NCBI GenBank assembly: GCA_951406725.2
Contig: OX597831.1
Coordinates: 6,758,001 to 6,822,000 of the forward strand
Reading direction: 5' to 3'
DNA from: Octopus vulgaris
Lineage: Eukaryota
Length of the DNA stretch: 64,000 bases
Shown here: piece by piece, positions 1-64,000 of the stretch
Layout: every line of letters begins with the position of its first letter
Position numbering within the stretch: position 1 is the stretch's first letter
The notes under the pieces: generated by a model
Told to the model about the DNA's origin: nothing
Seen by the model: the letters and a program-made list of their open reading frames with translations, nothing else
Database searches by the model: none
Made by a program: the position numbers and the translations under genes

Positions 1-2344
1 AGTAAAGATTTTGACCGAATTATTTTCCAAATTTGAAACTAAGGCATTAGTTCGAGACCTGGGAATTAAGTCAAAGGTGCCAATTTTTAATCAATTTATC
101 TAAGTTTAGCAATTATAGCTGGATGTTGGGTCACGTGCAAATACAGTTCACCTGGAATTTATGAAAAAAACGAATGTTGGATAAGTTTTTCACATGTCTT
201 TATTTATATTTTATAAGGAAAACTGGAGAAAAACTTTCAAGAGTAAAACTTGAATTTTTTATTTTATTTTGATAGTGATTAATTTTGTATTAAATTTTTA
301 GTTGACAAAAAAAAATTGTAAATCAAACGAAAGAAATGTGTATCCCTGTTTAAGGGTGGCATGAAATGAAGTTAAACTTAGTCAAAGTGAAGAGGGGGGG
401 ATTCAATTAAGGCAAAGTTCATGTAACTATTGTCATAATTATCACAATTGTGTTTTATAATTAAGGGTGATGACAATAGCAAAAAATGTAATTTGTTTTT
501 AAATCTCTTCATTTGGTCTGCCATAAGCATATTCCCACTAAAACTGGTACAAACTGTAATTTTGAAAACTTCCTTGTTTGACAAACAAGAAATCAACATT
601 TTTGCATATGGCCCTGGGATACAGAAATCTGAAGTATGAAATAAGTGCAACTGTCCTTACATTTAAACTGCAATTATGAATTAAGTTCAACCATGAGCAC
701 TCTTTCAATGGTTATTAGCAGCAAATACAGGTATTTACAGGTCAGTTTCTTAGTAGGTACAGCTTAGCTGTGTGGCTAAGAAGGTTCCTTCATAACTATG
801 TAGTTTCAAGTTCAATCCCTCTGCAAGGTAACAGTCAACCAAAATCCATATGAATGAATTTGAACCAACCAGTTGTTAGTTGACTTAATCTGCTGCTTGG
901 TTAAACACCACCATTTAGTGAAGTTACTCTGGCAAGTATTAGGACTTCGTGTCTGTTGTGAGAATAACTTCTTGCCTTCCTGCTAGCAGTCGAACAGGCC
1001 CTTAAAAGGGGGTCAAGACTGCTACTCCTTTAACTTGGTGATAAAAAGTAAATTAGTTGATCTACATTTGAATTATCACCATGAAATATGGTTTTGAATT
1101 ATTTAGATTTTAGAAGAAAGTTTGATATAATTTTGATGCTACAGATTGAAGATCCAATTCTGTGTAAGTGCGAGTCATGAGAAAAATCAACGGGGCACTT
1201 TAAGAAGTGGAGTCTTCAATTGTTTATTAAATGGTCGCGTCCCAATAGGTCACAGCTGACCAGCTGCGACAAGAGGAGTAAAGGTTATAAATTAAAAAAA
1301 AAAAAATTCAAGAATAAGAGACATTAAGAAAATTAGTAAGAAATACACACACCACACAATCTATGGTAAGAAAAATCTCATTTAGTTACAAATTCTGAAA
1401 AAAGAAAAAAAACTTCTAACACATTTTAAAGAATCATTTTGGAAGTTATGTGTGTAAAAGAAAACATCTCATTTTATCAATGAGAACTTTTGCTATAGTC
1501 TTTAATTTTGCATGAATGTAGTGAGCACCTCAACGGCTACATAATATCAAACTGTACCCACTACAAGTATTATGTGTTATGTTCCTGGGCAAGGCACTTA
1601 TCACCAGTTTCCTTGAGGTCAAGCTACTGCCAGGCATGGGACTCCGTTCTTCTCAGGATCATACTGGCAAGACAAAAGGAGGGAATTCTGATGTCTGGCA
1701 AGCCAGGGTCTTAGATACCATTCTGCCCAAGTGTGTTTTGGAGGCACACACTGCCGTTTAGGGAAACAGAACGAAAGTTAAGAGATGTACAAAGTTAGGT
1801 ACTGACGTGGAATTATATGAAAAATAAGAAATATAAAGACATTATTCTTAGCAACTGATTAAATGTATCGGAAAGAATAAATGTAAATCACCAACAATCG
1901 TCCGTACGAAGTGGGATAAAAATTTGTTTTAGTAACGAGTTTGGCGAAATTTGTATTACAGGGGAGATAACTTCGCTAATCCAGAAATACTCAGGGACGC
2001 CTTCTGAAGGAAGAAAAGAGTGAAACGAAAACATCCTTTTCCCGACAAAAAACCCCAAATTGTTAAGTATTGGTTCCCTAAATTTTAAGTCTATCAAGTA
2101 ACAAGACAACAGTAAAGTCGTTTGATTGAACTTTCGAATTTATCAGTTGAATCAAACCAGACAAAAAGGGAATCATCTTAGCAACACTAGTTTGAAATAA
2201 AGAGAAAATTTCGTTTTTAGCTTTATATATTTCTTCACTTAAATGTCTGGTAAACGTATCGTATCACAGAGTAGCCAATAGTTATCTCCCCTGAAATATT
2301 TAAAATACGTGGCGGGGTGCATTTTTTTCCTTCCGTTTTCTTTT

Positions 2345-2715
2345 TTAAAATGACATTAACCACAATCCAAGAGAAAGAAGGAGGCAATGGCTTATGGCTG
2401 CAATCGATACTGTTGCTGTTCGTATAGCCTTTCCTTCAAGGCAACGTTTATAAATGAAGCCTCTGACTTCGATACAACTGTGAGCAGGGTCGCAACAATG
2501 CGATGTGTGCATACAGTCCCCCCATTCGTCAGCACAGCATCGTTGGTCGCTGCCACAGATCAGTCGGGTTACGCAGTGGTAGTCATAAATACAGGCGTAA
2601 TTCATTGGATTCTGAGTGCATCTGTAATTTGTTCCCGGATGTGCTTGGCTGCATTGGTGGCTGCAGCATTCGGAATCGTCGGAACAATCTTCATTCGACC
2701 ATTTGCATTTCGTTC
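2345..2715 (-). CDS. Terminal coding exon of a Cys-rich, probably GPI-anchored double-knottin-like protein (144 aa with the upstream exon)
   Basis: Acceptor ttttctAG at 2717-2716. The phase-1 frame reads (G)TKCKWSNEDCSDDSECCSHQCSQAHPGTNYRCTQNPMNYACIYDYHCVTRLICGSDQRCCADEWGDCMHTSHCCDPAHSCIEVRGFIYKRCLEGKAIRTATVSIAAISHCLLLSLGLWLMSF*. It has 16 regularly spaced ectodomain Cys and a hydrophobic C-terminus. Confidence 0.85.
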
Positions 2716-3111
2716 CTAGAAAACCAAAATGGAAGAAGATAAAATATTATTATTATTATTGTTTTAACTTCAGATAAACAACAAAATATATTTCATTTCA
2801 TGCATTCATTATCAAACTCCTTAGCTTGGAATATTCTGCAACAAATTTGGGTGTAGGTTAGAAAGATACTTTATAAAGCCAGTATAGGCAGCAGTACGAC
2901 CCAGGAGGCAACGTATGCTGGTACTTAAACCTAGGAATGAAATGGTTTACATGTTATGAAAGTATTACAAAAAAACGGATTAAAAGAGTTGAAAAGATAA
3001 GCAAGCTAATTCAATCCTTCGTTAGTAAGAGTAGACATTTGATAAATCACGCTGTTCTAGGGATTATTTCTAACATAGTCCCAAGGTGACAGATTACATT
3101 CTTTTTGGTGG

Positions 3112-3748
3112 AGGCATGCCTGTGAAACGGTTACGCACGCCTTCGTAGACTGTGTGAGGAGTTGAGGGAGTTGATGGCCTTTGACGAACAACTGTTGTCG
3201 GATGCAGAAAGAGTACGACTCTCGTCTGAGTCCATGATAAAGATTCTACCACCTTCCTCTTTCGCCAAAAGAAAAGAAGGTAGCTTTTCTCTGCGTAGTA
3301 ACCATACTAAAAGATGTGGCATGGAAGACGCGAGCAAAAGGGATTGCGACAGGTCAATTCATCTCCGGGCGTGGGCTGGTGAATTACTTTGCTACGCATC
3401 TGTCCAGCAAGATCCGTCTGGAGAGGAGGAGCCTGCCGCAAAGAGCGTTTGGAAAAAGATGGACGTCAGTGGTAAGAAAGATGAGAAAGCCCTAGGCTGT
3501 GCTTGCATAAAAGGAAGGAAAAAGATTACCAAAAGGGATAACCAACCGGCGGGTTAACTCACTAACCCGGACCCAAAACTCATCCGATCATGATTTATAT
3601 TTATATTTTTAACCCCCATTCACAATATATGTAAATCCATCCTGTTTTTCACACTGTATGTAAGAAGCGAGTTTGTACCCTGAATGTCCCTTGTCTGTCC
3701 TGGTAATGTCCCCTCTATGTAAAACCTTTATAGGTTAATAAAGAAATA
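3112..3748 (+). mobile_element. 5'-truncated non-LTR retrotransposon 3' end (Tx1/L1-like)
   Basis: Degenerate ORF2 C-terminus-like sequence (..GLVNYFATHLSSKIRLERR..KRW), 3' UTR with AATAAA, and a 12-bp target-site duplication tctttttggtgg at 3100-3111 and 3749-3760. Confidence 0.6.
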
Positions 3749-4714
3749 TCTTTTTGGTGGGGGAGAAGGAAGGAGTTAACTGATTAAATCAATCACAATA
3801 GTTGACTGATGCTTCATTGAATCGACCCTGGAAGGATAAAAGGCAAAAATTAACCAAGGCATGATTTGAAATCAGAACAAAGAGTTATAATTAAATACCA
3901 CAAAGCATTTGTCTGACTCTTTAACAATTCTGACAATTCACAGCCCTTACTCTAGACACGAGAGCCAGCAATTTTAAGTGAAGGGACTCCATTAAGACTA
4001 GTGGCCCCCAGTACTTTCATTGGTTCTTTCTTTTATCAACCTTGGAGATCTGTGAAAAGCAAAGACGATTCTATGGCTGGATTCCTTTCCTAATGCCAAC
4101 CACTCCAAGAGTGTAATGGGTGCTTTTACATGCTTCTAGCATGGGTGCCATTTGCGTGACCCCAGTATCTGCCACAACTACAATTTTATTTGAACTGACA
4201 GGTCTTCTTCTCTAGCATGACATAATGCCAAAGGTCTTGGTCGTTCGTCATTGCCTCCAGGAGGCCCAACGTATGAAAGTTGCCTTTTATGTGACACAAG
4301 CATCAGCCACAACGATTTCACTTGGCTTGATGGGTTTTCTCGAGCACAGCATATCACCAAAGATTCTCGGTCACTAGTCATATACATACATATATATATA
4401 TATATAATCAATTAGCATTGGTGTGAGTCCAGCAACACCTCTGTTCTACCAATACATTCTAGAAAAACCTAAGAGTGATGTCAGAATAGAAATTCCATCT
4501 CCACACTGTTGGACAAGTTGTTAAAAGATGTTTGAGAGTGTGAACGTGATCCAAATGAATAGGCTTGCTTCCAATTTGTACATAGAGGCCAAGAACTTCA
4601 GCTGGGCAAAGACACACTCGGAACTCAGTGTCATTCTGCAACTGCAGGGTTTCTTCATCAACCCTAGGCAACATCACCTTTTGCAGTATTAAATGGTATT
4701 AATCATATATAAAT

Positions 4715-5255
4715 CAAATCAAAATCAAATTCGATGACTGGCGCAAAGAGCACCATACGAGTGTGATCGTTGACAGAGCGGCTAATCGGCTTCCGTGCCA
4801 GTGGCACTTAAAAGGCACCATTCGAGTGTGATTGTTACCAGTGTTGCCTTACTGGCACTCGAGCCCTGTGCTGGTAGGTTATTAAGAGCACCATCCGAGC
4901 ATGATTGTTGCCAGAGTGGCTATCTGGCCTCCGTGCCAGTGGCACATAAAAGACACCAATTGAGCGTGGTCATTACCAGCATCGCCTTACTGGCACCTGT
5001 GCCGGTGGCATGCGTAAAAGATTCAAGCGAGGTCGTTGCCAGTATTGACTGACTGGCCCTGTGCCAGTAGCACATAAAAAGCACCCACTACACTCTCGGA
5101 GTGGTTGGCGTTAGGAATGGCATCCAGCTGTAGAAACTCTGCCAGATCAAGATTGGATCCTGGTACAGCCATTTGGTTCACCAGCCCTCAGTCAAACCGT
5201 CCAACCCATGCTTGCATGGAAAGCAGACGTTAAATGAGGATGATGATGAAATAAT
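4715..5255 (+). mobile_element. Abundant SINE-like repeat with (GAT)n tail and internal ~60-bp subrepeats
   Basis: Shares the core cacccactacactctcggagtggttggcgttagg...ccaacccatgctagcatgg...gatgatgat with copies at about 12305-12472 (-), 17085-17302 and 17930-18160. Confidence 0.75.
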
Positions 5256-6042
5256 GATGATTTGCATATTTACTCTTCACACATTCTGCAAAATCTGAGT
5301 GCAGATATGCTAATTGCTGTTGTACATCACAGGGGAACAGTTTCTCCTTTTCACATCAACCGTGTTCATCATATTCATTTGATTCAGTGGTGCAAAGGAT
5401 TCTGGGACATTGGTGTTTCGCTACCTTCTGTCTCATCAGCCAGAAGAACCTGCACCTTCAACTCTAAACAAAAGCTGATGGCTTTGTTTATAATTTCAGT
5501 GAACAAATTGTTTGCTGATTCGTGCTGGTATTTGTCAACAAATAAAATTTTTATCAGAATGTATTAAGAATAAATACACAAGTCATCATTTCAGATCTTG
5601 CTGTTCACAGTGCATAGACAGCTATTTTAATTTAACACTGCTTCTATTGCATATAACAGATTTTTATTCAGCTCGGCACCTCTTCAATATCAGTGAACAC
5701 TATTCCTTATTTCCTGTACATCAGAATTGACAATTCTTGTCCAAATCTATCAAGGCTGAAAATGCATTTTGCATTCCTGCTTGATGCTGCTGGAGTGATT
5801 TTTGTCTCCTTCCAATATACATTCTGTTTTTTAAAATGGCACATCCATAAAAAGGTGTTATTTCAGTAAATTGCCTTCCAATGATGTATTGCATTAAGTA
5901 TGATACATAGATAGGTAATACATGCTCTATGTTCAATGATTAAGCGTTCTCTGTTAAATTCTGCAGCAAAAGAAATGATTATCATTGTCAGTAGGCAGAA
6001 ATGTCTAACACAGACAGGCAAGAAAAATGAAGATAAACTTAC

Positions 6043-6106
6043 CAGCTGGAACCTGCAGAATTAGGGCCATGAAGATGGCCAGCTGGAGTAATCTTTGATA
6101 TATCAT
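6043..6106 (-). CDS. Signal-peptide exon of the Cys-rich protein (MIYQRLLQLAIFMALILQVPA-G)
   Basis: ATG at 6106-6104, a hydrophobic 21-aa signal-like peptide, and a consensus donor G|GTAAGT at 6043/6042. The donor is phase 1, matching the phase-1 acceptor at 2715. A good upstream acceptor (tttttcttttgtAG, 6344-6343) defines an exon 6043-6342 with 5' UTR. Confidence 0.75.
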
Positions 6107-6386
6107 AGTGATGATGATGATGATGATGTTGGTGGTAAGAATGACAGTGGAAATGTTGGAGAACTGTGCAGAATCTGCATTGCCACAGACAGTGGTAGAT
6201 TTGAAGGTTGCTCTGATGTCAGCCTGTCCGAGTGGTTGTATTACAACAAAGAAGTACAAAGAAGGATGTGCTTATCACAACAAAGGTGGGATGCTTGGAC
6301 TGTTCACAGGACTATTACTCACGCTAGTATTCAGGTAAACATCTACAAAAGAAAAAGACCATCATTGTTATCTCAGATGATGATGA

Positions 6387-6750
6387 TGATTGAGTGGGAG
6401 AGCAGTGGATGCCATCAAAGTGACACTGGAGTACAAATATATGAAGCCCAACGTATCCATCACAACCATACGTGTGTGACATGGTGATCTCATATCAAGA
6501 GAAATAGTACATGACCTTCAAGCTGGGGCCCAGTTAGAGTTTTCTTCAGGTTGAATAGCCCATCCTGCTCAAAAGGTTCCTGAATAAGGTTTATTTAAGG
6601 ATGATGAACAAAACACTCATGTTTCCAGGAGTGAATTATTCAAACCCCAAAGAATCTCTCTCAACACATGGCTATGATGCTCCCCACTACTTCTGCTCAT
6701 GATCAGAGATGCACATAGCATCAGCCACTAAGGGACATGCTCAACTGACA
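6387..6750 (-). mobile_element. Copy of the repeat also found at 29345-29850 (associated with R4/Dong-like LINE ends)
   Basis: Near-identical blocks (gagcagt..gccatcaaagtgacactgg; aaaccccaaagaatctctctcaacacatggctatgatgctccccactac) are shared with 29345-29700. Confidence 0.65.
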
Positions 6751-7529
6751 CTCACATCATTTGACAGATGTTTTATTTTACCCATCTCTCATCCTTCATA
6801 CACCACACCTGACTGAAACAGAGCAATCATCTCTCTTACAACTCACTACGGCTTATTTCTCCACTTCTGACCTGTTCTGATGCAAACATTACACAACCAT
6901 CAAAATATGCTGCCCTCATTTCTTCCCAGCTTTCACACACCATCCACATTCAATCTGCATGTCTTGCCATATCAAAATCACAATTCAATTCAATGTCAGT
7001 TCAATATTGTAGGATGATAATGTTGGAGATGACTAAATCTCTCTTGATTCCATAGACTGATGAGGTTGGAAGTTCTTTGGATTTTCACTGAGAGTACAAG
7101 GCCCACCTCTGACTTTGATGCAAGACTGTCACAGACTAATCCCTACAACTGGGACTCAATATTAGCAGATGGACTGAGATAATGGGAAATGAAGTACCTT
7201 GCTTAAGGACACAATACATTTTCTGGCCTGAGAATTGAACCTGCAACCTACAGCCTAACCACTTAGCCATGAGATTTCACTGTTGGGGACCTGGTACAAG
7301 ATAATTTAGCTCTGATAAGAATAATGATTCAGAGGGAGGGGGTCAGTTGATATTATTGACCCTACTACTTGAATGGTACCTTATTTATTGACCCCAGAAA
7401 AATGAAATGCAAAACTGACCTTGGTGGGATTTGAACTCAGAATATGAAGAACCAGAACAAATACTGCAAGGTATTTTTCTAACACATTAACGATTCTGCT
7501 AGCTTGCCACCTTAGAACTGACGATTTAA

Positions 7530-7750
7530 CCCTTTCGTTACTGTACTTATTTTGAGATGCTCTGTGTTTCTTTTAATTACTTTAGATATAACAAAGAATT
7601 TCGTAAAATAACTTAGTTATCATTAAGCTAGTGTTAGGAACATAAATTGTGACTAAGATTTGGTGGAAGATTTTAATTCAAAACTTATGAAAACAAGACA
7701 TTTGTACTACAGAGCCAGCGCTGGTTTCAGCCGGGTTGGTAACGAAAGGC
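7530..7750. mobile_element. piggyBac-type MITE
   Basis: TTAA on both sides (7526-7529, 7751-7754). Terminal inverted repeats ccctttcgttac / gtaacgaaaggc. Confidence 0.75.
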
Positions 7751-8357
7751 TTAAATGCTATCTGTATGAAGTAGTTTCTGAAATAATTTGCCATAGTTTT
7801 GCATAATGAAGTGAAACTGTTTGGCATGCACCTGGCTGTCCAGTTCCCGATTCTTAGAGAAAGAACTCTATGGTACTCTTATGTATCTCTTTCTGTCTTT
7901 GAAAATAACAATGTAAAGATACTACAGAATGTTAGCTTTCATACCAACCACAGCACTGTCATATAACAATCCTGACATGATTTTCCAAAGACAAAATAGG
8001 TTAATGGTCAATTTAACAATACTGAGTGACTGCAATGTGGAGCAGAAATGAGCTGAAAAGCTGAGGAATTCCAAGAACTTAGCAGCTTTTGAATTAAACA
8101 CATAATGGCAAATAAAGACTGTATAAATCTTTACATTTGTCATAGTAAATAAATAACACCACCACCACCACTTATGTCATTATATTGACAATTCCCTGTC
8201 AAAGACAGACATTGGTACATTCTAGAAAACAGCAATGTTAATATCTGTAAATACTACTGGAACTTCTTGAACATTCTCCAACTCTGTTATGGAACACTGA
8301 GCATGTTTTAGGTATAGGTATGGCTGTGTGTTAAGGAATTTGCTTCTCAAACATATA

Positions 8358-8778
8358 AGTTAAGTTAAGTTAATTTTTTGGCTCAAAAAGCAAGGCCATA
8401 TAGGGGGACAGGGAGGGTGTTCATGCAAAGAGTTCAGGCCATTTCTGGTCAAGAGAGACTTTGAACCGAGCGGTCATCAGCATCTTCACTATCTCGTCTG
8501 GCAGCTTATTCCACGGATCCGCAATCCCAGACGGAGAAAGCCCCTCTCCTTTGATTGAGATGAAATCGTCGCAGATAGAGCTTTTCGGAGTGACCCCGCA
8601 GCCGACGCTCTGAAGCAGGAGTGAAGAACAGCTCTTTCGAGAGGTTACACTTCCCGCTTATGATGTTGTGAGCAAGAATGAGATCACCACGGCGGCGGCG
8701 TTTTTTTAGAGAATAAAGGTCGAGCGTCTTCAGCCTTTCTTCATAAGACAAATGCTTGAGACCAAGAACCATGCGGGT
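8358..8778 (-). mobile_element. CR1/L2-type LINE 3' fragment nested in a SINE
   Basis: LKHLSYEERLKTLDLYSLKKRRRRGDLI..LRGHSEKL is a typical CR1/L2 RT C-terminus, with a (TTAAC)n tail. It interrupts a tRNA-SINE head, with catat on both sides. Confidence 0.85.
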
Positions 8779-10479
8779 TCATATGGTTCTGGGGTTCAGT
8801 CTTTTTGCATGGTACCTTGGGCAAGTGTCTTCTACTATAGCCTTGGAACCAACCAAAGCCTTGTGATTGGATTTGGTAGATGGAAACTGAAAGAAGCCCA
8901 TCATAAAATATCATCATCATTTAGCATCTGATTTCTGTGTTGGATGGCTTGACTGAGACTGGATTCCAATCTAGTTTGGCATGGTTTTTATGGTTGGATG
9001 CCCCTCCTAGCACCAACCACTCCAAGAGTGTAGTGGGTATGTGTGTGTGTCTTTGTTGTTACCCCCACCACCATATAACAACCGGTGTAGGTGCATTTAC
9101 ATCCCTGTAACTTAGCAATTTGAGAAAAGAGACTGATACAAGCACCAGGCTTTGAAATATAAGTCCTGGGGTCAATTTGCTTGATTAAAATTCTTCAAGG
9201 TGGTGCCCCAGTATGGCCACAAACTAATGACTGAAACAAGTAAAAAATAAAAAAAAATGTTTCTCATGTTGTACATAGTTCTGTGGTCAAGACGTTTGCT
9301 TTGTAACAGTCTTGTTTTAGGTTCAATCCCTCTGGGTGGAAGTTTAAGCAATTGTCTTTTATATAAAGCTTTGGATTGTCCAAAACCTTATAAACGAAAT
9401 TTTATTGATGGAAACTGTGTTGAAGCCTGCTCAGAGGACAATTTCTTGTTGGTGGGGTGGGGGTGAGGGGTTAGACTTATTCCATTGCCCAGTTCAACAT
9501 CATCACGAGTCCCAAAGATGGCACATTTAACAGAATCTGTTTAGCAGTAAGCCTTTTGGCTAGGTCTTTGATCCAAGGGTAACTTCCTCCCAACTTTGTC
9601 AAAGACCCTGAAAAGGGTCAGAGAGGATCTTTCCTTCTCTGATGAAACATTTAAACAACCCTCAAAAGTTCTTGATCTATTTTACAAACAGTGAATAATA
9701 AAGGTAATATCTAAAGACAATAGCAATGATTTCCTGTGTAGAAGAGGGGAGCATTGATTAAATAGATCCCAGTATATAACTGGTACAAATTTCTACAGTT
9801 GAATACATTTGTGAAACAAAATATAGGTTTATGGAAATTTTTTTTAACACTAGAAGACAGACAATTTAAAATACAAATATATTTGTATGTGTGTGTGATT
9901 TATACAGCAAAAAGAGAGATTTTTGTTTGAGACTAAATTTCTCAGAGAATGGCTCCTTAGATGTTTTGGTGTACAGGAGTGTGTTAGAAAAAATGTACAC
10001 ATCATTATGTTAACCGTCACTACTTTGTGTGCTTATACTAAATAAATTCCAGCTTGATACACCAACGCATTGTTTACTGTTTCTTATATTTAAGGCATTG
10101 TGTAGTTAAGAAGCTTACTTTGCAACCATGTGATTTCAAGTTCAATCCCATTGCATGCCATCTTCTACCATAACCCTGCATCACTATCTCCATAACAGCT
10201 CAGCCAGATTTCTTTTATAGCTACTCTTTACTCTGCAGACTTAGTCTTTGATAAAGATTTTGGAGTGTAAATTTAAATCATTTGAGTATTGCTACATATT
10301 TTCTGAGCATTTCTGGACCATCATCATCATTATTATTATTATTACTATTATCATATATATAATATATATATGGCTCCCTCTTCATGGCGGGAGCTAAAAC
10401 CGTAGCCTCCATGTATGCCATGGAAGCCCCTGGCATGTTGTCCAACATGTCCACTGAAGTCACCAGCCACAAAGAGAAG

Positions 10480-10975
10480 GTCCCTGTCATTTGTCAGCAC
10501 GGTAGTCTGCAAGAGGGTGTCATAGAATCAGTCTTTCTGTCCATCAGGTAGCCCTGGCTGAGAGGCATAGGCCGAGAGAATGGTTGCTAGCCCATGATGG
10601 AGCACTAATCTAATCTTAAGTATTCTGTCGCATACTCTGACCACCTCAATTACCTTATCTACCCATTTCTTCGCAAGAAGTATACCCACGCCCCCAGCCC
10701 CGTCAGTGTTCCCTGCCCAGAAAATCTTGTACCTGTGTTCTTTGCCTGTAAGGAACCTAGTAGAACCTCCTCACCACCTTACTTCTTGGATGCAGCACAT
10801 ATCAACACATCTCCGTTCAAGCATCTCAACAATCTCATCAGACCTACCTTTCAGTGTGCCAACATTGAGAGTGCCAACCCTGAGGGTGTGGGAGGTATGG
10901 GCCCTTGAGACCCCAGGGCGGTGGACAGTGGCGTCATGTACCTGAAAAGAGAGCTCGCATTTGGCAGAATTCATA
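10480..10975 (-). mobile_element. RTE-clade LINE fragment, AP-endonuclease N-terminus
   Basis: LRVGTLNVGTLKGRSDEIVEMLERRCVDMCCIQEVRW matches the APE-endonuclease motifs NV..L and xQE.RW. Confidence 0.85.
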
Positions 10976-12169
10976 AACAAACAATAGTCTTAAGTTCAAC
11001 CTGTGTACACTACACTATCATATTTTGCACTGTATGATCACTACCTTATATAGTAGGGATGGGGATGGCGTAAGGCCTTTAGAAATGTTCATGAGAGACA
11101 ATCAAAGGAGGATAAAAAAGTAGGGGCTTCCGGTGGAGGGGTGGGAGGGCGAGAGCACCACGAACTAGCAAGTATAGATGAGCGCATCTCCAGGGTACAT
11201 ATTCTTTAAGAGAGACATAGTAAGACAGAGAGAAGGGGGTCAGGATACGAGGGAGAAATATATAATTTGGGATTTGAGTGGCATAGTTAATTTAATGAGA
11301 CAGCAAATGTTGATAATTTTAATTAGAATTGAAGAATCAGAGAGCCAGTCTAAGACAAAATTAGAACCGAATGAGTGTGTGATAAACTTTCACAGATGAG
11401 TGAATGAATATGTTGCAGTTAAAGAAATGCGTGAGCTAAGGTTATCTTAAGGGAACAACAAGTAAGATGAAACTATAGAACTATATTTACATGATGACAT
11501 GGTGCTGAAATAGACAGAATAGAAAGAATTAAGAAAAGGTTTATGATATGCGCAGAAACAGAATGTGGGCATCATCTGGGATTCGTATTTTACAGCCAAG
11601 GTATTTATATTTAAAAAATCTCCATGTATTGAGTGCATATTTCTTTGTTTGTTGAGACAGATATTAACATTCACCAATATATCATCAGTTAATGTCCCCT
11701 TTTTCCATACAAGCATGGGGTCATACTGAATTTGTTGAGATACATTTTTCCTGTTGCCAACTGTCACCTGTTTCAAAGGAAGGTCATATTTTCTCGTGGC
11801 TAGACAAGATTTTCTGTGGAAGAAAGAAATCAAACAACCCCGCTTGTTTGATGGTGATGCTTGTTTACAACCATCACATGATATCAGGACAATGTCATAC
11901 GTGCACAGTTATGTCCACAGTTATTGGTTACCTGATGTCATCATACAGTGGAAATGCTAGGAATTCCAGAGCATCTGTAGGGTTCATATAAACAGACTAG
12001 CACTATGACCCTGCATGCATACATACAAGCGAGTACTGTCCAAATCTCCGACCAATCACTTACAGCTAGCTGGCATTCAATTGGCGTATCAAGTTTCGGG
12101 CATTTTGATTGGGTTTTGAATAGAAAATTCACAAAAAAGGTCACTTCTATTGATTTTTTAATGGCTTTG

Positions 12170-12656
12170 CGGGGTGACTGGGGAAATGTAAAGATGTGCA
12201 CAACCACCCTTGGACGGTTTTGAATGACCAAAGAAAGTGCGAGCCCTCTAACTGAAAAATTGGGGATTTGTATAAAGGACACACACACATTTTGCCATTT
12301 ATATCATCATCAGCATCATCATCATCGTTTAACGTCCGCTTTCCATGCTAGCATGGGTTGGACGGTTCAACTGGGGTCTGGCACGCTCGAAGGCTGCACC
12401 AGGCCAGTCAGATCTGGCAGTGTTTCTACAGCTGGATGCCCTTCCTAACGCCAACCACTCCGAGAGTGTAGTAAAAATTATCTGTCAGATATATATAGAG
12501 ATTTACCGGGTGACTGGGGATATGTAAAGATGTGCATGACCACCCTTGGATGGTTTTGAATGACCATAGAAAGTGTGAGCCCTCTAACTGAGAAATTGGG
12601 GATTTGTATAAAGGACACACACACACACACACAGACATTTTGCCATTTATATATAT
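12170..12656 (+). repeat. Duplicated ~135-bp repeat end (about 12172-12304 and 12508-12656) with a SINE fragment between the copies
   Basis: gggtgactgggga.atgtaaagatgtgca..accacccttgga.ggttttgaatgacca...aattggggatttgtataaaggacacacac occurs twice. Confidence 0.8.
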
Positions 12657-13472
12657 AGAAATGACAGAAAATGGAATGAACGAGAGGCTTTATTTAAAAC
12701 CAGTTCAATTGTTTCGACACATTTCTACACTTGTAATACATTGGTGAGACGTGTAATCACTGTCATCAATCCAAAGTGTAAAAGTGCCTCCTCAGGTGAT
12801 TGTTTAAATAAATCCCTCATTAAATCCACCATCATTTCACATCAATTAGTAATTAGTGTCTACGACTACTATGAGTGGTCACTCATGCTGTAAATCTCTC
12901 TGTGGGTAACTCTGTGTTCATTTCTCTGGATTGTAATATTATCGGGAGTGTATAAGGATATAGATCTATATGGAGACTGGTACATCCTCTCAACTTATTT
13001 CCTTTTATTTTACAATTTCATATTTTCTTGGTTATGACACCCTACACGTGTTTCCACTGCACAGATGCACATGCAACCAGGCATGATTTTCTGTGCAACT
13101 TTGTTCAGGCTCTCTCCACCAGCTAATCACATTTGTTGTTCATGATGAGAGAATCTATCATCATCATCACATTTCTTTGATGAAATTTGCTCATGTTACA
13201 TAAATGCATATTTAATGTACAAATTTGTAATTAAATTATTGAGTATTAATTGAAATGACTGTAAGAAGCGAAGATAACCAATTTGTTAATAATAAATAAT
13301 TGTTAACTTCCTTATCTCCATTTGCTTTCCTTCTTTTAACTGGATGTAAACTATATGCTTGGTATATACCGATTGTTTTAAGGGAATTTCATTCCCCAAC
13401 AATACTAGGTATTGAACCAGTATTCCCTTGGATGCAACCTTCATGAGGTTAACATATCCTCTAATTAAATGT

Positions 13473-13505
<33 letters not shown>

Positions 13506-13514
13506 GATATAGAT

Positions 13515-13825
13515 ATATATGGTCCTCATGAAGGCAAAGTGGCTGATTCCTTTCAAGCGGGCCTCACAGAGGTAAGATGGCTGAATTCCTTTCAAGCGTT
13601 GGTCCTCATGGAGTTGAGGTGGCTGAGTTCCTTTTGAGCAGGCCTCACAGAGGTAAGATGGCTGAGTTCCTTTCAAGCGTTTGGCCTCACGGAGGCAAAG
13701 TGGCTGAGTTCCATTCGAGTGTTGGTCCTCATGGAGTCGAGGTGGCTGAGTTCCTTTCGAGCGGGCCTCACAGAGGTAAGATGGCTGAGTTCCTTTCGAG
13801 TGTTGGGCCTCATGGAGGCAAAGCT
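13515..13825 (+). repeat. Minisatellite with ~40-42-bp units
   Basis: About 7 copies of tggctgagttcctttc(g/a)agc..gg(t/c)ctca...gg, in roughly alternating variants. Confidence 0.85.
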
Positions 13826-13944
13826 CAAGACCTTTGGCATTATGTCATTCTTGAGAAGAAGACCCATCAACCCGAGCAAAATCAGTTGTGGCAGATACCA
13901 GTGTCATGCCCGTGCTGGTGATGATGATGATGATGATATATATA

Positions 13945-15150
13945 CACACAGGATGTACTCCCAAAATGTATACACATTTTCATTCCTAATAACTCACTTC
14001 ATTTTCATTTCATTTTAGATTTAACCCACAAGAGGGGACAAGGCTAAACTTTAAACAAAGTGTTACTGGAAGACTGAAAATGCAGTCAAAGTGTAAAGAC
14101 AATTTATGTGGGAGTTTCAAAGAAATCCATCAACATAATTTGAATTAGAAATAAGTTTGAAGTAGATGGAACTGTTCAGAATGTTCTGGAAAACTGCAGG
14201 ACATTAGCAAACCTTACAATGCAAGAATGGGTACTAGGAACATATTGCCAAAGTTCAATAAAATCTGTGTCAAGCAAATTGTGAGATAGCAATATCAAAA
14301 TCAAGCATTCATTGCATTTAGCAGCAGTGTTATAGACAAAATGACATTCCAAGAACAGTTTATTCTCTCAGAGAAGATGATCTGGACCAAAAAATGGAGT
14401 TTTGTGAATGTGGTCACTCAGCAAAGTGCCGAAGATGCACACTTTCCAATAAAGATTGTTTGAAAGGATGACACGACATTTCAATTAAATGGCTCAATTA
14501 ACCACTGCAATTATACTTAGTGGATGTGGTGTTAACGGTGTTATGGGCTGTGATGAGCTATGTGGTGTTGGTGGAGAGGATGGTAGATGAAGCAAAGGGA
14601 AGTGAAGACTGCAGGGGCCGGCGGAAGAGCCACAAGGGCATGCGTGGGCAGGAAGCACGTGTGGTCAGTTTGAGCAAAGACGTGTTTATTTCTTGAGAGT
14701 GACCGCTGATTCTGCCGAGGTCAACAGGTAAGGCCTTTTGTATTTCTTTCTCCCGTTGCTTCTTTTTCTCTTGTCCTTTTCTTCCATCACACTACAGTGG
14801 AGACATGAGAATCTATTACAGAGGGACAGTATGTTAATTTATCAAAAGTTACAGTATGATGCGGTTTACCTTCAAAAGATTAATTGGATCCTTCTTTTTT
14901 GATAGAACTGTGACTGGTCCCGATCATTTGAACTTACTCTCACAATCTGTCATGCCAAGCATTCGAGAGGACTTTCAAAATGTGGAGTTTCATTTCCAGT
15001 AAGGTGTGATACTCCTACACTATGATAATAATGTAAGGAGCTGCCTTGATGAGATTTTGCCAAACAAGTGGATTGGATGTGGAAATTCAGTAGAATAGCT
15101 TTTGCATTTCTCAGACGTCACACCACAAGAATATAGAGTTTGCAGTACAA
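13945..15150 (+). mobile_element. Degenerate Tc1/mariner-superfamily DNA transposon
   Basis: Frameshifted transposase-like motifs [64 protein letters not shown]. Interrupted by a solo LTR. Confidence 0.7.
14525..14796. mobile_element. Solo LTR (272 bp)
   Basis: Starts TGTGGTG and ends CACTACA (TG...CA with an imperfect inverted repeat). Exact 5-bp TSD gtgga at 14520-14524 and 14797-14801. Confidence 0.8.
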
Positions 15151-15341
15151 AACAGCAGCAGACAACAAACTGAGGGCAGCAACTGAATGAGAATGTGGAT
15201 AAATATTTAATGAAACGTTTCTTGATGTTTGTCATTCCATTGCTTTGAATAATGATCAGTGCCGGGACTAGGAAAAAAAGGAAATTCTGTCTGTTGATTC
15301 TATCAAATTTTGAAAAGGAAATACCTTTTTCTTTACTAACC

Positions 15342-15750
15342 ACAAGGGGCTAAACACAGAGGGGACAAACAAGGACAGACAAACGGATTAACCCTTTAGT
15401 ATTTAAACCGGCCATATCCGGCCAAAATATTTAATCTGTTTTATGTTCAAACTGACCAGATCCAGGCTCTCACACCTACCCTACAATGTTATTCTACATT
15501 AAGTAATTACACCATCAAGATCTTGAAGATATGAGATAATGCATGATTAATTCAAATCAATGTGAATCAATAAGCATTATGTTTGATAGAATAATCAGAA
15601 CACTAAAGGGTTAAGTCAATTATATCGACTGCAGTGCGTAAATGGTACTTAATTTATTTACCTCGAAAGGATGAATGGCAAAGTCGACCTCAGCGGAATT
15701 TGAACTCAGACGAAATACGGCTACGCCCAGCGTGTTAACGTTTATGCCAG
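15342..15750 (-). mobile_element. tRNA-derived SINE (same family as 32070-32299), interrupted by a MITE
   Basis: Reverse complement of gagttcaaattccgctgaggtcgac...ttgtttgtcccctctgtgtttagccccttgt. Confidence 0.75.
15392..15610. mobile_element. piggyBac-type MITE
   Basis: TTAA TSD (15388-15391, 15611-15614) and ccctttagt...actaaaggg termini. Same family as 44425-44634, in the opposite orientation. Confidence 0.8.
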
Positions 15751-18400
15751 GAATTATATTATTTCAAACACTTACTTTGTAATTAGTTAATTTGTATATA
15801 CATAATTTGGGCGCGCTCGCACACACACACACACTGTTTAATTGTTGTGATATTTACCACGTTACTCAGCCAGCTGCCACACATACTCTCTCTCTCTCTC
15901 TCTCTCTCAATTACACGTTGCACAATTAATGAAATTATGATTTACAAAAAATTAGGTTGGAAACAAAAGCAGCAATGTTGCCTCCTGAACAATAGGGAAT
16001 GGCTTGTTGAGACTGACATGGTAAAAGTTCTCTTGAATTTTAACAGACAGGCAAGTGAAAGGAAAACAACAAAAAGGAAAAAAAAGGTTGATCTTTAAAT
16101 CCTTATGGATTTAGGCCAGTTGAAGTGAACTAATCTGTTGTTATTATAGAATTGTAGAAAAACTGTGAAGTCATGAGTGAAATCAATGAAATCATTACAG
16201 CAAGTGGAAGCATGAAGATGGCAGCTGATGCCACAGCACTGAGCAACATTATTGGCAATATAAAAAACAAAACAAACCAATAAATAAACATATTTTTCAA
16301 TTCCTAATCCAACACACATTCAAATACACACACACAACACTACATTTGATATGTTAAATTTACCACTTCATTCATATAGAAACACACACATGCTCTTCCC
16401 CACGAACTCCTCCACCCTTACTGCCATCTTTCAATTCCATCACTTTGTTACACCCAAAACATTAAGGATACTAGAAGCAGCTTTGTTGTCATCTAAATAC
16501 GAAACAATAACAAACTCTGTCTTCAGATAAATTGAGTACTTTTTGGATTTTCAGACACCTTAAACTGTATGACTAAGGCTACATGTACTATGTATAAATC
16601 AATCAATCAGTCAGTCAGTCTGTCTGTCTATCTATCAAAATATGTCATCTCCACCCTCCCAAATACTACCCCATCCCTTGCTTTCTCTTTTCTTGTTCTT
16701 TCTTCTGCTTTGCAAATTACTTGGCAACCCCACCGGTGCCAGTGCCACATAAAAAGCACCCAGTAAAACACTGTAAAGTGGTTGCTGTTAGGAAGGCCAT
16801 TCAGCTGTAGGAACCATGCAAAAGCTGATGCTGGAGTTCAATACAGCCCTGTGGTTCCCTGGGCCTGGTCAAGTCGTCCTGCAGAGGTCGGGTGTGTGTC
16901 ATGGAAACCAGATGCAAATGGAATGTGTATGTGTTTAAAGTAAACAAATGCATGAACAGATCCATAATTAAAATTAGTTTATTTACTGGACTTGATTTGT
17001 TATAGGCACACTTAATTCTTCACTACATACAAAATGTTGACAACTGCTACGAGTTGCTAGAAATATAAACAGGGTACATTCGTTCGTGGCCGTTTGCCAG
17101 CTCTGTCTGGCACTTGTGCGGGTGGCACGTAAAAAGCACCCACTACACTCACGGAGTGGTTGGCGTTAGGAAGGGCATCCAGCCGTAGAAACACTGCCAG
17201 ATCTGACTGGGCCTGATGAAGCCTTCCAGCTTCACAGACCCCAGTTGAACCGTCCAACCCATGCTAGCATGGAAGACGGACGCTAAATGATGATGATGAT
17301 GATATATCAGGAATGAATATCTTTGTGTGTGCGTAGTTCATTTGAGACAGTATTCTATCGTGGCACTTCGAACATTCTGTGCGGTCATTCAAAACCTGTT
17401 GTGTGGTCGACCTTCCTCGATGCCTGCAGGGATTTTCTCTCCCCTCGCCTCTGTTGACCATCATATTTATAATAAACGTGGCAGCTAGAAAGACAGACAT
17501 ACTGCAGCAGAGTTTCTACCCAAATAGGCCAGCTCCTGTCTGTTTGAACTTTTGTTTACAGTCCAACTCATGGCAGCATGGGAAATGCATGTTAAATGAT
17601 AATGATGATGATGATGGTGATACATGCATACATAGGTGCAGGCATGACTGTGTTGTTAAGGAGTTTTGCTTCCCAACCACGTGGTCTCAGGTTCAGTCCC
17701 ACTGTGTGTCATCTTCAGCAAGTGTCTTCTATTATAGCTTCATGGCAACCAAAGTCTTGTGAGTGGATTTGATAGATAGAAACTGAAAGAAGCCCATTGT
17801 GTGTGAACTGTGTATGTTCGTGCATCTGTCCTGACATTCCACAAATAGTGTCATTCATTTCATGCACAAACATGTCTGAAGATGGGGAAATATTTCCTTG
17901 CTTAGAAATAGGTGAGGGTTGGCAACAGTGAGGTTGTTGCCAGTACCGCCTGACTGGCCCCCCGTACTGGAGGCACATAAAAGCACCCACTACACTCTCG
18001 GAGTGGTTGGTGTTAGGAAGGGCATCCAGCTGTAGAAACTCTGCCAGATCAAGACTGGAGCCTGGTGCAGCCATCTGGTTCGCCAGCCAACAGTCAAACC
18101 ATCCAACCCATGCTAGCATGGAAAGCGGACGTTAAACGATGATGATGATGATGATGATGATATATATATACACACACACATACACTTATATTAAAACATG
18201 TGTTTAAGACGTGTTCACTCTACATGTGATTTTGGGTTCAACAGCGAGGTACCTTCAGCAAGTTTCCTTTACTATAACCCTGGGCTAATCAATGCCTTGT
18301 GAACAAATTTACTAAACAGAAACTGTACAAAGCCCTTGGAATGTGCATATATTTATGTGCGGGTGCGTATTTATATGTGAGTGTGAATATATATATATAT

Positions 18401-18777
18401 GGCACAGGAGTGGCTGTGTGGTAAGTAGTTTGCTTACCAACCACATGGTTCCGGGTTCAGTCCCACTGCGTGGCACCTTGGGCAAGTGTCTTCTACTATA
18501 GCCTTGGGCCGACCAATGCCTTGTGAGTGGATTTGGTAGACAGAAACTGAAAGAAGCCTGTCGTATATATGTATATGTGTGTCTGTGTTTGTCCCCCTAG
18601 CATTGTTTGACAACTGATGCTGGTGTGTTTATGCTCCCGTCACTTAGCGGTTCGGCAAAAGAGACCGATAGAATAAGTACTTGGCTTACAAAGAATAAGT
18701 CCCGGGGTCGATTTGCTTGACTAAAGGCGGTGCTCCAGCATGGCCACAGTCAAATGACTGAAACAAGTAAGAGAGAG
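18401..18777 (+). mobile_element. tRNA-derived octopus-type SINE, near full length
   Basis: A-box-like gtggctgtgtggt and B-box-like ggttcagtccc. Body and tail are shared with copies at about 8315-9245, 17637-17800, 21790-21990, 25205-25365 and 54467-54740. Confidence 0.85.
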
Positions 18778-19344
18778 ATATGTATGTATTTATGTATGTA
18801 ATAAATCGTCATATGCATAGTGAACTGTGAGAATCAAAGTGATGGCTTTGCATTTTTATATTCCAGCAGATTCAAATGTGAATCTGCTAATCAATGTTGT
18901 TTTTCATTACAGGAGAGCGACTTCCTCTTTACAATGAATATGTGTTGATACCAAAGTCAATTCATTAGCATAAGAGACATTGGGACATCTAATGTTTCGA
19001 TATCATTGTATCTTGCCAGACGGAGGCACCCGAACTAATTTATCTGACAGGAGTCAAACCTCTTGCTGATAGCTTCAGAATACAAACTGTTTTGTGGGCC
19101 ACAATGAACAAATTTAACATGGGGGGAAAAAGCTCACTCATACCATTCAAGGACTGTACACCAAAGTAACCAGTGCTGTATTCCTGCAAGGCACCATTGG
19201 AGAATGGTGCCATACCGCTGTAGGAGTTTTTCAAGGATGATCCCTCTCTCTTACCAACCTCAAAATCTTCTTAAAGAGGATTCTGAATGATAGCTTTGAA
19301 GGTTTTGTGAGCACACTCTTTTTTTTTTTGAGGTAGGAACATTA

Positions 19345-19840
19345 AAAATCCAAGATTTACTAGTGACATTGATGGAATAGTAGCAAGAGGAGATGAATTG
19401 TTTGGATTAGTCCAGAATCTTGGTAGAACTTCCATCTACATAGGAGATGGAAGTCAAGACTGTAAATACTAAACTCTAGACAAATACCAGCAGTACCATC
19501 TCAACAGACATCTTTGTAATAAGGAGTGGAATTAGAGATATTGCAGATGTTTAGATATACCTGGCCGCAATTAATGTCAATGGTAAATAAGTTCTGAAAT
19601 GATTGGAAGAAACACCTTAGGGGTTTCATACCTGGATCATAAACGAGTGGGTTTTGTAAAATCATTCAGCAACACATTAGCTTCCAGTCACATAACAAGA
19701 TCTAATGGCCTTTGCAAAAAAAAACATTCTTCAAGGAACTGTGGAAGGGAGGGGGAAAAAGACAAGGACAGAGAAAAAATGGACAATTAATATAAAGGAA
19801 TGGATAGGCAAATTGCTAGCAGACACCCAGGTTTTGGCAC
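19345..19840 (+). mobile_element. Degenerate RTE-clade LINE RT/C-terminal fragment
   Basis: RFTSDIDGI (degenerate [Y/F]ADD) and HITRSNG..KNILQGTVEGRGKKTR..KKW. Confidence 0.65.
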
Positions 19841-19863
19841 GTTACTGTGACTCCACGACGACG

Positions 19864-19894
<31 letters not shown>

Positions 19895-21723
19895 ATATTT
19901 TGCACAGGGCAATTTTTCTGCTCCATACCTACCATAAAACATATAAATGAGAATTCTTCTTTCATAAACTGAATCTACAGAAAAAATAGGCTAAATGTAT
20001 GCAAATTAATTTGCATATATCGAATACATTCTGTCAACCACAGTAAGAGAGCCAGGTGTTGTGTTTTAGAGGAGAGAAAACAACTTCAAAACTATAAAAA
20101 ATAAAAGACATGTCTAACATATAACTAGTACAAAAGAAAGCTCTTATTTCATTAAGAAAAACGTTTCTATGAAGCATTTTGGCGAAAATTAGTTGTTTAA
20201 AAGAAGTTTTGGGAATAAAGATATTAGTTGCTTGACTCAATAAAATCAGATAAATATTGATTTTTTTTTTACTTCATATGTTGTATACACACATACAAAT
20301 GGGTTTGACCAAATATATATCGTTGGCAGGATATAAAAACATTGCTCAACTTATTGATATTTCACTTTATGTCAACATTTTCGGTGACATTTGCCGTAAG
20401 AGTCTTGAAAAACTTGGCTTGTGAATCCATTTGAAAAATCAACATTATCATCGTCACGTGACAACCAAGCATTATAACGTTCCAAGTATAAAATCGTCAA
20501 AGCACAATGACCCACAATATCTAATAATGTCGCGGAATTATTTGACAAGTAATAGAGCTGTGAATGTGTTATTCCATTTGGTGTGTGCGATTCCGAGCTT
20601 TGCTTTCTTGCTGGCGAGGCCAAGTTAAATTAATATAAATTATAATTCCATTCACAACTAAGATATAGTAAAAAAATACAAATCAATCTTAGTATAAGAC
20701 TATTTTGCCCTCGAAAATATGGAAGATAGAGTTGACCTCGGTCAGATCTGAACACTAGACACTTAGTATTTTGCTCAACTCTCTAACGAGTTTTCTATTG
20801 TACCGTTAAGGTAATCCCTAGAAGAGCCAATTGACAAAACGTCAGACTAAAAGCTTCCTCGAATAGTTTTATATTAAGTTCTGGGTTCAACTTGCACCGG
20901 AATCGATTTTTGCCATTCCTCATCTCTGTTTCACAAAGACAAGTAACAATACTAAAGAGAGTCAATGGACTCGATAATAAAACTTGACCTGCTGACAAGA
21001 AAAAGGAAAAAAATCAATTGAAAGCACGCGGATATTTTGTGGTGTTCTAATTTTTTTCTTTTTTCGTAGTAACAAAGAAATTGTGGATAAACTGAACGAG
21101 TAAATTATCCGTACACTCATTAATATTCCTCGTGCGTGTCCATGGTCTTTTGAACGATTCAGCCGATCGAATAACATGGTTTGTTGCTGGTACTTAGCCC
21201 CCGTCAAGCCTTGTAGAGAGATCAATAATCAAGGGGTTTCCAAGCGTGACTACCACGTCTTCATGTATATCAAGGACTAGACAGTCGAAATTTTTTTTTT
21301 TATTTTTAAAACAGTTGGTGGTAATTTGAAAATTTCGATTTTTTTTCCTACTCAAATCATCTTCAAATAATATTTACCGATCAGGTTTTGACGTGAAGGT
21401 CTCAACAGTCTTGACTCAACCAATTCGTTTCAGATCTTACACTGGAGATCAAAGGAGAATTTACTGGCGCATTTTGGAAAGTTCGAAATTGCTGACAGAC
21501 TTCGTATTGAAAGTCAGACCTCACTCCGCAACAACGCAAAAAAAAAAAAATTAATTAAAATAAAATAAAATAAATTAAAAACCTCCCACCTATGTTTAAA
21601 GTTAAAAATTGGTAAATTTAGAGAGAAAAACTTACCTTGTTCTATTACGTGTAAAAAACTTAAAATAACTCGTTTTCAACCGCACGGATTTTCTGAAGTC
21701 ATATTTACACACACACGTGTGTG

Positions 21724-21803
<80 letters not shown>

Positions 21804-22959
21804 TCCCCCTAGCATTGCTTGATAACCGATGCTGGTGTGTTTACGTCCCCGTCACTTAGCGGTTCGGCAAAAGTGACCGATAGAATAAGTACTGGGCTTA
21901 CAAAGAATAAGTCCCGGGGTCGATTTGCTCGACTAAAGGCGGTGCTCCAGCATGGCCGCAGTCAAATGACTGAAACAAGTAAAAGAGTAAAAGATATATA
22001 TATATATATGTGTGTGTGTGTGTATGCATACATACACACACACACAGATGTATATTTGTATATGCGTGTATGTATCTGTATGTGTGTACGTACGTACTTA
22101 TGTATGTATGTATGTATGTATGTATGTATGTATAAAGCTGCGGCCCAACGTTTGAGAACCAATTTTTAAAAAATGCTTTTGTCAGACGTAATTTGTGAAT
22201 TCTAGTTGCAAAGACGAATATCAATAATGCAGAACCCAATCATTACAGATTTTATTCCAATCGGTTGTTAAACATTATTCTGGGCTCCATCGTTCCATAT
22301 TAATGCTCTTCTCTTCTATTTCCCCGTTTTATATGATAAAAAATATATAAAGATAAATATATAAATACTTACAAAACCGAAGATCACACGGTAACCCAAT
22401 GGTAACACCAACGACTAATCTAGCTATCCTTGGGAAAAAAACGGGTGATTTCTGAGAATTCTTTTTGGAGAACCTTTTAATCGTACTTTAAGTGGGACAA
22501 CGTATTTGAAATAAGAGCCTGGCGACCTCAATTGTAGGGAGCCGCCCTTCAGCTCCATCGCTGGTTCAGGCAATTATTTTATTAAAGTATAAGCTTTCCT
22601 TAGACCGTTTAACCTATTTTTCTGATTCTACTATTCAAGACACTCTAAAAAATGATAAAGGAAATCAAACCCTTAAACTAATCTCCTGTGATTCGACAAA
22701 TTCATAGATCTTGGAGGTGGGACCCAATTATTCGGCATTTGGAACTACATGAACCCTCGATCTCTTCAATGACAATTCCCAACTCTATTTTCTATTGACA
22801 ATAAAGATCTATAGAACTAGAATTCAGTTTCTTATAAAATGACCTTTTAAACGGGTATCTAGATTTTCAAAATACCCAGGAATTCATATGTCCACAGACG
22901 TCCTTTCTGTGGGTAATTTTTCTAACACAAAATTAAATTCTTTGTCACCACACACACGC

Positions 22960-23230
22960 ACACATCATGCATCCACATCCACATACATATATACATAGAT
23001 GTGTCCATATACATACATACATACATAGATGTGTCCACATACATACATACATAAATACATACATACATACATGCCTACATACATACATACATGCCTACAT
23101 ACATACATACATACATACATACATAAATAAATACATACATGCCTACATACATACATACATAAAATACATACATACATACATGCCTACATGCATACGTACA
23201 TACATACATACACATACACACACATATACA
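22960..23230. repeat. (ATAC)n compound microsatellite
   Basis: Seen directly. Confidence 0.95.
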
Positions 23231-24274
23231 GTATTTCTGTGTGTATATTTACCGATATAATGTTTACTTATTGTATTTTAAAATTAAATTAACCGTTTCT
23301 TCTGCAGGTGTAAAGTATAAGTACACACACACACACACACAATGTGGCGCAATATAGATGTATAATATATATGAATAGATAAGGACACACACACACACAC
23401 ACATCTAGAAAATGGTCATCTAATTATTATATATGATATATATATAAGCATAGAGTTATTTGCCTATTTTCAGTATTTCATCATCCACAGCAAACTTCGC
23501 CAATATTCTTTCATCACACAAAACCCACATGTACCATCAAATTTACACATCACATGTAATATATACACCCACATATATACATATACGAGAGGTAGGTGCG
23601 TCATTTACCGTATCGTAGACTCTGCAGCGATGATAGATCCTCTCTCATTTTACCTGAGAATCGTTGATGACAGGTGAGGAGTATTGTCAATAGAAGCTGC
23701 CAGCTGTGTCGACTACACACAGCCACCATTCCAGTAGTCCAACTCTCTTCAACACCCTCACACTTACACTCACACTCAACAATAGTGAAACTACAACTCA
23801 TACCCTTCCCCCCCTTTTTTTTCTTCTATCCTCGCCTCCGCTTTACGCTTCTCCATCTCTCTCCCTCTTTCTTCAACTTTTTCCCTCTCTCTCTCTCTTC
23901 GCCTTCTCTCTCTCTCCATCTCTTCTCCCCCTCTCATATAAAACTATATTAATTATTCAATGTCACTTTATGCCTATGGTTTTGTTGCTTCAAAATCAAT
24001 TTTAATGCTCCTACACAGACTACATTCATGCACACACACACACACACACACCTATTCACATCCTTATCTCTGTGCGCGCGCGTATATATATGTATGTATA
24101 TATATATGTATGTATGTATGTATGTAGTACAGTTAAGAAGAGAACTACTTACTACAGAAAACGAGTGTAAATATTTATTGTGTTAAAACCACGCTCTGTT
24201 ACTACACACATTGACCTCAGCACGACAATACATTGATGTATGTGTACACGCGTGTGATTATATATATATAAATG

Positions 24275-24305
24275 TCTATCTATCCATCCATCCATCCATC
24301 CATCC

Positions 24306-24380
<75 letters not shown>

Positions 24381-24415
24381 CATCCATCGTCTGTCTGTCT
24401 GTCTGTCTGTCTGTC

Positions 24416-24458
<43 letters not shown>

Positions 24459-24482
24459 ATCCATCCATCCATCCGTCCTCTG

Positions 24483-24536
<54 letters not shown>

Positions 24537-24557
24537 CATCCATCCATCCATCCGTCC

Positions 24558-24644
<87 letters not shown>

Positions 24645-24704
24645 ATCTATCTATCCATCCATCCATCCATCCATCCATCCATCCGTCTGTCTGTCTGTCT
24701 GTCC

Positions 24705-24770
<66 letters not shown>
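24275..24770. repeat. (ATCT)n/(ATCC)n/(GTCT)n compound microsatellite
   Basis: Seen directly; it explains the 232-aa and 178-aa low-complexity ORFs. Confidence 0.97.
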
Positions 24771-25362
24771 ATACTACACCCCCCACACACACAGACGAAT
24801 TCGCTTAGACATAGCGATACTTAATAAACCAGTTACTAGAGCTCAACAGACTCATGCTTCCGAGCTAAGAGCCAGGGGAGTACAGAGCATAATATCAATT
24901 AAAGAATGACAATAGAACATCAATTATGTAAACGACTTCATTAGCTTACAGCTGTTTCTGTTAACTGAAGCCTTGCGTTCAGAGCTGAGTGAGCGTGTGG
25001 TATCTTATAGCTTCCTCAGAGCCATTTAAACGAAGTTTATTGTTACCGAGAAACAGCCCTCCCCAAGCACCCCACCACTTGAGTTTGAAGGAGAAACGAA
25101 CGTAGTCACCTGAATGTATAAATGTGAATCTATGTGTGTGTGTGTGTGTGTGTGTTTGTATGTGTTTTATGTATGCCTGTATATGTGTATGTTTGTATGT
25201 ATGTATATGTGGCTGCGCGATATGATGTTCGCTTCCCAGCCATACGGGGTTTTGGGTTCTGTCCCACTGCATGGTACTTTGGTCAAGAGCCTTCTACCAT
25301 AGCCTCAAGTCAACCAAAAGTTTGTCAATAGATTTGGCAGACGGAAACTGAAAGCCCGTCGT

Positions 25363-25700
25363 ACACACACACACACACACGTATGTATGTATGTATGTAT
25401 GTATGTATGTATGTATGTATGTATGTATGTATGTATGTATGTATGTATGTATGTATGTATGTATGTATGTATGTATGTATGTATGTCATTATTCAGTTTT
25501 ATTTCAAGATTTCTTGTCAAGAGAGAAAGAGTCGGTTTCTAACCTAGATCCAAGGCTCCTTCATTGGAATTTCAACATGAACAGGGTTATTTTTGTATGT
25601 ATGTATGTATGTATGTATGTATGTATGTATGTATGTATGTATGTATGTATGTATGTACGTATGTATGTATGTATGTATGTATGTGTGTGTGTGTGCGTGT
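25363..25700. repeat. (CA)n/(GTAT)n microsatellite with a ~100-bp insert
   Basis: Seen directly. Confidence 0.95.
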
Positions 25701-25939
25701 ATGTATCTTCCAATGTGTAAAGCACAATTTTGCACCTAAGTCTCTAAACTTATGCAAAAGAACGCATCTTTCCATGGATAAGCTTGGACAGACTTTGTGA
25801 TTTTATCTGGGATTTGAAAAAAAAAACCCAAAAAAAAACCCCAAGAAAAATCCCTAAATTTTGCGTCACTCAATTTTCCAAGACCAACAAGAAACTTTCA
25901 ACATCGTTTTAACGTAATTTCTTCACACGCAAATGGATT

Positions 25940-26013
<74 letters not shown>

Positions 26014-27017
26014 CTGTGTCTGTGTCTGTGCGTGTGTGTGTTGGGATTTTATACAAACGGTCGGATGTTATAATATTTAACTGTAGCTAGTTTAGAGCGT
26101 TATAATTGCGAGTTCAAATCCTGCGCTGATCCACTTTGCATCGACGCGGTAACTACTAGTAGTATAATTATTAATATATCATATAAATGTACTTGGTCGG
26201 GACAGTCGATTACACATATATATATCCGTTCAATAAATGTCTTGTGATTAATATAGCACACACACACACACACACACACAAAAAATTATGTATGTATATA
26301 GTGGTTGTGTCACCGAAAACGAAGTCTTTAGACTGGTTCCCTGGTAAATAACATTTTGCCAATCCCGATCAAATTTCGTTTCATACTATGTAATTAGATT
26401 CCGTAGGTTAAAATAAATTAGTCTGCAGCTCATTTGCATTTTTTTGCTTGCCACGAATATAATTAATGTCTTACAATAACAGAATCTTTTCACAGAAAAA
26501 TGAAGAGAAAAAAGGCAATCGTAACGCAAACAAAAATAAACAAACTTAATACATGAATATAAAAACAGACAGCAGCGGCTTTTATTTGGAATTAATATCT
26601 TATTTTCCCTCCTGTTGCGGATTATGTTTATCAGCAATGACGTCATTTTCCCCCTCCCCTTCGTTCATTTACTTCTCCTCCTCCTCCTTTTACTCTTCCC
26701 CTCCTTCTTACACCTCATTAAATATACTTTTACTTTCTCTTTCTCCTTTTTTTATTATTATTTCTTCCCGTTTTTTTCTTTTTGTTTCTTTATCCTTCCG
26801 CTTTCTCGTTTTTCGGTTCGTTTTCTTTGTTCTTTTTCATTCTATCCTAATGTCTTTCTGCTTTACCTTCGTCTCTTTCACCTTTAACCTTTATAAATAT
26901 GTTTCTCCTCTCATCTTTTCTCTCTTTCCTCCTCATCTTCACCGCTTTCTCTCGTCCGTAATATTGTTTATCACGATTATCTTCCTTCCTCTCTAGTCTC
27001 CACCCTTTTCACTGTAC

Positions 27018-27270
27018 AGACAGAGAAAAAATATTGAAACTTATTTTGTCATTTACGTAGCTAAAGCAAAATCGAAAGATAGGAACTTAGAACCCTCCAA
27101 ACACCATTTAATTGACCAGTAAAAGACTTGTAAAAGACAGAGAAAAAATATTGAAACTTATTTTGTCATTTACGTAGCTAAAGCAAAATCGAAAGGTAGG
27201 AACTTAGAACCCTCCAAACACCATTTAATTGACCAGTAAAAGACTTGTAAAAGACAGAGAAAAAATATTG
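27018..27270 (+). repeat. Tandem duplication, 117-bp unit, about 2.2 copies
   Basis: agacagagaaaaaatattg recurs at 27018, 27135 and 27252; the two full units are nearly identical. Confidence 0.9.
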
Positions 27271-27474
27271 GTTTCGTTTTACCAATAACAACACCAAATT
27301 TGTTAAGGCAACTCATATAATTATTTGTAATCTTTTTCACCCTTCTTGTTTGAGAGGTGGAAGTCAAAGCTACTGTCTTGAAACAATACCATTAACAAAC
27401 ATTGATTGTAATTGACTGACTTGGAATATCAGTCCATATTGGTGAGTAAAACCTGTGGTTGTTTAAACCAATCA

Positions 27475-28115
27475 TGTTTGTGAGCCACTCTCCGGCTATC
27501 TATCTGCGGCTTTATATAGCTATGGTAAGACCTCACCTGGAATTTGCATCACCGGTCTGGAACCCCTATCTTGCCCAGGATATTAATCGTCTGAAGCCGT
27601 TCAGCGACGTGCAACCAAGAGAATACCCTCCATCAGGCATTTGCCATATTCTGAACGCCTTACTTCCCTGGGCATGGACACATTGAAACTCCGACGTCTA
27701 GCAGCTGACTTGGCAGACACCCATAAAATTATTAACCATCTTACAAACAATAACTCTGACCACCTTTTCAAACTCCACCTGTCTAACACCCGTGGACATA
27801 TTTACAAAGTCAGAAAACAGTACAGCTCCCATGACTTTCGGAAACATTTTTTCACGCTAAGAGTTGCTGAAGCATGGAACAAACTGCCGGCATCAGTTGT
27901 TAGTTGTCGGAGCAGTGCGTCCTTCAAAACTTCCATGCTTCCTGAGATTCGCCAACACTACACCTGATTTTCTTCCCTCCATACACACGCAAGCATGTAT
28001 CTAACTCATACACTGTTCGCTTCCCAGACATTTTACATTACTGCATATGCTTTATACGCACTTTTGACAAGTTGTGGTGCACCTGAGCACTGTATACAAT
28101 AATTTCATTATTATT
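27475..28115 (+). mobile_element. CR1/L2-type LINE 3' fragment
   Basis: LYIAMVRPHLEFASPVWNPY, PYSERLTSLGMDTLKLRR and HFFTLRVAEAWNKLP; 3' UTR ends gtgcacctgagcactgtatacaataatttcattatta. Confidence 0.9.
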
Positions 28116-29344
28116 TGGTTCTCACACTTTTCTTTATTATTATAAAGATTTTATGTCTGACCAAGACCACAGGCGGTAGCAGACGACTATCTCAGAAACC
28201 AATGGGTTTGTTACGTATATATATATATATGCACCAGATAAATGAGCGGAAGAAAATAGTTGATATGTCCTTTACTTTGTCGTTATAATGTAAGATACTA
28301 TTTCTTCAACACATTATTTTTAATTCTAAAGTTCATTTTGTAGGTAGTTAAGCTCATATTTTATTGACTGCCAGAAGGAATAAAAGAATTTACCTCTCTG
28401 TGTTAAGTAGAGAGGATGAAAGCTAAATAGTCCTGTGGTGACAAGTCATGAGGTGAAAGAGATAGAATTGAGTTTGGGTACTGTATTTATACATGTTGGA
28501 AAGCTGGCTGTAGGTCGGAGAACAATGGGAGGTAAACGAGTTTATCTGTGTTGAACTGAATTTAACCCAAGACTGTTAAACAATAGAACTTAACTAAGTG
28601 TGGCAATTGACCTTCATCAATTTCTAATTGCTAATGTCAAGAACAATAGAAAGGATCTCGTAGAAAAATCTAGGCCAAGGTTTCGATTCTTTGCTAAGAT
28701 ATCAAGGAAATTATTCACTATAGTTTGTTTCTTGTGAGCAACAGTACTGCAGTGTGTCCATGACCAAGACTAGATTTTTTGAGATCATACAAAAAATGCT
28801 TTTCTCATGAAAAGTTTAAAAAAAAAACAAAAAACAAAAGCAATTTTCTGAAAGTTAAAAATTAAGAATATATTTTATTTGGTAACGGTCATTTCTTTTT
28901 TTTTTTTTTTTGCCAAATAAACACATGCAACTTCATATTTGTTCTCCACTTGTTTATTACTGTTCTTCTTATTCTGACACATGTCCATTGTCCGGAAATC
29001 TTTCGTCATACATCTGTAGCCTCCTCAGTGACAAAATAAAACAGTATAAAGGGCATGGATACAAACAACATAGGAAGCGAACCCATATACACACACAAAC
29101 ATATAAGGTAACTTCACAGACGGTAACTTAACAACATTTTTGACAAGATTTCATATTTTAAACGTTATTTCATGCTAAAGTTGTCATTAAATGTTGAAAG
29201 CAAACCGTGTTGAGCATGAGAAATTACACCAGTATACAAAGTTTCAAACAGTTTAGTTAAAAGAAAATAATTTTAAAAATCTATGAGCGAAACTGAATAG
29301 ATCCATACCAATTATTGTTGTTGTTATTATTATTATTATTATTG

Positions 29345-29850
29345 AGTGAGAGAGCAGTGCATGCCATCAAAGTGACACTGGGGTAAAATATACGAAGCCC
29401 AGTATACCCGTCATGACTACCCGCCTGGTAAGGGTGCGCCAGGCACATGCATCACAGCCATATGTGCGCGACATGATTTCATATCAAGATAAACAGCACT
29501 GGTGGGGCCCAGTTAGAATTTTCTTCAGGTTGAGTAGCCCATCCCACTCAAAAGGTCCCTGAATAAGGGTTAAGGATGTTTTCAGAGGTGAATTATTCAA
29601 ACCCCAAAGAATCTCTCTCAACACATGGCTATGATGCTCCCCCACTACTTTTGCTCGTGATCAGAGATGCACATAGCATCAGCCACTAAGGGACATGCTC
29701 AACTGGTTAAAGTCAAACAACTGACAAGCAAATCTGTGGTATTGAACAGAATATTTGCTGCAGCCCATCTTTTATATCAAGACAAAACAATGTACATGAT
29801 AACACTTCCAATCAGTTAATATCAGAAGCCATGAGAGTCTGCCTGGTACT
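29345..29850 (-). mobile_element. Non-coding repeat ending in (TAA)n, adjacent to an R4/Dong-like LINE
   Basis: Bounded by TAT arrays at about 29313-29343 and 29851-29866; second copy at 6387-6750. Confidence 0.6.
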
Positions 29851-29866
29851 TATTATTATTATTATT

Positions 29867-31255
29867 CAGTAGTTTTATTTTTATCACGTGCTTTCACTGC
29901 ACTACCGAGCGCAGCTCTGTGTGCCTTGGGTATGTGCTGCGGTTTGCTGTGATGTTCTTATTGTTACTGTATTGAAAGTGTTTTATGTAGGATGTGTGCA
30001 GTGCCTAGTAGTGCTATTTTCTGTATGTTATATATATATTTGATAGTCCTGGTGTTTTTGTAATGCATTTGTTTGAATATATTCCTTCTTAGCCAGGACT
30101 GAGCAGCCAGAGACAATATGGTTTATTGCTTCTTGTCCATCTCCACACATTCTGCAGTTATTTGTTATGTTTCTTTTCATTATATGTTTTTGGTAATTTC
30201 TGGTGGGGAGGCTTTGGTCTTCTACTGTAATTAAAAATCCTTCAGTCTCTACTTTGAATCCTGAGCTTCTCAGCCATTGTTGGGATTTTACTTTGTCTAT
30301 TTCTTTTGCGTTTAGTTTAGTCCAGTATTTACCACGAAGGGGCTTTTCTTGCCATCGTTTTATCATGGTCCGTTGTTGTTGTTCCAGTTTTAGTTTGGAT
30401 TTCAGTTGTTTTACAGCTTTTGTTGTTTCCTCTTTTTCTTCATAGCTGTTTGGTACTATAACATCTTTTTTTGTATCTGTCAGCTTCCTTAAAGGCTGAA
30501 AACAGTTGTTTGTTTTGTTTGTGTTTTGTGGCTATTTGTATTAGTTTTCCTTGCTACTGAAGTAAGTATTTTTGTAGTCCTATGGTGGTTATTTTGTAAT
30601 AATTTTCTAGCCGTATAAGGCCTCTACCACTTTCCATATGTTGTATATATATAACCTTTCTATGTCAGATTTTGGGTGGTGCATCTTAAATCCTATCATT
30701 ATTTTTCTTGTTTTCCTGTCTATTTTGATTAGTTCATTTAGTGTCCAGTTAAGGATATTGTAGCTGTAGCTTATAACTGGGACAGCTAGAGTGTTGATAC
30801 CTATTATCTTCTTTTTCGCATTGAGCTCTGTTTTCGGTATTAATCTAACTCGTCTAGTCATTTTTTTCTTTCATTTGTGTGTGTTGTATTGCATCCAGTT
30901 CATTGATTCCTAAGCATTTGTATGTCTGACTTTGATGTAATTCTCTTATATCATTTGCTTTATCTACTCTGATGTTGCTACTCTTAACTAGTTTTCCTCT
31001 TTTCAAGGTTGCTTTGGCACATTTTTCTAAGCTAAATTTCATGTTTATTTCTTTGGTAAATCCATGTAGTAATGTTTCCAGTTGTTTATCATTTGCCGTG
31101 TACAGTTTTAGATCATCCATATATAAGAGGTGACTGATTGTTTTGCCGTAACAGTTGTATCCACACCCCGTTCTGTTTAGCATATCAGATAACAGTGTCA
31201 GTGCCAAGAAGAAAAGTAGCATACACTCGAGTGAAATTCCTCTCCTCTTTATTAT
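29867..31255 (-). mobile_element. R4/Dong-like (restriction-like endonuclease) non-LTR retrotransposon, degenerate RT plus zinc knuckle
   Basis: ISHLLYMDDLKLY (RT), INTLAVPVISYS, HHPKSDIERLY and CRMCGDGQEAINHIVSGC (CCHC). Several frameshifts; 3' end abuts (TAA)n. Confidence 0.85.
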
Positions 31256-31269
31256 ATATTCATACATCC

Positions 31270-32447
31270 GAACGTAGCAGATAACAGCTAACCTTTGGCC
31301 GCTATTTGGACCCCGTTGTGTCCACTACTCTGATTGGTTGGTACTGGCGCAGTTCGTCTCTTACTCTGTCGTGCCAATCTGCAGTGTATAGCCAATTGGA
31401 GCCTTAAATAAGATCACTTGAGACAATCTTCACAATCCCAGTTGAGCCTACATTTCATTATATAAACCCACCTTCTCCTCATCTCGAGGTCTTTGGTTCC
31501 ACACCTTTTAAGGCCTAGTCATTGACTCCACAAGACACAGCCAGTTCCAGCAACAACGTCAGATGCCCAGGTTTCAACATAGCACTGTTCGTGAATTGCT
31601 TCACCAAGGATCAACAGCAAAAATGCAACCTGCGAGCCAGACGACAACAACATTACAGCAATCGCTTTCTTCGTCGCTACCATCTCTTTCTTAATGACGT
31701 CAACAACATCTCTACGTACACACTCAACCAGCAACACTGCACAGTTTCCAACACAACACTGTTTATGCATCACTTCACCATGGTTAACGGTAAACATACA
31801 ACCTGCGAGAACTCCTGTACAAATAACTCAGGCAGCAGCATTACAGCCACAACTTCATAGGACATGTACCGCAAGCGGCTCTGCAGCATTGCCACAACTT
31901 CTTGATACAGTATTTCAACTACTGTATACAATTGACTATGAACTGGTATTTTTCATTCTTGTGTCTATGAACATTCGTCTAACTTCTCATTATAGACTCT
32001 TTCATTGTTGTTCTTATATGTAGCACACGCGTCCATCCATGCCACACACACATACACTTTGTCCTTATGGCGGCAAGCTGGCAGAATCGTTAGCACGCCG
32101 GGCGAAATGCTTAACAGTATTTCGTCTGTCTTTACGTTCTGAGTTCAAATTCCGCTGAGGTCGACTTCGCCTTTCATCCTTTCAGGGTCGATAAATTAAG
32201 TACAAGTTACACACTGGGGTCGATGTAATCGACTTAATCCCTTTGTCTTACCTTGTTTGTCCCTTCTGTGTTTAGCCCCTTGTCGGCAATAAAGAAATAA
32301 CATACACTTTGTTCTTATGACAACCTGTCTATTATTGTGTATAGATGACGCACACACACAGACTCACACATGTTAACTTATCAATAAATCTTTCTCTAAA
32401 CCTTCTACTCGGTTGTGTCCCTCCGTTTTTCTCACCGGTACACTACA
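31270..32447 (+). mobile_element. Possible LTR-like element
   Basis: CCAAT motifs, TATAAA near 31461, AATAAA near 32383, and a CACTACA end like the solo LTR at 14796. The 5' end and TSD were not found. Confidence 0.35.
32070..32299 (+). mobile_element. tRNA-derived SINE with a 20-bp TSD
   Basis: A-box-like gctggcagaatcgtt, B box gagttcaaattcc and an A-rich tail. TSD acatacactttgt(c/t)cttatg at 32050-32069 and 32300-32319. Confidence 0.9.
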
Positions 32448-32989
32448 TGTATTGCTCTAGCCTTCTGACCTGAGTTGTTATTAGATGGTCACACCACACT
32501 TTACCTCGACTGTCTATAGAGTTAGTTGCAGTCATTATTGAAACAGAACATTGAAGCTATTTCCTCGCCATTCAAAACCTCTTAACAATCAGTCGCTCTT
32601 AATTCATTTCAGTTTAGTTTCAAGTCTTTCAGCATCAGACCTCCTTTATCTAGTCGACCCAATTGTAGTTCATTAAATCCTTGCTTCCAATCCATTAAAA
32701 CCTAACTCACAATCTGTCCCTTATTCAAAGCCACCTGGTGGTCATTTCTGCAACTTCAACAATTTCAAAGTTATCTCCCTTACCTTTCTCACGAACACAC
32801 GTTCATTAAATTTGTGATTCTCTTCAGCAACGACATAATCTAATTTTATTGAAGTTGCCTGGTTCATTACATTAAATTTATTAATTACAGACCTGAGCTA
32901 ATTTATTATAATTATGTCCACTTCTGAAGAATAAATATCGCATGTTTTTCTTTTCCTTCTGAAACTAAGAGTGATATTTCAATTAACAG

Positions 32990-33374
32990 TGGAGGTGCAA
33001 TGGCCCAGTGGTTAGGGCAGCGGACTCGCGGTCGTAGGATCGTGGTTTCGATTCCCAGACCGGGCGTTGTGAGTGTTTATTGAGCGAAAACACCTAAAGC
33101 TCCACGAGGCTCCGGCAGGGATGGTGGTGATCCCTGCTATACTCTTTCACCACAACTTCCTCTTACTCTTACTTCCTGTTTCTGTTGTACCTGTATTTCA
33201 AAGGGCCGGCCTTGTCACTCTCTGTGTCACGCTGAATATCCCCGAGAACTACGTTAAAGGTACACGTGTCTGTGGTGTGCTCAGCCACTTACACATTAAT
33301 TTCACAAGCAGGCTGTTCCGTTGATCGGATCAACCGGAACCCTCGTCGTTGTAACCGACGGAGTGCTTCCATCC
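32990..33374 (+). mobile_element. tRNA-derived SINE (different family) with a 14-bp TSD
   Basis: tRNA-like head ggtgcaatggcccagtggttagggcagcggact...ggtttcgattccc. Exact TSD atttcaattaacag at 32976-32989 and 33375-33388. Confidence 0.9.
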
Positions 33375-33705
33375 ATTTCAATTAACAGAGAATTTTTTTG
33401 AGCGTCGTTTGGTAAATCACCTCCAGATCTATTTCCTACTTTTGGAATTATTTCCCATCAATCTGTCTCTTTATTAAAATCATAGCCAATGACCCATCAC
33501 CTCGAAATCTTCAAAACTCTTTATAACGTTCCCAAAACCATCCTTTCTTGAGTGATCAAGCAACCTCGCAATTGACTTTCTATGTCGCTTGTTACCTTCT
33601 CTGCTTACAAACATCAAATTTCCCTCCATGCGTGCAAAATTATTCTTTGAAATTAATTCTTCTTTCTTTTATTAAATAGATTGTCAATCCTTCTCTGTGG
33701 ACACA

Positions 33706-33907
33706 AAAACAATTGCAGTATGGAAGGTGTTTATAAGCCATTTAAGAAACACACAAAATGCAGCACAAAGTTTTGTCAGTAATCTGGTCACGGTCTCAAA
33801 GTGACGAAAATATTTTGACAAATTAAATCTATATGTTGAAGTGAATCTAATGGTTTTTGTATGTTTCTTAAATGGCTTATAAACACCTTCCACGCTGCAA
33901 TTGTTTT
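33706..33907. repeat. Inverted repeat with ~53-bp arms (MITE-like hairpin)
   Basis: aaaacaattgcagtatggaaggtgtttataagccatttaagaaacacacaaaa pairs with ttttgtatgtttcttaaatggcttataaacaccttccacgctgcaattgtttt, with few mismatches. Confidence 0.85.
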
Positions 33908-34293
33908 CGTTCCAGCACACGATCTCAGATCAAGTCACTCGCTATGCAAGTACATCTCCGTAATTCCTTCTCTGTGGGTTTAGCCAAAAATTACTGTTCG
34001 ACTGTTCAAAATTTTCTTTAATCCAAAAAATACGTCACAGTAAAACAAAATTATAATAAAAAAGTTCATATAGCAGCTGTGCTCCAGCATTGCCACAATC
34101 ACAAAGGAGTAAACGAACAGACCTAGTGATGACTATTCAACAACTGTTCTGTATCCTTCTATGTAGTGTTAAATGATTCTTAAAAACTTTTAAAAATTGT
34201 ATTTTTGGAGGATCATACTGCCAATAAAATCGCATGTATTTTGTAAAATACTGTCGTTTGTCCACTTAAGTTATTTTCCTTTAATCTGCTTTA

Positions 34294-34339
<46 letters not shown>

Positions 34340-34342
<3 letters not shown>

Positions 34343-34695
34343 TTGCTTCCATTTCTTACCAAGCGTCTTCCCGACTCCTAGGGCAAAGAAACACATAGTA
34401 TACATTGGTAGGCCATTAAACTAAACTCACTAGTTCGTAAATTTTTTTTTTTTTTTAAAGTTAAATTAAAATACATGGGTAGTAATAGTTCTCACATCGA
34501 CAATGCTCTTCTCAATACATGTGACTTACCAGTTAAGACAATCTTTTGCACTTCTTGCAGGGATGGTAAGCCAGGGATCATTCTCATATGATTTTCGGTT
34601 CCCTTCTTGATCATTCCTAGTGCTCCTACGATCACTGGTATTGTAACCGCCTTGAGATGCCACATTTTCTCAATTTCAATGAGCAGGTCTTTATA

Positions 34696-34700
<5 letters not shown>
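34340..34700 (-). mobile_element. R4/Dong-like LINE extreme 3' fragment (RLE C-terminus plus 3' UTR) embedded in (TAA)n
   Basis: KYKDLLIEIEKMWHLKAVTIPVIVGALGMIKK..LQEVQKIVL is typical of RLE-type elements. TAT arrays lie on both sides. Confidence 0.85.
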
Positions 34701-34747
<47 letters not shown>

Positions 34748-34790
34748 GTTATTATTATTAATAATATTATTGTTATTATTATTATTATTA

Positions 34791-34850
<60 letters not shown>

Positions 34851-35036
34851 TATTGTTGTTGTTATTATTATTATTAATATTATTGTAATTATTATTATTA
34901 TATATTATTATTAATATTATTGTTGTTATTATTATTAATATTATTATTATTATTGTTGTTATTATTATTAATATTATTTTTATTATTATTATTATTATTA
35001 TTGTTATTATTATTGTTATTGTTATTATTATTGTTA

Positions 35037-35125
<89 letters not shown>

Positions 35126-35271
35126 GTTATTATTATTATTGTTATTATTATTATTAATATTATTGTAATTATTATTATTAATATTATTATTATTATTATT
35201 AATATTATTGTTGTTATTATTATTAATGTCCCCATACTCTGCGTATTATTATTATTATTACTGCATCAGGC

Positions 35272-35302
<31 letters not shown>

Positions 35303-35306
35303 GTTA

Positions 35307-35350
<44 letters not shown>
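34700..35350. repeat. Long (TAT)n/(TGT) microsatellite
   Basis: Seen directly; source of the poly-Ile and poly-Leu ORFs. Confidence 0.97.
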
Positions 35351-35352
<2 letters not shown>

Positions 35353-35449
35353 CCATATTATGGTTACCTCAACTATTTACTTTATTTACAAACTTTTCAA
35401 AAAGGTGGATTCAAGCTTATGAGAACAAGATAAAAGGTTTAACGATTTG

Positions 35450-35772
35450 GGCTGGGAACTTTATCGGATTGTAATGTTTCATTTTGATATTTTCAAGAGA
35501 AACTAAGTTTGCAACGAAATACTTTGAAATAAAAACGAAACAAAGTCATTCAACATTCTTCGTTCTTAGTAGCATGGGAGACAACTCTGTACAAGCTTCC
35601 ACATTCGATGGTGGTCGAAGATTCTTTAAAAATTGAACAATTCGGAGAAAAATACGTAAAAATATACACGTTGCTGATTTTTAGCCTTCTGCTTACCAAA
35701 GTATGTCATTTCAAGACCCGATACTTAAAGCTTGTTGTTATGTTGAACACCTTTTCAAACTCCACCTGCCTA
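35450..35772 (+). repeat. Direct repeat copy 1 flanking the parvoviral element
   Basis: 323 bp, ggctgggaactttatcgg...aactccacctgccta. Matches 38591-38884 apart from a 29-bp indel and 7 substitutions counted by eye. Confidence 0.95.
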
Positions 35773-35901
35773 GGAAGGTGTTTCAGTAAACACCGCACTG
35801 CCATCGATGCCGATGGAGTAAGAGGTGCCCCGCCTAATTATTACATACTGCCATCGATGCAGTTGAGAATATGGAAAGACCAACGCTGTAGTTACCGCCA
35901 C

Positions 35902-35909
35902 TATAAATA
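35902..35909 (+). promoter_or_regulatory. Candidate viral capsid-promoter TATA box
   Basis: TATAAATA begins 41 nt upstream of the VP ATG at 35943. Confidence 0.45.
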
Positions 35910-35942
35910 TAGCACCTGGATAACAACAACACATAGGTACGA

Positions 35943-37745
35943 ATGCCACCGATAAGAAAGCATCTCTACCGTAAAACAGAAAGCCGAGAATTCCGTCTAC
36001 CTGGATACGAGTTCTTAGGACCAGGTACAAATATATGCAAAAGGCGATACGACACTCCATTGAATGCATTAGACACAGCTGCCAAAGCACTTGACATCGA
36101 CTACGCCGATCCTTATAAAGGCACTTGGGAGGCAGACATCAAAAACGTGTTACCACAAGGTCCAACCGGTATCCTCGCCGCAGCAGCAATTACTGCAAAA
36201 CATTATCTCGGACTTGATAACAAATTCAGAAAAACCAACAATAACGATAATACTCCTGTCGATATTAATAATCATTGCGATCGCAAAAACATGGCTGACA
36301 ATCAAGAAACTTCGTCAGAGTCCCAGCCGTCAAACGGATGGGCAGGAACATCACATGGAACTCCAGTCCCCCCTCGGAGCGACAATTTCATGAGAGAATA
36401 TACAATCAAGAGAACATTCCGAAACATGGTCAAAACAACTAATATGAACGGTGCTAAAGTTACATTTCAACAATTTCAAGGCAATGAAAAAGGTTGCCAT
36501 CAAGTAGGCCACTACTACTACGGTACAGTTTCATCGGAGGACTACATTATCCCTTACTGGCTAACAAGTTGGATCAAGCCCATACACTTCGAACAAAGCA
36601 TCAAAACAGCAACCTCATACAGGATCAAATCTATAGGTTTTGAAATAACTGACATTATCGGAGGCGAGTGGACTACACAAAAAAACGAAGAGGTGTTCAT
36701 GCAGAGTCCATATCCTTACTTCGAGTTGTTCAAAGACACAGGATGTTAAATAGGACACGGCAACCTCAAATCCATCTCACATATACCAAACGATGGGTTC
36801 GCATCTATACAACCAGATACGCCAACTCAACTAGAACTTCCAAAGTATACGTTCGCTTACTGCGCACCGAAGCAATACGTAAACGAAATTAAAAGTTGCG
36901 ACAAATTAACTACAGACACAACATGCGAAACAAACATTACAAAGCTTCATGACTGGAGAGAAATGCCAAACAAGTTAAAAATACACCAAGGCGATACATA
37001 CGGACATATGTGGGAAAACCCGTCTCGGTTAAAAGTGCCACTCACTAACATATCTCAGAATGATAACGACACGGTTCACGGGGTGATTCTCCACTATTGA
37101 CAATCAGTTAATTCACAAACGAGCATGGGTTTCCCGTACACATGGGACGGGTGCCTTGACATTGCAACTGCACCCGAACTCGGTGTGGAAGGACAAGTGC
37201 ATCACGAGAGCTTCGGTGAAACTAGAAAAAGAAAACGTAAAGGAAACAAAGAAGACTTGTGCTATACTGAATACTCCGACATGAATTTCGATCATCAACA
37301 ACCAGTCAAAGAAGCAGACGGAACGGAAAAAATTAGGAGCGGAAACATGGTAACAGCTAACAGGACATTGATAAACAAAGTGCTTTACACTTCAGAAGAT
37401 CCGCCTCCAATGATACTGATAAATGTCCCACCTATCGTTAGACTAAACGGAACTAAAGCACAAACCTACTTCAACTTTGACATCACTTACACCATTCAAC
37501 TGGAGGCGTACTACGAGGCTATGGTACACCCACAAAAAGTAGCTACGATCAATCCTAGAGTCGCTCAAAAAGCTACTTACACAGGATTTAATTACGATTT
37601 GTTCTGCGCCACGCCGCCCCCAGCAAGGCATTTGCACGGTGTCGCCCCTAAAGGGAAACGTCACGGAAGAACTGCTTTTATGGATGCCGAATCATCTGGT
37701 GCGAACGTACTGAAACCCTTAAGTGGCCACTTCGTCAACAAGTGA
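35943..37745 (+). pseudogene. Endogenous parvovirus/densovirus capsid gene (VP1 with PLA2 domain)
   Basis: LPGYEFLGPGT..PLNALDTAAKALDIDY..EAD..AAAITAKH is the Parvoviridae VP1u PLA2 signature (Ca-loop xLGPG plus DxxAxxHDxxY, here H>L). ORFs 35943-36749 and 37125-37745 and the sequence between them are in one frame: 600 codons with stops at 36747-36749 (TAA) and 37098-37100 (TGA). Likely VP2 start MADNQETSS at 36291. Confidence 0.88.
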
Positions 37746-38262
37746 TAATAATAATAATAATAATTGTGTACAGTGCTCAGGTGCACTACAACTCATCTAA
37801 AGTCCATATATAATCAGGTGTAGTTTCGACGGATTTCGGAAAGCATGAGAGCCTTAAAGGATGCAGTGTCATAGCAGTCAACAACTGACGCAGGCAGTTT
37901 ATTCCATGCTTCAGCAACTCTGAGCATGAAGAAATGTTTCCGAAAGTCATGGGAGCTGTGTTGTTTTCTGACTTTGTAGGCATGGAGATCAAAAAGGTGT
38001 TCAGTGTTGTTATTGGTAAGGTGGTTGACAACTTTGTGGGCGTTTACCAAGTCCGTCGCCAGACGCCGGAGCTTCAGTGAATCTATGCCCAGGGAAACTA
38101 GGCGCTCAGAGTATGGTAGGTGTCTGATGGAGGGTATGCGTTTCGTTGCACGTCTCTGAACAGATTCCAGGAGGTCAATGTTCTGAGCAAGATAGGGGTT
38201 CCAAACTGATGATGCGAATTCCAAGTGTGGTCGTACCATAGCTGTATACAGTTTTAAATAGA
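37746..38262 (-). mobile_element. CR1/L2-type LINE 3' fragment, inverted, abutting the VP stop
   Basis: MVRPHLEFASSVWNPY..HFFMLRVAEAWNKLP. Its microsatellite tail begins at the VP stop codon. Confidence 0.9.
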
Positions 38263-38590
38263 TTACTAATGATCACACCCACAAGCGCTGCCACGGTTTT
38301 CAACAGCACAGGCCTGATAATCTCATCTATGAATAGGCGATACTACTCATATCTTCACATACCAGCGATGGAGACGCCAACGACAACAACTGCTTCGACA
38401 ACTAAGGAGTCATTTAATAACCTCGTTAAATCAGAAGACCTACACCCTTATACTTGGGTCTACAGATTTAATGAGGAGAACGAATTCCCATGGGAAGAAG
38501 CTCCTTTTATATACAAGCCACAAGAGACTTTCCAATACAAACCAAACCACATCAGGAATTATTTCATCAACATCATTACACGACATCCAT

Positions 38591-38884
38591 GGCTGGGAAC
38601 TTTATCGGATTGTAATGTTTCATTTTGATATTTACAAGAGAAACTAACGAAACAATGTCATTCAACATTCTTCGTTCTTAGTAGCATGGGAGACAACTCT
38701 GTACACGCTTCCAGATTTGATGGTGGTCGAAGATTCTTTAAAAATTGAACAATTCGGAGAAAAACACGTAAAAATATACACGTTGCTGATTTTTAGCCTT
38801 CTGCTCACCAAAGTATGTCATTTCAAGACCCGATACTTAAAGCTTGTTGTTATGTTGAACACCTTTTCAAACTCCACCTGCCTA
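38591..38884 (+). repeat. Direct repeat copy 2 flanking the parvoviral element
   Basis: 294 bp; see copy 1. The last ~28 nt are LINE sequence. Confidence 0.95.
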
Positions 38885-39206
38885 ACACCCGTGGACATGT
38901 TTACAAAGTCAGAAAACAGCACAGCTCCCATGACTTTCGGAAACATTTTTTCACACTAAGAGTTGCTGAAGCATGGAACAAACTGCCGGCATCAGTCGTT
39001 AGTTGTCGGAGCACTGCATCCTTCAAAACTTCCATGCTTCCTGAGATTCGCCAACACTACACCTGATTTTCTCCCCTCCATACACACGCAAGCATGTATC
39101 TGACTCATATACACTGTTCGCTTCCCAGACATTTGTACATTACTGCATATTCTTTATATGCACTTTTGACTAGTTGTGGTGCACCTGAGCACTGTATACA
39201 ATAATT

Positions 39207-39267
<61 letters not shown>

Positions 39268-39268
39268 C
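38857..39268 (+). mobile_element. CR1/L2-type LINE 3' fragment with (TAT)n tail
   Basis: EHLFKLHLPNTRGHVYKVRKQHSSHDFRKHFFTLRVAEAWNKLP; closely similar to 27760-28115. Confidence 0.9.
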
Positions 39269-39317
39269 TTTTTTTCTTTCAGTGTATTTATATGGGTAAA
39301 TAAATATTTAGGAACAC

Positions 39318-39520
39318 CAGTGGTTCTCAACTGGGGTCCACATGATGCTTGGGGACCCAAATAAGATTTTGTTAAAATTTATCTGCAATAAATACACGAA
39401 ATATTTTTTAAATACGATTCTTAATAATATTTAATTATAAAAATAGGATTATTTAAACATGGAATGGTTATGATGGCATATTTAAGTAAAATAGCAATTT
39501 AAGGGGTCCATAATACAATA
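39318..39520 (+). mobile_element. Possible hAT-type non-autonomous element end
   Basis: Begins cagtggttctcaactgggg, resembling hAT terminal repeats. The matching opposite end was not found. Confidence 0.4.
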
Positions 39521-39522
39521 GT

Positions 39523-40322
39523 CAGGGACCAGTGACGTACACAGTGAGCGCAGGTAGCTCTATAATTTAGGGACCAGTGACGTACACAGTGACCTCAGGT
39601 AGCTCTATAATTTAGGGACCACTGATGTACACAGTGACCTCAGGTAGCTATGCTTTTGAGACCTGTGACATACATTGTGTGCGTAGGTAGCTCTGTACTT
39701 TAGGGACCAGTGAACACACGCGGTGAGCTGAGAGAGCTTTATACTTTAGGGACCACTGACTTACGCAGTGAGCTGAGGTAGCTCTGTACTTTAGGGACCA
39801 GTGACACATGCAGTGAGCTTTATACTTTAGGGACCACTGACTTACGCAGTGAGCTGAGGTAGCTCTGTACTTTAGGGACCAGTGAACACACGCGGTGAGC
39901 TGAGAGAGCTTTATACTTTAGGGACCACTGACTTACGCAGGGAGCTGAGGTAGCTCTGTACTTTAGGGACCAGTGACACACGCGGTGAGCTGAGAAAGCT
40001 TTATACTTTAGGGACCACTGACTTACGCAGTGAGCTGAGGTAGCTCGGTACTTTAGGGACCAGTGACACATGCGGTGAGCTGAGAGAGCTTTATACTTTA
40101 GGGACCACTGACTTACGCAGTGAGCTGAGGTAGCTCTGTACTTTAGGGACCAGTGACACACGCGGTGAGCTGAGAGAGCTTTATACTTTAGGGACCACTG
40201 ACTTACGCAGTGAGCTGAGGTAGCTCTGTACTTTAGAGACCAGTGACGTATGCAGTGTGCTAAAGTAGGTCTACACTTTAGGGACCATTGACATACATAG
40301 TGAGCTCAGGTTGCACTATACT
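39523..40322 (+). repeat. 45-bp minisatellite with a 90-bp A/B higher-order repeat, about 18 units
   Basis: A = tactttagggaccactgacttacgcagtgagctgaggtagctctg and B = tactttagggaccagtgacacacgcggtgagctgagagagcttta alternate; the edges are degenerate. Confidence 0.95.
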
Positions 40323-40839
40323 TTGTCGCATTGTCATTATTTAAATCAAAATTCTTTACAATAAGACACAATTGTAATGAAAATGTGTGTGTATTACATC
40401 TTCCAAGAAGTTCGTTCAATCGTCTGTAACTAATCCTTAAATCTGTTTCATGCAGAGTTGATCACAATGCTTTTGAGATTTTGCTGGATCAGCCATGTAT
40501 GTTAGACATCTTTAGATAATCCAATTGGACAATTATAAAAGTCCACAAATATTGAAATAAATCATCTTTACTTCTTTGATATCTCCCCCACCCCTCTTAA
40601 TTTTATAATTGCTTTTTTTTGTGATTTATCTTTTGCTACCAATAAAACCTTGACTGCCGTCCTCCACTCCAACTTTTATGCTTAATGTTTGCAATAACAG
40701 TTTTGTACACACCTTCCACTAAATGAGAGGTCAGTGTTTCTGTTTTACAGGAAATGAACTTTAAAATGTATTTAAAATAGCATTTGCCTATATACTGTAT
40801 AAAAAAATTAATTAAAATTTTTTTCTTTCTATTTATTTA

Positions 40840-41260
40840 TCTAGTTTCAGCTCACTAGCTGTGGCCATGCTGGGGCACCGCCATTTGGTGTTGCTACATG
40901 ATTTTACTTCATGAATGCTTTTTAGCAATTGCCATTTGGTGCATGAAAGAGTTTGATGCAGCTGCCCTCATCTGCACCTCCTGCCGTGAAGTTGGTTCAT
41001 CTGGGATACCTGACAAGAAGAGATCCAGTTTTATTTTAAAGACATCTGCATCCACCCCATGCAGGTCTCTTAGGTTCTTCGGGAGGATATTGAAGAGCTG
41101 TGGGCCTCGGAAGCCCAGGCTATCACAGTATCTTGCCCTACATCTTGATGGCAAATTTCGAGTCCTTGGCACTATGCAGTGGCGCCCAGTTCTGGCATTT
41201 GTGTAACTCTTGATGCCAAAGTTTGGGAAAAGTCCTTCTAGGATCTTCCAGATGTATATT
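40840..41260 (-). mobile_element. CR1/L2-like LINE 3' fragment (different family)
   Basis: IYIWKILEGLFPNFG..RTGRHC..SLGFRGPQLFNILPKNLR..FKIKLDLFLSGIPDEP. Confidence 0.8.
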
Positions 41261-44200
41261 TTGATAACAAAAAGAAAATTCCTGTTTATATTTCTTTGTC
41301 TTTGTGATTTAAACAAAACACATCAAAACATTGTTTTGCAAAATCATAAGCAACTATTTTATTTTGTCTGATAATTAAAAAATCTTTGGTCACATTTGTC
41401 CCAATTCAACGTTTATCTTTGCATTACTTGGCATCTAATTTACTTTCCTGAATATTAATTTTCTTAACTTAATCTTTGTTTACTCACTCATTTGATTCTC
41501 ATGTTTATCTGCATCAGCAAAATCTTTTCTGACAAAAGCCTTCCTTATTAATTATATTTCTTTCTTGCAACTGGTTTATGGGGCAGCAGGCACCAGCTTT
41601 TCACACATTAGCAAGTGTGATATCCAGCTTCTCTCGGGGATCACCATAAGTTAAATGAACTGGCTTCAAATGATGAATGAAACTACACCAAGGTCTACTT
41701 CGTTTGTCATTCTCCTTCCACACCCTGGAGAAATTACCCACCCTTTTCTTCCTTTCTTATACTCTATATTCATTATATTCCCCTTCTAGGAACTCGTGAG
41801 TATGTTTTCGTAACTTATGGTCTCCCTGCTAGCTACTCTCACTCATTTCCCATAATTGCAGGAAAGCCATGTATCTCCCTTACAGCTTGACATCTGTACT
41901 TGTTATCCTTCTGTCGTTCTTTAACCTCCAACACCTCACATAAAAGCCACCACCTCCTCTCCCAAACACACTCAGATGTGAGGGATTCTCTCTTTCTTGC
42001 CTTTGTTTTGAATGTTACCTGCCAATCTCATTGTTCAGTCATGAAAAAAAGTACCCAGTCCACACTGTAAAGCTGGTGCCATTAGGGAGGTCATCCAGCC
42101 TTATACAGTATGTTAAAGCAGACATTTGGGGCCTGATGTAGCTCGTTGGGCCCTGTAAAGCTGTCCAACCCATGACAGCATAGAAAACGGATGTTAAATG
42201 TTGACAAACCAAAGAGGCTGCCTCACTAGGATTGCTTAACCTGAAATAGCAGCCAAATCCATGTTACAAAAGGATTAACACAATGAGCCATGTAATTCCT
42301 GATATGGCTTCAATGATATGGTCACAGTTGGAATGGCTTTGATGATGTCCACTGGACCAGAGCTGACCCTGTGTCATGTGATTGTGTCTTTCAGTCACTC
42401 AACACCTGAAACATAATATTCCCAGCAGCACAAAACATTTTATCAGACTTCAAGCATGGCAGATATACAGACGCTTCAACCTCAACCTGTTTTGGAACAT
42501 GGAACTTAGGCTGTCATCAAATCAACCACAAACAGCATTTTCTAAAACCTGCACAAAACAATCTTAAATTTCATTGATTGACAATAATTAATTTATTTTT
42601 CATTTTAGGGGATGAATCACTCCACACATATTATATTCAAATTTGGTAATTTCAATGTTTTAAAAGGCTTAAAATTTTTTTAATGCCTTTCTAAAATATA
42701 GTTTCTAGTCTTGATGTAATCATACTCATGGCAACAAAACATGGGAGCTAACCCTGACTTGCCATCAACAAAACCCCTCAAGTATCTTAGTCACACCATA
42801 ATTGTCTCCCCTGAACGCAACTATTCTATTTATTGAACAGCTACCATTAACCTCACCCTGGGCTTTCGTACTGAACGAAATTTGCCAACGGAATAAAGCA
42901 GTCAGCCTATTGCTATTTAATAATGTAACGTTTCTCCAAAGATTTAAACCCATGTGTACCGGAATTGGTTGACATTCCATTCGACTGTTAAAGTGTGGTC
43001 ATTATTTAATGTACACTTTCTAATAATCTATAATTTTCAGTCAGCTTTTCCTTTCGTAACAGTATTTAAAGCATCGGGTTAACTGAAATACGACATCATC
43101 ACTTGTCACATTGCTTCGGTGTTGTGAATGTAGTTTTATTCAGGTTTTAAATTTTTACTCGAATTTAAAAAACCCAAGTCTTAGATAAAAGCGTCATAAT
43201 TAAACGAGCTGCTTAATACCATTTTCTAACATTGCCTAAAGAGTCGTTAAAAAAAAGAATTATTGAAACTCTGTGGAATAATTACCAAATGAAGCTGATA
43301 TAACGCTAATCCTTCTTACAAAAAAAGTTAGTGTGAAACTAGCATCTTAGTTCTTACACTACTGTGAGTAATTTCCCTTGACGTTTCTAAAGAAATTCTA
43401 ATCGTCAATAAAATGATGCACCAACAAAAACGAGGGGACATCTGTACCTTTGTTTGTACCAGACCCCAAATTTAACTCCTCAATCACGGTTCATTTCGCT
43501 TAAATAGTTACCTGGGTGAATCAGTTAATGTCATTGAAGCTGCAATAAATTTCAGTTAATCACGAACCAGTTGCCTAAAAATAAAGTATGCATTTGAGAA
43601 TGTAGTCTCAGATGCACTTATCCAACTACGTACGAGTTGGGGTAGGTCCAGGCTGGAAAGTATATTTTCATAGGTCTGCTCAATGACGGCTGAAACCAGG
43701 CTTAACAACTTCATTAGTGAATGCTTGTAGATTTTTATTGTTACATTACTGAATTGTAAACCAATGAGGTGACTCAAGAAAACCAACTATTCTAGGATAT
43801 GGACTTTATTCCTTCCTACAAGACAAAGACATTTTAGATCGTTTATTCACGTCTTAACAGAAGAAATTGTCTTTAGTTTGTAATCATTGGGTGACAGGAG
43901 GAATGCACAGAATTTGCCCACAATGACTTAACAGCCATAATCCTTATATGCCTAATTTTCCATGCTGTCATGTGGATAGATTATCATGAAACCAGTCAAT
44001 TCTTAATCAGAGTTATACTTGCCTAGATGGGGCTGAAGGATCACATCTTGCATGGCTTGATGACCTTAAAACCAATCACTTTACAGAGTGCATGAGATGC
44101 ATTTTATCCTTTCTCTAGCAAAACTAAGGAAGTCTCTGTTCTACATTGACATAGAATCATGTTAAAATAGGCAAGCACAATTCATGCCAGTCTTTTAGGG

Positions 44201-44424
44201 AGGATCAAATTGATTTAATCAAATGAGTTGAAATGTAAAGGTACCTCAGGATTTCAACTCAAATATTGTGAAAGCAACTCTTCTGATTTTGCCACAAGTT
44301 CATACATAGCAGACTGTTTAGCCCCAGGTAGTCTTGATGAAGACCACACAAAGTCATTTCAACTTTGAGTAATCCATTTTGAGGAGAAGTGCAGGAACTA
44401 CGTTATCTACCCACCCCTATTTAA

Positions 44425-44634
44425 CCCTATAGTGTTCGCATTATTCTACCAAAATTAATCCATTTTTATCCAAATTGTTTTGAACTAATCATTCATTAAT
44501 CTTGTAGCTGTGAGATTTTGATGAGGTAACTGTTAATTTTTAAAATGATATTGCAGGGTTGGTGTGAGACCAGATCTGGACAGTTTGAACATAAAACAGG
44601 CAGAATACTTTTGGCTGGTTTAAATACTAAAGGG
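44425..44634. mobile_element. piggyBac-type MITE
   Basis: TTAA TSD (44421-44424, 44635-44638) and ccctatagt...actaaaggg termini; same family as 15392-15610. Confidence 0.8.
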
Positions 44635-44989
44635 TTAAATGGGTGCTGAGGAAGAATATTCTGCTATTTCTAAGTTACGGTACAAGACAGATTCCCACCT
44701 ATTCACTAGTGAAGTATCAGAGGGTTGAATAACTGTTATCAAGGGTCAGATCACAAATCAAACACACTTCAATACAAGTTGTTGTGCAGTATCGATGGAA
44801 GACATATTCAAGTTAAAACTGTGCCTTTGTGTTTTTTTTCTTCACAACTTGATAGCTCAGCACTTTGAACAAGGCATCGTCGTTTCTTCAGCAGTTTTCA
44901 TACTGCTGTAGTGGTTAATTGTAGACTCTTCCTGAAACTTATTTACATCTAGGTTTTGGATGTTAAACAATGGAATGGGTTTGCACAAC

Positions 44990-47900
44990 TCATATGTTTT
45001 TATTGTCCTGAAAAAGACAAGTAAACCAGTTTTTGAGATGGAAGCTTTTAGTCACAATTTCTGCTCTTAAAGACCATATTGGCAGCTATTTTAATGTATG
45101 TTTAACTATCCAGTCAATTTCAGATATATTGAGAAATTGGCACCTTAAAACCAACCGAAAACCTTTAACCACTGCTATTGGAAGTAGGATGGCAAATCGG
45201 TGTCAGTGTGGGAGGGGAACCAAAGAGAACCAATGCCATTGCCTTAACTTAGATATCTTGCAGAACAAGTGTTAAGATTTTTTATTGGACTTTCTTAAAA
45301 AAAACAAAAAAACGCACACACACACAAAAACAAACCCTGGAATATCTTAACAATAATAATGTTAGATTTAATCATCACAGTTTGTATAATCTATGTTAAT
45401 AGCATGGACCATGAAATACAAAGGCAGCATTTATGCTTCCATGGCTAAGATTGGAAAGAATTACAAAACTGAATTATTTAAAACGTACTTTTTAAATCTG
45501 GGTTTTGTCCATAAGACATGGCAGTAGTTAAATTCCATGTAAGATATACTTCCAAACTCAGGCTATTTTCCTTAAGCATATATATACGTAATTCGTCTGG
45601 TGAAATGGATTAGGTAGCATGAATAGATGGTGAAACCGGAACTAGTTTATAAAGATTCCCCATAGAATGTTTAACCAGTTTTGAAACTAAATGACACAAG
45701 GAAATTCATTCTATGTGGCCTTGCCTTAATTTTATTCTGTAGCAAAAGCAATTTTAGAAAAAAATAAATAAGACCCAACAAAAGCTGATGATTAGGAAAA
45801 AAAAAAACAAAAAAGAGAGGAATCTGTAAGAACTCAATGCATTCAATAGGAGCACAAATGGTGGAATTCAGAAACTGGGTTTGAAGTAACATTTCCACCA
45901 TACACACATATTTGTGTGTAACACACCTATATATGTACACAGTTTGAATCCTTGAACAATCACAAACAGACCAATGCTACTGAGGCTTTTGTTTAACATA
46001 CACACATATGTACCCCTTCCATTTTCTCAGAGGGAGATTTGACTGCTATTTCTTGCAGGTTGGGCAACGATGTAGAGGTTTCCCTCATCGAATAGTATTT
46101 TAAAGAAACATCACAAATATTAAGAGGAATAAAAACTATACCATTCTATACTGCTAGAGAATATAGGGGTTAAAAGTTCTGGAATAACTTTTGCTCAAAG
46201 CAAAATTGAAATACCAGGATCAAAAGAAAACCCTAATCTGCTATTTTGTCTAGGAGCATCTAAGTAAAAATGTCCTTCAGCAAAGCAAAGCATCTAAGTA
46301 TGGATTGAACTGCTATGATAGCAAAAACATCTTAGATCAAAGGAAGAAGAAAATGACAAAATGTAAACCCAGAGAAAAATAAACAAGCAAATAACTTATG
46401 GAAATAACTAAGGAAGCATTACCTTGGAATAAGAGAGAAAAAAATTCTTTTAGCATGTTATAGTAAATAGCTTCAGTGTCTAATAAATTCATGTGTGAAT
46501 ATATCTTTAAGCTATTTGAATTTGTATTAAAAAAAAAAATCATTAGGTTTTGAAATAGTAAGAAAGCCATTTCACTATTGTTAAAAAACAAGAATTACCA
46601 GAAGTGGCAGAGTTAAAGTCTGTCTATCTGAAAAACTGGATTCAGTTGTTTGATGGAGACAAAGCCGAATATAAAATGACCAAAGTCTCAAGAACTCCAC
46701 CCAAACATATTTGAGGTTGGGATGGCATAAAAAAAATAAATCCAGTACAAAAAAATAACCTATTAAGATAGCAGCTATAAAATTATAAGAACATGAATAG
46801 TTGTTTTTTTTAAACTAATGATTCTTTCTGGTCAGTGAGGGTGTAACTTGAAATTTGTGCCACCACATATTAGTAATATTAAACCTTATCAGATGGGGTC
46901 GTTAGTTTGGTATAAAGTTAACACGGTCAGTTATCTGTAGAGAATGTCTAAATGTCAAATTATTGGTGACGTCTCAAAGTGGAATATATAAAACACCCTG
47001 TGAAAAAGAATAACTATTGGTATTATTCCAGTGTTATGTTGGTACAACCGATTGGTAATAGTCTCTTGAGCCAATGAGTTCTTTGTTGGAACTATTTCAC
47101 CTGAAACCCCATCACAAATATTCTTGAGAACAACATCAATTCCACAAGTCCATATTCTGTCTCCCTCCAAACTTCACTCTTCAAGCCCATGTAAGAAACC
47201 ATAGCTGCTAATAGAATATTTGGTAATTGTTATGGCAACTGCCCCCCACAAACAACAACAACAAGAACCCAGGCAGCCAAAAGAGTGGAGGATTGTGTTA
47301 ATGTCTACAGAAAAGACTGGTTCCTTTATGACCATGAAGTATCCCTGTAATTATTGTTTAATGTTTAAAAATGTACAGAATTTTTGTGATGAGAGAAAAA
47401 ACGTCAAATAGGAACATTAAAAGAAGTCTAACTGTATTGATGTATCTGAAAATAAAAGAAGCATCACACCGTTACACACACACACACACACACACACAAA
47501 AAGACAAAAGTTTGCTGAATATACTGATGAATAGCCAAAGTAGGTAGCAACTAAAATACTAAAGTACAGCAGGGAACAGTGAAAACATGTGATCAGAAGC
47601 TACTTTTAACAGTAGTAGAATGTAACAACAAAATATTAAGTGGGCTTTTTCCAGTTATCTTTTTTGATATTTTTTATTCTTTTTAATAATTTTTATACAG
47701 ACAGAAAGTTGGAGAAATTTACAGGATGGATCTGTATTGAGTAGTACAAGCATGTTGCTATTCCTAACCAGGATGTAGAGTGGTAGCACTCACAAATGGG
47801 TAAACCACTATTGGCTTAGCCACACTCAAACACTCTTAATTTGAATCTGTCATCACAATCAAGCACGGACAAGCTCAAATATGTGTGTGTGTGTGTGTGT

Positions 47901-50900
47901 GTGTGATAGGTATTTGTCTGTGCGAATGGAGATGTGTAAGTATATGTGTCTGTGCGTATGATTAACTGACGCACGCAGCCAGCTAACACCGGTTTTTAGG
48001 AAGAGAGCAGTTCAACAATCTGCACATATATGACTAGTCATCATTCAGCTGCTGACCATTTTAGTAAGCAATTTGAAGTGAAAGACAAATGCATATTCTA
48101 GAAATGTGAAGAATTCTGACTGGTTGAACCAGGTTGGGTGGGTAGAAGAAAGACAAATTGTGTCTATGAAACTAAAAAGGTGGGTTAAAGGTTTGAAGTT
48201 AAAGCGTTTTTTCCTCCCCATTTTGTGGGGGAAGGAAAGCCGATGAAATATTATTGATTATAAATCTTGTTTAAAAAATTTAATTTGTTCCAGAGTCATG
48301 CTATTTTAAGTACTTCAGAAATATGGGAGGTAGTTACACTACAATTGGACCTTAAAAAATAAGGAAGCTTTTCATTTGGTTCCATATTCTCCCAACTAAC
48401 TAAAAATAAACACACCTGTTTAAAAGTTATTTGGTTGTAAAATTTTAAAATGTTTATTTGATAAGAATTTATGAAAATATAAATAGTTCTAATCTCTGAG
48501 AAAAGATTTTACATTTTTAAAATTTATTTTATTTATGTAAGAACCTCTACAAATGGTATTTTCACATGGGGAAGCCATGTTGTCCCTCACTTCATGTGAA
48601 TGATAACCAGTCTATATAGTGGTCAGCTTGCACACACAGCTTGTGGGTATTTAACAGGAGTTTAAAAAAGAAAAAAAAAAGAGAAAAATCAAAGAGGGGG
48701 GTGGGAGAGATTTTTGAGAAAAAGCTGCAGCTAAAAAATTTGGCTTTATACATCAGATGCATTCATTTACTGATAAATAAGTCACCCAAAACAATAAGCT
48801 TGACCAAATTACATTTTGCACAGGGGCATATTTTAGTTTCTTCAAATTAAGGAAAAAAAAAAAAAAAAGAATTTATTCAACAAACACACAAAGATAAAGC
48901 CAGCCCCTAAACATGTGACTGCAGGTTCAAGAAAAAGGTCACTGCTCCTGTTGCATACTTGCACACGTTTGGTGCAGATTGTCTCAACTGCACTAAAAAG
49001 TGCAATTTTGTGTAACTGCCACCACTCACACACACATCCGTATTTTTATTTTAAAACATTCAAACAACTCAGCAACATTGTTATTAAATAACAAAACTCA
49101 TTTTAGAACCAGTTATATCTTACTTGAATAATGGCCATCAATCTATGCTCTTCCTCATCAACGATAAAACTCAAAAAGATTAAATTTCTGAAAGTTAACA
49201 GTTATAAAACTAAAGGCTATTTGTGGCTACATATTTCATGAGAAAATTTTTAATGAGATTTGGGAAAGTTTCTTTAAACAGTATCATCATCATCATCGTC
49301 ATCACTAACATGAGCTAAAGATGAAGATGGCTGCACTAAGCGTTCGTCTTGAACAGGATTGGAGTCTTTGAAAATAGTTTCCTTAAAAGTTCTTATATTA
49401 ATAACTGGCAAGGAATTAAAATTTTCACATCTTGCGGATGTATTTTAAGATTTCTACTGATGGCATTGGTGGCTGGCAATAGTGTGTGCGTGTTTGTGTG
49501 TGTGTGAGAGTGTTGTGGTTTATATAACATATATAAAATGTATGCAAGAGAATATTAGGTATGAGCTTTAAAATATTGTCATCATGGAGACAGAAGTTGA
49601 CTCCTAAACACCTCCTATCAAAAAAGGTTTGTCAACAAGAAATACTTGACAAACAACATGCACGCATACACACACACACATATACATACGCTCGCACACG
49701 CACGGTCAAGTTTGTGCCTGGTTTCACAATATAAATTAAAATAAAACTCTTTACAAATTCCATGTTAATATCTCAGAGACAAGCAACATTTGAACTAGCA
49801 CAGACTAGAGTACTTTCTCTATTGTTTCATCTAGACTTTTATCACAAACATTGTATAATCTTGCCTTCTGGCATTTGTGCGATACAGGTTATCCCATCAT
49901 TGAAGTCGTGAATTTTACCTCGTTATAAAGTCTGCTCAATGAGTAATGGGAAGTTAACGATACAAATCAGTCACTAACACAAAATTTAAAAAAAAAAGAA
50001 AAATCAATGAAACCCTCAACAGAGTCAGTCATTGGGGAGGGGGTGGGGAAGTAGTTTTTTAGCATTAAAGAAAATGAGGATGAGAAGGGGGAAATGATCT
50101 CAGCTTCTACTGCATCAGAAACCAGAAAGTTAGCAAAACCTGGCAAAGAGAGGCTGAAGAGAAAGAAAAGAAAAAAAAAAGAAAATTTTAAAAAATGGAG
50201 CAAATGAGAAGAGGATTAGAAATGGAATAATTTAGATAATCTTAGGTTTGAGATTCATGGGTTCTAGAAATATCTTACTCAAAGAATGAGGAGCAAATGT
50301 TGCCCTCATCAGGACTTTAAGCGAATACTCAAAGGCTGGAGATTGTTCTACATATCACTTGCTGGATGCGAGATGTAAGGGAGGGGAGAATGTGTGCTTC
50401 ATGTAACAGACAGTCATGTAATGGCCCCTACTTAGGAAAAGTGTCAGAAGGAGGAGAAGAATACAATATCAAAGTGGCCGATGAAAATGTTTAAGATACA
50501 CCACTAGACAGAAGAAGTATAAAATATTGTTTTAAGATGGGTTGTTGTTATTAAAATTAGAGAAAGGCAAAGGCCAATGAAGTGGAGACGAATTTGCCGC
50601 TCAAAAGAGAAGCAAGAAACACAGGTCATTAAAACAAGACAAAAATATTAACAAAAACACAACAAAAGTAACCTTGGCAAGAAGGAAAAAAAAAAAACAC
50701 CACCAAGGTAGAAGGATTTCAAATTCCAATTGAGGTTAACAAGAACAATATACGGAAAAAAAAAAAAAATTCCTTTTTTAATTTCATATGAAATCCTCAT
50801 TTATTCCAACTTTGGCAACATTGACACTACAGGTTGACAGCAGGGGATACATTTCATATAGCATACTCAAGTGTTTACAGGTGTCGAAACGGTAAAGGGT

Positions 50901-53349
50901 GTAGCGTTTGATAAACTGTAATAAGACGATGTCAGGCAGGAGACAGAAAGATGGGGACGGTGGGGGAGGAGAGAGGGGGAAAAAACAAACAAAACAAAAA
51001 AAAATATATAAAACCCCAAAAAGTCAAAAGGAGTGATGGCAAGGGGTTGGGAAAAAAGGAAAGAAAATTTTTGTATACAAGAAGAATCATCTAACAGTAT
51101 CTAATCACTAAAAATGGAAGTCAACAAGTATTAGCCTTGAGCCAAGCGCCACAGAAGCTTGGCATCAGCTGAGTGTGTGTGTGTGTGTGTGCGTATGTGT
51201 GTGTGTGTGTGACTTCAGAAGGAAGTTTATAATAACAAAAATCCTTAAGGAATTTTCAGGTAAATATTTTTTAATAAATTTATGCAGATTTCCTTTTTGT
51301 GGTGATGGCTGTTGTTTAAATCAAAATGTTTTGTGAAATAAATTGAAAAGTGGGAATTACTGGGAACAGAAATAATAATAATAATAATAATAAACAACCA
51401 AAGTGGGGTAAAAGAAAGATGTCTCGTGCCTGTAGAAGTAAATAAAGCACAGTAAACTGTGTGCGTCTTTCATTTTGACAGTAAAGAAAGGAGGGTCAAT
51501 ATAAAATGTGCTTTCTGGAGAAGGGGAAATAGAAATCAAGAAGGAAAGAAAAAATGTAATAAAAAAAAATTAAAAAAACTTTAATTCTTTTTCTTCATCT
51601 AACAAATATTATCACCCACACAATACAGTTGAATGCATGCTCAGTTATCACAATGAGACTATTCCCCTATAGGATCCAGTTAGCCTATAATAAATAAAAA
51701 GTATATATTAAAGACAAAGTTTAAACAGTTTGTTTTTTGTTTTTGTTGTTTCTAAATCCCTGGCTTAAACAAAACGGCTTGTTCTGCAGAGTTTGCTAGA
51801 ATATCGCCAAAGAAAAATTAAATTAAAAAATAAGAACGGGCTAAAATTTTTTTCTTCAAATATTACAAGTTTTTAAAGTTGGGGAGAGGAAAAACCTATC
51901 CCCCATTTTGTGCATTCATTATTTTTTTTTTTTCTGAAAACTTTTATACTGATTTTTTATTATTTTTTATCATTTTTTTTTTCCAAACTAGGATAACTTT
52001 TCAACTTTCGGTTGTTAAATTTTCGTCATTGATTGCATTAAAAAAAAAAAAAAATCAAGTCAAGATGAATTTTGCTCGAATCATCCCAAACTGATGTTTA
52101 TAGGCATACATTGTAACCCAAGAGAGGGGGTGGGGGAGAGAGAAAGAGAGAGGAAAGAAGAGAGTAAAGAACAGAGATGGAAGTAAAAAAAAAAAAAAAA
52201 AAGACAAACGAAAAATACTACTAAAATTATCTAAAAGTAACCAGGTGACTGGTACTTTACTAATGAATAACCAAATAACCTGGTATGTTAGTAACTACTT
52301 AGGTGCTGGCTGAGCAAGCTTAAGTAAACAGAATCCTGTCCCCCACCCCCACCAATCAAGCATGCCCAACAGTAACCAGTATGCTTAGGTAAATGTAACA
52401 TGTTGCATACCAGTCATTTTTCCTTTTTATTTTTTTTTCCATTTTTTAAAGAGTTTTCCACTTTTTTTTTTTCAATTTTGCTTTCATGTATGTTTGGATG
52501 GATATGTATGCCTGCATGTGAAACCCCACACAGATATACACTGTGCATATAGTTAATATACATATGTATATACATCCTATACCCTCACACATTCATTCAC
52601 ACACCTATATATATATATACATAGATACACATATGTATATACACACACATACACCCATACATATATACACACATATATATACATATACACATACATACAT
52701 ATATATACATATATAAAACACACGCATGCACGCAAACACACAAATATGTATATGCCTGAATAAATGCACGTAATTACACTTATATACACATGTATACACA
52801 TACATACACTGATTATATATTCAACGCTATATATTTCTGTATAGTTTTCGTCAACAGCAAACGACTGCCAAGCAATCACCACACAATAACATACAGAATT
52901 GAGGAGGAGGAGGAGGAGGAGGAGGAGAGAGAGGAAGTAGAAGGGGAGCGACATTGGACTAACAGGCCTGGAATTTATTTACCTCTCAGTACTTATTTCT
53001 AACCAATATATGACCAAACTGAAGTCATTATTTAGCATCGTAACCAGTTTGCTGGGCCACTTGTCAAATGGCCAAAATATTAGCCACAACATTTGTCCGT
53101 CGTAGTCACTCTCAAACCTGGTGTTTTTATCCTCAGTGTTTAATGCGAGGCAGGGGAATTAAAGTTTGGCATATAAATTGTTGTTTACAACAACAACGAC
53201 CTTTGATTTTAGTTTTCAAATGCGTTTAGTCATTATCAATGACAAGGACACTTTTACAAAAAGCCGCTGCTGAAGAGGAGTAGCAGTAGGCATGATGGCC
53301 GGCCATCGTCAGCCTGTTGGCGCAAGAAGCGCTCCCATACATCTGCCAA
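44990..53349 (-). other. Probable long 3' UTR of the Gq-alpha gene (3' end uncertain)
   Basis: Follows the stop codon. No recognisable TE copies for ~8.4 kb, U-rich on the sense strand, with several AATAAA candidates (e.g. 44999-45004, 45281-45286). Confidence 0.45.
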
Positions 53350-53553
<204 letters not shown>

Positions 53554-56121
53554 TCATCTAGAAAAAGAAACTGTTGCAATGATGCAAAATTAGACATGAA
53601 AATGGCTAAAAACAAATTCTAATTTGAAAAGATATTAATTAGACAAGAAGACTTTGGGTATAACTTATTAGATTTGAGTTTAGTTCACTCAGAGTTTCTC
53701 CTCAGCTAAATTCCACTCAACACATCTGATGTTTTGGTAAAGGATTCTTTCCAAAAAAGCTGCAGAGTGGAAATTGAACCTGTAACCAAACCATTTGTCA
53801 ACAACTAAACTATTCCACAATTTTGGATTTGCTTTACCAAGGTTATTCTACTCAACAATGGTGTGTCTATACTGTTGGTCAATCTGCTGGAAATGGCAGC
53901 TAAATTTTCCTAAAATCACACCCTACCATATCAAAAATGAAAGACATTCTGACCAATGTAATTCCCTGACTTGAAAAAAGTGTCCATCGTTTACCAAATT
54001 AATATCACACAAGAAAGTAGATTTGGCAATATAGGCAAAACAAGTTTTGGAGCTAAGAAGATTGGGTAGAAATGATTTATTTGTATGAAGGACAAGGTTG
54101 GAGATGACCAAAGTGTTGACCAAGTGTGCAAGAGATGCTGAGCTAAAACAAGTGAAGAAAATGAAGTTCATTTAAATTTGGTGAAAATGTATTTGGTAAA
54201 AGAGTGACTAAAAAAATGAATCTAGGATCAAGAACAGAAGAGAATAATTATTTTCTCAGTGATCTTTGGACATCTGACATTAAATGTTGGCATCGGTTGG
54301 CAGTGGAGGTCAAGTTCCCCACCAAACACAATCACTTCCTGTTCTTTTGGGGGTTTTTTTTCTGGGTGAGGTGGTGCTACACATGGAAATATATGTACAC
54401 AAGGATTAGGTTATATTTTTAGTTCTTTGAGCCAAATATGAGGGATACAAGGAGTAAATGAACTGATTGACGGAAACTGAAAGAAGCCTGTCGTATATAT
54501 GTATATATATATATGTATGTGTGTGTATATGTTTGTGTGTCTGTGTTTGTCCCTCTAGCATTGCTTGTCAACCGATGCTGGTGTGTTTACGTCCCCGTCA
54601 CTTAGTTGTTTGGCAAAAGAGACCGATAAAATAAGTACTGGGCTTACAAAGAATAAGTCCCGGGGTCGATTTGCTCGACTAAAGGCGGTGCTCCAGCATG
54701 GCCGCAGTCAAATGACTGAAACAAGTAAAAGAGTAAAGAGTATACAAGGAGTAAATGAACTGATTCACATTATAAACAAATGTGAGATGTCAACAGGAGC
54801 AGAAGAATAAAGAAAGTCAAATATGTTGGGAATAATAACCAAGCAATCAACATTTTGAGCAGAAGAAAAGGTTTGCTATTTGCTTAAAATATCAATAATT
54901 TTGGTTTTTTGTATGAAGAGAAAAAGATTATTTCTGCCAGTTAAGCCGTAACAACAATGGTAAGTCATACAGAGGAGCTCAAAGCAGCATGGAAAACAGG
55001 CATTAAATGATGACGATACTTATGGAAATTGGTGTGGAATATCATCATCATTCCCCCATTTTTACATCTGCTTTCCATGTTGGAATGAATCAACAGATGT
55101 CCATACAAGGCAATTGATTTGATATCTATGAATGGATGATGCCCTTCCTACTACCACAAACCAGTGCAGACTGGGGGGCATTTTCTCAGGGTTTCAATAC
55201 TAGGGAGGTTGATTACTCCTTGGCAATAAAGAAGGGATCTCATAATCCTGCACTTTCTCTATATATGAGCTATATCAGCCTTCCAGGAGTACATGAAACT
55301 GGAACACACGAAGGAGTTTCTCAACACAGAATTACAAAGACAAGATTTGCTGACTTTCTCCAGACCAAGATGTGCTTTGTTATTGTTCTAATATCTTTCC
55401 TAGCCACTAAAATATTGAAATATCTCCAATAATTAATAGCTCTAAAATTATCATATCACAAAAACTGAAGCTGTTCTTGGCTTGCTTCTTCAATGTTACT
55501 GCCATTTTAACATAATCCTCTAATATTTCCCCGTATTAAACTAAGAGATCTTTATTCCAGAGACTGGAATGCCAACTGAAATTGTATCTTGCCTACTTTT
55601 TAATACCAGAAATAAAAGCATGTGGGAGAGACAAAACTGATATGGAAATATAAAATGAATAGGTGAGTGGTGGTAGTTGGAAAAGTGGTGGTCTATGGAA
55701 GACACTAATGGCAACAAAAAAAAGAAAGAAAAAAAAAGAAAAAGAGTAATGAAGCTAAATTTTCAGCAAAAAGAACGGCAAATTTGCTGTAGAGCAGATC
55801 AGCCCAATCAAGTAAGCATAGAGAAATGTTGGCAAGAATGATGATTAGGATAGATGTGTATAGTTCACTTTTGATGGCCTGAGAAAGGGACCCGTCCATA
55901 GCTTTTATAAACTCTCCAAGACTGACAGTTACGAGGGATGTTACTGCTTAGTCTGGGTGACACATGAAAGGATATATTGTTTAGTAGAGAAAAATTGGTG
56001 GCATCATGAGGAAGAGAGATGATAAAGAGTGAGATCAAAAGAGGGAAAATGCTTAGCAGTTGTAGTAAATCTAACAGACAAGTGGAAGAGAGAGAGAGAG
56101 AGTGAGAGAGAGAGAGAGAGT

Positions 56122-56166
<45 letters not shown>

Positions 56167-56859
56167 TTAGTTCAAGCCAAGTAAGCTGGTATGTATAAGG
56201 CTATTTACATTAAATAATTTAAGAAAAAAAAAAAAAAAAAGTTGCAGCTGTTTAGAAGTATTTTCTTGCATTGTTCTTGTGTGAAGATTAATCTTAGGAT
56301 TGCCCCGTTATATTTAGGAGTGACATAATCTGAAGGCCAAGGACACTGATCTAAATGTTTAACAACCCCACATCTGTCAAGATAATATTATAAAATCTCC
56401 AATTACTAAATCAACGTCACTGTGAAATAAAAAGCTAAGTGCAGGAACCAATTGTAATTTGTTAATCCTGTGAAAATGTTGAAGCTGCTGACTGGCTTTC
56501 AGAACCATCAAATTGCAACAATAGTCTAAGTCTGCAATCATTTAACAAGCACCACTTGTAAATAATGTTACGAGTAAACAGTGAAAAGCGCTATTGAGAT
56601 TAGTGTCGTCAGTGTAAGTCTAATAGCTTTATACACTCACTCCAAACAAATCATAGCATATAATAATCAAAATAAGGTCTGGCTTTCAGAGAGACCCAAA
56701 ATAAAATGTACAGAGTTCTATGCCCAATGTAGACTCTGCGGCATATAAAGCAGATATTATTCAACAAATGAAAAAAAAAAAAAAGAAAAAAACAACCAAC
56801 AACAACAACCCATTTTTGGTCATAAAAAACTAAATATGTCAGCTGCAAAGATTATTTTA

Positions 56860-57746
56860 CAAGATGGTATCAAAAAGTTCCCAGACTAGTTTTGTAGTGC
56901 ACCACCAGATGGCAGCACACAGTGAGAGCTAGCAGTGACCTTCATGAGGCAGCGTGCTGAGTGACATCACTGCGTTTACTTTGCAAGTTGTGAAATTTGT
57001 GTGCTTGTGATTGTGTGTGTGTATGCTGTAGTCTGTGATTTTTGTCATGGAGAGGAAGTTTGAACAAAGAACCAGTGTGAAATTTTGTGTTACACTTGGG
57101 AAGTCTGCTACAAAGACACACTGAGCATGCCTCGGCAAGCTTATGGCGACAAGGCGACGGGTCGTATGCAATGTTTTGAGTGGCAAGGGAGCCTCAAAAG
57201 CTGAAGAACGTCCCTGGAAGATGATGAACAATCTGGAAGACCTGCCATGAGTGTCATCCTTGGAAATGTGGGGAAAATTCATGAAGACCATCAGAGAACA
57301 ACAATGCTTTGAAGTGTTTGAGGACATTCGGTAAGAGCAACTGGATCTGTAGAGCGTGAAGAATTGAATTCTTCATGACGGCAATGCCCCCTATCACCAA
57401 GCTCTCCTGGCCCATGAGTTTCTTGCCAAAAACAACATGGTACCAGTTCTGCACCCACCTTATTTGCTAGATTTAGCACCGGTGGACTTCCATCGCTCCC
57501 CCAAAATGCAAATGCAGCTTAAAGGTTGTCGTTTGAACACCATTGTCAAGATGAAGAGTGAATCAGAGAAGGTTTTTAACAGAAAATGACTTCCAAGTTG
57601 GATTCCAAAAGCAGCAGAGGAACACTGGCACCAGTGTATTGCTGCACAAGGTCACAATTTCAAAGGAGATGAGGTTAAAATTTAGGTAAATAAGTTATTG
57701 TTTATTAAACATAACTAGTCCGGGAACTTTTTTTTATACCACCTCG
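56860..57746 (+). mobile_element. Internally deleted mariner element in a Gq-alpha intron
   Basis: TIRs caagatggtatcaaaaagttcccagactagtt / aactagtccgggaacttttt..ataccacctcg, with TA on the left. Transposase remnants MERKFEQRTSVKFCVTLGKSAT, SLEDDEQSGRP, LHDGNAP and HPPYLLDLAPVDF (YSPDLAP-like). Confidence 0.9.
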
Positions 57747-60700
57747 TTATGTAGCAAGAATGGAAGTTCACAGAATTGATACAATTATAAAGACTAACCT
57801 TGAGAGGGATATGTAAAAATCTCAACTGATGCCACCAATGAACACAACAGGTGATACATTTACACTAGATACAACTAATTATTCTTTAGTATTCAATACT
57901 AATAAACTAATCATTAGTATTGGTTCATCAATACCAAAACTCAGATGAGATATATTTATGGTTGTATACCAGGAGCTACCTGGAGACAAGTTACCACAAA
58001 ACTAGTTTAAGAAAATAAAACTAAAGCTGTATATTGAAACCTGAGACAAAGCATTGACGTAGATCAATGTGAGAAGATTGTATTCAGGCTGCTTGGGGAT
58101 TGTAAGAGTGAAGCCAAAGAAAAGAGGCAAACAGAAGAGGTATAAAATATTTAGAGTTTATAAACCGTTCAAAAGTAAAATAATTTGGTTTGCTAAGAAG
58201 AAGAACCTAACATTTCAGCTATAACACCCCACTAGAGAAATATAGGAAAGACAGTTGTACACTAAGTTGTTATCTCACGGAAAATCTATTGCAACTTTGA
58301 AGTGTTTACACTGATGGGAATATTTGTAGTTGTTTAACTGACAGCCATTCTAGTCAGGGAATATGTTGCTATGCAGTCGTCGTGTATTTTCTCATAATTT
58401 TTTTTTTCTTTTCTTAATGAGTCAATTCCTGTGATAAATATCTGATTGGATCAAGGTATATCCGGGACTAAACTACCACAACCAGTTGTTCTTCAAAGAC
58501 TAATCTCATCATCAAAAGCATTGCAGCCTTTCTGATTGTCAAATTTCCAGTTTTGCACAATTCTATGTGCTCACTATTATTTTTTTGTTTAAAGATGGCT
58601 GGTGTGATTATTTGGCAGCTATTTCCCGTAGATTGTGTGCAACGAGTTGAGGCTTGAAGAGAATCACTGGAGACGGAGTGAGAAACCCTCCTACTGTTTT
58701 ATTTCACTCCATGGCACAGAGTTTACAAAAAGATCTTTCTCTTCCTCCCAGAGAACCAACTGCTGCAAGAACAGATTGTTTTACACAACTCAAATGAATC
58801 ATATGGAACCATTATCTATTACAAAACATTTAACCCACGGTAACAAGGAGAACTTACAGATAACATTCTGGGGGTAAGTGAAATGATCACCACAAGCTGA
58901 AGTATTGATGCTTTGAGTGTTTAAGTAGCAACTAGAAAGGAAGAAGACTATTCTGTGATATTAACTCCAAGAAGATATCTAGCAGCACGCACACACACAA
59001 ACACTCACATATGCAAAAGAAAGTGTGCAGAAAAGAAGGCCACACCTGATAGTCATGAAAATACGATAGTTTATAGCTATTGGTTAGCTTGATGTTAAGT
59101 AACTAAATCATATAATTTCAAAACGACACTGCTCCAATCTAGAGCAAATCTTATTATTAGCTGCTGTTAACAGAGTTCCTCTTTTCCTTTAAAGCTATAT
59201 GCAACTCGTATTGGAATGTTAAATCTTACTTCAAGACTTGTGAGCCAAGTATTAAGAGAAGTTTTTAATTAAGAATAAACCTCTTTAATTAACACTGGTT
59301 GCTCAGTAGTTGGGAAGTCTTTTAGAAAAACAATATGTTTGTACAAGCAACATAGAAGCGATCAGCAAAGTGTGACTTGGTAATGAGTTCAGTGAGGTAA
59401 TCTGTGTGCAGAGGTAGGTGGTCGTTAGAGACCGGTTCTCGTCCTTTCCTCTTTGTTATATTTCTCCAAACCATAACAGAGGAGTTTAAGACCAGTTGTC
59501 CACGGGGAATTCTGTGTCCTGGTGATCTAGCAGCTGATATTGTGGAAGATTTAGAGAAGGAATTCCAGACATAGAAAGAAAATCTTTTGGGGAACTATTA
59601 CCAATGCAAGCAACAAAGTGAAGGACAGAGTTGTATGCTGTTGCTTGTGTACAAGGTGTGTTGTTGAATGGTAATGAGACATGGCTACTGAATGGAGATG
59701 ATGGGTGAAAGTTGGGGGAAAAAAATGAAGCAAGAACACATGTTGGATGTTTAATGTTAGTATGGATGAATGATGAGGGACAGGTGAGCCAAGGGAAAAA
59801 CTAGATACAAAAAAAAAAAAAAATCACAAGAGTGAAGAGGACTGCACTGGTATGGACATGTAATGTGTATGGATCATGAGATATGAGTAAAGAAATATCT
59901 GGAGGTCCAAATGGAAGGAAACTATGAAAGAAGACTAAGACCCATGGAGGAGTAGTGAAAGCTGATCACAGGATGTTGAGCCTGAACAAGAACGGTTATT
60001 TTTGTAAATGTTGAAATGAAAATACAAATATCAATGGCTTTCTACCAAAATCTTCAATGTCAAAAAACCATCAAAAATATTTTTCTATCCTTCATAAAAA
60101 ATATTCACAAAAAGAAATTCTTTAGACAAGAATTTCTTCCCACAAACCACCTGATAATACAATTGCTATTCTCGTGGTTGCTGTTACTAAACATTAAAAT
60201 TACCGTTTTTAATATGATTTAATTTTTAAACAAAGCAAAATGTATGACAAATCCTTATTAAAAATTGTTTGCTTAATTTGTTATTTTTAAAGAAGTTCTT
60301 TAAAGATATTCTGGCCTGAATCCTTTCATACTGCTCGTATCTGTTATATAAAATTAATCCCAGATTAAGTTAGGAATCCATTTTAAAATTAAGTAAAAAT
60401 TAAATTTAGTCTTGATAAACTCAAAAGTTTAGTTAACATTTTAACTAATTTCAACATTTATCTCTCAATATTTATTTCTCTTTATTTCTGATATTTTTGA
60501 AGATAAAATGTCATGCTAATCGTTTACGATAGCAACCCTAGTTTAAAAAAAAAAAGTGTACTGTCAGTTCTACATCCAATTTACCATTTAGCATCTTTGC
60601 TACTGTTTACAAAAGTAACCAAACAGTTCTAATCACCCAAATTTGCTTCTATTTCACTATCAGCTCTCAATTACTTAATAGAACTTATTTATTTGAGGCC

Positions 60701-61701
60701 AGAACAGTTGAGTTTTCAAAGATTAAATTCATTAGTTTATAATACTGTGTGTGTGTATAATCAGGTGATCGACCAGACTATTAGATGTTATACATCGCTG
60801 GTCACAATGCACTTTGCATTGCTTTAGCTTTTGAACAATGCCACCCCACTGTCTAGGCAAGCAGGCTAACACTCCTGATTGGAAGGCCAATCTGTTGCAG
60901 GCTATCATCTATTTGCAGCTGAGTAGAGTGGAGCAATGTGAAATTAAATCTTTTCCTCAAAATCACAACACACCATTTGACCTGGGAGTGGAACCCATGA
61001 TCGAGTGGCCATGAGTGCAATGCCCTAACCCCTATATATTACTATAATATATATGGTATTATTTCGCTCTGTGTGTGTGTGTGTGTGTATATTTTTGTAC
61101 CAACAGTCTTATGAAGCTAATTTTACCTGACACAACGTATTTAAACATTTTGCTCAAAATAACTTGTTATATTCTAGTTGCATCTAATTCTCTAAACATG
61201 AACAGTTTGCAGGATACCAAATTTTTTTTCACATTACATTAAAAGCAAGCACCAAAATGGGATAAATTTTAGCACCAATATTTAGGGAAGCTAATTTCTA
61301 ATTAATGGGTATTTGGTTCTTAAAAATAAAAACAGCTGGGAAAGAGCCACAAAGTTTGGCGGTTACTACAAAACATCAGATCTAAACATAAAAAGGAACA
61401 TTGTATATACAAATTTCAACAATAGGATTTTGCAATGTTTGTGCATCTTTGAAGTTACAAAGACTAAAATCTAAAAGCATTAACTCAAATACCATAATTA
61501 TATTGTACTAAGGGAAATATGTTGTATTTTGGAAACCGGATCTGTAGTTGAAAGCCAGGAATAGAAATGTCAGTCACATTTCTTCACAATTATGACAGAG
61601 GAAACTATTTCTGAGCTGGCGAGGTGAACAGCGAAGGGAGACAACTGTGCTGGCTGCTACTATTCTCCTAGTTTTTATTTTTTTGTGCTTTTCTCACATA
61701 C

Positions 61702-61809
61702 CTGTTGCACAAGTATAATGGTAATAAAGCATTTTTTCCTTATCTTCATTGAGGTTCATGTAACAATCCATCATGTACTCTCGGGCAGCCATATAATCAC
61801 ACTTGGGCC
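61702..61809 (-). CDS. GNAQ: Gq-alpha penultimate exon, variant B (visual/photoreceptor-type), 108 nt
   Basis: tttcAG|GG CCC AAG...ACA G|GTATGT, phase 1-1. GPKCDYMAAREYMMDCYMNLNEDKEKMLYYHYTCAT resembles cephalopod retinal Gq as I recall it. Confidence 0.9.
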
Positions 61810-61865
61810 CTGAAATCAGATGAGTACAGATGAAGCGTGAAATGAGGAATATTAACAAGACATAC

Positions 61866-61973
61866 CTGTTGCACATGTGAAATGACTATATATAATTTTA
61901 TCAGGATCTGGGTTTAAATCAACAAACATTCGCAATATGAATTCTCTGGCAGCTTGTGCATCTTTCTTTGGAC
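61866..61973 (-). CDS. GNAQ: Gq-alpha penultimate exon, variant A (canonical type), 108 nt
   Basis: tttcAG|GT CCA AAG...ACA G|GTATGT, phase 1-1. [36 protein letters not shown] is the canonical Gq sequence. Not in the ORF track. Confidence 0.95.
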
Positions 61974-64000
61974 CTGAAATCAAAGTTTGGGAAGCAGTTA
62001 GATAATAATAATAAAAGAAAAAACAGTTAAAAACACTGAAGTATTATTAGGAAGGCACTAAAAAATTAAGGAAATATCTTAAAATTGAAAAATTCTACCA
62101 AAACAAAATGTTTCTTAGTTCAATAATTCTTCTGGGTTTCATTTTGAATCAAACATCTTTTAGAATTTCTTTTGGAACCTTGTGTTCAATTCTCTCTATT
62201 TGGCTGTACATGTGTCAGATCTTTTCTTTCCATCATTGTAATTCAGATTCAAGTAAAGAGTTGTCCAAATTTACTAGTTTAGAACAATAATTTCCGTATA
62301 AAGACAAAATTACATTCTTTGATTTCCATATCTTACATTCATCTTTTGATCCACGGCAAAATGTTTCCATACTTCAGCAGGGAAATAAGTTTCTTGCATA
62401 ATAACGAGAGCAGAAACATGAAAAGATGTGAATTCTTAAAAATAAATACTGATATTTAGCTGCACATGGATTTAGTTGCTTTTATAAAGAGAGATCTACT
62501 CAAAAAGTTCCTTTCATTTGACCAAAATAATCTAAAGAATATTACCAGCATCACTTACGTAAATATTTAGATTGCTGTTACATTAAAATTCCATATGGTT
62601 ACACTGGTTTTACAGAAAATGATACTCCTTAAAGTTGGCACTGCTTTCAATGAAAGCCAATAGTCATTAAGTTGTATCTCTATAATTTTATTAGGTATCC
62701 GGTTCTGTTCTAATTGAATTGAGTATCAAGTAGAGTTAAGTTTCAACCTCAATTTTGCCATAATGGCAACTACCACCTACTTTAGTAGTTTTTCTGCTCA
62801 GAACTTACTATTTGCAGACTGCAAATTATTTAGATATTTGTTTTGAGATAAGTTTTCTCTTTGTGGATCAAGTTTCATCTAAACCATTTTCTTACAGCAG
62901 CACTAAACCACTGAATGATAATTGAGAATGAGGAAACCAAGGACTGCACAGTTGGGGGTGTGAGCATACTGAGAGTACTGAGGGAGGGCAAGAGATGAGC
63001 CAGAGGTTACTCATTTGCTCTTCTAATTATTATATAGGCTTCATACGATTTAAAAACTGTTTAACTTTTCACTGTTTAGCCGGCCACAACACCTATCAAC
63101 TGATTCTTTCTGACTGACTCCCTTCTCTCTTTAACTGAGGCCTCTATTTGGGCAAATTTCAGACAAATTTTTTGCTATGACATACAACAAGGGAGTAAGC
63201 TTGGGATTACTCAAATCCAGAGCAGGTTTGTACCAGGAATTGCCAAAACAATGTAAAATAGTTTTGGCAATTCCAATAATAATAATAATAATCACTAGTG
63301 CCAATGTGTTATCAGTGTTTGCCTTTTCTTTAGATTACAGACATTATCAGCAAGGAATCCCCTATATGAAGAACAACTGGGTTCCTTTATCTGTATAAGA
63401 TTTAACCTCATGACAGAATATTCTAACTTAAGAACAACAGTACAATACTAGTCCAGGAAAACACTATGAGATGTCTAAAACTAAGGATAACTGTTTAGAG
63501 ATGAAAACGTTATTGAATATCTTTATGGGAAATTTTAGATTCTACACTCTCTCTCTCTGCTAAGACCAAACTGTCTCTCAGAGTTTAAAGTCTTCATTAA
63601 ACAATTTAGTAATTTGCAATTTTTTGGTCAAATAGAATTTTCATTATAGAATTTCCAGAATGTTAAACTGGATTGATATAAGAGCTCAGAGTTGATACTT
63701 TAGCTGGATGTTTTATGAATATTTACAAACATTAATAACCATTGCCTATAATATTTCATCAGTTTTACAATCTGGAATCTTGAGGGTTAGAGATAGTATT
63801 TAAAACATATTAAACTCTCACATTCATTGATAGCAACATTGAACTTGACAATGTGGAGAACTAAAGCTGTTAAAAAAAAGAAAGAAAGATCCATCAATAA
63901 CATGTACATCAATAACATTTGTACATTTTTAGAACTGAAAATACCAGGTGTAGTTTATATAAAAAATTTTCACCCATTCTCATCAAAACACAAGATAATT

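Follow-up and report, generated by a model that had tools for sequence, protein, structure and literature searches.

The locus described here, within a window of 64,000 nucleotides of Octopus vulgaris DNA, is probably a broken, single-copy endogenous parvoviral element, that is, an ordinary viral fossil rather than a retrotransposon capture. It is host-flanked, inherited and orthologous across related hosts. The viral insert (35773-38590) holds the whole capsid gene (VP) and then the start of NS1, with most of NS1 missing and no terminal hairpin, and is bordered by two copies of a segment, X, each ending in LINE sequence. From the analysis of these junctions we lean towards a reading in which end-joined viral DNA would have been copied into the host at a point 29 nt into a young LINE already resident there, with duplication of a 323-bp target in a Z-pattern-like manner.

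Architecture of the cassette

Along the window, X with 29 nt of LINE is followed by VP, an inverted LINE, the NS1 start, a second X and a second LINE 3′ end (Table 1). The initial annotation had described a viral VP in a repeat-bounded mosaic with LINE 3′ ends, and its order and coordinates hold. Its direct repeats were also reproduced by alignment: the copies at 35450-35772 (323 bp) and 38591-38884 (294 bp; BLAST E 1e-125) are separated by seven substitutions across 294 aligned bases and a single 29-bp gap at 35505-35533, and both include the X/LINE junction. Copy 1 exits the LINE at ...ccta/ggaagg, while copy 2 runs on as ...ccta/acaccc. The LINE piece in copy 1 is genuine, but was given as 28 nt; sized against the third LINE copy at 27757 it measures 29 nt (35744-35772), being identical to 38856-38884 and matching 27757-27785 at 27 of 29 positions.

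Table 1. Features of the parvoviral cassette and its surroundings in the window
Feature	Position	Strand	Remark
Third LINE copy, virus-free	27510..28115	+	Boundary and subfamily control
Left flank, host DNA	35351..35449	.	GC 0.29; between long (TAT)n array and repeat copy 1
X copy 1, likely duplicated host target	35450..35743	.	No recognised family
LINE 29 nt, from 5′-truncated end of young LINE	35744..35772	+	Closes repeat copy 1
Left junction patch	35773..35847	.	Fold-back copy of LINE end and 14-nt downstream copy
VP upstream region with TATA box	35848..35942	+	TATA 35902-35909
Parvoviral VP, 600 codons, two stops	35943..37745	+	PF08398 and six homologues
Inverted 5′-truncated LINE 3′ end, second subfamily	37746..38263	-	(ATT)n tail abuts VP stop
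Parvoviral NS1 5′ end, right end of viral insert	38264..38590	+	ATG 38368; ~74 codons
X copy 2	38591..38855	.	29-bp deletion relative to copy 1
Young 5′-truncated LINE 3′ end	38856..39267	+	(ATT)20 tail 39209-39267; first 29 nt close repeat copy 2

The boundaries between viral and non-viral DNA are placed by homology at 35772/35773 and ~38590/38591, and the repeats lie outside both, because homology to NS1 does not extend beyond the first bases of X. Subtracting the insert and one repeat from the sequence leaves flank, X, truncated LINE, tail and flank, i.e. an ordinary locus. Between the virus and the second LINE are 265 bp of non-viral X, and comparison of the junction sequences revealed no short duplication bordering the whole cassette.

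A decayed but complete capsid gene

VP has six homologues with 40-45% identity, five of which span its entire length; its start and stop agree with all five, the sixth match being N-truncated. The reading frame is interrupted in the window by stops at codons 269 and 386 (36747-36749 and 37098-37100), and contigs of run X7 carry frame-shifting indels. A PLA2-like N-terminal domain is detected (PF08398, 29.5 bits versus a cut-off of 23.9), although its active-site motif is degenerate compared with the homologues. The structural model of homologue P0002 reached a pLDDT of 31.5, too poor to classify the capsid; all 45 Foldseek matches listed for this model were parvovirus capsid entries, none of them reaching E 0.001. 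Purifying selection on VP was considered and is unsupported: 7 of the 18 differences from X2 are synonymous, and neutrality was not rejected (p 0.07-0.21).

The insert starts upstream of the TATA box, and the TATA region is indeed kept upstream of VP, as annotated. The VP upstream region bears a weak likeness to the C-terminal motif of the NS1 helicase. This match to P0032 was equalled in 4 of 1000 shuffles, but at 4.7 bits and rank 7 among 2562 chunks it is weak. The 'CHR' at the end of P0032 was rejected as a sign of NS1/VP overlap; it aligns with the NS1 family's own SP[KR] motif.

The adjoining DNA is an NS1 5′ end

By homology, the DNA between the inverted LINE and X copy 2, previously annotated as 'unique ORF-like DNA', is the 5′ end of a parvoviral NS1. 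It comprises ~100 bp of upstream DNA and the codons that follow the ATG, and matches P0025, P0026, P0030 and P0032. Aligned with P0032, 38404-38745 gives E 5e-17, the clear part of the match stopping near 38595; P0032 itself bears PF01057 at 67 bits, and the NS1 family profile matches AAV Rep at 1e-13. An NS1 profile scores 51.5 bits on the right end of the insert and ends at 38595, 5 nt inside X. The long TPR-like matches P0027-P0029, of which only P0027 was looked at, were set aside as chance. No other NS1 or VP fragment occurs within the 64-kb window, the viral part contains neither a long inverted repeat nor terminal hairpins, and scans of viral contigs and metagenome contigs found no related viral locus.

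The parvovirus genome is linear and carries NS upstream of VP. The order VP then NS1 could nevertheless be native if the lineage were circular or gene-reversed, in which case no end-joining of a linear genome would be needed; this concerns the template only and would fit either integration route discussed below. Without the inverted LINE, the NS1 ATG follows the VP stop after only ~100-130 bp, no hairpin remnant is present, and the likeness to the NS1 C-terminus ahead of VP is weak, as a native order would predict. Parvovirus genomes are, however, linear with terminal repeats (the accessible part of PMC5013282), and one cluster of homologues has an uncut 606-aa VP in all seven members, on contigs of 3.4-4.1 kb, unlike circles opened at random. 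We therefore regard a native order as very doubtful.

The virus is a member of a cephalopod-associated parvovirus lineage that is unclassified. The accessible part of PMC5013282 (Francois et al., 2016) describes sequences from molluscs that are closer to Parvovirinae than to densoviruses and fall outside known genera, and lists the Octopus vulgaris transcript fragment JR446908 as VP-like. NS fragments of Sepia officinalis and Euprymna scolopes from the same text share helicase motifs with the NS1 family found here, as judged by eye rather than computed. That text reports short transcript fragments without flanks, whereas the present locus provides a complete VP, junctions and orthologues; for this lineage, it is both a source of the whole capsid gene and a dated fossil with orthologues. 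PMC5013282 was the only paper on octopus or cephalopod parvoviruses found in a search that took in few subscription papers; the available portions of PMC12287923 and PMC3918229 contain nothing specific to the locus.

The element is single-copy and shared by related hosts

Junction support was sought in contigs of runs X1, X2, X5 and X7 (4 of 20 rows), requiring at least 31 letters on each side. The junction of the 29-nt LINE piece with the virus was seen in all four runs and NS1/X in three. The left flank/X junction was found in one (X7 contig 23; X2 contig 8 has 25 letters on one side), and the inverted LINE/NS1 junction in none under this rule, with 29-30 letters in X1, X2 and X5. The VP/LINE-tail and X/second-LINE junctions are absent from all pieces listed for the four runs, and no listed contig spans the whole cassette. 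The lack of a spanning contig and of the X/second-LINE junction is what would be expected if the repeats were an assembly artefact or a haplotype merge. This is highly improbable, however, because X7 contains two distinct versions of X, one next to the left flank and the other next to NS1, X2 has pieces of both copies, and X5 has copy 2 with its 29-bp deletion. The deletion is absent in X7, so that the window groups with X5. In X7, only two X-type contigs among those listed cover 35541-35602, and thus no donor copy of X is listed.

The cassette junctions are common to organism labels A, B and C, which are ~2% apart. VP depth was 60.9 in X1, 52.9 in X7 and 8.8-10.9 in X5, near that of single-locus contigs of the same runs. 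A cassette at single-copy depth that is shared by three organism labels is therefore not a spreading LINE-virus chimera. A tandem array or high-copy circle was likewise rejected: NS1-X-VP contigs (X1, X5, X7) look loop-like, but collapsed repeats mimic this, and the depths are near single-copy. No RNA run was among those listed with the locus. Run X2, guessed to be RNA, covers flank, X, VP and NS1 evenly; this is not taken as evidence for expression.

Two LINE subfamilies of probably different history

The LINE family is common, with three copies in 64 kb, and is presumably of CR1/L2 type, by its ORF2 C-terminal motifs. Its copies are 5′-truncated with microsatellite (ATT)n tails, and by eye all three are without a clear short target duplication. 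No Pfam family matched the LINE fragment, and Atlas returned only unnamed eukaryotic clusters. The LINE-to-VP depth ratio was 1,179 in X2 versus 74,566-92,394 in X1, X5 and X7.

The young LINE shares 95.5% identity over 355 bp with the copy at 27757-28108. The inverted LINE shares 76% and 83% identity with the two remaining copies, from both of which it differs at 59 of 270 columns, which assigns it on sequence grounds to another subfamily, and not, as annotated, to one common LINE family. Other genomic copies diverge at 38263 for the inverted LINE and before 38856 for the young LINE. The (TAA)n that follows the VP stop belongs to the inverted LINE as its tail; X7 has just 20 letters at that spot. 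There, contig 24 passes from VP (to 37702) over these 20 letters and resumes at 38272, no more than 8 bases from where the inverted LINE has its 5′ end, without the LINE itself. Because it belongs to another subfamily and X7 joins VP to NS1 without it, the inverted LINE is likely a later insertion, although its deletion in X7 could give the same picture. In 352 bases, the second LINE shows between 3 and 8 differences of its own, compared with 7 in 294 between the repeat copies, and is not measurably older than the repeats. Independent LINE insertions, against which the initial annotation had set its capture model, are thus indicated for the inverted LINE by subfamily and X7, whereas the second LINE is about repeat-aged.

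These observations bear on the chimeric cDNA of LINE and viral RNA that had been proposed, in which a LINE reverse transcriptase would switch between the two RNAs and insert the full mosaic, including both LINE pieces. LINE sequence does lie near both ends of the viral DNA, the VP-to-NS1 join (from the stop codon to ~100 nt before the NS1 ATG) could fit transcript ends, and retrocopying of viral mRNA by LINEs is an established process in mammals, according to the accessible text of PMC2987831. Yet one of the two LINE pieces belongs to the other subfamily and is missing in X7, poly(A) is lacking, the cassette is not enclosed by a short duplication, X stands in between, and no RNA template gives X twice. 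We consider this origin very unlikely.

Segment X and the left junction

X is likely host DNA and the duplicated target, although its composition is mixed and no empty allele was seen. It gave no NS1 profile match and no Pfam family at cut-off in any of the six frames. Copy 1 has a GC content of 0.34 and an AT skew of 0.01, compared with 0.41-0.46 and an A-rich 0.20-0.26 in the viral parts. Its CpG observed/expected ratio of 1.18, on the other hand, is virus-like; 8% of 196 host tiles reach 1.0. X as a continuation of NS1 was rejected, as it has no profile match beside the 51.5-bit NS1 part.

The CpG content, together with a faint colinear match of one X frame to NS1 residues 62-121 (42 of 1000 shuffles), would suit a foreign X. 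In this case, a defective viral circle carrying X and 29 nt of LINE would be invaded by a broken resident LINE end or LINE cDNA and copied for 1.1 turns, which yields exactly the observed order. Such an origin is nonetheless unlikely: the faint match is one of 24 tests on X, X lacks an NS1 profile match although the neighbouring NS1 part scores 51.5 bits, the viral strand skew is missing from X, and prior capture of LINE sequence by the virus must be assumed.

The left junction patch, which was likely repair-templated, begins with a fold-back of the LINE end in which 9 of 10 bases match. Of 62,495 window positions, 144 (0.23%) give a match of this quality, in a test picked after the sequence had been seen. 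Template cover of the patch is within the host background, being reached by 26 of 271 tiles at k=8 and 87 of 271 at k=6. A hairpin at 35796-35863 (z -4.3) was rejected as a viral telomere; it is short and imperfect, a 14-nt repeat with a palindromic core drives the signal, and it is equalled by another sub-window (2 of 94 with z below -3).

Integration by DNA repair or by a coupled LINE event

The 323-bp duplication likely arose by replication-type DNA repair rather than reverse transcription. In the reading we lean towards, the 3′ end of the young LINE would already have adjoined X when a host end was broken 29 nt within it and briefly folded back. The broken end would then have copied end-joined viral DNA, circular or head-to-tail, through VP and the genome ends into NS1, and synthesis would have returned to the host 323 bp behind the break through a few bases common to NS1 and X. 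Later, the LINE of the other subfamily may have inserted at TAA-like bases near the VP stop in the lineage to which organisms A and B belong, and the element would have decayed since. The annotation's own alternative, integration of viral DNA followed by LINE insertion and local duplication, comes close to this scheme, which we hold to be somewhat better than an even bet. That the break lies just 29 nt from the young LINE's 5′ junction is a coincidence under the repair model.

With a second LINE of about the repeats' own age, a coupled LINE-virus event keeps a minor share of the probability. Here, the young LINE, in the midst of target-primed reverse transcription, would itself have captured parvoviral DNA. 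A single intermediate would have copied LINE RNA, upstream host X and the end-joined viral genome or other viral nucleic acid in series as its first strand, producing the 323-bp duplication; on the other strand, the host top strand would have copied 29 nt of LINE, dropped off, folded back and been end-joined to the virus. The age of the LINE, which is indistinguishable from that of the repeats, and the left breakpoint 29 nt from the LINE 5′ junction are in line with this; for R2, it was at one time suggested that synthesis jumps from the element's RNA to target DNA upstream (accessible part of PMC2718515). However, three switches are needed compared with two in the repair model. The junction survey in the same text favours microhomology priming over such a jump and has duplications of tens of bases; moreover, no further junction of this type between a LINE and viral DNA is known here, and the cassette is present in a single copy. 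Should the coupled model be true, it would represent a new LINE route to the endogenization of DNA viruses, with a germ-line record, a non-LTR element and no mRNA retrocopy.

Relation to other viral integrations

Partial target duplication at AAV integration has reportedly been described by Henckaerts in 2009. With the Z-pattern of Merkel cell polyomavirus (MMBIR-type; accessible part of PMC7470373), our locus would share partial or concatemeric viral DNA between target copies and microhomology at the junctions. It differs from Z-pattern and AAV duplications, as far as that text covers them, in being germ-line, fixed across species and derived from an ssDNA virus, with 323 bp duplicated, the reported ones measuring 6 bp or at least 17 kb; the host origin of the duplicated segment is only inferred here. 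If the repair model is true, Z-pattern integration would no longer be confined to tumour viruses but include an inherited element of an ssDNA virus, which is useful rather than surprising.

U6-L1-type chimeras are template-switch products made by LINEs. Our locus, a viral gene beside LINE 3′ ends, is comparable with them and with the bornavirus EBLN-type retrocopies of viral mRNA (PMC2987831, accessible text). Relative to the EBLN type described there, the cassette has no poly(A) and no short duplication round a transcript-like unit; its insert includes the VP promoter and continues into NS1, and viral DNA and tailed LINE are not in direct contact. The same text describes animal endogenous parvoviral elements as germ-line NS or VP fragments, mostly broken and some rearranged, for which non-homologous recombination is invoked. 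Compared with those, the present element is young (~2% between organisms), belongs to an unclassified lineage and retains a readable germ-line integration scar of the kind lost in old elements.

A parvoviral insert between two direct repeats

The feature is real: a young, single-copy endogenous parvoviral element with a well-preserved integration scar. Its repeat-bounded layout, as described in the initial annotation, was borne out by the window sequence. The two direct repeats differ by seven substitutions in 294 aligned bases (2.4%, 95% interval 1.0-4.8) and their alignment has a single 29-bp gap. Both terminate in 29 nt of LINE, as defined against a third, virus-free LINE copy; their non-LINE part is termed X. 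Inside are the VP gene, a LINE end in inverted orientation and a 327-bp stretch once called unique, and past the second repeat the LINE continues to an (ATT)20 tail.

Features of the cassette and its surroundings (window positions)
Feature	Position	Strand	Details
Cys-rich frame	2345-2746	-	133 codons, hydrophobic tail at end
LINE, virus-free copy	27510-28115	+
Second non-LTR element, fragments	30028-31324; 34492-35350	-	RVT_1 and zf-RVT matches below cut-off
56-bp inverted repeats	33703-33910		96 bp apart, 93% complementary
Direct repeat, copy 1	35450-35772
Viral insert	35773 to about 38590
VP gene	35943-37745	+	PLA2-like domain PF08398, 29.5 bits (cut-off 23.9)
LINE, inverted copy	37746-38263	-
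NS1 profile match	38404-38595		51.5 bits
Direct repeat, copy 2	38591-38884
LINE, tailed copy	38856-39267	+
Minisatellite	39516-40335		45-bp unit, ~18 copies, 90-bp higher-order period; 250 bp right of cassette
LINE-like ORF, 3' end	40909-41322	-	137 codons

VP has six homologues without names (40-45% identity), five of which span its full length; its start and stop line up with theirs, which shows a complete gene with a native stop codon. Codons 269 and 386 are stops that interrupt the frame. The 327 bp, taken initially for unique ORF-like DNA, proved to be viral, namely the start of NS1. Comparison with 1.84 billion representatives yielded six matches, three of them (P0025, P0026 and P0030) to its N-terminal ORF; the other three, long repetitive proteins, were discarded. 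From P0025 the trail led to P0032 (514 aa), in which Parvo_NS1 scores 67 bits. A profile built from 17 family members matched this DNA and nothing else significantly among 2562 window chunks. Because the match stops at 38595, NS1 homology ends at the initial bases of X, and X has no NS1 match although the following NS1 region is well conserved within the family. The insert thus comprises VP with its TATA box, then the NS1 start, without the NS1 middle and without hairpins. Immediately before VP, a stretch faintly resembles the C-terminal motif of NS1 (reached by 4 of 1000 shuffles; 4.7 bits, rank 7; not significant alone), which fits the usual NS1-VP order. A natively circular or reversed genome is highly improbable.

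Relatives of the virus

The NS1 family profile is nearest in PDB to AAV Rep (E 1e-13). An NS1 cluster and a VP cluster both include contigs of size 4078, 4065 and 3790, which suggests, indirectly, that the two families derive from the same genomes. Sepia and Euprymna fragments share the NS1 family motifs when compared by eye (PMC5013282, supplement); that paper places four mollusc sequences outside known genera and lists an Octopus vulgaris VP-like transcript. The literature search on octopus or cephalopods and parvoviruses, with most subscription journals outside its coverage, matched no paper. The lineage is unclassified and likely infects cephalopods. In the P0006 and P0035 clusters, equal-length contigs from many samples encode a 606-aa VP that is uncut and an NS1 truncated to 370 aa; a different host probably bears a further endogenous element of this lineage.

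Origin of the integration scar

With NS1 identified, the repeats are located outside the virus. When the insert and one repeat are removed, left flank, X, truncated LINE, tail and right flank remain, i.e. an ordinary LINE insertion. We lean towards the simplest history, in which a resident LINE would already have been in place, viral DNA would have been copied into a break lying 29 nt within that element, and synthesis would have returned to host DNA 323 bp behind the break. The junctions may agree in part with such DNA end repair. On the right, the NS1 match extends 5 nt into X; at the left junction, 9 of the first 10 bases match the LINE end as a fold-back, a value reached by 144 of 62,495 window positions in a test picked after inspection. 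Against the end-repair fit, the total templated cover of the 75-nt left patch is equalled by 26 of 271 host tiles, and by 0 of 22 viral tiles (word length 8). Hairpin-primed and templated junction bases are known in polymerase theta-type joining (PMC5728401; PMC5508229), and Merkel cell polyomavirus shows a Z-pattern, with virus flanked by two copies of a host segment as in the repair model, that is attributed to microhomology-mediated break-induced replication (PMC7470373). In GC (0.34) and strand skew (0.01; viral parts 0.20-0.26) X resembles the host, but its CpG o/e is virus-like (1.18; 1.0 is reached by 8% of 196 host tiles). With this mixed composition X is putative host DNA; a defective viral circle already carrying X and the 29 nt is improbable.

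If the virus had entered in one event together with the insertion of the LINE itself, a scenario that we consider unlikely, the identical final structure would result. This scenario would account for a break so close to the LINE 5' end and for the matching ages of LINE and repeats: the tailed LINE has 3 private differences, or up to 8 of 352 with unpolarised sites counted, and so is about as young as the repeats. However, it requires more switches, and the R2 survey in which a jump to upstream DNA had once been put forward came to favour microhomology priming (PMC2718515).

One of the two options in the initial annotation derived everything from one chimeric cDNA of viral RNA and one LINE family. 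The tailed LINE (38856-39210) shares 95.5% of its sequence with the copy lying 11 kb distant, whereas the inverted one shows 76% and 83% identity to the other two and differs from both in 59 of 270 columns, so that the inverted and tailed copies did not arise from a single RNA. With 3 copies in 64 kb the family is common, which leads one to expect about one copy per 20 kb, and by our arithmetic the odds of a second copy inside the 3.8-kb cassette are roughly 1 in 6. LINE retrocopies of viral mRNA bear poly(A) and short duplications (PMC2987831). Here poly(A) is missing and X intervenes between virus and LINE, which are stronger arguments against an RNA route than the TATA box: as proposed, the latter excludes a VP mRNA template, but a longer NS transcript remains compatible with it. 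We therefore give the chimeric cDNA very little credence; it, the circle, native order and mis-assembly are all weaker than the repair and coupled models.

The locus in other sequencing runs

Part of the stretch is present in 20 of 24 listed runs (10 studies, 4 organism labels). Four runs (X1, X2, X5 and X7) were compared, all as contigs, with a 31-letter rule for junctions. The LINE-29/virus junction was bridged in all four, NS1/X in three and left flank/X in one (X7; X2 nearly); mis-assembly is scarcely credible. The X/tailed-LINE junction occurred in no contig listed; with only one or two 31-letter words specific to it, it is invisible to short contigs. Relative to the window, substitution distances amount to 0.3% (X1), 0.9% (X2), 2.1% (X5) and 2.2% (X7), so the insertion is older than these splits and on a par with the divergence of the repeats. 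At 35541 and 35548 both repeat copies of X7 depart from the two in the window, which hints at gene conversion between the repeats; if true, these are older than 2.4% divergence implies.

The 29-bp deletion of repeat copy 2 is present in X5 and absent from X7, and is thus a derived state common to organisms A and B and missing in C (X7). NS1-side contigs of X1, X2 and X5 extend 29-30 letters into the inverted LINE, while one X7 contig passes from VP (37702) to 38272 with 20 unaligned letters between them, the inverted LINE being missing. The simpler reading is that this LINE was inserted later in A and B, since the join in X7 lies no more than 8 bases from its 5' end; deletion in C could also produce this arrangement.

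The stop at codon 269 is absent from X2, X5 and X7, and that at codon 386 is retained in X1 and X2, the runs with all differences listed. The X7 VP has frame-shifting indels; in X2, 7 of 18 VP differences are synonymous and neutrality is not rejected (p 0.07-0.21). In every DNA run VP depth, a poor measure of copies, is near single-locus contig depth; the cassette has therefore not multiplied. X1 has a second short contig (depth 56) over 35789-35860 of the junction patch, which represents either another allele or one more related fragment elsewhere in the genome of that run. X2, whose contig set of 95 million letters is presumed to be RNA, evenly covers flank, X, VP and NS1 (35352-38855), with a LINE-to-VP depth ratio 60-80 times below the other three runs, a lead towards putative read-through transcription of the locus.

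Neighbouring elements

The non-LTR piece at 34495-34693 abuts a 650-bp (TAT)n array and resembles microsatellite-targeting R4/Dong elements. The 56-bp inverted repeats resemble a small non-autonomous DNA transposon. No Pfam family was found for the LINE-like ORF or the Cys-rich frame. The latter is reminiscent of a final exon coding for the end of a protein that is secreted or anchored in the membrane, and the cassette could, conjecturally, sit within an intron of its gene.

Follow-up and report, generated by a model that had tools for sequence, protein, structure and literature searches.

An endogenous parvovirus in the octopus genome with the capsid gene upstream of NS1

The window, i.e. the whole 64,000-nucleotide stretch of Octopus vulgaris DNA analyzed here, contains the left part of a parvovirus genome that is fixed in the germline and is now decaying. 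The elements of this insert are arranged in the order structured end, TATA box, capsid gene (VP1), spacer of about 100 nt and start of NS1. This capsid-first linear layout appears to be native to an undescribed parvovirus lineage of coleoid cephalopods (probability of about 0.7), and the lineage is a probable member of the Parvoviridae that lies outside the layout of the described subfamilies. If native, a capsid-first genome with both genes on the same strand would be an exception to the NS-left rule, would probably represent a lineage at the subfamily level and would bear on the interconversion of monosense and ambisense genomes. The novelty lies in the layout: endogenous parvoviral fragments are common, and those from cephalopods were listed in 2016.

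A preliminary description had presented the capsid gene alone. The viral insert actually spans positions 35771-38590, ends with the first 74 codons of NS1 and is flanked by two copies of a 323-nt host sequence. The features are as follows.

35450..35772, plus strand: left member of the pair of 323-nt host repeats; the 5'-truncated LINE entered by the virus begins in the final ~27 nt of this copy
35771..35870, plus strand: structured left end of the insert (a small stem-loop and a long imperfect hairpin), from folding
35902..35909, plus strand: TATA box (TATAAA), 41 nt 5' of the VP ATG
35943..37745, plus strand: VP1 capsid frame, full length, 600 codons with two stops
35988..36110, plus strand: PLA2 domain of VP1u (PF08398), with Leu in place of the catalytic His
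36291..36293, plus strand: internal ATG, Met117, with a Met within one column in 3 of the 3 intact relatives
36387..37544, plus strand: capsid core, a single jelly roll interrupted by long insertions (residues 149-534 of the predicted model)
36747..36749, plus strand: first in-frame stop (codon 269), not in the three runs covering the site
37098..37100, plus strand: second in-frame stop (codon 386), common to run X2 (none of the 15 differences of the X2 contig falls there)
37224..37241, plus strand: basic RKRKRK patch, in a low-confidence loop of the model, aligned with the RKRMR patch of the intact relatives
37746..38271, minus strand: 5'-truncated LINE inserted later, its (ATT)n tail abutting the VP stop; runs X8 and X12 lack it (joint 37702 to 38272)
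38272..38367, plus strand: spacer of ~100 nt between VP and NS1, free of structure; TATGAA lies 40 nt upstream of the NS1 ATG
38368..38590, plus strand: 5' end of NS1, 74 codons up to the right junction, where the gene is truncated; 69 aa align to P0155 with 51% identity (E 2e-23)
38591..38884, plus strand: right copy of the host duplication, from the repeat comparison with the left copy
38885..39267, plus strand: remaining part of the host LINE interrupted by the insertion, with a terminal (ATT)n

The window VP was searched against 5.8 billion proteins, and 3 of 3116 candidates were returned, all from Logan. These unnamed, intact proteins (P0002-P0004; 608-621 aa, on contigs of 4470, 4409 and 3807 nt) are 41-45% identical to the window VP over its whole length, and the alignment of the four sequences runs from MPPIR through the final FVNK with zero frameshifts. 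Because both ends are common to the window VP and the three relatives, the VP gene is full length and unshifted. Translation and this alignment bear out the single frame with two stops and no frameshift of the preliminary description, and the upstream TATA, the internal ATG and the basic motif reported there were likewise recovered. The TATA box is a presumed promoter; TATA boxes also lie 5' of the VP start in three other copies in the genome (L030, L036 and L037). On sequence grounds, Met117 is the likely start of the major capsid protein, and the basic patch is a possible nuclear localisation signal.

The PLA2 domain is recognized by PF08398 on residues 16-56 (28.7 bits versus the curated cut-off of 23.9). 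The earlier claim of an N-terminal PLA2 holds for the domain but not for its catalytic His. Both motifs were detected in 16 proteins, and HD is present in 14 of these, the two exceptions being the window copy and a 100%-identical fragment. The term ‘near-intact’ that was applied to the gene fits the VP frame only: the PLA2 has lost its His, NS1 lacks its greater part and the sister alleles are frameshifted. PLA2 is the sole Pfam domain of the window VP, with no Pfam capsid family matching the rest of the protein, and a PDB sequence search with the window capsid gave no matches. Since the Pfam capsid families miss the capsid, the VP and NS1 profiles constructed in this analysis offer a means of detecting such viruses in data from octopus, cuttlefish and squid, aquaculture samples among them.

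For structure prediction, an alignment of 89 rows was drawn from the best 150 of the 303 proteins found by a profile search at E ≤ 0.001. The resulting model has a mean pLDDT of 64.9, with much of the core confident (an earlier model from a 4-row alignment, with a pLDDT of 32, was not used). When this model was compared with 48,161 solved chains, all 20 matches at Z ≥ 8 were parvovirus capsids, the top one with Z of 16.2, rmsd of 4.0 and 243 aligned residues; the next unrelated row has Z of 6.4. In the Foldseek searches of PDB and BFVD, every named row among the matches listed is a parvoviral protein. In the Atlas, the top rows for the lineage are Cossaviricota capsid and NS1 clusters, and an intact VP relative is closest to the Cossaviricota capsid clusters (0.95). 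The window VP is therefore predicted to have the parvoviral single jelly-roll capsid fold, which agrees with the capsid identity proposed in the preliminary description and with the jelly roll that it had expected from a fold comparison.

The NS1 part of the insert is short, and most of the evidence on this gene comes from its relatives. The SF3 helicase domain (PF01057) scores over the cut-off in two members of the lineage, P0155 and P0160, and in the genome copy P0154. One NS1 relative, P0210, is 642 aa long and is encoded on a contig of 5245 nt. All four near-full-length NS1 relatives that were checked contain, by pattern, the HUH and the Walker A, B and C motifs, and three of the four the Tyr motif; none of the Pfam NS1 N-terminal families, Rep_N included, matches the NS1 relatives. 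A comparison of the NS1 profile with solved structures yielded 10 matches, namely, nine chains of Rep or replication proteins and one NS1. All three named relatives among the NS1 matches are cephalopod gene models, two of them from cuttlefish, in line with the cephalopod association suggested before; no named viral NS1 was among the search results, and the NS1 tree comprises only cephalopod-type and unnamed rows. A search for an NS1 SF3 helicase elsewhere in the genome had been suggested, and such copies were found, with at least 8 matches to PF01057 and at least 32 to the full NS1 query; the capsid query gave at least 14 matches, which include eight places outside the window. The designation ‘densovirus’ is not supported: NS1 is encoded on the VP strand, not in the ambisense arrangement, and its matches among solved structures are mostly Rep chains. 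An assignment of 38268-38590 to the C-terminus of NS1 was rejected, given that this segment matches the N-terminus of full NS1.

Because the LINE at the VP stop is missing in X8 and X12, VP and NS1 are natural neighbours with a short spacer. The spacer shows no hairpin (fold z of +1.45), and its length, judged by eye at four loci, is roughly 30-100 nt. The spacer of the window together with the NS1 start aligns with the equivalent segment of L030 with a score of 64.5, above all 500 shuffles (maximum of 58.5).

The order of the two genes was assessed by scanning 24 ten-kb stretches of the genome with the VP and NS profiles. Strong matches to both genes were obtained in the window, L030, L031 (with its near-identical duplicate L032, the two being counted as one event) and L037. 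In all four, VP precedes NS on one strand, the reverse of the customary layout with NS on the left and VP on the right; VP and NS share a strand at all two-gene loci, and none has the opposite strands of the ambisense organization. NS is found upstream of VP in none of the six independent loci with the N-terminal part of VP, VP is found downstream of NS in none of the six with the C-terminal part of NS, and an NS-to-VP junction occurs in none of the 24 stretches scanned. At L079, a weak VP end lies just 5' of the NS1 start (E of 0.003 in one search, under the threshold in the 24-stretch scan), and this locus was kept separate from the strong ones. A weak VP match in L041 (E of 5e-4), a locus of another NS1 lineage, is probably spurious and was left out of the count. 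Among 204 database proteins, two match both profiles, P0111 and an Octopus bimaculoides gene model, both with VP followed by NS.

All the evidence on gene order comes from integrated copies with deletions, which are common in this lineage (L030, L031, P0111) and which, being internal in the first two, disturb the VP-NS1 junction there. Among the NS1 matches listed (10 clusters opened), none could be placed on the contigs of the three intact VPs. The capsid-first order repeats across viruses that are only about 40% identical in VP. In a quick VP tree (25 rows, many of them fragments), the five genome copies that could be placed fall into three separate clades, which argues against a single rearranged insertion that was copied around.

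The left end of the insert is structured: the fold z of its 100 nt is -4.9, and none of 200 shuffles is equally stable. Over 79 nt, it shares 91% identity with the beginning of another insertion, on contig C23, which is 72% identical to the window insert overall and starts within 2 nt of the same point; the pattern of the left-end stem-loop occurs twice in the genome. The structured left end is likely to be a remnant of a telomere or an origin. Among the four copies that were folded at this end, two are structured, and the structure is weak or absent in L030 (z of -1.65) and L037 (z of -0.43). A right-hand telomere was looked for in the stretch after NS1 in one copy, L030, and that stretch is unstructured (z of 0.28). 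A spike in depth at 35690-35799 is most likely due to a common piece of LINE (35748-35768) rather than to the viral end.

These observations bear on how far the order seen in the copies reflects that of the virus. One alternative is a circular single-stranded DNA genome (origin, VP, NS1, origin) whose copies open at a structured origin, so that VP merely appears first. It would account for the shared starting point of the window and C23 copies at a structured element and for the lack of a second telomere after NS1 in the one copy folded, and integrated copies do not distinguish a linear end from an opened circle. Circularity is nevertheless unlikely: nicks in rolling-circle replication fall in the loop, and these copies begin just 5' of the stem; no locus continues from the end of NS1 back into the left-end sequence; and the Parvoviridae are defined as linear in the available sections of a 2024 review (PMC11357303). 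If the genome were circular, it would link the circular Rep-encoding single-stranded DNA viruses with the linear parvoviruses, and the virus would possibly still circulate as the intact relatives on the 3.8-4.5 kb contigs.

Quite unlikely, too, is a normal NS-then-VP genome the copies of which derive from head-to-tail concatemers or circularised intermediates, with the telomeres lost at the junction. Concatemers are normal parvoviral intermediates and deletions are common in these copies, but such an origin predicts that the NS-to-VP junction is the commonest, and not one is seen in the 24 stretches. Furthermore, the structured end lies 5' of VP rather than in the spacer, VP is preceded by its own TATA box in four copies, and the spacer stays short across the same divergent viruses.

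Under the native capsid-first layout, a terminal promoter would drive VP1, with its PLA2 for endosome escape, and the shorter major capsid protein from Met117, whereas NS1 would be transcribed from a second promoter, located in the spacer, and would carry out rolling-hairpin replication of the genome. The possession of two promoters would free the VP and NS cassettes from a fixed order.

With respect to the host, the 323-nt sequence has two matches in the genome, both at the insertion. Its two copies are identical in 287 of the 294 aligned letters (7 differ), which corresponds to a divergence of 2.4%, and their alignment contains one 29-nt gap. Since the left copy stops ~27 nt into the truncated LINE, the remainder of which follows the right copy, the virus most likely entered at a break in the LINE. 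Presumably, viral DNA was passively captured at a DNA break 27 nt inside this LINE copy, with the duplication of 323 nt of upstream host DNA, shortly before the split of four related host populations or species; a second LINE would have inserted later at the VP stop in two of the four hosts. The (AAT)n found 3' of the VP stop is the tail of this later insertion.

The insertion is a germline endogenous viral element that occupies one host site in four organism labels. Among the 24 listed sequencing runs, 20, from 10 studies and with four organism labels, contain the stretch or part of it. Four runs, one per label (X2, X7, X8 and X12), were compared in detail, and in each of them contigs bridge the left host junction, as expected for the germline fossil joined to host flanks that had been postulated. 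By hand-summed counts, the divergence from the window is ~0.9% for X2, which has the same organism label as the best-matching run, and 2.1-2.3% for X7, X8 and X12. One host site in four labels, together with a divergence of 0.9-2.3%, implies that the insertion slightly predates the split of these hosts. Assuming neutral substitution at 2-4e-9 per site and year, its age is roughly 3-6 million years, an uncalibrated value. X2 and X7 carry the LINE at the VP stop and X8 and X12 do not, in agreement with the shared indels; the element is a clean host-group marker. The shared insertion, the 323-nt duplication and the later LINE jointly provide a datable and phylogenetic marker for the host group.

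The window copy most likely has no function. It is very unlikely that the host retained the capsid gene for a function of its own (domestication or antiviral defence), even though the window haplotype has no frameshift over 600 codons and has kept the promoter. Compared with X2, 7 of the 18 classed substitutions are synonymous (11 non-synonymous), as compared with about 21% of the sites; the hint of constraint is slight and unconvincing, the numbers being too small to demonstrate selection. On the other side are the two stops, one of them common to X2, several frameshifting indels in X8 and X12 and the lost PLA2 His; moreover, judging by the divergence of the flanking duplicates, the insertion is young, so that an open frame may survive by chance. 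No RNA run is on record as containing the stretch; X2, which is merely guessed to be RNA, spans the host flanks too. A Polinton- or adintovirus-type PLA2 gene, an assembly artefact or a contaminant is hardly conceivable: PF08398 is also found outside parvoviruses and the rest of the protein matches no Pfam capsid family, but Polintons and adintoviruses have a stand-alone PLA2 beside a double jelly-roll capsid, pPolB and an integrase, whereas here one protein combines the PLA2 with a parvoviral single jelly roll and is followed by NS1, and the left host junction is bridged in 4 of 4 runs, so that the two findings named beforehand as speaking against a parvoviral fossil, a missing parvoviral fold and missing host flanks, are the opposite of what was obtained.

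Among the known systems, the monosense Parvovirinae (AAV, bocaviruses, human parvovirus 4) resemble the window in the capsid fold (Z of 14-16) and the PLA2-bearing VP1u, and the lineage in the NS1 with HUH and SF3 domains and in the location of both genes on one strand. The lineage differs from them in the reversed gene order, the capsid that is only 9-15% identical, the invertebrate host and the NS1 that matches neither Rep_N nor another N-terminal Pfam family. The ambisense Densovirinae, in which VP is driven from a terminal promoter, share with the lineage the invertebrate host and PLA2 but differ in that here NS1 is on the VP strand, and their structural scores are lower (Z of 9.6-11.2). 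Inversion of the NS cassette in an ambisense ancestor would yield the capsid-first layout, which is speculation.

In the available sections of the 2024 review, all parvoviruses are stated to encode NS on the left, and the words ‘cephalopod’ and ‘octopus’ do not occur (PMC11357303). The Penaeus monodon metallodensovirus, a divergent parvovirus of an aquatic invertebrate with a genome of 4.4 kb, was accepted, according to the same sections, on the strength of its SF3 helicase and capsid structure; its Z to the window VP is 11.7, but it belongs to a different sequence family, and no capsid-first order is stated for it there (PMC11357303). An unassigned megaparvovirus-like lineage of viruses and endogenous elements, as outlined in the accessible text of a 2026 paper (PMC13426907), has a PLA2-containing structural ORF upstream of NS1. 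In those viruses, however, the capsid VP is downstream of NS1 and has no PLA2, whereas here the whole PLA2-plus-capsid gene is upstream.

The earlier statement that no well-described parvovirus of octopods is known requires qualification: parvovirus-related fragments from Octopus, Sepia and Euprymna are listed in the accessible part of Francois et al. 2016 (PMC5013282), where mollusc sequences branch outside the known genera, but these are only short fragments. The entries in question measure 0.5-0.8 kb, and the accessible part gives neither a complete capsid nor a gene order, a site of insertion or an age (PMC5013282). The NS fragments of Sepia officinalis and Euprymna scolopes in that listing resemble the window NS1 lineage, in a comparison by eye only (PMC5013282). 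In the freely available literature covered, neither a capsid-first parvovirus nor these elements were found to be described. Scanning viral contigs with the VP and NS1 alignments gave 141 and 45 pattern matches, and scanning metagenome contigs with VP gave 218, none of which was confirmed.

Five loci of the genome carry endogenised copies of another parvoviral NS1 lineage that is very distant from the first (L039, 3800-5400; L041, 2800-5500; L043, 4100-5150; L044, 4500-5450; L040, 6590-7000). By eye, it resembles Octopus bimaculoides KOF81493 from the 2016 supplement, and the VP profiles gave no convincing capsid match beside it. L040 contains pieces of both NS1 lineages 1.3 kb apart (4446-5265 and 6592-7001), a possible cluster of endogenous viral elements or piRNA cluster. 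L031 and L032 (G000 C20, ~18 kb apart) form a near-identical tandem segmental duplication with a decayed VP-NS1 copy, the VP of which is interrupted by its own LINE-like insertion.

Elsewhere in the window, a Pfam search of 124 other frames gave two weak LINE matches, one spurious match and no host gene domain. The LINE matches (RVT_1 and zf-RVT, both weak) come from a decayed element on the minus strand (30031-31324), and the spurious weak one from an open frame in a minisatellite of 18 copies of a 45-nt unit (39524-40324). A 42-nt tandem array lies at 13520-13823, a MITE-like element with inverted arms of 56 nt (93% complementary, spaced by 96 nt) at 33703-33910, and a 657-nt (TAT)n microsatellite immediately to the left of the insertion (34694-35350). 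In another viral copy, L033, adjacent VP pieces lie on opposite strands (4453-5376), a local inversion.

Follow-up and report, generated by a model that had tools for sequence, protein, structure and literature searches.

Tandem general and visual-type penultimate exons in the Gq-alpha gene of Octopus vulgaris

The Gq-alpha gene of Octopus vulgaris carries two copies of its penultimate exon side by side, and this arrangement is a cephalopod example of the exon switch between visual and general Gq described in insects. We consider it probable that the two exons arose by tandem duplication and that they are likely spliced singly, the general Gq being encoded by exon A and the photoreceptor form likely by exon B. 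Exon A is the universal Gq form. The A and B isoforms are already in the databases for three Octopus species, being annotated in O. vulgaris, O. sinensis and O. bimaculoides.

The 3' end of the gene lies on the minus strand of the stretch of DNA analysed here (64,000 nucleotides, hereafter the window), with its features placed as in Table 1. The original prediction of two 108-nt, phase 1-1 exons 56 nt apart proved exact in coordinates, lengths, peptides and splice contexts. Both acceptors end in TGATTTCAG, both donors read CAG/GTATGT, and the exons agree at 62 of 108 bases and 18 of 36 residues; the pair thus consists of homologous copies of equal length and phase with intact splice sites, as tandem exons do. 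The best PDB match of each peptide is to Gq/G11 residues 297-332 (E 2.5e-18 for A, 8.5e-08 for B), values that exclude a chance resemblance to Gq for both. A six-frame motif scan of the window recovered exactly two copies of the exon end motif, one copy of the last exon 8.3 kb downstream, and no upstream Gq exon. The last exon terminates in the Gq C-terminal residues, and with the PDB matches this places the protein in the Gq class.

Table 1. Features at the 3' end of the Gq-alpha gene, in window positions
Feature	Position	Strand	Remark
Exon A, canonical penultimate exon	61866..61973	-	108 nt, residues 291-326; sixth of seven exons in ancestral numbering
Spacer intron, GT-AG, 56 nt	61810..61865	-	between exon A donor and exon B acceptor
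Exon B, divergent copy, squid-visual type	61702..61809	-	108 nt, phase 1-1
CTAAC branch-point consensus for exon A	61997..62001	-	adenine 25 nt before acceptor; motif only
Candidate conserved intronic element, 18 nt	61636..61653	-	48 nt past exon B donor
Shared last coding exon with stop codon	53350..53432	-	alpha5 helix and C-terminus, 27 residues

Two smaller features accompany these exons. About 100 nt before the last-exon acceptor lies a micro-exon-like stretch (53557-53529, minus strand), made up of a pyrimidine tract and AG, after which two GT sites resembling donors stand at 23 and 29 nt; use of either donor would shift the frame, and the stretch is absent from all stored proteins. Just past the exon B donor there is an A-rich run with AATAAA (61692-61670, minus strand), which is longer in a second species (organism B) and at which contigs break. 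B forms that read through into the intron occur in several records (P0143, P0005, P0006), and may arise by either internal priming or intronic polyadenylation.

Comparison of isoforms places both exons in a single gene. In six A/B pairs from octopus and squid (three compared with Octopus A, one from Doryteuthis and two of squid type), 16 to 18 of the 36 exon residues differ and none of the 317 outside it (0/290 before, 0/27 after). Since the pairs are identical outside the exon, they reflect one gene and one exon swap, and the expectation that a single gene yields both Gq forms was borne out. The exon B peptide is identical to that of O. vulgaris CAI9735768.1 (P0140) and the exon A peptide to that of CAI9735767.1; the latter is also identical across Octopus, Argonauta and squid records. 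The stored coleoid-type proteins number 22: 12 contain B alone and 9 contain A alone, three read through into the intron, and the sole protein with both exons is an Argonauta gene model named 'hypothetical protein'. Each copy is found alone in full-length products, A through contig junctions and B through squid cDNA-type and Logan proteins and the Octopus annotation.

Word-index searches for B-like exons, which work on cluster representatives and miss distant forms, returned 4 and 3 candidates, all coleoid-type, and a degenerate exon-B motif had no match in metagenome contigs. A literature search, with most subscription papers outside its reach, found no description of the cephalopod exon pair; a skin-phototransduction paper beyond that search may already report the two Doryteuthis forms.

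The coleoid proteins vary in other ways as well. Some carry and others lack one glutamate at the exon junction at residue 239-240 (354 versus 353 residues), independently of the A/B choice (P0007/P0004, P0011/P0009), likely through a tandem acceptor upstream of the window. The helical domain (residues 60-170) of both A and B forms is strongly diverged from that of other lophotrochozoans (P0138 and P0024 against P0073, P0086 and P0082); exon A, by contrast, is invariant. Within exon B, residues 305 and 309 (61768, 61756) alternate between D and N, each through a single A/G change. The window encodes D305-N309, O. sinensis and O. bimaculoides have N305-D309, and two squids have D at both places; charge is conserved among the Octopus species. 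A link of this alternation to A-to-I editing could be envisaged.

Transcript evidence comes from the assembled contigs of 4 runs among 20 listed, and such contigs show presence rather than absence and drop rare forms. In three of the four runs (X3, X6, X14) contigs join exon A to an upstream exon and, skipping exon B, to 53432; these contigs have loose ends, and the match to 53432 was read by eye. Exon B appears in unspliced contigs only, a result that in contigs says nothing against a spliced form, and one record (X5 record 10) spans both spacer ends unspliced. No A-B joint occurs among the contigs of the 4 runs, which drop rare forms and were read regardless of depth. The spacer is also 56 nt in organism B (X14 record 2), with one substitution at 61851.

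The assignment of exon B to vision draws on the squid proteins. Exon B is identical at 31 of 36 residues to squid AKI33347.1. The B form is found in Loligo P38412, in Euprymna ACB05682.1 and in AAM77353.2, the last deposited as 'visual iGq-alpha protein', in agreement with the predicted visual type. The squid B-type sequences were presumably obtained from retina, and the label 'visual' for exon B derives from that assumed origin and from one depositor's name. These presumably retinal squid Gq-alpha forms (AAM77353.2, P38412, ACB05682.1, AKI33347.1) share the B-type segment but have been known as cDNA or protein, whereas the window reveals an exon choice of the general Gq gene. It is unlikely, in our judgement, that exon B is instead a real alternative exon of neuronal or general sensory use, cloned from retina by chance. 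Such a role would suit the existence of an A-type octopus cDNA (O. vulgaris BAA93638.1) and the single plain name given to both Doryteuthis forms (AKI33347.1, AKI33348.1), but the squid protein named visual is B, the corresponding exon in flies is specific to the eye (PMC5765363), and the ortholog in a bug is head-specific (PMC4553527). We take BAA93638.1 to come from a photoreceptor study, and as it is of A type, the retina may hold both forms. The original prediction further offered exon B as a dermal marker, and nothing in the present data ties B to skin. Gq-alpha transcripts and protein occur in squid skin, and the available part of that paper does not name the isoform (PMC4564192).

It is highly improbable that exon B is decaying into a pseudo-exon in Octopus. 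Organism B differs from the window at four exon B positions, all residue-changing (counted by hand), and at none in exon A (Fisher p 0.12), and the Octopus species differ among themselves at 2-3 exon B residues, as a decaying copy might. However, the frame is open, the splice sites are intact, the identity to squid is as high as given above, and B isoforms are annotated in all three Octopus species.

The swap alters a defined part of the protein. The exon spans helix alpha4, the alpha4-beta6 loop and beta6 up to the TCAT nucleotide motif; that motif and the entire alpha5 C-terminus are unchanged between A and B. Relative to A, exon B has a net charge of -2 rather than 0 and six tyrosines rather than one, and it does without two prolines of the loop. 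The segment had been described as a receptor-contact surface, which is too narrow: in flies, an eye mutation in the corresponding exon was explained as a defect of the PLC interface (PMC5765363), and the title of a reference listed in PMC2954821 assigns the helix and loop to both receptor and effector interactions. In Drosophila, V303 is found specifically in the eye isoform; this helix 4 residue, encoded by exon 7A, was taken to belong to the PLC interface (PMC5765363). The divergent Drosophila copy (P0170) indeed has V at 303, where exon A has I and each of the 8 B copies compared has M. As exon B keeps TCAT and the whole alpha5 C-terminus, the swap would tune coupling to rhodopsin (the receptor) or to the visual PLC (the effector) and leave the G-protein class unchanged. 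A predicted structure of the B isoform (mean pLDDT 54.9) was too poor to use, with a low-confidence helix at 296-310.

How the two exons might be kept apart is suggested by the spacer between them. Double inclusion is in frame (2 x 108 nt), as the original prediction stated, and among the 22 stored coleoid-type proteins it is confined to the Argonauta model; RefSeq-style arthropod models often join both exons. The spacer offers three candidate branch adenines for exon B (61843, 61838 and 61831; 23, 28 and 35 nt from the A donor), predicted from the YTNAY motif only, at usual acceptor distances. All spacer adenines except the acceptor's own lie 13-50 nt from the A donor. A donor-to-branch distance below about 50 nt is hence forced by the 56-nt length of the intron, the branch point itself being a candidate, and a steric threshold of about 50 nt has been cited for vertebrates (PMC7969005). 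Because any B branch point would fall within 50 nt of the A donor, A-to-B joining is probably blocked, and on balance we favour a steric lock by the spacer. Exons 2 and 3 of alpha-tropomyosin are a known case of sterically enforced mutually exclusive exons. The sterically exclusive exons 4a and 4b of OGDH share the donor-to-branch distance below about 50 nt (PMC7969005), but there distant branch points were mapped in a longer intron, whereas in octopus the whole intron is 56 nt and the branch points are predicted. A message that retains the spacer meets an in-frame stop at 61854-61852, after four codons, so nonsense-mediated decay could still remove that product.

The spacer could also be a spliceable leftover of the duplication, with exclusion due instead to splicing factors that differ between tissues or to structure in the RNA, a reading that we hold to be possible and the less likely of the two. 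Short introns are spliced in the Gq genes of other animals: among 80 metagenome loci, 10 are genomic, nine of them with the same peptide as a Rotaria protein, and in these the intron before the matching exon measures 48-60 nt in 9/9 measurable cases and the intron after it 52-58 nt in 6/10. An intron of 56 nt is therefore not too short for every animal; the literature search found no intron-length figure for octopus. The strong donor and acceptor of the spacer, the conserved element past exon B and the Argonauta model with both exons also fit regulation by factors or structure. Against it, A-B isoforms are absent from 10/10 cluster members (four O. vulgaris models; O. sinensis, O. bimaculoides), and the spacer is held at 56 nt beside an 8.3-kb intron. 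As for structure, the RNA fold is no better than that of shuffled sequences (z +1.47) and no Dscam-type pairing of docking site and selector exceeds chance in 53000-64000. At three loci (L019, L048, L056), long contigs of 14-105 kb carry a full-length Gq-alpha frame free of introns, which may be a retrocopy or reflect intron loss in the lineage.

Along with the steric lock, an element in the intron behind exon B may contribute to the choice. The 18 nt at 61653-61636 translate to PAQLSP, the same six residues that follow exon B in the read-through proteins P0006 and P0016-P0020 (squid-type near-copies, counted as one source), and P0005 has a variant of this tail. The chance expectation of the match is 4e-05 when the first 20 residues are compared with the first 150 bases, a range chosen post hoc, and 0.078 for the whole tail against the whole intron. 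In octopus the element is out of frame with exon B and lies beyond stop codons, so its conservation is that of a nucleic acid. The comparison suggests that coleoids have conserved a nucleotide element behind exon B, likely one that regulates splicing. The best pairing partners of the element span 9-11 nt, several with G-U pairs, and are at chance level, as is a 9-nt partner match at 62954.

The closest parallel to the octopus pair is in insects, which splice three Gq exon pairs and whose phototransduction form is head-specific (PMC4553527). In Drosophila (4A/B, 7A/B and the last exon) and Anopheles (the D, G and H pairs), it is likewise this 36-codon, phase 1-1 exon that occurs twice, again as one near-invariant and one divergent copy, the divergent copy of the fly being eye-specific (PMC5765363, PMC4553527). 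Insects alternate at three exon pairs, one of them C-terminal, whereas the coleoid isoform pairs differ in one exon and the window holds a single last exon. The exon order is also reversed. In arthropods the divergent copy leads in 23/23 stored models that contain both copies in full, a filter that leaves out those in which a copy is partial, such as P0072 and P0101. The canonical copy leads in the window, in organism B and in Argonauta; exon B thus does not occupy the tandem position of the arthropod eye exon, 7A. Nor is B closer to either arthropod copy, with a mean identity of 17.2/36 to the divergent copies and 18.1-18.5 to the canonical ones. Outside the protostomes, vertebrate GNAO 7-8 and lancelet preGNAQ exon 5 also show local exon duplication with exclusive isoforms at interface regions (PMC5896119), but in other exons than the octopus pair; the strings 'mollus' and 'octopus' do not occur in the available text of that paper.

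We judge it probable that coleoids and arthropods duplicated this exon independently. A single duplication in the protostome ancestor, lost elsewhere and reordered in one lineage, seems rather unlikely to us. The case for it begins with K293 and Y307, and mostly M317, which B has in common with the arthropod visual copy, and an LG+G4 tree joins the two weakly (58/88). However, K293 and Y307 recur in vertebrate G14, which enters the same group with the same changes, a sign of long-branch pull, and we set that grouping aside. A mixture-model tree (50 rows; the first Ixodes copy, of 35 residues, was dropped) makes each set its own group and does not join B with the arthropod copies. An AU test rejects neither placement, with p-AU 0.106 when B is grouped with cephalopod A and 0.12 when it is grouped with the arthropod visual copy. 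This leaves room for a shared origin, but the opposite exon order and the lack of any closer likeness between B and the arthropod visual copy speak against one. So do the single exon copy in all ten genomic loci of other animals and the annelid, bivalve, chiton, brachiopod and nemertean proteins examined, which include no B-like exon and are all A-type; that set holds no Nautilus record.

The rest of the window contains mobile and viral remnants. Frames at 35937-37745 (plus strand) resemble a capsid gene of parvovirus/densovirus type that includes a phospholipase-A2-like domain and is interrupted by in-frame stops; a PF08398 match there (E 9.4e-07) is above the cut-off, and the region is likely an endogenous viral element. 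The adjoining 35533-35955 recurs closely at 38648-38959. Reverse-transcriptase remnants and LINE-like frames, the latter seen by eye, lie on the minus strand at 30031-31324, 37814-38272 and 40909-41322, with the reverse-transcriptase matches (PF13966, PF00078) both below the cut-off. A long (ATT/AAT)n low-complexity tract at 34492-35422 gives spurious poly-I, poly-N and poly-L frames.

Taken as a mechanism, default splicing would take exon A, which has the CTAAC branch site, and in photoreceptors a regulator, perhaps acting on the conserved element behind the B donor, would switch the choice to B. A message that kept the spacer would run into a stop four codons in. It is tempting to go further, and to propose that coleoids and arthropods each duplicated the same exon and rebuilt one of the copies for rhabdomeric vision, a convergence that would mark alpha4-beta6 as a tuning point for fast phototransduction. 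In coleoids the 36-residue swap would then be the entire difference between visual and general Gq, with the 56-nt spacer as its lock and the element as its switch. We hold this combined proposal tentatively, and rate it slightly short of even. The reversed exon order relative to arthropods makes the convergence testable.

In summary, the exon pair lets the long-studied visual G protein of squid and octopus be seen as one exon choice within the housekeeping Gq gene. The A and B forms look alike in gene-level counts, in single-cell data from 3' ends and to C-terminal antibodies, to the last because the final 27 residues are identical. An assay of the exon B junction would directly test for the retinal cascade in skin, arm and light-organ photoreception. 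Moreover, natural proteins only 16-18 residues apart offer a clean experiment on the role of alpha4-beta6 in coupling to rhodopsin and PLC. Three things give the exon pair its value: a probable convergence, a candidate switch in the intron, and a junction that could serve to mark extraocular photoreception.
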